IMG/VR virus record: IMGVR_UViG_2061766007_002158
Reading direction: 5' to 3' (one strand)
Source of the DNA: an uncultured virus (IMG/VR IMGVR_UViG_2061766007_002158)
Lineage: Duplodnaviria; Heunggongvirae; Uroviricota; Caudoviricetes
Length of the DNA: 24,186 bases
In this document: one piece after another, positions 1-24,186 of the stretch
How the letters are laid out: each line of letters starts with the position of its first letter
How positions within the stretch are numbered: position 1 is the first letter of the stretch
Notes under the pieces: model-generated
What the model was told of the DNA's origin: nothing
Database searches by the model: none
The model's input: only the letters and a program-made list of their open reading frames with translations
Program-made: the position numbers and the translations under genes

Positions 1-2
1 AC

Positions 3-227
3 ATGGACATTATCAGTGCTGTGAAAGCGGCGCAGGATGCCGGACGCACGACAATTAAAAGGAGATGGTGGCACGACGGTGTTATTATTTTGTCAGGAAT
101 TCCGATGAGAATTAATAAACCGGAAGTCAACCCGAAAAGACCTTACGGCTGGAATCCGACAGTAGAGGATATTCTCGCCGATGACTGGGAAGTGGTTGTG
201 TTTGATGCCAAAATCCTAAACGATTGA
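3..227 (+). CDS. DUF2829 / Tad2-like small phage protein
   Basis: 74 aa with an early IKRRWW segment and C-terminal WNPTVEDILADDWEVV, matching the W-x-P-[ST]-x-x-D-x-L-A-x-D-W signature of DUF2829/Tad2. Confidence 0.7.
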   Translation: MDIISAVKAAQDAGRTTIKRRWWHDGVIILSGIPMRINKPEVNPKRPYGWNPTVEDILADDWEVVVFDAKILND

Positions 228-413
228 GAAAGGATGAGCGGAATATGATTCGCATTACCCACATTAANNNNNNNNNNGAAAGAAGCAAAAAGGACGCTCC
301 TGTTATAGCTGACATTATCACCAGATTGCAACAGGAAAATATCAGCTATTTAAGAGCGATCTTTTTACTTGACAAGTGCAAGGATGTAATCGGAAAAGCT
401 ACCAGGATTTAGT

Positions 414-504
414 GCTTTGCACCGCGCTGAACGGTTCGCGCAACATGGATGTTGAGGAATACGCTAAAATCTGCGACGCGCTCGGTCTGGACTATGAGTA
501 TTTC
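414..504 (+). pseudogene. 3' remnant of the HTH gene seen intact at 825-1046
   Basis: Near-identical to ~923-1013 but begins directly after the stop of an unrelated ORF (ends 412), with no start or N-terminal half and no N gap at the junction. Confidence 0.6.
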
Positions 505-514
505 NNNNNNNNNN

Positions 515-731
515 TATTCCATATTGCGCGTTCATTTCTAAGGATTTTCATTGCTTTCCAATACTGGTGAGCCAGATCGTTGACAAGTTCTTCAAATCTT
601 GCTTCAACATCAATTTTTGATTCTTTTTCATCAGAAGCGGTCGTTTTTCTATCGGATTCATAGAAATCGCGCTCCATATCAATCTTTGCAGCGAGTAAAG
701 CAATCTGTTGTCTTTCTTCGATTGAAAGCAT
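515..731 (-). CDS. Hypothetical protein, opposite-strand moron-like gene (3' end at gap)
   Basis: MLSIEERQQIALLAAK... with AAGAAAGGAG RBS and its own promoter. Confidence 0.7.
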
Positions 732-756
732 AAATCTTCATCTCCTTTCTTGTTAT

Positions 757-785
757 ATTCTATCAGAAGAAAGGAGAAAAAGCAA
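757..785 (-). promoter_or_regulatory. sigma-A type promoter for the 515-731 gene
   Basis: Minus strand TTGCTT (785-780), 17 bp, TAGAAT (762-757) with TG extension. Confidence 0.55.
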
Positions 786-824
786 CAGAAAAGTTAAAAA
801 ATCTAAACACAAATTTAAAGTGAG

Positions 825-1046
825 GTGATAGCAATGATTAAAAAACTGATTCTGGACTATCTGAAAGAAAACGGCATTAAGCAGACTTGGCTCTCAGAGA
901 AAACAGGAATTACTAGACATGCGCTTTGCACCGCGCTGAACGGTTCGCGCAACATGGACGTTGAAGAATACGCTAAAATCTGCGACGCGCTCGGTCTGGA
1001 CTATGAGTATTTCTTCAATAAGAGAGCCCAAATGAAATCAGCCTGA
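825..1046 (+). CDS. Cro/XRE-family HTH protein
   Basis: YLKENGIKQTWLSEKTGITRHALCTALNGSRNMDVEEYAKICDALG is a typical XRE HTH; true start probably ATG 834. Confidence 0.85.
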   Translation: MIAMIKKLILDYLKENGIKQTWLSEKTGITRHALCTALNGSRNMDVEEYAKICDALGLDYEYFFNKRAQMKSA

Positions 1047-1093
1047 CCGACAGTGGCGGCGATTGATTTTACTTTTGGGGGAGGTGAGAAAAT

Positions 1094-1351
1094 ATGAAAA
1101 ATCCCAAACGATTGAGAAAGGATGAGCGGAATATGATTCGCATTACCCACATTAATTTTACGGACATGGACGCCCTGAGTGGCGCCAGGGTCGTAGTTGA
1201 GTATATCAGTGACAGCGGCGTTACGCAGGAAATGTCCGCGAAGCTCGGCGACGTTCATCAGGATGCGATGGACAAGGTTTATGTCGGAGCGGAATTTGAA
1301 AGCATTTTTGATCTGGCGAGATTGATGATTTCGGGAAAGGATGAGTGTTAA
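1094..1351 (+). CDS. Hypothetical phage early protein
   Basis: GGAGGTGA RBS; partial alleles at ~245-267 (+) and 18251-18351 (-); alternative start at 1133. Confidence 0.7.
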   Translation: MKNPKRLRKDERNMIRITHINFTDMDALSGARVVVEYISDSGVTQEMSAKLGDVHQDAMDKVYVGAEFESIFDLARLMISGKDEC

Positions 1352-1354
1352 ATT

Positions 1355-1669
1355 ATGATGCTGACAGAATTTGAGGAATTGACGGGGTTTTATCCGTCGG
1401 CTGATATGTATGACGCTATCGAACTGGAATATTTTGAATTCCCAGGTGATAAGTATGCGTTTTGCGAGGCTTACAAGACGAACAAGGACGGACTGGCGGA
1501 AAGGATTCAGCAGAGAGCGTCCGAGATGACCGTCAACGGTATGTTTGCGATGACAACAATCGCAGGAAAACGAACCCACGAAATTGCACTCCTGAAAAAG
1601 AAAATCACGGAGCTTGAAGCGACGTTGAATAACTGGCTGCCCGAAGAATTGAAAAGAAAGGAGCAATAG
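1355..1669 (+). CDS. Hypothetical phage protein with C-terminal coiled coil
   Basis: 104-aa ORF tightly packed in the operon. Confidence 0.75.
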   Translation: MMLTEFEELTGFYPSADMYDAIELEYFEFPGDKYAFCEAYKTNKDGLAERIQQRASEMTVNGMFAMTTIAGKRTHEIALLKKKITELEATLNNWLPEELKRKEQ

Positions 1670-1671
1670 AT

Positions 1672-1889
1672 ATGCCAGAATTGCCGAAGGTAGAATTGAT
1701 TCCTGCGGCCGATGTGGCCGAGCTGCTGCATACGCAGCCGGCTAAGATTCACGCGGCTATCATTAACGGGACATTCCCCGTCGGGCTTGCCATTGAAGGC
1801 GGTCCCGGCGGGAACAACCGCACGATCATCGTCAAAGCCCGCTTAATTGCGTGGTTGACAGCGCAGGATTTGAATGGAGGAAGCGAGGA
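1672..1889 (+). CDS. Excisionase-like winged-HTH protein (3' end in gap)
   Basis: IPAADVAELLHTQPAKIHAAIINGTFP resembles the Xis/HTH_17 pattern; its C-terminus is seen at 18016-18093 (-). Confidence 0.6.
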
Positions 1890-1999
1890 NNNNNNNNNNA
1901 AACCAGGTGAAAATCAAAGCGGTTGAAAGCCTGCTGAAGCAGACGCGATGCATTACTCTTTATGATGATGATAGCTGTCAGTGGGTNNNNNNNNNNGGA

Positions 2000-2626
2000 A
2001 TGAAAATCAAAGCGGTTGAAAGCCTGCTCAAGCAGACGCGATGCATTACTCTTTATGATGATGATAGCTGTCAGTGGGTCAGCAACGGTCATGCTTGCTA
2101 TCCTCTTAGAAACATGCCGATGCTCGATCAAGATTCTATTTTCACTATGCTGGATGTTCCCGAAGATAAAAAGGACAAGTATATTTTTCGCAGGGATGAA
2201 TTATCCGCTACCACCTTGGATTTTTCGGACAATGTTCTCGGCGAAAGAGTATTTGACCGCGATCTCATCAATCTGTCGATGGGTGGTAAGGAAATAGAGC
2301 CGTTACGATCTCACAGCGGCGGTATTGTATTTCTCGATACCAATTTGTTGAAGCCCTTCGCCGACGAAAAAAGTGTGGAGCTTTACGAGCGACGCACGAA
2401 AAGCGGCGAAATCTATATCGCTGTCAAGACAGGTCTTCTGCTGCTCGGCGTGATCCTTCCGGTTCGTGTGATAAACGAAACATTTATTGAGATGCTGAGT
2501 GATTTGACAAACCTCTCAATTTATGAGTGGGAACAGGAAAAACAAGCCAAAGAAGCCGGAACGTGGAGCGAGACGGAAGCGGCACAATTATCCCTTTACC
2601 GAGATGAAAGCGAGGATGATGATTGA
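2000..2626 (+). CDS. Conserved hypothetical phage protein (~208 aa)
   Basis: MKIKAVESLLKQ...; a second allele's 5' end lies at ~1907-1986. Confidence 0.75.
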   Translation: MKIKAVESLLKQTRCITLYDDDSCQWVSNGHACYPLRNMPMLDQDSIFTMLDVPEDKKDKYIFRRDELSATTLDFSDNVLGERVFDRDLINLSMGGKEIEPLRSHSGGIVFLDTNLLKPFADEKSVELYERRTKSGEIYIAVKTGLLLLGVILPVRVINETFIEMLSDLTNLSIYEWEQEKQAKEAGTWSETEAAQLSLYRDESEDDD

Positions 2627-2817
2627 TGTTATTTGAAAAGCTGAAGGTCCGCGCACAGGACGCGATCCAGGCGCGGGACGTTTACAAAATGCATGAGATC
2701 ATCGGTCAGGTCGCTATGGCTTATGAACTTAGGCAATTGACGTGGAGCCAGCAGGACGAGTTGACGGACATGCTCGTTTATGCCACCGGAAAGTGGGTGA
2801 AGGAAAATGAAGGTTGA
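2623..2817 (+). CDS. Small helical hypothetical protein
   Basis: Overlaps both neighbours; shares an EIxG-x-x-x-[MA]A motif with the downstream gene. Confidence 0.7.
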   Translation: MMLFEKLKVRAQDAIQARDVYKMHEIIGQVAMAYELRQLTWSQQDELTDMLVYATGKWVKENEG

Positions 2818-3234
2818 GAAAAGCATGATCGAGGTCATGAGAAGCTGCGAGATCGTCCACAATCTGAAAAACGACGCGGAGTTTCAGCAGTCATTCTTTG
2901 AGCTTGCAGACGGCATCCAGAGCCAGTATGAAAGCATCTGCCGAAGGCATGAGGACGTCTGCGAGGCGTCGATTGACGAGGTGGAGGAATTTTATTCGCT
3001 ATACAATTTTTACTGGCACAAGCTCCGCGGCAATATTGCCGATGCGAAGCTGCAATGCGAATATGCCAACTTCCGGCAGACCAAGAAGGCTATGAAAAGC
3101 ATGAAAATAAACAAGATGATGAGTCCAAAGACGATCAGCCGCGTATTTAGTGACAAGCTCGAGGACGCTATCGAAAACGAGGCGTATCCTCTGATATGGG
3201 AAATCTACGGGGAGATTTACGCGGCACGGATGCT
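2807..3234 (+). CDS. Hypothetical two-domain phage protein (3' end in gap)
   Basis: MKVEKSMIEVMRSCE...WEIYGEIYAARM; alleles at 3302-3824, 18362-18550 and 23921-24186 (-). Confidence 0.75.
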
Positions 3235-3301
3235 NNNNNNNNNNCCTACGGCAAATTTCAGCGCATCGATCAGCAGATCAATTAACAGATCAATAAATAA
3301 A

Positions 3302-3824
3302 TTACTTTTCATCGTCAATTCTCCCTTCCGGCACGAGCCTCACCCCGGTAATGTACGGATAAAGCCTGTGCCACAGCTTGTCGTATTGCTCTTTAAAAAG
3401 GAATCCGAGCATCCGTGCCGCGTAAATCTCCCCGTAGATTTCCCATATCAGAGGATAAGCCTCATTTTCGATAGCGTCCTCGAGCTTGTCCGCAAAAATG
3501 CGCCCGATCGTTTTGGGACTCATCAGCTTGCTTATTTTCTTGGATTTCATCGCCTTTTTCGTCTGCCGAAAGTTGGCNNNNNNNNNNTCCGCGGATGTTG
3601 TGCCAGTAATAGTTATACAGCGAATAGAATTCCTCCACCTCGTCAACCGAAGCCTCACAGAAGTCCTCATGTCTCCGGCAGATATTTTCATACTGACTCT
3701 GGATGCCGTCGGCAAGCTCAAAGAATGACTGCCGGAATTCCTCGTCGTTTTCGAGCTTATGAACGATCTCGCAGCTTTCCATGACTTCAATCATGCTTTT
3801 TTCAGCCTTCATCTTCTTTACCAT
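3302..3824 (-). CDS. Second allele of the 2807 protein, split by an N gap
   Basis: MKAEKSMIEVMESCE... (3588-3824) plus ANFRQTKKAMKS...EGRIDDEK (3302-3577). Confidence 0.7.
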
Positions 3825-3868
3825 CCTCTCCGGCAGCTTCCTCCAGCATGTCCGTCAGNNNNNNNNNN

Positions 3869-4054
3869 ATTTTTGTTAATATGCTTATTGATCTGCTGAT
3901 CGACGTGCTGAAAATCGCCGGAGTGATCGCGCTGATCCTTGGCGGAATATGGTGCGTCGGGTGGATCGTCGAGGTTTTATCCGGCCTGTTATCGTTTGAG
4001 ACGCTTTTCGTGGCGTTTCTGGCGCTGGTGTTTTATCTGATTGTCAGGAGGTGA
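3869..4054 (+). CDS. Small two-TM membrane protein (5' end in gap)
   Basis: Hydrophobic ORF, LLIDVLKIAGVIALILGGIWCVGW...; homologous to 17388-17648 and 23496-23705. Confidence 0.65.
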   Translation: MFVNMLIDLLIDVLKIAGVIALILGGIWCVGWIVEVLSGLLSFETLFVAFLALVFYLIVRR

Positions 4055-4159
4055 GAAAATGGACGAGGATATGCAGNNNNNNNNNNCGATTTCGCGGGAC
4101 TGGCGGCGTATCTGATCAAGGAGACGAAAAAGACCTTCCGCGAGGACAANNNNNNNNNN

Positions 4160-4525
4160 CGCTCAGCCGGTGGAGCCTACACAGGCTCGGGATGAGCTGG
4201 CTAAGTTCATCCGGACGGCGAGGGCAAAATACAAAGCGGCAGGTTCGGAACTGCGGTACATATCCGTGACGGAATACTGCAACACCAGAATTCACCATCA
4301 CATTGTCATGAACTCCATTGACCCGAGGATCCTTCAAGACGTCTGGGGAGATCGCGGTCAGGTGCGTTCGGAGCAGCTCTACGGGAATGATTTCGCGGGG
4401 CTGGCGGCGTATCTGATCAAAGAGACGAAAAAGACCTTCCGCGAGGACAATGCGCCAAGCAGGAAACGGTGGAACCAGTCCAAGAATTTACGTCAGCCGA
4501 AAGAGATCACCCGGGTGATCTCCGC
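4160..4525 (+). CDS. Rolling-circle HUH-type Rep, central fragment
   Basis: Motif II RIHHHIVM, motif III LAAYLIKE, then WNQSKNL. Confidence 0.8.
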
Positions 4526-4535
4526 NNNNNNNNNN

Positions 4536-4764
4536 TTTCCGGGATGAAAACGCGCCGAGCGGAAAACGATGGAATCAGTCGAAGAATTTACGTCCTCCGA
4601 AAGAGATCGTCCGGGTGATCTCCGCAAAACGATGGGCGGCTGAGCCGAAGGGACGGAAGGGCTACGTTTTGATTACCGACAGCATTGTGAACGATGTGTC
4701 GCCCTTCGGGATTCCGTACCAGCATTACCGTATGGTGGCGGTTACGGAAAAGCGGCGGAATTGA
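4536..4764 (+). CDS. Rep C-terminal fragment (allele)
   Basis: Reads ...KRWNQSKNLRPPKEIVRVISAKRW...GIPYQHYRMVAVTEKRRN*; overlaps in sequence with 4160-4525. Confidence 0.7.
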
Positions 4765-4844
4765 TTTTTTATTATTTTATCAATAATCCCAAACGATTAT
4801 GAATTTGAGTTTTAAGGAGAGTTTGAAAAATGACNNNNNNNNNN

Positions 4845-4983
4845 GAAGCGCTGGGCGCAGGAGCCGAAGGGACGGAAGGGCTACGTTTTGATTACCGACA
4901 GCATTGTGAACGATGTGTCGCCCTTCGGGATTCCGTATCAGCATTACCGGATGGTGGCGGTTACGGAGAAGCGGCGGAATTGA
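4845..4983 (+). CDS. Rep C-terminal fragment (another allele), directly upstream of the PcfK-like gene
   Basis: Near-identical to ~4626-4764. Confidence 0.7.
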
Positions 4984-5046
4984 TTTTTATTTTTTATCAA
5001 GAATCCCAAACGATTATGAATTTGAGTTTTAAGGAGAGTTTGAAAA

Positions 5047-5448
5047 ATGACAGAGATTCAGAACAATGCAATTGAGAAGATTGAGGACGGATGTAAAAAT
5101 TACAAAGGAGACAAACGCGGAAACGTCGTGGCACGTCCGGTAGCGGATGCTTTGAAACGGTTTTGTGAGAACAATGCCGCCTTTGCAGCGGCGATTCTCG
5201 GCGAGGACAAGCATTTTGCCGATTGCATCGCGGCAGTCGTGCACGGAGTCGGCGCTGCTATTTCTGACATTGAGGCTTACAGGCGTGCAGTGCGTTATTT
5301 CTTTCCGGACGCCGACATCAAGTTCGATATGCGCATTATCCTTCCAGGCGTCCCGGATGTGGAGAAGCCGGTGGAAACGGTGGAGAATCATCCTGCCGCC
5401 GATCAGGGAGACGCCGGCGAGATAATTTCCATCTTCGATATTTTGTGA
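5047..5448 (+). CDS. PcfK-like (AcrIIA9-related family) protein
   Basis: KHFADCIAAV...ISDIEAYRRAVRYF and the C-terminal ISIFDIL tail; located immediately before a PcfJ-like gene. Confidence 0.65.
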   Translation: MTEIQNNAIEKIEDGCKNYKGDKRGNVVARPVADALKRFCENNAAFAAAILGEDKHFADCIAAVVHGVGAAISDIEAYRRAVRYFFPDADIKFDMRIILPGVPDVEKPVETVENHPAADQGDAGEIISIFDIL

Positions 5449-5459
5449 GGTGAGCGGCG

Positions 5460-6566
5460 ATGATTCGTGATAAAGACAAGGCTATGGCAATCTGTGATAG
5501 CTTCGGGGATTATACCGGCGAGCAGAAGAAAGAGCTTGAAAAGAAGCATCTCACACAGTATCTTTTTTATTCATCCATAACAGGGCGAAAGAACAACCAG
5601 AGGAGCTGCTACTGCACCGCATGTAAGGCTCAGTTTATGGAGAATATCTACACTACTGAGGCTGAATTTATACACAAGCAGTTCACCGTCTGCCCGGTCT
5701 GCGGTGCGCATGTGAAAGCCTTTCAGGATTGGCGCGGAAAGCAAAAGTTATATGAGCGTAAAAACATTATGGTGCTCGAGGCAAGGAACGAGGCTTTATT
5801 TATTCGGATTTTTGACATCCGGCACTGGTGGGTTAATTCTTTACAGCTTTTAGCATGCGACGAGAAATGGAGAATCTACGTCGCGCCGGGTATGATGCAG
5901 AAATTCGAGAAGGACTGTTATTCCGAGAAATTTCTGCGGATAGGCAACGACAATGCTTTGAAAATTGACATTGACGGCATTATCGGACGTGCGGAAATTG
6001 ACAGGACGTTTCTTCGGTATTTTGACGTATGGAAATATTTTGACAACCCGGGCGAAAGTTATTGGCCGTCATTCGTCTGGATGAAATACATCTTTACAGC
6101 GGCGAAGAAGCCCAATATCGAATATCTCGACAAGCTCGGCATGAAACGCCTGATTTGTGACATTCTGGACGGGAACATGAAGCTGATCCGCTGGAAGAGC
6201 AACAATGTAAAAATTATGCTTGGTTTGGACAAGACGGAGCTGGAGCTTTGCGAGTGGAACGCTACGCGGCTTCGATTCCATCACGAGATGATAAAGAGGA
6301 ACATTCGCGACAGGGCGACGGTTCATTCCATTCTTCNNNNNNNNNNNNNNNNNNNNNNNNNNNTCGATCTTGGTAAGCCGGAAGTCGGCGGAGATTTAAC
6401 CGATACGTCCATGACATTTCCGAAGGATTTACAGGCCGCGAAGGATCGCGTCCGGGAGCTTATCCGCACTAAGGCGGACGAGAAGATCAACGAAAAAGTC
6501 CGGCAGCGTGCCGAGTCGCTGAAAAAATACGTTTATTCCGATGACCGGTTCACGCTTGTTATTCCT
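5460..6566 (+). CDS. PcfJ-domain protein, allele A (gapped)
   Basis: N-terminal CxCxxC...CPxC Zn motifs, PNIEYLDKLG, FPKDLQAAKD; missing middle found at 13064-13207 (-). Confidence 0.75.
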
Positions 6567-6666
6567 NNNNNNNNNNGGAAATTAAGGATTTTGAAAAGAG
6601 CTACGAGACATTTCTTATGAGCATGAGCAGGAAAAACAAAAGAGTAAATCAGGAGGTAAAAGCATC

Positions 6667-6905
6667 GTGAGTGAGAATTTAGCATTACAGAAGGAAGCAC
6701 AGAACGCGGATCAGCTTGCCTATGAGATTAATTTTATCAAAAAACAGACGTTGGAAAACGTCTTGAAAGCAAGCATTGACATCGGGGAAAGACTCTCAGC
6801 GGCGAAGGAATTAGTGCCGCATGGTCAATGGTCCGATTGGCTGAAAGAAAAGGTCGATTACAGCCAATCCACCGCCAATAATTTTATGAGAATCTTCCGT
6901 GAATA
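6667..6905 (+). CDS. DUF3102-like protein, 5' fragment of a second allele
   Basis: IGERLSAAKELVPHGQWSDWLKEKVDYSQSTANNFMRIF. Confidence 0.7.
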
Positions 6906-6915
6906 NNNNNNNNNN

Positions 6916-7224
6916 CAGAGCGTGCAGGAAATTGTGAACGAGGGCAAGGCGCTCAGCCATTGCGTTGGCTCCTACGCTTACAGGCACGCGACAGGCGGGA
7001 CGACAATTTTATTCCTGCGGAAAAAGGACGATTTACAGACGCCGTTTTATACCATTGAGATCAATCTGGACAAGCCGGAAATCGTACAGTGTCGCGGCTA
7101 TAAAAACAACAGAGCGAACAATCCGAAGCCGCAAGCGGTAAGGGATTTTGAAAAGAGCTACGAGGCTTTTCTCAGGAGCATGAGCAGGAAAAACAAACGA
7201 CATCAGGAGGTTAAATCAGCATGA
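6916..7224 (+). CDS. PcfJ domain C-terminal fragment
   Basis: EIVNEGKALSHCVGSY...ILFLRK...PFYTIE...IVQCRGYKN is the PcfJ core pattern. Confidence 0.8.
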   Translation, partial: QSVQEIVNEGKALSHCVGSYAYRHATGGTTILFLRKKDDLQTPFYTIEINLDKPEIVQCRGYKNNRANNPKPQAVRDFEKSYEAFLRSMSRKNKRHQEVKSA

Positions 7225-8183
7225 GCGAAACATTACAGCAGCATTCACAGAACGCCGACCAGATTGCCGCCGAGATCAATCTGATCAAGCGGCAGACCTA
7301 CGAGTATGTTCTCAAATCGTCCGTCGAGATCGGCGAACGGCTGACAGCGGCGAAGGAATTAGTACCCTACGGAGCTTGGTCGGACTGGCTGAAAGAAAAG
7401 GTGGATTACAGCCAATCCACCGCCAATAATTTTATGAGAATCTTCCGTGAATACGGAGACGAGCAGATCAGCCTTTCCGGGAAGTCAAAATCCCAGACGT
7501 TTGCGAGCTTGAATTATTCCCAGGCAGTTGCGCTTTTCGCCCTTCCGGAGCACCAGCGGGAGGAATTTGTCGAGACGCACGACGTCTCCGAGATGTCCGC
7601 ACGTCAGCTTAAAGAGGCGATAGCTGCGCAGAAGGCTGCCGAGGCGGAACGTGATCAGGCACGTTCCGAGACTGAGACGGCGAGGATGACACTCGCGGCA
7701 ACTCGTCGGGAAAAGGGCGTCATCGAGGCCGAGGCTAAAAAGGCAGGAAAAGAGCGCGAGGCGGCAAACAAAATAGCATCAAAAGCACAGGCCGAGGCTG
7801 ATCGGCTGCGGAAGCAATTGGAAGAGGCTAACGAAAAGCTGAAAGAAATGACGTCCGCACCTACTGAGATTTCCGACGAGGAGCGTGCTGCGATTGAGGA
7901 AGCGGTTTCGAGAAAATTCGAGGATCGCTTATCGCAGATGACGCTCGACGCGGAGACCGCAAGAAAACGTATGGAGGAAATGGAATCTGAAAAAGCGGCG
8001 CTTGAAGCGAAATTAAAACAGGATAAGCAGGACGATCTTGTTAAACTTGATATTCTTTTCAAGCAGACGCAGGCGTCTATGATGGAGATAAAGAAAATTA
8101 TTGACGGATGTCCCGAGGACAAGCGGGGGAAGTATAACAATTTTATCAAGACTACACTTCTGAAAATCTTCGGGGGTGAGTGA
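7221..8183 (+). CDS. DUF3102-domain coiled-coil protein
   Basis: EIGERLTAAKELVPYGAWSDWL...TANNFMRIF, MSARQLKEAI and a long coiled coil. Confidence 0.8.
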   Translation: MSETLQQHSQNADQIAAEINLIKRQTYEYVLKSSVEIGERLTAAKELVPYGAWSDWLKEKVDYSQSTANNFMRIFREYGDEQISLSGKSKSQTFASLNYSQAVALFALPEHQREEFVETHDVSEMSARQLKEAIAAQKAAEAERDQARSETETARMTLAATRREKGVIEAEAKKAGKEREAANKIASKAQAEADRLRKQLEEANEKLKEMTSAPTEISDEERAAIEEAVSRKFEDRLSQMTLDAETARKRMEEMESEKAALEAKLKQDKQDDLVKLDILFKQTQASMMEIKKIIDGCPEDKRGKYNNFIKTTLLKIFGGE

Positions 8184-8571
8184 TTTGCACCATAATCAAT
8201 ACGAAGCGGCGGAGCAGATCAAGCTATTCCGATGGGTCGATCTGGTTTCAAAAAATTACTATCCGGAACTCCGGCTGCTGTATCACATTCCCAACGGCGG
8301 CAGCAGGAATGAGCTGGAAGCCGTCAATCTCAAAAAGCAGGGCGTTCGGGCAGGCGTGCCGGACCTTTGTCTTCCCGTCGCCCGTGGTGGGTATCACGGG
8401 CTTTACATTGAGCTTAAGTACGGCAAGAACAAGCCAACCGAGAAACAATTGGAGTGGATCGAGGCATTGAGAGATGAAGGCTACGCCGTTTCCATCTGCT
8501 GGGGATTTGAAGCGGCAAGAGCGGAATTGGAGAAGTATTTGAAATTAGATTGCCTGAGATTGGAGGATTGA
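8176..8571 (+). CDS. VRR-NUC domain nuclease
   Basis: YHIPNGG, GVRAGVPDL, LYIELK, Q-x-x-W motifs. Confidence 0.92.
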   Translation: MSDLHHNQYEAAEQIKLFRWVDLVSKNYYPELRLLYHIPNGGSRNELEAVNLKKQGVRAGVPDLCLPVARGGYHGLYIELKYGKNKPTEKQLEWIEALRDEGYAVSICWGFEAARAELEKYLKLDCLRLED

Positions 8572-8573
8572 AC

Positions 8574-8972
8574 GTGAAATCGCATTATGATCATACGGTG
8601 ACGATGAAGGAAGCCGTCCGAATCGGCGAGAAAGCTGCTAAATATAATTTTCAGATGGCTATTGACAAGTACAACCGTGAGGAACTGCCGAGAATTCAGG
8701 CTTCATACGCAAAAATGTTTATTCTGATGCTTGCGCATGAATTTAAATTTGGCGAGAAACGTCTGCGTCGCGCAATGAAAGCGTTAGGTGAATTGACATG
8801 TGAGATGCACAATTTTATTGTTGACGGAATATTTAACGATATTTATGACCAGCGATTAAAAGATCAAGGACTTTGGGACATCTATGAGGAATTTGCAAAC
8901 GGGCAATGCAAGCGGATCGGAGATTCCGATTACTACGAGCCGATTAAGGACGAGGAAGTGGACGAGGAATGA
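8574..8972 (+). CDS. Hypothetical phage protein
   Basis: GGAGGA RBS before GTG at 8574; FKFGEKRL motif. Confidence 0.7.
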   Translation: MKSHYDHTVTMKEAVRIGEKAAKYNFQMAIDKYNREELPRIQASYAKMFILMLAHEFKFGEKRLRRAMKALGELTCEMHNFIVDGIFNDIYDQRLKDQGLWDIYEEFANGQCKRIGDSDYYEPIKDEEVDEE

Positions 8973-9265
8973 ATATTTTCGGCAGGGTTTTACACAAGAT
9001 TAGATCATTTTTCAGACCTGAGAAAAAGGAAGCGATTGAATTTGACCCGATCAAAGAACGTGTTGATATGCTGCGGTTAGTCAATCCAGGCCTGGAAGAC
9101 ATTCCGGACGAGGTTATTATTCAGGAAATTACATCAACTGACCGGATGATTCGATTCCATTTACCATCAAAAGATGGAAGGATAGAACATCTCGCCCAAT
9201 ATGCCAGAAAGCGGCGTGTCAGAAAAAAGAATCAGCGCAGATTATCAATGCGAGAAAACAGGTGA
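8969..9265 (+). CDS. Hypothetical protein with basic C-terminus
   Basis: ATGA overlap with the upstream gene; HLAQYARKRRVRKKN tail. Confidence 0.7.
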   Translation: MNIFGRVLHKIRSFFRPEKKEAIEFDPIKERVDMLRLVNPGLEDIPDEVIIQEITSTDRMIRFHLPSKDGRIEHLAQYARKRRVRKKNQRRLSMRENR

Positions 9266-9579
9266 TTGCTATGACGTTCCCGGAACTTTACCAGCTAAGA
9301 GATCTAAAAAAAGAAATTGAAGAGCAGCAGCGGCGCATTACTAAGATTGACAATGAGGAATTGAAGGCGCTGCTCAATGTAAGCCTTACAGCTTATTGGA
9401 GAACATACATTGATCTGGAAATGTACATTAACAACATCCCTGATTCCTTTACACGACGAATCTTCCGCCTCCGATTTATTGACGGATATACCTGGAATAA
9501 AATCGCAATCCTTGTTGGAGGCAACCAGACAGGCGACAGCATCCGCAAGATTGTTACTCGATTTTTGGATAATGAATAA
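9262..9579 (+). CDS. Phage late transcriptional regulator (sigma region-4-like / RinA-ArpU-type)
   Basis: YINNIPDSFTRRIFRLRFIDGYTWNKIA...DSIRKIVTRF; last gene of the early operon before HNH. Confidence 0.75.
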   Translation: MIAMTFPELYQLRDLKKEIEEQQRRITKIDNEELKALLNVSLTAYWRTYIDLEMYINNIPDSFTRRIFRLRFIDGYTWNKIAILVGGNQTGDSIRKIVTRFLDNE

Positions 9580-9585
9580 TAAAAC

Positions 9586-9619
9586 TTGTCCGTTTTGTCC
9601 GGTTTTTTGAGTGTAAAAT
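9586..9619 (+). promoter_or_regulatory. Putative activator-dependent late promoter
   Basis: Direct repeat TTGTCCG (9586-9592, 9595-9601) followed by -10 TAAAAT (9614-9619), just after the regulator gene. Confidence 0.55.
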
Positions 9620-9673
9620 CAAGATATAAGAAGACTTCAACGGATTCACTCTCCTAAAGAAATAAAAGCAAGG

Positions 9674-9708
9674 AGCCTGTCTTATCGTATCGATACGGCA
9701 GGCTTTTT
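9674..9708 (+). terminator. Intrinsic terminator-like hairpin in the late leader
   Basis: AGCCTGTC...GGCAGGCT stem with inner TATCG/CGATA pairing, followed by a T run. Confidence 0.55.
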
Positions 9709-9732
9709 GCTTAACAGAGAGCGGCGATACAT

Positions 9733-10212
9733 TTGCCTATATCATACAAGTGCCCGTATTGCGGCAAGCCCGTTCAGGTGGGGCAAAAATGTGAGTGCAT
9801 TCACAAGGTGCAATCAACAAAAACGATTTACAGACCCACTAAAAAAAGACATTCCAGCGGCGCACGCTCCGGGGCGGTCTACGGGTCGGACCCTATGTAT
9901 CACTCAACCCTATGGAAGCGCCTATGCTCCGAGGCTAAGGAGCATTACAGCCACATGGATATTTATTCGTGGTACGTACTCGGGAAGATCGAAGTCGGCA
10001 CTATCGTCCATCATGTGATCCCGATAAAGGACGATTATGAGAAACGGTTTGACATTGGCAATCTGATTTATCTGACGTATGAAAATCATATATTGATTCA
10101 TCAGATATATTCACAATCAACCGAACGAAAAGCGCAAATGCAGAAGGAATTGATGGATTTGATTCGTCGATGGAATAATGAAAAAGCGCGTGGATTTTCA
10201 CAAGGCGGGTAG
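9733..10212 (+). CDS. Packaging-associated HNH endonuclease
   Basis: N-terminal CPYCGK...CEC; IVHHVIPI...NLIYLTYENHILIH; first late gene. Confidence 0.85.
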   Translation: MPISYKCPYCGKPVQVGQKCECIHKVQSTKTIYRPTKKRHSSGARSGAVYGSDPMYHSTLWKRLCSEAKEHYSHMDIYSWYVLGKIEVGTIVHHVIPIKDDYEKRFDIGNLIYLTYENHILIHQIYSQSTERKAQMQKELMDLIRRWNNEKARGFSQGG

Positions 10213-10300
10213 GGGGGGAGACCCGAAAGTTTCGGCCGGTCTGCCGCGACCGCACGCCCCAGAAAAACTTACGCAAAATTCTAAATAAAATTTTTTTGAG
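10210..10300 (+). other. Probable cos packaging region
   Basis: G-run, GC-rich GACCGCACGCCCC (10248-10260) and an AT-rich tract between HNH and an RBS+ATG at 10316 (presumed small terminase, lost in gap). Confidence 0.5.
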
Positions 10301-10328
10301 GATGCCGGGGTGAGGATGNNNNNNNNNN

Positions 10329-10759
10329 AGACCCGCCGACCATATTTCCTGTAAAATTCTCGGGTCGATGGCATTCAAAACCACATGGTGATGAATCCTC
10401 GTGCTGAGATATTCCGTCACGGAAATATATCTCAGCTCCGAACCGGCAGCCTTGTATTTTGCCCTTGCCGCCCGGATGAATCGTGCAAGCTCTTTTTTTG
10501 CCTCGGAAATGTCCGGCGCCTCGGAGTAAGTGAGCGTGATAAACAAATCACCCTTCCGGAAATTCTCGTTCAACAAAAGCCTCAACTTCATTTCCGAAAT
10601 CCTTTCATTGTTTTTCCTGACCGCTTCCGGCGTAGGATTGCAGTTGGGACCTCTTGGGAGATGTTTCCCGTACCGTGCGGAATAGGTCTTGTAGACCTCC
10701 ACCGTCTGACCGGCTCTATACTCTCTATATATGTACGGCATTGTGTCAGCTTCTTTCAC
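10329..10759 (-). CDS. Rolling-circle HUH-type Rep, N-terminal part
   Basis: Motif I LFITLTY, motif II RIHHHVVL; start GTG 10759 (AAGGAG RBS) or ATG 10741. Confidence 0.82.
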
Positions 10760-10770
10760 TTTTCTCCTTG

Positions 10771-10824
10771 ATGTCGGTAAAATAATACCTTAATCAAGGG
10801 GTCAAGCGGGCGAACCGCCCGCTT
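10771..10824 (-). other. Candidate Rep origin/nick region, copy 1
   Basis: 31-bp segment invariant in 3 copies plus an adjacent perfect 9-bp inverted repeat (10804-10824). Confidence 0.5.
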
Positions 10825-10839
10825 TTTTTGCACAAGATA

Positions 10840-10868
10840 TTGACACGCCGCTCTATATCTGGTATAAT
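10840..10868 (+). promoter_or_regulatory. Consensus sigma-A promoter antisense to the rep operon, copy 1
   Basis: TTGACA (10840-45), 17 bp, TATAAT (10863-68), TG extension. Confidence 0.85.
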
Positions 10869-10874
10869 AAATAT

Positions 10875-10944
10875 AGGTCTTTGGGGTGTGCCAACATCCT
10901 TGATTTTCTGGGCTTGTCCGAGTGGAGTCGGGCAAGCCCTTTTT
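10875..10944 (+). ncRNA. Putative counter-transcribed RNA, copy 1 (5' end approximate)
   Basis: Promoter, 5' hairpin GGGTGT-GCCA-ACATCC, 12-bp terminator stem 10910-10939 and T5. Confidence 0.7.
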
Positions 10945-11139
10945 CTATTTCTTTCGATTTTTCTCTAGCGCGGCTATCATCAGCCGCTCAAATTCAAAGC
11001 GCTGTTCATCCGAGAGGATCGGTGTATTGCATTTCACCTTGAATCGCTCATAGTGCGGGCGGATCAGCGGATGGTTGATGTTTAGCTGATACCCGTATGT
11101 ATTGTCCTTCGTGAAAATACTGGAATCATCTTCAACCAT
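10945..11139 (-). CDS. Small conserved protein upstream of rep (YGYxLNINHP family)
   Basis: Four alleles in the window. Confidence 0.75.
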   Translation of the reverse strand: MVEDDSSIFTKDNTYGYQLNINHPLIRPHYERFKVKCNTPILSDEQRFEFERLMIAALEKNRKK

Positions 11140-11347
11140 GCTTTTCCACCTTCCCTGTGTATTGATTCCGTCCCGCTTCGATGAGCTTCGGCTTGAGATT
11201 TCGCCTGATAATGGCATCGAGAATTCCGTCTGTCCACGTCCAGACTTCCACGGGATTTTCTCTATCTACCCCGTAGGCGTATTTCATAAGCCTTAACGCT
11301 TCATCGGCTGATTTGAGCAGGATTGCCTTAAAATCTTCTTGCGTCAT
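11132..11347 (-). CDS. Small hypothetical protein (MTQEDF family)
   Basis: AAGGAG RBS; alleles at 12254-12472 and 16031-16249. Confidence 0.75.
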   Translation of the reverse strand: MTQEDFKAILLKSADEALRLMKYAYGVDRENPVEVWTWTDGILDAIIRRNLKPKLIEAGRNQYTGKVEKHG

Positions 11348-11375
11348 GCTTGATCTCCTTTTCGTNNNNNNNNNN

Positions 11376-11549
11376 TTTCATTTCCGCAATCCTTTCATTG
11401 TTTTTCCTGACCGCTTCCGGAGTAGGATTGCTATTGGGACCTCTGGGAAGATGTTTCCCGTACCGTGCGGAATAGGTCTTGTAGACCTCTACCGTCTGAC
11501 CGGCTCTATACTCTCTGTATATGTACGGCATTATGTCAGCTTCTTTCAC
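11376..11549 (-). CDS. Rep 5' fragment, allele 2
   Basis: MPYIYREYRAGQTVEVYKTYSARYG... Confidence 0.7.
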
Positions 11550-11630
11550 TTTGTTCCTGAATGTCGGTAAAATAATACCTTAATCAAGGGGCTAAACGGG
11601 CGAACCGCCCGTTTTTTTTCATACAAGATG

Positions 11631-11659
11631 TTGACACTCCGCTTTTTATATGCTACAAT
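11631..11659 (+). promoter_or_regulatory. Antisense promoter, copy 2
   Basis: TTGACA (11631-36), 17 bp, TACAAT (11654-59), TG extension. Confidence 0.8.
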
Positions 11660-11664
11660 ATATA

Positions 11665-11740
11665 GGACGGATGTGTATCAGCATCTTGTTGTCCTTTCTT
11701 ATCTGGGCTTGTCCGAGTGTCAGTCGGGCAAGCTCTTTTT
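11665..11740 (+). ncRNA. Putative counter-transcribed RNA, copy 2 (5' end approximate)
   Basis: AGGAC/GTCCT and GATG/CATC hairpin; terminator stem 11705-11735 plus T5. Confidence 0.7.
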
Positions 11741-11935
11741 CTGTTTCTTCCTGTTTTTCTCTAACGCCGCAATCATCAGCCGCTCGAATTCAAAACGCTG
11801 TGCGTCTGAAAGAATCGGCGTGTTGCATCTTGCCTTGAACCGCTCATAATGTGGCCGAATCAGTGGATGGTTTACATTCAGCTTATAGCCGTACTTATTT
11901 TCGGGAGCGTAAATACTGGAATCGTCTGTAATCAC
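11720..11935 (-). CDS. YGYxLNINHP-family protein, allele 2
   Basis: Homologous to 10945-11139. Confidence 0.7.
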   Translation of the reverse strand: MITDDSSIYAPENKYGYKLNVNHPLIRPHYERFKARCNTPILSDAQRFEFERLMIAALEKNRKKQKKSLPD

Positions 11936-12054
11936 TTTTCCACCTTCCCTGTATATGGATTCCTGCCCGCTTCGATGAGCTTGTCTCTCAGTCTCCGACG
12001 TACAACTGCGTCCAGAATGCCGCTTGTAGCCGTCCAGACTTCCNNNNNNNNNNT

Positions 12055-12264
12055 TTACTCGCTTGCTTTATTCTCTTTCGCTTTCTTCTCAAGCCATGCT
12101 ATCATCAGCCGCTCGAATTCAAAGCGTTCTTCATCTGAGAGGATCGGAGTGTTGCACTTCCTCTTGAACCGCTCATAGTGAGGACTGATGAGCGGATGAT
12201 TTATGTTCAGCTTATAGCCGTAAGGATTCGGATTGGCATAAATGGTTGAATCATCAATTAACAC
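12055..12264 (-). CDS. YGYxLNINHP-family protein, allele 3
   Basis: Homologous to 10945-11139; GTG start. Confidence 0.7.
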   Translation of the reverse strand: MLIDDSTIYANPNPYGYKLNINHPLISPHYERFKRKCNTPILSDEERFEFERLMIAWLEKKAKENKASE

Positions 12265-12472
12265 GTTTTTCCACCTTTCCAGTGTGTGGATTTCTGCCCG
12301 CTTTGATGAGCTTCGGCTTGAGCTTTCGCCTGATAATGGCATCGAGAATCCCGTCCGCCCACGTCCAGACTTCTATGGGATTGTCACGATCCACGCCGTA
12401 GGTGAATTTCATAAGCCTTAACGCTTCATCGGCTGATTCAAGCAGGATTGCCTTAAAATCTTCTTGCGTCAT
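12254..12472 (-). CDS. MTQEDF-family protein
   Basis: Allele of 11132-11347. Confidence 0.7.
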   Translation of the reverse strand: MTQEDFKAILLESADEALRLMKFTYGVDRDNPIEVWTWADGILDAIIRRKLKPKLIKAGRNPHTGKVEKRVN

Positions 12473-12656
12473 GCTTGATCTCCTTTTCGTAGCCCTTACA
12501 GCCGTAAGCAATCGGAATGAAGACAGGCACAGCCGCTTTAATTCCCAGGCAGCTACTGCACGGCTTGTCACGATCATGCAAACAATTATCCGTTCCCTGC
12601 CATCGGCAGGTGGAACATTTACAACCGCTGCACCATTTTGAGAGTTTTCTTGCCAT
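12453..12656 (-). CDS. Cys-rich mini-protein (probable metal binding)
   Basis: CSGCKCSTC...C...CSSC...C; 8 Cys, conserved in the other complete allele. Confidence 0.7.
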   Translation of the reverse strand: MARKLSKWCSGCKCSTCRWQGTDNCLHDRDKPCSSCLGIKAAVPVFIPIAYGCKGYEKEIKHDARRF

Positions 12657-12673
12657 ATTCTCACCGCCTTCCT

Positions 12674-12883
12674 TCAAATCGCCCTAATCACTTCATAGAT
12701 CATAGCTACGCCGGAATCCCCGGTAACGACCACGCGCCGCGTCCCGCCACTCTGAAATGTAATTGTAACGGTTTCCCTTCCGGGTTCCACAGCATATGTA
12801 AGGCTGACAATTTTCCGGCCACCTCTTGTCTGCTGTAGAGCCGGAAGCAAATAATCAAGAATAATCTGCATATCCTCGTCCAT
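12674..12883 (-). CDS. Small hypothetical protein (MDEDMQ family)
   Basis: AGGAGGTGA RBS; alleles at 16559-16761, 16956-17165 and 23120-23286. Confidence 0.75.
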   Translation of the reverse strand: MDEDMQIILDYLLPALQQTRGGRKIVSLTYAVEPGRETVTITFQSGGTRRVVVTGDSGVAMIYEVIRAI

Positions 12884-13217
12884 TTTCTCACCTCCTGACA
12901 ATCAGATAAAACACCNNNNNNNNNNTTTTCCCTTCATTGATAAGGTCTGTTTGATTCCTGGGGAGCATGACCATGTAATCGCCGCTTCTGTATTCATACT
13001 GCTGTCTGTCTGACTTGTATCTGTGCCTGATCTGCTTGTCTACCATCATTGTCNNNNNNNNNNTTGTGAATTTTAGCAAGCGACGCGTCCGGCAGCCTTT
13101 TTGCAATGTCAATGAGCTTGTCGAGATATTCGTTATAAAATCTTTGCTTTTTGCCTCGAAGAATGGAATGAACCGTCGCCCTGTCGCGAATGTTCCTCTT
13201 TATCATCNNNNNNNNNN

Positions 13218-14932
13218 TTCCGCTTCTCTATCTTTCGGCTTGTGATGGAATGTGAGTGAAGCAGTTTTTTGGGATAGAGAACCATAGTGTCTTCCATGTT
13301 GTATTGGAGCGTCCTGCATTCCTCTGTATAATCCAGCCAGTCAGACAGCATGAGTTCAATATTGCTGTAAGTTTCTGTCATCTGAGTGGGAAGATAATCA
13401 AACACTATACGCCGCGTCACCTTTACGCCGAAAACTTCGATGCATTTTTTTAAGCGTGGATACAAGTTCTCAGGTGACGGCTTATTTTGGTCTTTGTCAG
13501 ATTTCATCTTAGCCAGCTTCACCCATTCCACTGCGTCAGGCTCTCCAAGAACCAGTCTGTAAATATCAAGCTGACTATGATTGAAATTGTATTTCCGAAT
13601 AACCTTTATATCGGACTTTCTGACATTGAGAAGCTTGTGCAATCGGCGATCCTGCTTAGTCGCAAACTTTGAGCTTGATAAAGAAACCGAGGATATACGC
13701 CATGAGCCATAACATACATCCCATGCAAGGGTGAATAATTTGGCTTTGACAAGCGCTTCTAACATTGGCTCCATTTTCCAGTGGAAGAGATAGGTTTCGG
13801 GATCGATTTCTCTTCCGTTAATTCTTGTCATGCCTTTCGCCGCTTCTTTAAGCCCTGAATATTCAAAAGGTGTGCCTCTCAGCTCCTGCGTCAAACCTTT
13901 TTGATACAGCGGGAACCAGAACGCTGGGACTGTAGTTGTACCTCCGCTATACCAGTAGTGATCCCGCTCTTCCACATATCTCCAGACTTTTTCTTCACCT
14001 TCACACATTGGGGTATAATGCTTGGATTTTGTGCCGTTGAATGGGATGAACGCTCGTGCATCTTCTGAGATTGTGATTTTTTCTTGTGCTATTATATTTT
14101 CTGTGTGAGTAATGCGGGAACAGGAGTAGAACCTTCTGAGCATCAACCCTGTGCTGATTTTGTTGATAATGACAAAAAATGTTGTCTGCTGAATATCATG
14201 AACCTTTCCCGCCGCTTTGAGAGTGACTTTCTTATGACAATGCGGGCATCTTACCTCGTCGTTGTGTTTATGACCGCCTGCCGCCAGACTGACGATAGAA
14301 TGACAATAACTGCATACGCCCTCAATCTGTTTTCCATGCCGCTTGTAGAAGATATATCGGTGCTTTGTAAACACTTTCTTTCTGACGTAATCCTCAATAT
14401 CAGACGGGATGGGCTTGAGCTGGCACATAAGAGAATTGATATATTGGCGTGTCTTTTCGTGCTGCCGCTGGAGCTTGGTATTTCGGTTTTGGTATTGGAA
14501 GGATAGTATGGCATCAGCAGACCGAATAACTGTATAGCCAAAATATTCAGTGGCAAGTATTTTGTCCGCGCTGCTTGGATAGGATACAAGCTCGGATATA
14601 CTGTATCGTTTGTTATACCATTCGTTATCTGGAATCGCCAGATTTTCAATGCAAGCTTCCGACCATCTTGCCGACGGCGGCAAATAGGTGATATCCCGCT
14701 CGATTTCCCTGTCGCAGAAGATAATCGCCTGTGCGGTTCCAGATTTATCAAACAGCGTTGCTTTCAGAATTCTGCTGTTTTTGATTTTGTGGACTGATAC
14801 ATGCATCTGATAAGCCTTTTCTATTCTGTGCGGTCTTGAATCATATTCATGTTCGGGCAATGCCAGAAGCTCCTTTTTGGTTACGCTCCATCTCGGAGGC
14901 GGTGGAGGTGGATAGATCGAGTTGTCTCTCAT
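13218..14932 (-). CDS. PcfJ-domain protein, divergent allele B (3' end in gap)
   Basis: CSYC...CPHC Zn motif, PMLEALVKA, WLDYTEEC...LYPKKLLHSH; a further piece lies at 12926-13053; follows a PcfK-like gene. Confidence 0.75.
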
Positions 14933-14944
14933 TTCCGATTCACC

Positions 14945-15299
14945 TCACAGAATATCAAAGAGTGAGATGATCTTGTTCTCGCTCTGATCAGCGGGAGCCT
15001 CGGTTTTCTCCTGCGAATTATCCACCGTTTCAACAGGCTTCTCCACGTCTCCGCCATTGATAATAATACGCATATCAAACTTGATGTCGGCTGTAGGAAA
15101 ATAGAACTTGACCGCTCTCTTGTAAACGTCNNNNNNNNNNGGAATTGACAACCGCCTGTGCAAAATCTTCGCTGCTCTCGCAGAACTGTTTCAGCGCTTC
15201 GGCTGTTGGCTTTGCTACAACCTCGCCGTAACGGTTTCCCTTGAATTCTGCGGATTCCTTCTTTATCTTTTCAATAGCCTGATTCTGAATATCGTTCAT
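14945..15299 (-). CDS. PcfK-like protein, allele B (gap inside)
   Basis: MNDIQNQAIEKI...VYKRAVKFYFP...IISLFDIL, homologous to 5047-5448. Confidence 0.65.
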
Positions 15300-15364
15300 A
15301 ATCTTTGTCTCCTTTAAAATCGTAATCGTTTGGGATTTTGCCTTTTTTCAATTTNNNNNNNNNN

Positions 15365-15618
15365 GAGTCTTAATCTCATTTCCGCAATCCTTTCATTGTT
15401 TTTCTTCACTGCCTCGGACGTAGGATTGCAGTTGGGACCTCTTGGGAGATGTTTCCCGTACCGTGCGGNNNNNNNNNNAAGTCTTAATTTCATTTCCGCG
15501 ATCCTCTCATTGTTTTTCTTCACTGCCTCGGACGTAGGATTGCAGTTGGGACCTCGCGGAAGATGCTTTCCGTACCGTGCGGAATAGGTTTTATAGACCT
15601 CCACCGTAGAACCTGCAC
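15365..15618 (-). CDS. Two further Rep 5' fragments separated by a gap
   Basis: ARYGKHLPRGPNCNPTSEAVKKNNERIAEM occurs twice with different synonymous bases. Confidence 0.65.
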
Positions 15619-15713
15619 NNNNNNNNNNNNGCTTTTCTCCTTGATGTCGGTAAAATAATACCTTAATCAAGGGGTTAAAGGGGCAAATTGCCCCTTTTTT
15701 CAAACACAAGATA

Positions 15714-15742
15714 TTGACACGCCGCTGTAGATGTGCTACAAT
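15714..15742 (+). promoter_or_regulatory. Antisense promoter, copy 3
   Basis: TTGACA (15714-19), 17 bp, TACAAT (15737-42), TG extension. Confidence 0.8.
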
Positions 15743-15747
15743 ATATA

Positions 15748-15828
15748 TGCACATAGGTGTGTCAACATCTTGTGTAATCCTTTCTTATCTGTGGGCTTGT
15801 CCGAATTGCAGTCGGGTAAGCCCTTTTT
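15748..15828 (+). ncRNA. Putative counter-transcribed RNA, copy 3 (5' end approximate)
   Basis: TGCACA/TGTGTA and AGGTGT-GTCA-ACATCT hairpin; terminator stem 15793-15823 plus T5. Confidence 0.7.
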
Positions 15829-15831
15829 CTT

Positions 15832-16041
15832 TTACTCGCTTGTTTTCGTCTCTTTCGCTTTCTTCTCAAGCCATGCTATCATAAGCCGCTCGAATTCAAA
15901 TCTTTCCTCATCTGAGAGGATCGGTGTTCCGCATTTCCGCTTGAATCTTTCATAATGCGGGCTGATGAGCGGATGATTGATATTCAGCTTATAGCCGTAA
16001 GGATTCGGGTTGGCGTAAATGGTTGAATCATCAATTAACAC
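15832..16041 (-). CDS. YGYxLNINHP-family protein, allele 4
   Basis: Homologous to 10945-11139. Confidence 0.7.
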   Translation of the reverse strand: MLIDDSTIYANPNPYGYKLNINHPLISPHYERFKRKCGTPILSDEERFEFERLMIAWLEKKAKETKTSE

Positions 16042-16249
16042 GTTTTTCCACCTTTCCAGTGTATGGATTTCTGCCCGCTTGAATGAGCTTGTCTCTCAGT
16101 TTCCGACGTACAACTGCGTCCAGAATGCCGCTTGTAGCCGTCCAGACTTCCACGGGATTCTCCCGATCCACTCCGTACAAATATTTCATCATCTTTAACG
16201 CTTCGTCTGCGGACTTGTTCAGCAGTTCCTTAAATTCTTCATGCGTCAT
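16031..16249 (-). CDS. MTQEDF-family protein (MTHEEF allele)
   Basis: Homologous to 11132-11347. Confidence 0.7.
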   Translation of the reverse strand: MTHEEFKELLNKSADEALKMMKYLYGVDRENPVEVWTATSGILDAVVRRKLRDKLIQAGRNPYTGKVEKRVN

Positions 16250-16433
16250 GCTTGATCTCCTTTTCGTAGCCCTTACAGCCGTAAGCAATCGGAATGTGGA
16301 CAGGCACAGCCGCTTTCATTCCATGACAGCTATTGCAAGGCTTGTCACGATCATGCAGACAATTGTCCGTACCCTGCCAACGGCAGGTAGAACACTTGCA
16401 GCCAGAACACCATTTTGACAGCTTCCTCGCCAT
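16239..16433 (-). CDS. Cys-rich mini-protein allele
   Basis: Homologous to 12453-12656; further partial alleles at 16466-16548 and 16804-16944. Confidence 0.7.
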   Translation of the reverse strand: MARKLSKWCSGCKCSTCRWQGTDNCLHDRDKPCNSCHGMKAAVPVHIPIAYGCKGYEKEIKHDA

Positions 16434-16955
16434 ATTCACACCTCCTGAAAAAAAANNNNNNNNNNTACAGCCGCTTTCATTCCCAGACAGCTATTACACG
16501 GCTTGTCACGATCATGCAGACAATTGTCCGTACCCTGCCAACGGCAGGNNNNNNNNNNTTCTTAAGCACATCCCGCATCATCTCAATGCCTGAATCTCCT
16601 GTCACCGTGACGGTTTGTTTTCCGCCACTCTGATAATGAATCGTTACGGTTTCCCGTCCCGGCTCAACAGCGTAAACCAGACGAACGACCTTCCATCCAG
16701 CGCGGGTGCGCTGTAATGACATCAGCAGAAAGTCACAAATCAACTGCATATCCTCGTCCATTTTCTCACCTCCTGACAATCAGATAAAACACCNNNNNNN
16801 NNNGATGTGTACAGGCACAGCCGCTTTCATTCCCAGACAGCTATTACACGGCTTGTCACGATCTTGCAGACAGTTATCCGTTCCCTGCCATCGGCAGGTA
16901 GAACATTTACATCCTTTACACCACTTTGAGAGTTTCTTTGCCATTTCATCATCAC

Positions 16956-17165
16956 CTATATATGCTTCATAATATCGTAAATCATAGCTGTTCCCGAATC
17001 ATTGGTCACATCGATTTTACGTTCTCCGCCGCTCTGAAACACAGCCGTGACGGTTTCTTTTTTCGGCTCTACGGCATAAATCAGATTAACCAGACGCGCA
17101 CCGCCTCTCGTTGCCTGTAATGTTTTCAGCAATAAATCACATATCGCTTGCATATCTTCTTCCAT
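16956..17165 (-). CDS. MDEDMQ-family protein
   Basis: Homologous to 12674-12883. Confidence 0.7.
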   Translation of the reverse strand: MEEDMQAICDLLLKTLQATRGGARLVNLIYAVEPKKETVTAVFQSGGERKIDVTNDSGTAMIYDIMKHI

Positions 17166-17383
17166 TACCGATTGCCACCTCCTCCGCTGCCGCCTTTCTT
17201 ACCCGCGATTTTCAGATTCCAGTCGATAATAGACCAGAAAGATAATATAAAGAGTACGATAAACGTAATGATGTAATGGGTTGTAGTCTCCATTTGCGGC
17301 TTCAGATGCTCACAGATCTGGAAGATTCCGTAGAGCGCAACGCCGATCAGCACCACACGGGAAATGATGGTAAATTTTTCCAT
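17165..17383 (-). CDS. Small two-TM membrane protein
   Basis: Two hydrophobic segments; homologue at 23291-23482. Confidence 0.7.
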   Translation of the reverse strand: MEKFTIISRVVLIGVALYGIFQICEHLKPQMETTTHYIITFIVLFILSFWSIIDWNLKIAGKKGGSGGGGNR

Positions 17384-17387
17384 GCGC

Positions 17388-17648
17388 TCACCGTCTTTCC
17401 ATCGTAGAACGATAGCCCCTGATGCGCCGCTTCTTTGGTTTCCCCATATACGGAAGGGCTAATGTCAGCACAATCAGCGTCACACCTACAATGACCGTGA
17501 TCGGGAACGGAACATACTCGATAATCAGCTCCGCGATCCAGCCGAGTACCCACAAACCGCCCAAAAGTATTACGATTGCCAGTACGACTTCCGCCGCGTA
17601 AATCAGCAGCTCCAGCGCAAGGGATTTGAGGATATCTTTGTCATTCAT
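17388..17648 (-). CDS. Small two-TM membrane protein
   Basis: MNDKDILKSLALELLIYA...; AAGGAG RBS. Confidence 0.7.
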   Translation of the reverse strand: MNDKDILKSLALELLIYAAEVVLAIVILLGGLWVLGWIAELIIEYVPFPITVIVGVTLIVLTLALPYMGKPKKRRIRGYRSTMERR

Positions 17649-17892
17649 TGATGTGTCTCCTTTCGTTCTTCGGGACAAGCTCAATATTAACCAGAATCGG
17701 ATAAGCCGTGCTCCACAGCTTGTCATACTGGAAGCGCCTGATTGCTCCGAGACGGTATGCCATGTACGCTTCGCCGTATATCTCCCACACCTGTGTGTAG
17801 AATTCGTGCTTGATGGCTACTTCGAGCTTGTCCCGAAGTATGTCGTTAATCTGGTTAGCGCTCATGCCCTTTTCAACTTGCTTTATCTTCAT
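17641..17892 (-). CDS. Stand-alone homologue of the C-terminal domain of the 2807 protein
   Basis: DKLEVAIKHE...WEIYGEAYMA...QYDKLW; own GGAGGTGA RBS. Confidence 0.7.
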   Translation of the reverse strand: MKIKQVEKGMSANQINDILRDKLEVAIKHEFYTQVWEIYGEAYMAYRLGAIRRFQYDKLWSTAYPILVNIELVPKNERRHINE

Positions 17893-18116
17893 CGGGCATC
17901 TCACCTCCTTCCTGCTCCGCNNNNNNNNNNAGCCATTTCAACCTTCCCGATAACCCGGTAAATATGCCGGATATCCTTCTCGTTAATTGCGGCCTGAGCA
18001 AGCGCCTTCAATTTCTCATACATAATCGTCATCATCTTCGTTTTCCTCGCTTCCTCCATTCAAATCCTGCGCTGTCAACCACGCAATTAAGCGNNNNNNN
18101 NNNACCTCCTTTCTCG

Positions 18117-18254
18117 TCATCCAGCGTGCCGGATCGCCGGCAGCAGCACGGCGCAAATGCCGCGCCACTCCACATCTGGCACGCTGGATGCGTCCACCTT
18201 GACGTCCTTTTCTGTCCCTTCCCGGATTTCCGGCATAATCACATTGGCTTTCAC
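18117..18254 (-). CDS. Small hypothetical protein (VPDVEWRGICAVLLPAIR family)
   Basis: My translation ...MPEIREGTEKDVKVDASSVPDVEWRGICAVLLPAIRHAG*; longer allele at 18594-18728. Confidence 0.5.
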   Translation of the reverse strand: MKANVIMPEIREGTEKDVKVDASSVPDVEWRGICAVLLPAIRHAG

Positions 18255-18812
18255 TCTGCATCATCCTTTCCCGAAATCATCAATCTCGCCAGATCAAAAA
18301 CGCTTTCAAATTCCGCTCCGACATAAACCTTGTCCATCGCATCCTGATGAANNNNNNNNNNCCCGCGGATGTTGTGCCAGTAATAGTTATACAGTAAATA
18401 GAATTCCTCCACCTCGTCCACCGAAGCCTCGCTGATGTCCTCGTGTCTCCGGCATATTCCCTCGTACTGACTCTGGATGCCGTCGGCAAGTTCAAAAAAC
18501 GACTGCTGAAACTCCGCGTCGTTTTTCAGATTGTGGACGATCTCGCAGCTNNNNNNNNNNGATTTGAGCATACCAACGCGACCTTCCAGAAGATTAATCC
18601 TTGCTTTCAAGGCTGCCTCTTGTAATGCATCCATTGTTGTCGCCTCCTTTCTCATCGTCCAGCCCGTAGAACGCCCGAATCGCCGGCAGCAGCACGGCGC
18701 AAATGCCGCGCCACTCCACATCCGGCACNNNNNNNNNNAATTTGAGCATACCAACGCGACCTTCCAGAAGTTTAACCCTCGCTTTCAGTGCAGCCTCTTC
18801 TATCATATCCAT

Positions 18813-18866
18813 TCTAAAGTCATGACCACCACTTCAAGTGGTGGTTTGAATATGCCCCTATAAGGG
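18813..18866. mobile_element. Probable end of an IS200/IS605-type insertion (rest in gap)
   Basis: Palindrome ACCACCACTT-C-AAGTGGTGGT (18825-18845) plus CCCT-ATA-AGGG, sitting where a phage gene's RBS is expected and abutting the large gap. Confidence 0.5.
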
Positions 18867-19266
18867 NNNNNNNNNNNNNNNNNNNNNNNNNNNNNNNNNN
18901 NNNNNNNNNNNNNNNNNNNNNNNNNNNNNNNNNNNNNNNNNNNNNNNNNNNNNNNNNNNNNNNNNNNNNNNNNNNNNNNNNNNNNNNNNNNNNNNNNNNN
19001 NNNNNNNNNNNNNNNNNNNNNNNNNNNNNNNNNNNNNNNNNNNNNNNNNNNNNNNNNNNNNNNNNNNNNNNNNNNNNNNNNNNNNNNNNNNNNNNNNNNN
19101 NNNNNNNNNNNNNNNNNNNNNNNNNNNNNNNNNNNNNNNNNNNNNNNNNNNNNNNNNNNNNNNNNNNNNNNNNNNNNNNNNNNNNNNNNNNNNNNNNNNN
19201 NNNNNNNNNNNNNNNNNNNNNNNNNNNNNNNNNNNNNNNNNNNNNNNNNNNNNNNNNNNAATATCT

Positions 19267-19863
19267 ATGAAACAGCCATTTTTCTATTTGTCAGATAAAG
19301 AAACGGTAGCCCAGATTCGTCAGGTTTCAGAAAAGTATAGAAAGTTATTTGAATCAATTCAGATTGCTTCAAATGAATATTCTCAAAAATACACAGAATT
19401 ATTTGACAAAGCCAAAGCTGCTGCTGAAGCACATTCACCGTTTCTTACAAAAGAACAGATAGAAACATTGAATACCGCGTATGCTGCTTTGTATAGGATA
19501 ATTCCGAATGTTGATGTTACTTCAAGAGATAAACCCATCAATATTTCCGATACTGCCATATCGGACGTTGTTGATGAAGCTATCCCAATCATAGATGAAA
19601 TGGAGCTTTCCGAATCTCAGCGCAGAGCTGTTGAAGAATACAAAGAATCCAAAACGATGACATTAGAAAACATTCTGATAATAATTCAAACTATAATAAT
19701 GCTTTTGGATTTGCTTTGCACCATAGCCGACAGTTTTGATTCCAGCAACAAGCAGGAAGCGCATCAGACGGTGATTATTGATAATCATTCAGAATACCAT
19801 ATCACGCAGTACAACAATTATTTCACAGACAGTGATAACGCTCAAAGCGATAGCAGCGATTGA
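19267..19863 (+). CDS. AT-rich hypothetical protein with one hydrophobic segment (moron-like)
   Basis: 198-aa ORF opposing the cro operon; 5' context lost in the gap. Confidence 0.7.
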   Translation: MKQPFFYLSDKETVAQIRQVSEKYRKLFESIQIASNEYSQKYTELFDKAKAAAEAHSPFLTKEQIETLNTAYAALYRIIPNVDVTSRDKPINISDTAISDVVDEAIPIIDEMELSESQRRAVEEYKESKTMTLENILIIIQTIIMLLDLLCTIADSFDSSNKQEAHQTVIIDNHSEYHITQYNNYFTDSDNAQSDSSD

Positions 19864-20016
19864 ACTTATATAGCTCGCTTCCGATAGCTGGTACAGAAGA
19901 AGGCAAACCATACCTTTCGTTATTGCGGAGCTGAGACGCTGCTGCTTTATTACTTTTCTCAATCGTCGGGATTCTGCCAAAATCTCGGCGATTGTTTTTT
20001 TCTCTTCCTCGTCCAT
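19789..20016 (-). CDS. Small membrane-associated hypothetical protein
   Basis: GGAGGTGA RBS directly downstream of cro; convergent overlap with 19267-19863. Confidence 0.55.
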   Translation of the reverse strand: MDEEEKKTIAEILAESRRLRKVIKQQRLSSAITKGMVCLLLYQLSEASYISSIAAIALSVITVCEIIVVLRDMVF

Positions 20017-20053
20017 TTTCCCTCACCTCCCTCATCCACCCGGCGGCAGCGGA

Positions 20054-20260
20054 TCACGCCGACTTCTTTTCCTCGGCGAAAATATAGCTCAACTTGAACT
20101 GCGGGAAAATATCCAGAATCATCTTGACTTCGCTGAGAGTGAATTCCGTAATGCCGTTCAGCTTGTTCTGCACTGACTTTTCGGTGCAGCCGAGAATTTT
20201 CGCAAAAGCGACCATAGAAATGTTCTTGTTTTTCAGCTCGCGTCTAAGGTTCTCAAACAT
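20054..20260 (-). CDS. Cro-like HTH repressor
   Basis: MFENLRRELKNKNISMVAFAKILGCTEKSVQNKLNGITEFTLSE; AAGGAGGTGA RBS; divergent from cI. Confidence 0.85.
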   Translation of the reverse strand: MFENLRRELKNKNISMVAFAKILGCTEKSVQNKLNGITEFTLSEVKMILDIFPQFKLSYIFAEEKKSA

Positions 20261-20277
20261 ACAATCACCTCCTTTAG

Positions 20278-20395
20278 ATTCACCGTACCCGGTGAATCTA
20301 TAATCATGATACACCGAGTACGGTAAATTGTCAAGTGTTTTTTTATCGTACACGGTAATTTTTTTCTTGACAATCCGGCAGAAATGCTATATTAT
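20278..20395. promoter_or_regulatory. Lysis/lysogeny switch: divergent promoters and three operators
   Basis: ACCG-N4-CGGT at 20282-93 and 20313-24, ATCG-N4-CGGT at 20345-56; Pcro TTGACA (20334-29)-17-TATCAT; PcI TTGACA (20367-72)-17-TATTAT. Confidence 0.8.
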
Positions 20396-20416
20396 GTATT
20401 TGGGAGGTGAAAACAA

Positions 20417-20824
20417 ATGACTTTTCTGGAAAAACTCGAAATATTGATGGTCAATAACAACCTCAACAAAAGACAACTATCCATCCGAAGCGGTGTCCCG
20501 TATTCAACGATAGATAACCTATGGAAATCAGGTTATGATAACATCAAACTATCGACGCTGAAAAAACTGGCGGCCTATTTTGGCGTAACGCTGGATTTCT
20601 TATGCCGTGACAACATTGAGGACCCTGAGATAAGCGAATCATTTTTGACGGAACGTGAAAAACAGCTGATACGCGCCTACCGAAGCCAGCCGGAGATGCA
20701 GTCGGCAGTAAATAAACTGCTTGGAATCCACGAAAAAACGAGCGGAAACAGTATAGTGGAAGATGAAGCCGCCACACTCAAAGCGGCAAATAAAGCTTTT
20801 ACAGCCGCTACCAAAAGAAAATAA
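20417..20824 (+). CDS. CI-like XRE repressor without a peptidase domain
   Basis: NLNKRQLSIRSGVPYSTIDNL...LKKLAAYFGVTLDFL; EKQLIRAYRS. Confidence 0.88.
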   Translation: MTFLEKLEILMVNNNLNKRQLSIRSGVPYSTIDNLWKSGYDNIKLSTLKKLAAYFGVTLDFLCRDNIEDPEISESFLTEREKQLIRAYRSQPEMQSAVNKLLGIHEKTSGNSIVEDEAATLKAANKAFTAATKRK

Positions 20825-20917
20825 TGGTGATTCTCCCCCTTCCAAACGGCAACTACTGTATTTTCACTACATATTACACATGAAAATAGCCCGTCACAAG
20901 ACGGGCATAGGAGGTAA

Positions 20918-21336
20918 TTGACAATGAAAAAATGTCCTCAGTGCGGCAGCACGAACCTCACCGAGATCGCGCCGAATAACGGCAGGCGGCAATGGCTCTG
21001 CTCAGACTGCGGAAAAGTCAGCAGGAGCGCAAAGACTGAGACACCAAAAAAAGATTACGATCCTAAAAAGGGTCAATGGACAAATCGCCCGGCAATTGAG
21101 GAACAGCCAGACGATGAAGATTTTTCTGACAACGTGAAGAATTGCACGGAAGAAAAAGCAGCGCGAAGCATGTGTGATGCATTGTATAAAATCTGGATTC
21201 TGGTGGGAGTCCTGTTGTGTTCGGCATTGGTAATCACCGGTATGGTCAGCACATCGGAACCAGGAAGTTTCCTCACGTTCATGATTTACGCCGCTGCCGG
21301 AGGTCTTTCCCTGTTGTCCTGCGTGAGCATCGCGGC
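20918..21336 (+). CDS. Zn-ribbon membrane protein of the lysogeny module (3' end in gap)
   Basis: CPQCGS...CSDCG followed by two TM helices. Confidence 0.7.
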
Positions 21337-21346
21337 NNNNNNNNNN

Positions 21347-21823
21347 CGCGAAAGGGGTGTCCAAAATCCTGAATAATGAAAAATACATAGGCGTCTACAC
21401 ATACCTCGACACCGTCCGTATCGAGGACGGCATCCCGCCGCTGATCAGCCGGGAACTGTGGGATAAATGCCAGAAACTCCTCGCCGACCACCGGAAATCA
21501 CCCCGAACCGGCACCGCCACCGCTGTCGGGCGTTACATTCTGACCGGGAAATTTTTCTGCGGGAACTGTGGTCATACGATGGTCGCCGGCACGGGAACCA
21601 GTAAAACCGGCAAACGGTACGGCTATTACCAGTGTTCCGGCAAATGTGGCAGAAAGCGCATGAAGAAAGAGCAGATCGAGCAGTTTGTCATAGATAAATT
21701 GGACGAATTTCTGAACGACGAAAATTTCACCCGCACTCTGACCGAAAAGATTATGGAATATCAATCCTCGGTCTATTCCGACGGGCAAAAGGCGGCAGTC
21801 ACCCGCCTGACCAAGCAAAAGAA
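21347..21823 (+). CDS. Large serine integrase fragment (recombinase/Zn-ribbon region), allele 1
   Basis: ILNNEKYIG, PPLISRELW, LTGKFFCGNCG...YYQC. Confidence 0.85.
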
Positions 21824-21833
21824 NNNNNNNNNN

Positions 21834-22355
21834 CGTGATCTGCTGGAAAATCGATAGATTTGCCCGAAACCGCTACGACAGCGCAACGCATAAAGCCAAA
21901 TTAAAAAAGCACGGCATCCGGCTTTTTTACGCGAAAGAATCCATCCCGGAAGGACCCGAAGGCATCATCCTCGAATCGGTAATGGAAGGTTACGCGGAAT
22001 ATTATTCCGAGAACCTCGCTCAAAACGTCAAACGCGGGAATTATGAATCCGCGCTTGAATGTAAAACGCTGGGTCACATGTGCCTCGGCTATCAGACATC
22101 GCCGGAAGGGAGATATGCCATCAATCCGGAAACCGCCCCGACCATCCGCACCATATTTGAAGAATACGCCCAAGGCACGTCATGCGTCGCCATCGCCGCC
22201 GCTCTGAATGAAAAGGGCATCCACACCCTGACCGGCGGCAGCTTCACGGCAAAAGGACTCGCCAAAATCCTGACCAACGAAAAATACATAGGCGTCTACA
22301 CATACCTCGACACGGTACGCATCGAAGACGGCGTTCCCGCGCTGATCAGCCGGGA
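21834..22355 (+). CDS. Large serine integrase fragment (resolvase-like domain)
   Basis: WKIDRFARN, AEYYSENLAQNVKRG, LGY...INPETA; the catalytic Ser motif is lost in the gap. Confidence 0.88.
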
Positions 22356-22365
22356 NNNNNNNNNN

Positions 22366-23007
22366 TCTCGCCAAAATCCTGAACAATGAAAAATACATAG
22401 GCGTCTACACCTATCTCGACACGGTACGCATCGAAGACGGCGTTCCCGCGCTGATCAGCCGGGAGCTGTGGGATAAATGTCAGAAACTCCTCGCCGATCA
22501 CCGCAAATCACCCCGAACCGGCACGGCAACCGCCGTAGGACGTTACATCCTGACGGGCAAATTCTTCTGCGGCGACTGCGGACATACAATGGTAGCCGGA
22601 ACCGGCACCAGCAAGACAGGCAAACGGTACGGCTACTATCAGTGTTCCGGCAAATGCGGCAGGAAGCGCCTGAAAAAAGAGCAAATTGAGCAATTTGTCA
22701 CGGATAAGCTGGATGAATTTTTAAATGATGATGATTTTATAAAAACCCTGACGAGCAAAATCCTCGAATATCAATCCTCAGTCTATTCCGACGGGCAAAA
22801 AGCGGCAGTCACCCGCCTGACGAAACAGAAAAAGGAAGCGGAAAAGGCAAGGGACAATATATTTAAAGCAATCGAGAACGGCATCTACTCCGAGAGCCTG
22901 AAAGCACGTCTGGACACCATCGAATCAGAAATATCAACCCTGACCGCCCTGATAGCAGAAGCGGAAGCCAACTGTCCCATGCTCACCGAAGACCAGATCA
23001 AACTCTA
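22366..23007 (+). CDS. Large serine integrase fragment (Zn ribbon and coiled coil), allele 2
   Basis: Homologous to 21347-21823 and continues into NIFKAIENG. Confidence 0.85.
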
Positions 23008-23119
23008 NNNNNNNNNNTAGCAGGAAATCACAGATAAACTGCATATCTTCATCCATGATTTATTCCCTCCATGCGTTTTTGCTTTCCCAGTCAATCAGAG
23101 ACAGGAGCGNNNNNNNNNN

Positions 23120-23286
23120 ATCGCCAGTCACCGTGACGATCTGCTTTCCGCCGCTCTGATAGTGGATTGTCACGGTTTCCCGCCCAGGCTCAGCCGCATA
23201 GACCAGCCTGACGACCTTCCACCCGGCGCGTGTACGCTGTAACGCCATCAGCAGGAAATCACAGATAAACTGCATATCTTCGTCCA
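23120..23286 (-). CDS. MDEDMQ-family protein (partial)
   Basis: Homologous to 12674-12883. Confidence 0.65.
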
Positions 23287-23290
23287 TCAA

Positions 23291-23482
23291 TTATTCCCTC
23301 CATGCGTTTTTGCTTTCCCAGTCAATCAGAGACAGGAGCGATAGGACTGCAATAGCGATAAATGCCCCGATAAAACGCTTCTGGCTGCTAATCACTATAT
23401 TAAAATCTTCACAAATGGAAAAAATCCCATAGAACGCCACTGATATAAGGATGATGCGGGATATTATCATAGTTTTGCTCAT
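23291..23482 (-). CDS. Small two-TM membrane protein
   Basis: Homologue of 17165-17383; GGAGGTG RBS. Confidence 0.65.
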   Translation of the reverse strand: MSKTMIISRIILISVAFYGIFSICEDFNIVISSQKRFIGAFIAIAVLSLLSLIDWESKNAWRE

Positions 23483-23495
23483 GCCTGCCACCTCC

Positions 23496-23705
23496 TCACC
23501 GTGAAACGCATCGGAACAGTGACCCGAAGCAAATCGCCATTAACGAGCCAAATGACGCCCAATCCGGAATATGATCGCTTATCAGCTCCACCAGCCAACC
23601 GACCACCCACAGAAAGCCATAAATCCCCACGGCAGCCGCCGCGATAATCAGCGCATAAATCAGCAGATCGCGGATAATGTATTTAAGTACACTCTTGTCA
23701 CTCAT
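23496..23705 (-). CDS. Small membrane protein
   Basis: MSDKSVLKYIIRDLLIYA..., homologous to 17388-17648. Confidence 0.65.
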   Translation of the reverse strand: MSDKSVLKYIIRDLLIYALIIAAAAVGIYGFLWVVGWLVELISDHIPDWASFGSLMAICFGSLFRCVSR

Positions 23706-23920
23706 GTCGNNNNNNNNNNGTCCGGGACGAGTCTGACTCCGGTAATGTACGGGTAGACCCTTTTCCATAGCTTGTCATATTGTTCCTTCGCCAGATGCCC
23801 GAGCATCCGCGCCGCGTAAATCTCGCCGTAGATTTCCCATATNNNNNNNNNNGGCCGCCGCAATAATCAGGGCATAACTCAGCAGATCGCGGATAATGTA
23901 TTTAAGTACACTCTTGTCAC

Positions 23921-24186
23921 TCATGTCGAAACGCTCCTTTCACCTTCCGGCACGAGCCGCACTCCGGTAATGTAGGGATAGAGCCTGTGCCACAGCTTGT
24001 CGTATTGTTCTTTTGCGAGATGCCCGAGCATCCGCGCCGCGTAAATCTCGCCGTAGATTTCCCATATCAAGGGGTATTCCTCGTTAGCTATCGCGCCCTC
24101 GAGCTTGTCCATGAAGACGCGACCGAGGTTCTTAGAACTCATCATCTTGTTTATTTTCATGCTTTTCATAGCCTTCTTGGTCTGCC
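23921..24186 (-). CDS. 3' part of another allele of the 2807 protein
   Basis: MKSMKINKMM...WEIYGEIYAARML... Confidence 0.7.
   Translation of the reverse strand, partial: QTKKAMKSMKINKMMSSKNLGRVFMDKLEGAIANEEYPLIWEIYGEIYAARMLGHLAKEQYDKLWHRLYPYITGVRLVPEGERSVST

Follow-up and report, generated by a model that had tools for sequence, protein, structure and literature searches.

Introduction

For small plasmids it is textbook knowledge that replication initiators can be under antisense control. In the staphylococcal RepA_N plasmids, as set out in the available portion of PMC5703833, pSK41 RNAI is a transcript of approximately 83 nt whose complement lies in the rep leader, about 100 nt before the ribosome site; it comprises two stem-loops with a short spacer and, according to the mechanism proposed, its binding gives rise to a structure in which the ribosome site is hidden without being covered by the RNA itself. 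The same portion treats pT181 RNAI/II and pIP501 RNAIII as attenuation systems, places the start of pMV158 RNAII inside repB, so that it covers the region beside the ribosome site, and for the Rep_1 plasmids pC194/pUB110 reports predicted antisense RNAs lying over the translation initiation region. The 36-bp origin sequence of pC194 is given in PMC7072734 (Appendix B). Amongst phages, RNA-based replication control is described for extrachromosomal mycobacteriophage prophages in the accessible part of PMC7157519. Our survey of the literature found no phage case of antisense control for the rolling-circle Rep of tailed temperate phages; a sequence-only reading of the DNA analysed here had recognised no described phage system of this kind.

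The window, by which we mean the whole analysed stretch of 24,186 nt, contains a short promoter-to-terminator unit that lies upstream of a rolling-circle rep gene and runs antisense to it. The explanation that we favour, and hold to be rather better than an even bet, is that of a cis-encoded counter-transcribed sRNA gene that would exert negative control on Rep synthesis by means of a leader switch.

Results

The unit was found in three copies, and in copy 1 it lies between the stop codon (10945-10947) of the YGYxLNINHP gene and the start of rep, both genes being on the minus strand. Its promoter (10840-10868, plus strand) consists of a -35 box TTGACA (10840-10845), a 17-nt spacer, a TG extension (10860-10861) and a -10 box TATAAT (10863-10868), matching the consensus at 12/12 positions, and is followed by a predicted antisense sRNA of 70 nt (10875-10944, plus strand) with a 5' stem-loop at approximately 10876-10905, a terminator (10910-10939) and a T5 tract (10940-10944). 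Copy 2 (11631-11740, plus strand) has its promoter at 11631-11659, its predicted sRNA at 11666-11740 and its terminator at 11705-11735, while copy 3 (15714-15828, plus strand) has them at 15714-15742, 15749-15828 and 15793-15823, respectively; in both copies the promoter reads TTGACA-17-TACAAT with TG and matches the consensus at 11/12 positions. The plus-strand promoters claimed earlier were thus recovered in all three copies, and by their sequence they would be constitutive-looking sigma-A-type promoters with an extended -10 box. They ranked as the top 3 of 16 promoter-like sites in 9800-16400, where the shuffled region gave a mean of 9.5 sites, and such a consensus scan is by itself no evidence of function; the sRNA start was assumed, by rule, to be 7 nt past the -10 box.

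All three terminators are 12-bp stems followed by TTTTT on the plus strand, and each of the predicted RNAs (70, 75 and 80 nt for copies 1, 2 and 3) folds as a 5' stem-loop plus terminator, just as had been read from the letters. Their minimum free energies are -34.1, -27.5 and -29.2 kcal/mol with folding z values of -5.1, -3.8 and -4.8, and 0/200 shuffles were as stable; the reverse complements reached only -23.9, -13.7 and -19.3 kcal/mol. When the three copies were aligned, 36/36 terminator cells paired on the plus strand. Specifically, copies 2 and 3 each show a one-sided change at a different pair, G-C becoming G-U, and a U.G pair is common to every copy; read on the minus strand, the three wobble positions would be A.C or C.A mismatches, which bears out the statement that the substitutions keep pairing on the plus strand only. 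Contigs from RNA libraries (three RNA runs) map only to 11171-11337, outside the sRNA, and are uninformative on strand and ends. The Rfam search that the sequence-only reading had called for found no family matching the unit: covariance models of Rfam 15 gave 0 matches in the window at the gathering score, only sub-threshold rows at chance level in 10600-16100 at E <= 10, and tRNA only in 20 homologous loci.

The N-terminal part of rep (10329-10759, minus strand) encodes an HUH rolling-circle initiator with FITLTY and HHHVVL motifs (PF23343, 4.3e-12; phrog_3584, 2.5e-37), and its reading frame is interrupted by a gap at 10319-10328. The rep translation initiation region (TIR; 10730-10761, minus strand) contains an ATG at 10741 and an alternative GTG at 10759 after AAGGAG. 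Further upstream lies a nick-site-like motif, CCCCTTGATTAAGGTATTATTTTACCGACA (10772-10801, minus strand), which is identical at 11562-11591 and 15645-15674, and a GC-rich hairpin with T7 on the plus strand (10804-10830; equivalents at 11594-11621 and approximately 15678-15700) stands directly upstream of the sRNA -35 box. Amongst the three copies, 3/9 pairs of this hairpin are changed on both sides in a compensatory manner. The nick motif matches its consensus at at least 13/21 positions in 70/83 leaders, the best shuffled score being 16, so that single matches at 13-16 are insignificant alone, and the hairpin adjoins the motif in 58/70 motif-bearing leaders. Together, the CTTGAT-bearing motif and the adjacent hairpin have the sequence features of a double-strand origin of the pC194/phiX174 type and are a candidate for one.

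The YGYxLNINHP gene (10945-11139, minus strand; phrog_34937) encodes 64 aa from MVEDD, and its stop codon abuts the 3' end of the sRNA. The AlphaFold model of the protein consists of two helices (pLDDT 77), with no Pfam family and no PDB match at E <= 0.001 by Foldseek, and the protein was accordingly rejected as a CopG-like repressor. The present Rep occurs in only 9/63 loci collected via the YGY protein; the unit therefore tracks with rep rather than with the YGY gene. A sense-strand promoter scoring at least 10 was present in only 1/81 rep-upstream regions and, since the spacer is without a consensus promoter for rep, rep is probably read through from upstream genes. The sRNA covers positions -134 to -203 from the rep ATG and is perfectly complementary to such a read-through transcript. 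The claim that it is fully complementary to the rep leader can thus be retained if the rep transcript reads through from upstream genes, with the qualification that the RNA ends short of the ribosome site.

Examination of the window as an assembly altered another part of the earlier account. The window is made of 41 pieces joined by 40 N runs, 36/40 of which are exactly 10 N, and adjacent scaffold pieces carry the same genes in versions that are 75-98% identical and in both orientations. Each of the three unit copies sits on its own scaffold piece. The copies had been taken for three alleles of one prophage; they are most likely strain variants that the scaffolder set side by side in a metagenome assembly. 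As they lie on separate pieces of scaffold, the three copies need not coexist in one prophage.

The description of the carrier as an integrase-encoding tailed prophage stood in part. The window contains integrase fragments, HNH and repressor genes; no capsid or tail gene was found in it, and a portal was present in only 2/5 homologous IMG/VR records. Carrier phages come from Ruminococcaceae, Lachnospiraceae, Eubacteriaceae and related gut/rumen bacteria. The source is a rumen Clostridia phage, and the family that hosts the unit is one of temperate Clostridia phages. No DNA-level match to the window was found among phages or plasmids, its terminator pattern had 0 matches in viral and genome contigs, and a 24-nt origin word had 0 matches in metagenome contigs, where the nearest relatives by Rep protein scan share only 41-42% identity. 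At the protein level the family is large, with 1585 clusters at 50% identity matching the window's Rep.

Conservation of promoter and terminator among Rep homologues had been named by the sequence-only reading as one of its tests. Amongst 81 distinct rep-upstream regions (IMG/VR and GTDB loci), a strict antisense promoter-to-terminator unit was present in 29/81, against 0/81 on the sense strand and 0/1000 control strand-windows from the same 81-locus set; a relaxed scan gave 46/81 antisense, 0/81 sense and 36/1000 in the background. A replication set of independent GTDB genome loci gave 32/71 antisense, 0/71 sense and 1/806 in the background. With both sets pooled the counts are 61/152 antisense, 0/152 sense and 1/1806 control windows, and they are partly non-independent as some loci are closely related to each other. 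Antisense promoter calls are concentrated between -150 and -100 relative to the rep start (70 calls in 81 loci versus 1-3 in most other bins), and the distance from the rep start to the start of the -35 box is 59-100 nt in 28/29 strict loci and 186 nt in the remaining one. Position and strand of the unit are retained even among homologues with no sequence in common between their stems; the sRNA sequence itself is not conserved among relatives, with a predicted length of approximately 50-80 nt. In a symmetric count over 27 distinct terminator stems, 23 G.T stood against 2 A.C, which favours an RNA on the antisense strand. The strict unit is absent from more than half of the Rep homologue loci, including that of Butyrivibrio phage Arawn, in which the rep spacer is only 91 nt and too short for it, while phiSM101 shows a unit-like arrangement (promoter 9/12, 10-bp hairpin) whose promoter complement is without a match to the ribosome site.

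The leader was then considered as three segments, and all of the pairing and accessibility energies given here are thermodynamic predictions. Arm A (10875-10909, minus strand), delimited by folding, is complementary to the 5' part of the sRNA and hence the putative sRNA target. The sRNA promoter has its RNA complement in the adjacent segment A'/X of the sense leader (10840-10874, minus strand), a candidate anti-TIR segment. The A:A' duplex, between the -35 box with spacer and the sRNA 5' part, has a mean of -13.8 kcal/mol versus -7.6 for shuffled sequences, with at most 5% of shuffles reaching the real value in 22/29 loci and in 15/32 of the replication set. The A':TIR duplex has a mean of -16.0 kcal/mol versus -8.9 for other rep windows and -9.5 for shuffled TIR, and ranks among the top 10% of natural control windows for 22/27 loci and for 15/32 of the replication set; in copy 1 it reaches -16.3 kcal/mol. 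For both pairings the replication set was weaker, with median percentiles of 0.13 and 0.09. Overlapping A' positions are used by the two duplexes, which makes them mutually exclusive. Stability of A':TIR favoured the sense orientation in 18/25 loci and the antisense orientation in 5/25. Also considered, and rejected, was a direct duplex between the 5' part of the sRNA and the ribosome site of rep (median percentile 0.35, with only 9/27 loci in the best 10%).

Masking of the sRNA target lowered the predicted TIR accessibility by more than 0.1 in 10/28 loci and raised it in 1/28. It fell from 0.59 to 0.36 in copy 1, and showed no drop in copy 2 with the full leader (0.35 to 0.39) nor in copy 1 with the GTG start (0.38 to 0.40). 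A switch acting on the SD at the GTG start was discarded, accessibility being unchanged for copies 1 and 2; this SD is already covered by a local CCTTGAT/ATCAAGG hairpin. The real A' lowered TIR accessibility relative to shuffled A' in 21/26 loci, and 0/30 A' shuffles reached the real effect in copies 1 and 2.

Discussion

The core proposal of the earlier reading, plasmid-style antisense control of a phage rolling-circle Rep, gains support from the comparative evidence, namely the retained position and strand, the strand bias of the wobble pairs and the three-way pairing predicted for the leader. By its sequence the element bears the marks of a counter-transcribed RNA (ctRNA): a promoter opposite to the rep strand within the leader, followed by a terminator, with a short complementary RNA predicted as the product. 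Pairing of the RNA complement of the sRNA's promoter either with the target or with the rep ribosome site, as modelled, suggests a pSK41-like switch. More specifically, arm A of the nascent sense leader would pair with A', the complement of the sRNA -35 box, spacer and -10 box, so that the rep ribosome site would stay open. Binding of the sRNA to arm A would free A', which could then pair with the SD/start-codon region of rep over the GC hairpin and nick motif, and translation would be blocked. On this model the sRNA most likely reduces Rep output, and Rep synthesis would be held down either by a dose-dependent brake or by a lysogen lock.

The A:A' palindrome showed no strand bias (antisense more stable in 13, sense in 12 and ties in 4 of 29 loci) and could therefore be a structure at the DNA level. 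In plasmid ssoA/ssoU and in the M13 minus-strand origin, an RNA polymerase primer is made on a hairpin of ssDNA; ssoA has conserved RSB/CS-6 words, and its ssDNA hairpin restores both the -35 and the -10 box. The unit might likewise be a single-strand origin (sso), in which, after nicking at CTTG/AT, the displaced sense strand would fold A:A' into a hairpin promoter and a short RNA would prime the lagging strand. The unit is placed immediately upstream of the nick motif with an RNA polarity that suits copying of the displaced strand, in most loci the promoter makes an imperfect palindrome with the first 25-40 transcribed nt, and lack of strand bias is what a DNA structure would show. The hairpin restores the -35 box and spacer in 17/29 loci (at least 10/23 positions), but most hairpins have the -10 box within the loop, where it is not restored, and an ssDNA promoter would have no need of an extended -10 box and a double-stranded consensus so nearly perfect. 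The intrinsic terminator, strong and with G.U pairs specific to the RNA, would moreover free the RNA and leave no primer, the A':TIR complementarity and its bias towards the sense orientation would be useless in priming, and inspection by eye gave a CS-6-like word in just 1 of approximately 27 terminator loops (L032). We consider a single-strand origin unlikely.

Slightly less credible is that the strong promoter, firing away from the origin, serves to feed negative supercoiling to it and thereby helps a hairpin to extrude for the HUH nuclease, the RNA being incidental; the terminator, so read, would only shield the upstream genes. In its favour, HUH initiators require a single-stranded nick site and supercoiling (available portion of PMC5703833), the -35 box is set at a fixed distance, directly against the A/T tract and the GC hairpin by the nick motif, and the RNA sequence is not conserved. 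Left unexplained, however, are the complementarity between the transcribed 5' part and the promoter, and the match of the promoter complement to the rep ribosome site with its sense-RNA bias. We give equally little credence to a two-in-one module, in which an antisense RNA made from dsDNA would shut off Rep translation by the three-way switch while the palindrome of the displaced strand would refold into a hairpin promoter and prime the lagging strand near the nick site. If true, one element of approximately 100 nt would link the control of copy number to strand conversion in tailed phages from gut/rumen Clostridia.

Transcription attenuation as in pT181/pIP501, whereby sRNA binding would make the GC hairpin end the sense transcript before rep, is more doubtful again. 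A GC-rich hairpin does lie between target and rep in 58/70 motif-bearing leaders, and the A:A' alternative pairing resembles a pre-emptor. The T tract beside this hairpin is, however, on the antisense side only in 32/58, on both sides in 7/58 and on the sense side only in 0/58, and the window hairpin has just 2-3 T in 8 on its sense side. As the window and 51/58 relatives are without a sense-side U tract, termination before rep is unlikely, and for want of a sense-strand terminator the locus departs from this type. Lastly, a functionless chance pairing of promoter and terminator, or a neighbour's terminator, is very unlikely, since the antisense count of 61/152 stands against 0/152 sense and 1/1806 controls and no plus-strand gene lies upstream whose end the terminator could serve, even though consensus scans alone are no proof of function and the sRNA lies outside the RNA contigs.

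Under the favoured reading of a counter-transcribed sRNA gene, what would be new is antisense control of a rolling-circle Rep in tailed temperate phages, recurrent in a large Rep family; judged from sequence, the unit appears to recur in about 40% of related phages. An unannotated sRNA class would be added to hundreds of phage genomes, and a handle would be offered on the timing of prophage replication. The design would be economical, as the promoter complement would double as an RNA regulatory arm, and cultured, non-pathogenic lysogens carrying the unit allow testing, the candidates being Pygmaiobacter massiliensis Marseille-P3336, Murimonas intestini DSM 26524 and Eubacteriaceae bacterium ES2.

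Amongst known systems, the mycobacteriophage one, so far as the accessible part of PMC7157519 describes it, shares with the present case a phage with plasmid-type RNA control of replication, and differs from it in its hosts, in having no HUH Rep and in its extrachromosomal prophages. With pC194 (PMC7072734) the locus shares the CTTGAT(A/T)A..GG.TA nick-type motif directly upstream of rep; unlike in pC194/pUB110, Rep belongs to PF23343 and not to Rep_1, and the RNA stops short of the translation initiation region. The row of a small upstream gene, antisense RNA and rolling-circle rep in operon-like order, together with a single-stranded 5' end, recalls pMV158 RNAII/CopG as covered in the available portion of PMC5703833. 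Here, in contrast, the promoter lies upstream of the origin, 99-127 nt before the ATG, and fires away from rep, and this type was set aside, there being no antisense promoter inside the rep start and the two-helix YGY protein having no match. Likeness to pT181/pIP501, in the same portion of that source, extends to a counter-transcript from a leader promoter, a target far upstream of rep, alternative pairings and a hairpin before rep, which in those systems, unlike here (window and 51/58 relatives), has a sense-side U tract.

The comparison with pSK41 RNAI goes furthest into the predicted mechanism. Rep here is of the HUH kind (PF23343/phrog_3584) and not RepA_N, the carrier is a temperate phage of approximately 40 kb, and the anti-TIR segment has the sRNA's own promoter as its complement, with no sequence or Rfam relation between the two RNAs. 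A segment that pairs with either the target or the ribosome site is predicted, copy 2 being without net effect, and the unit resembles pSK41 RNAI, as the available portion of PMC5703833 presents it, in antisense length, in the position of its target in the leader, in its two stem-loops and in the proposed induced hiding of the ribosome site.

A predicted antisense RNA opposite the rep leader

In order to examine the putative small RNA (sRNA) encoded opposite the leader of rep, the gene for an HUH rolling-circle initiator, the region 9800-16400 was scanned for consensus promoter and terminator elements. This located plus-strand promoters of the form TTGACA-17-TATAAT at 10840-10868 (copy 1, 12/12) and TTGACA-17-TACAAT at 11631-11659 (copy 2) and 15714-15742 (copy 3, both 11/12), all three with a TG extension, and 12-bp terminators followed by TTTTT at 10910-10939, 11705-11735 and 15793-15823 (+). 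Assuming a start 7 nt past the -10 box, the predicted RNAs of copies 1 to 3 are 70, 75 and 80 nt long. They fold as a 5' stem-loop plus terminator at -34.1, -27.5 and -29.2 kcal/mol (z -5.1, -3.8 and -4.8), while their complements fold at only -23.9, -13.7 and -19.3 kcal/mol. Alignment of the three copies showed plus-strand pairing in 36/36 terminator cells; two pairs go from G-C to G-U, one U.G pair is common to all copies, and the same wobble positions are mismatches if read on the minus strand. Scan, alignment and folding confirm the sequence-only reading, which had described promoter, 5' hairpin and 12-bp terminator plus T5 in each copy, with substitutions in copies 2 and 3 that keep pairing on the plus strand only.

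Copy 3 also has a minus-strand site, TTGACA-16-TATTGT (10/12, 15765-15738), back to back over the sRNA promoter, from which a sense start would leave out the sRNA target; among relatives, the 81 loci have few sense promoter calls (8) at that position. Opposite the sRNA, the sense leader contains a short ORF of 10-14 codons at 10851-10895, 11651-11689 and 15743-15775 (-), whose peptides, MLAHPKDLYLLYQI, MLIHIRPIYCSI and MLTHLCAYIL respectively, have their first residues alone in common; AAGAAAGGA precedes it in copies 2 and 3. This ORF is possibly a leader peptide and may be a by-product.

Genetic context and make-up of the window

The N-terminal part of rep lies on the minus strand downstream of the unit and is cut by a gap at 10319. 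Its product carries the motifs FITLTY and HHHVVL and matches PF23343 (4.3e-12) and phrog_3584 (2.5e-37). Upstream is a protein of 64-71 residues with a YGYxLNINHP motif (10945-11139, 11720-11935, 12055-12264 and 15832-16041, all minus strand), which matches phrog_34937 (function unknown); a large protein database contains 31 relatives of the protein. That family is common in Ruminococcus and related prophages (loci L005-L063), and only a minority of loci have this Rep family directly after it, which argues that the two genes are separate modules. As a candidate CopG-like repressor, the YGYxLNINHP protein showed no tie in Pfam, in its predicted structure or in a Foldseek search against the PDB. 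A small gene upstream of it (11171-11337) is matched at 90-95% by contigs of three bovine metatranscriptome libraries, with 9 bases inserted behind 11288; these contigs may stem from DNA carry-over.

Elsewhere the window encodes fragments of a serine-type integrase (phrog_95), HTH repressors, an HNH endonuclease, a DUF3102 protein and PcfJ-like proteins. The description of the element as tailed was not supported by the window itself, in which no capsid or tail gene was recognisable; a Phage_portal match above cut-off was present in 2/5 homologous IMG/VR records (38-43 kb; three proviruses, two linear; CheckV completeness 52-100%). Cultured phages with a relative of Rep include Butyrivibrio phages Arawn, Idris and Closwp03 (41%), Clostridium phages phiSM101 and PhiS63 (38-40%) and Latilactobacillus phages. 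The Rep relative of phiSM101 is also encoded by four 'plasmids' of Clostridium perfringens (38-40 kb; our entries H14-H17; locus L149), which have the appearance of episomal phage genomes deposited under the name of plasmids.

Forty runs of N, of which 36 are exactly 10 N and one is 393 N (18867-19259), divide the window into 41 pieces between 63 and 3403 bases long. Self-comparison showed that adjacent pieces repeat the same genes at 75-98% identity and in both orientations; one Rep N-terminal stretch is present twice (15365-15468 and 15479-15618, 92% identical), and copies 1-3 are homologous sequences with 75-82% identity across the repeated region. Rep fragments also occur on the plus strand at 4170-4547. 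The large serine recombinase (phrog_95) is represented by three fragments on adjacent pieces (21357-23007, +) whose overlaps are repeated at 83-96% identity, which again suggests that variants are stacked here and that this is not a single intact gene. Part of 10400-11365 was found in 20 of the 24 bovine gut and rumen metagenome runs listed, and at least half of its sampled words in 13 of these 24, from 11 studies; in the best DNA run, unitigs of 55-284 bases cover the region and break at variant positions. Given these breaks and the diverged neighbouring pieces, the "three alleles" attributed to one prophage are better read as parts of an N-joined scaffold, in which copies 1-3 are most likely strain variants of one locus placed side by side by the scaffolder.

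Conservation among Rep homologues

At a clustering level of 50% identity, 1585 clusters match the Rep part of the window (E <= 0.001). Eighty viral loci were fetched via an alignment of close Rep matches and pooled with earlier loci, which gave 81 distinct regions upstream of rep, each 330 nt long. A strict scan accepted a promoter with a score of at least 10 if a hairpin (6 bp or more) followed whose T tail ended 35-170 nt on. It found the unit in antisense orientation in 29/81 regions, in sense orientation in 0/81 and in 0/1000 strand-windows taken from these loci as controls. In 28 of the 29 units the -35 box begins 59-100 nt before rep (186 nt in the remaining one), and the terminator ends 54-82 nt past the -10 box. 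A relaxed scan gave 46/81 antisense, 0/81 sense and a background of 36/1000, and antisense promoter calls were most numerous between -150 and -100 relative to the rep start (70, compared with 8 in sense). Across 27 distinct terminator stems, a symmetric count of wobble-type pairs gave 23 G.T against 2 A.C, with some bias as the loci were preselected by a scan permitting G.T. A search of phages, plasmids and viral, genome and metagenome contigs yielded no close relatives for classical covariation.

For replication, 75 loci from bacterial genomes (including Ruminococcaceae, Acutalibacteraceae, Lachnospiraceae, Eubacteriaceae and Acetobacterium) were fetched once the hypotheses were set. Among the 71 scanned, the strict unit was present in 32 in antisense and in none in sense, against 1/806 control windows. 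The unit accompanied 32/34 Reps beginning M-[PAGS]-Y and 3/27 with other N-termini, a link far weaker in the replication set (15/29 vs 8/29). In Butyrivibrio phage Arawn the rep spacer is too small to hold the unit.

Predicted pairing and proposed mechanism

When the units were printed out, the promoter -35/spacer and the first 25-40 transcribed bases were seen to be mutual inverted repeats. In the sense RNA, the sRNA target (arm A) could thus pair with the complement of the sRNA promoter (A'). The A:A' duplex energy averaged -13.8 kcal/mol against -7.6 kcal/mol in shuffles, and at most 5% of shuffles equalled the real value in 22/29 loci (15/32 in the replication set). A' is also complementary to the rep ribosome site and start codon (TIR): A':TIR averaged -16.0, compared with -8.9 in other rep windows and -9.5 when the site was shuffled, and the pairing ranked in the best 10% of natural windows in 22/27 loci (median percentile 0.01) and in 15/32 of the replication set (median percentile 0.13). 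Six loose or atypical unit calls (loci L065, L085, L102, L127, L140 and L142) and the near-duplicates L033 and L131 were left out of the pairing counts; window copies 2 and/or 3 were omitted in some tests, a gap breaking the start region of copy 3.

Masking the sRNA target lowered the predicted accessibility of the ribosome site by more than 0.1 in 10/28 loci and raised it in one; accessibility was lower with the real than with a shuffled A' in 21/26 loci. It fell from 0.59 to 0.36 in copy 1 and did not change in copy 2 (0.35 to 0.39); in both, the real A' value was reached by 0/30 shuffled versions. Predicted accessibility at an alternative GTG start was unchanged, and the 5' part of the sRNA matched the ribosome site no better than controls. 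phiSM101 has a unit-like arrangement and lacks the A':TIR match.

We propose that the rep transcript would read through from upstream, its intercistronic leader holding the sRNA target; the cis-antisense RNA would bind this leader and free A', which would then cover the rep ribosome site. This is the best-supported explanation and, in our judgement, a rather probable one, for which we infer transcription, read-through and the switch itself. Antisense control of a phage Rep, as originally suggested, stands as far as a conserved antisense unit (29/81 and 32/71 loci) is concerned, the regulatory steps being conditional.

The A:A' pairing had no strand bias (antisense favoured in 13 loci, sense in 12, ties in 4); this absence of bias in the palindrome is the chief argument for a possible role at the DNA level. 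A':TIR was stabler in sense orientation in 18/25 loci and in antisense orientation in 5/25, two loci with no A':TIR signal (L073 and L111) being omitted here as well. A single-strand origin with a primer RNA appears unlikely.

Candidate origin and GC-rich hairpin

An invariant 30-nt sense-strand word, CCCCTTGATTAAGGTATTATTTTACCGACA, lies between the sRNA promoter and rep and is identical in the three copies. A related word (consensus CTTGATAAAGGTATTAACTTA) was matched at 13 or more of 21 positions in 70/83 leaders; since shuffled leaders score up to 16, weight rests on the family pattern and not on any single match. We take the nick position to be CTTG/ATA. Activation of this candidate origin through local transcription is, in our estimation, a distinctly improbable reading of the neighbouring promoter.

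A GC-rich hairpin precedes the nick-like word in 58 of the 70 leaders, and in the window copies 3/9 of its pairs are altered on both sides. Attenuation at this hairpin is very improbable: among the 58 leaders, the T tract is confined to the antisense side in 32, present on both sides in 7 and confined to the sense side in none, which argues against a sense-strand attenuator. A weak second plus-strand promoter-like site, TTCACT-17-TAAAAT (9/12, 10755-10783 and 11545-11573), faces the GC hairpin with T7 (10804-10830) and could yield an RNA of ~40 nt antisense to the nick motif; in relatives, antisense promoter calls are in modest surplus between -50 and +50 (26 calls, 4 bins).

Comparison with known systems

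Searches of Rfam 15 pointed to no known family: nothing in the window reached the gathering score, 10600-16100 gave chance-level rows only at E <= 10, and a tRNA was the only match in 20 homologous loci. Full-text searches on antisense or counter-transcribed RNAs and phage rolling-circle replication returned plasmid and unrelated phage papers, in which the arrangement is not described. The 30-nt word of the window resembles the 36-bp origin sequence of pC194 (PMC7072734, Appendix B). Replication control of pT181, pMV158, pC194/pUB110, pSK41 and pIP501 is reviewed in PMC5703833, and the logic proposed here is the same as that described for RNAI in its passages on pSK41; here it would act on the HUH Rep of temperate Clostridia phages.
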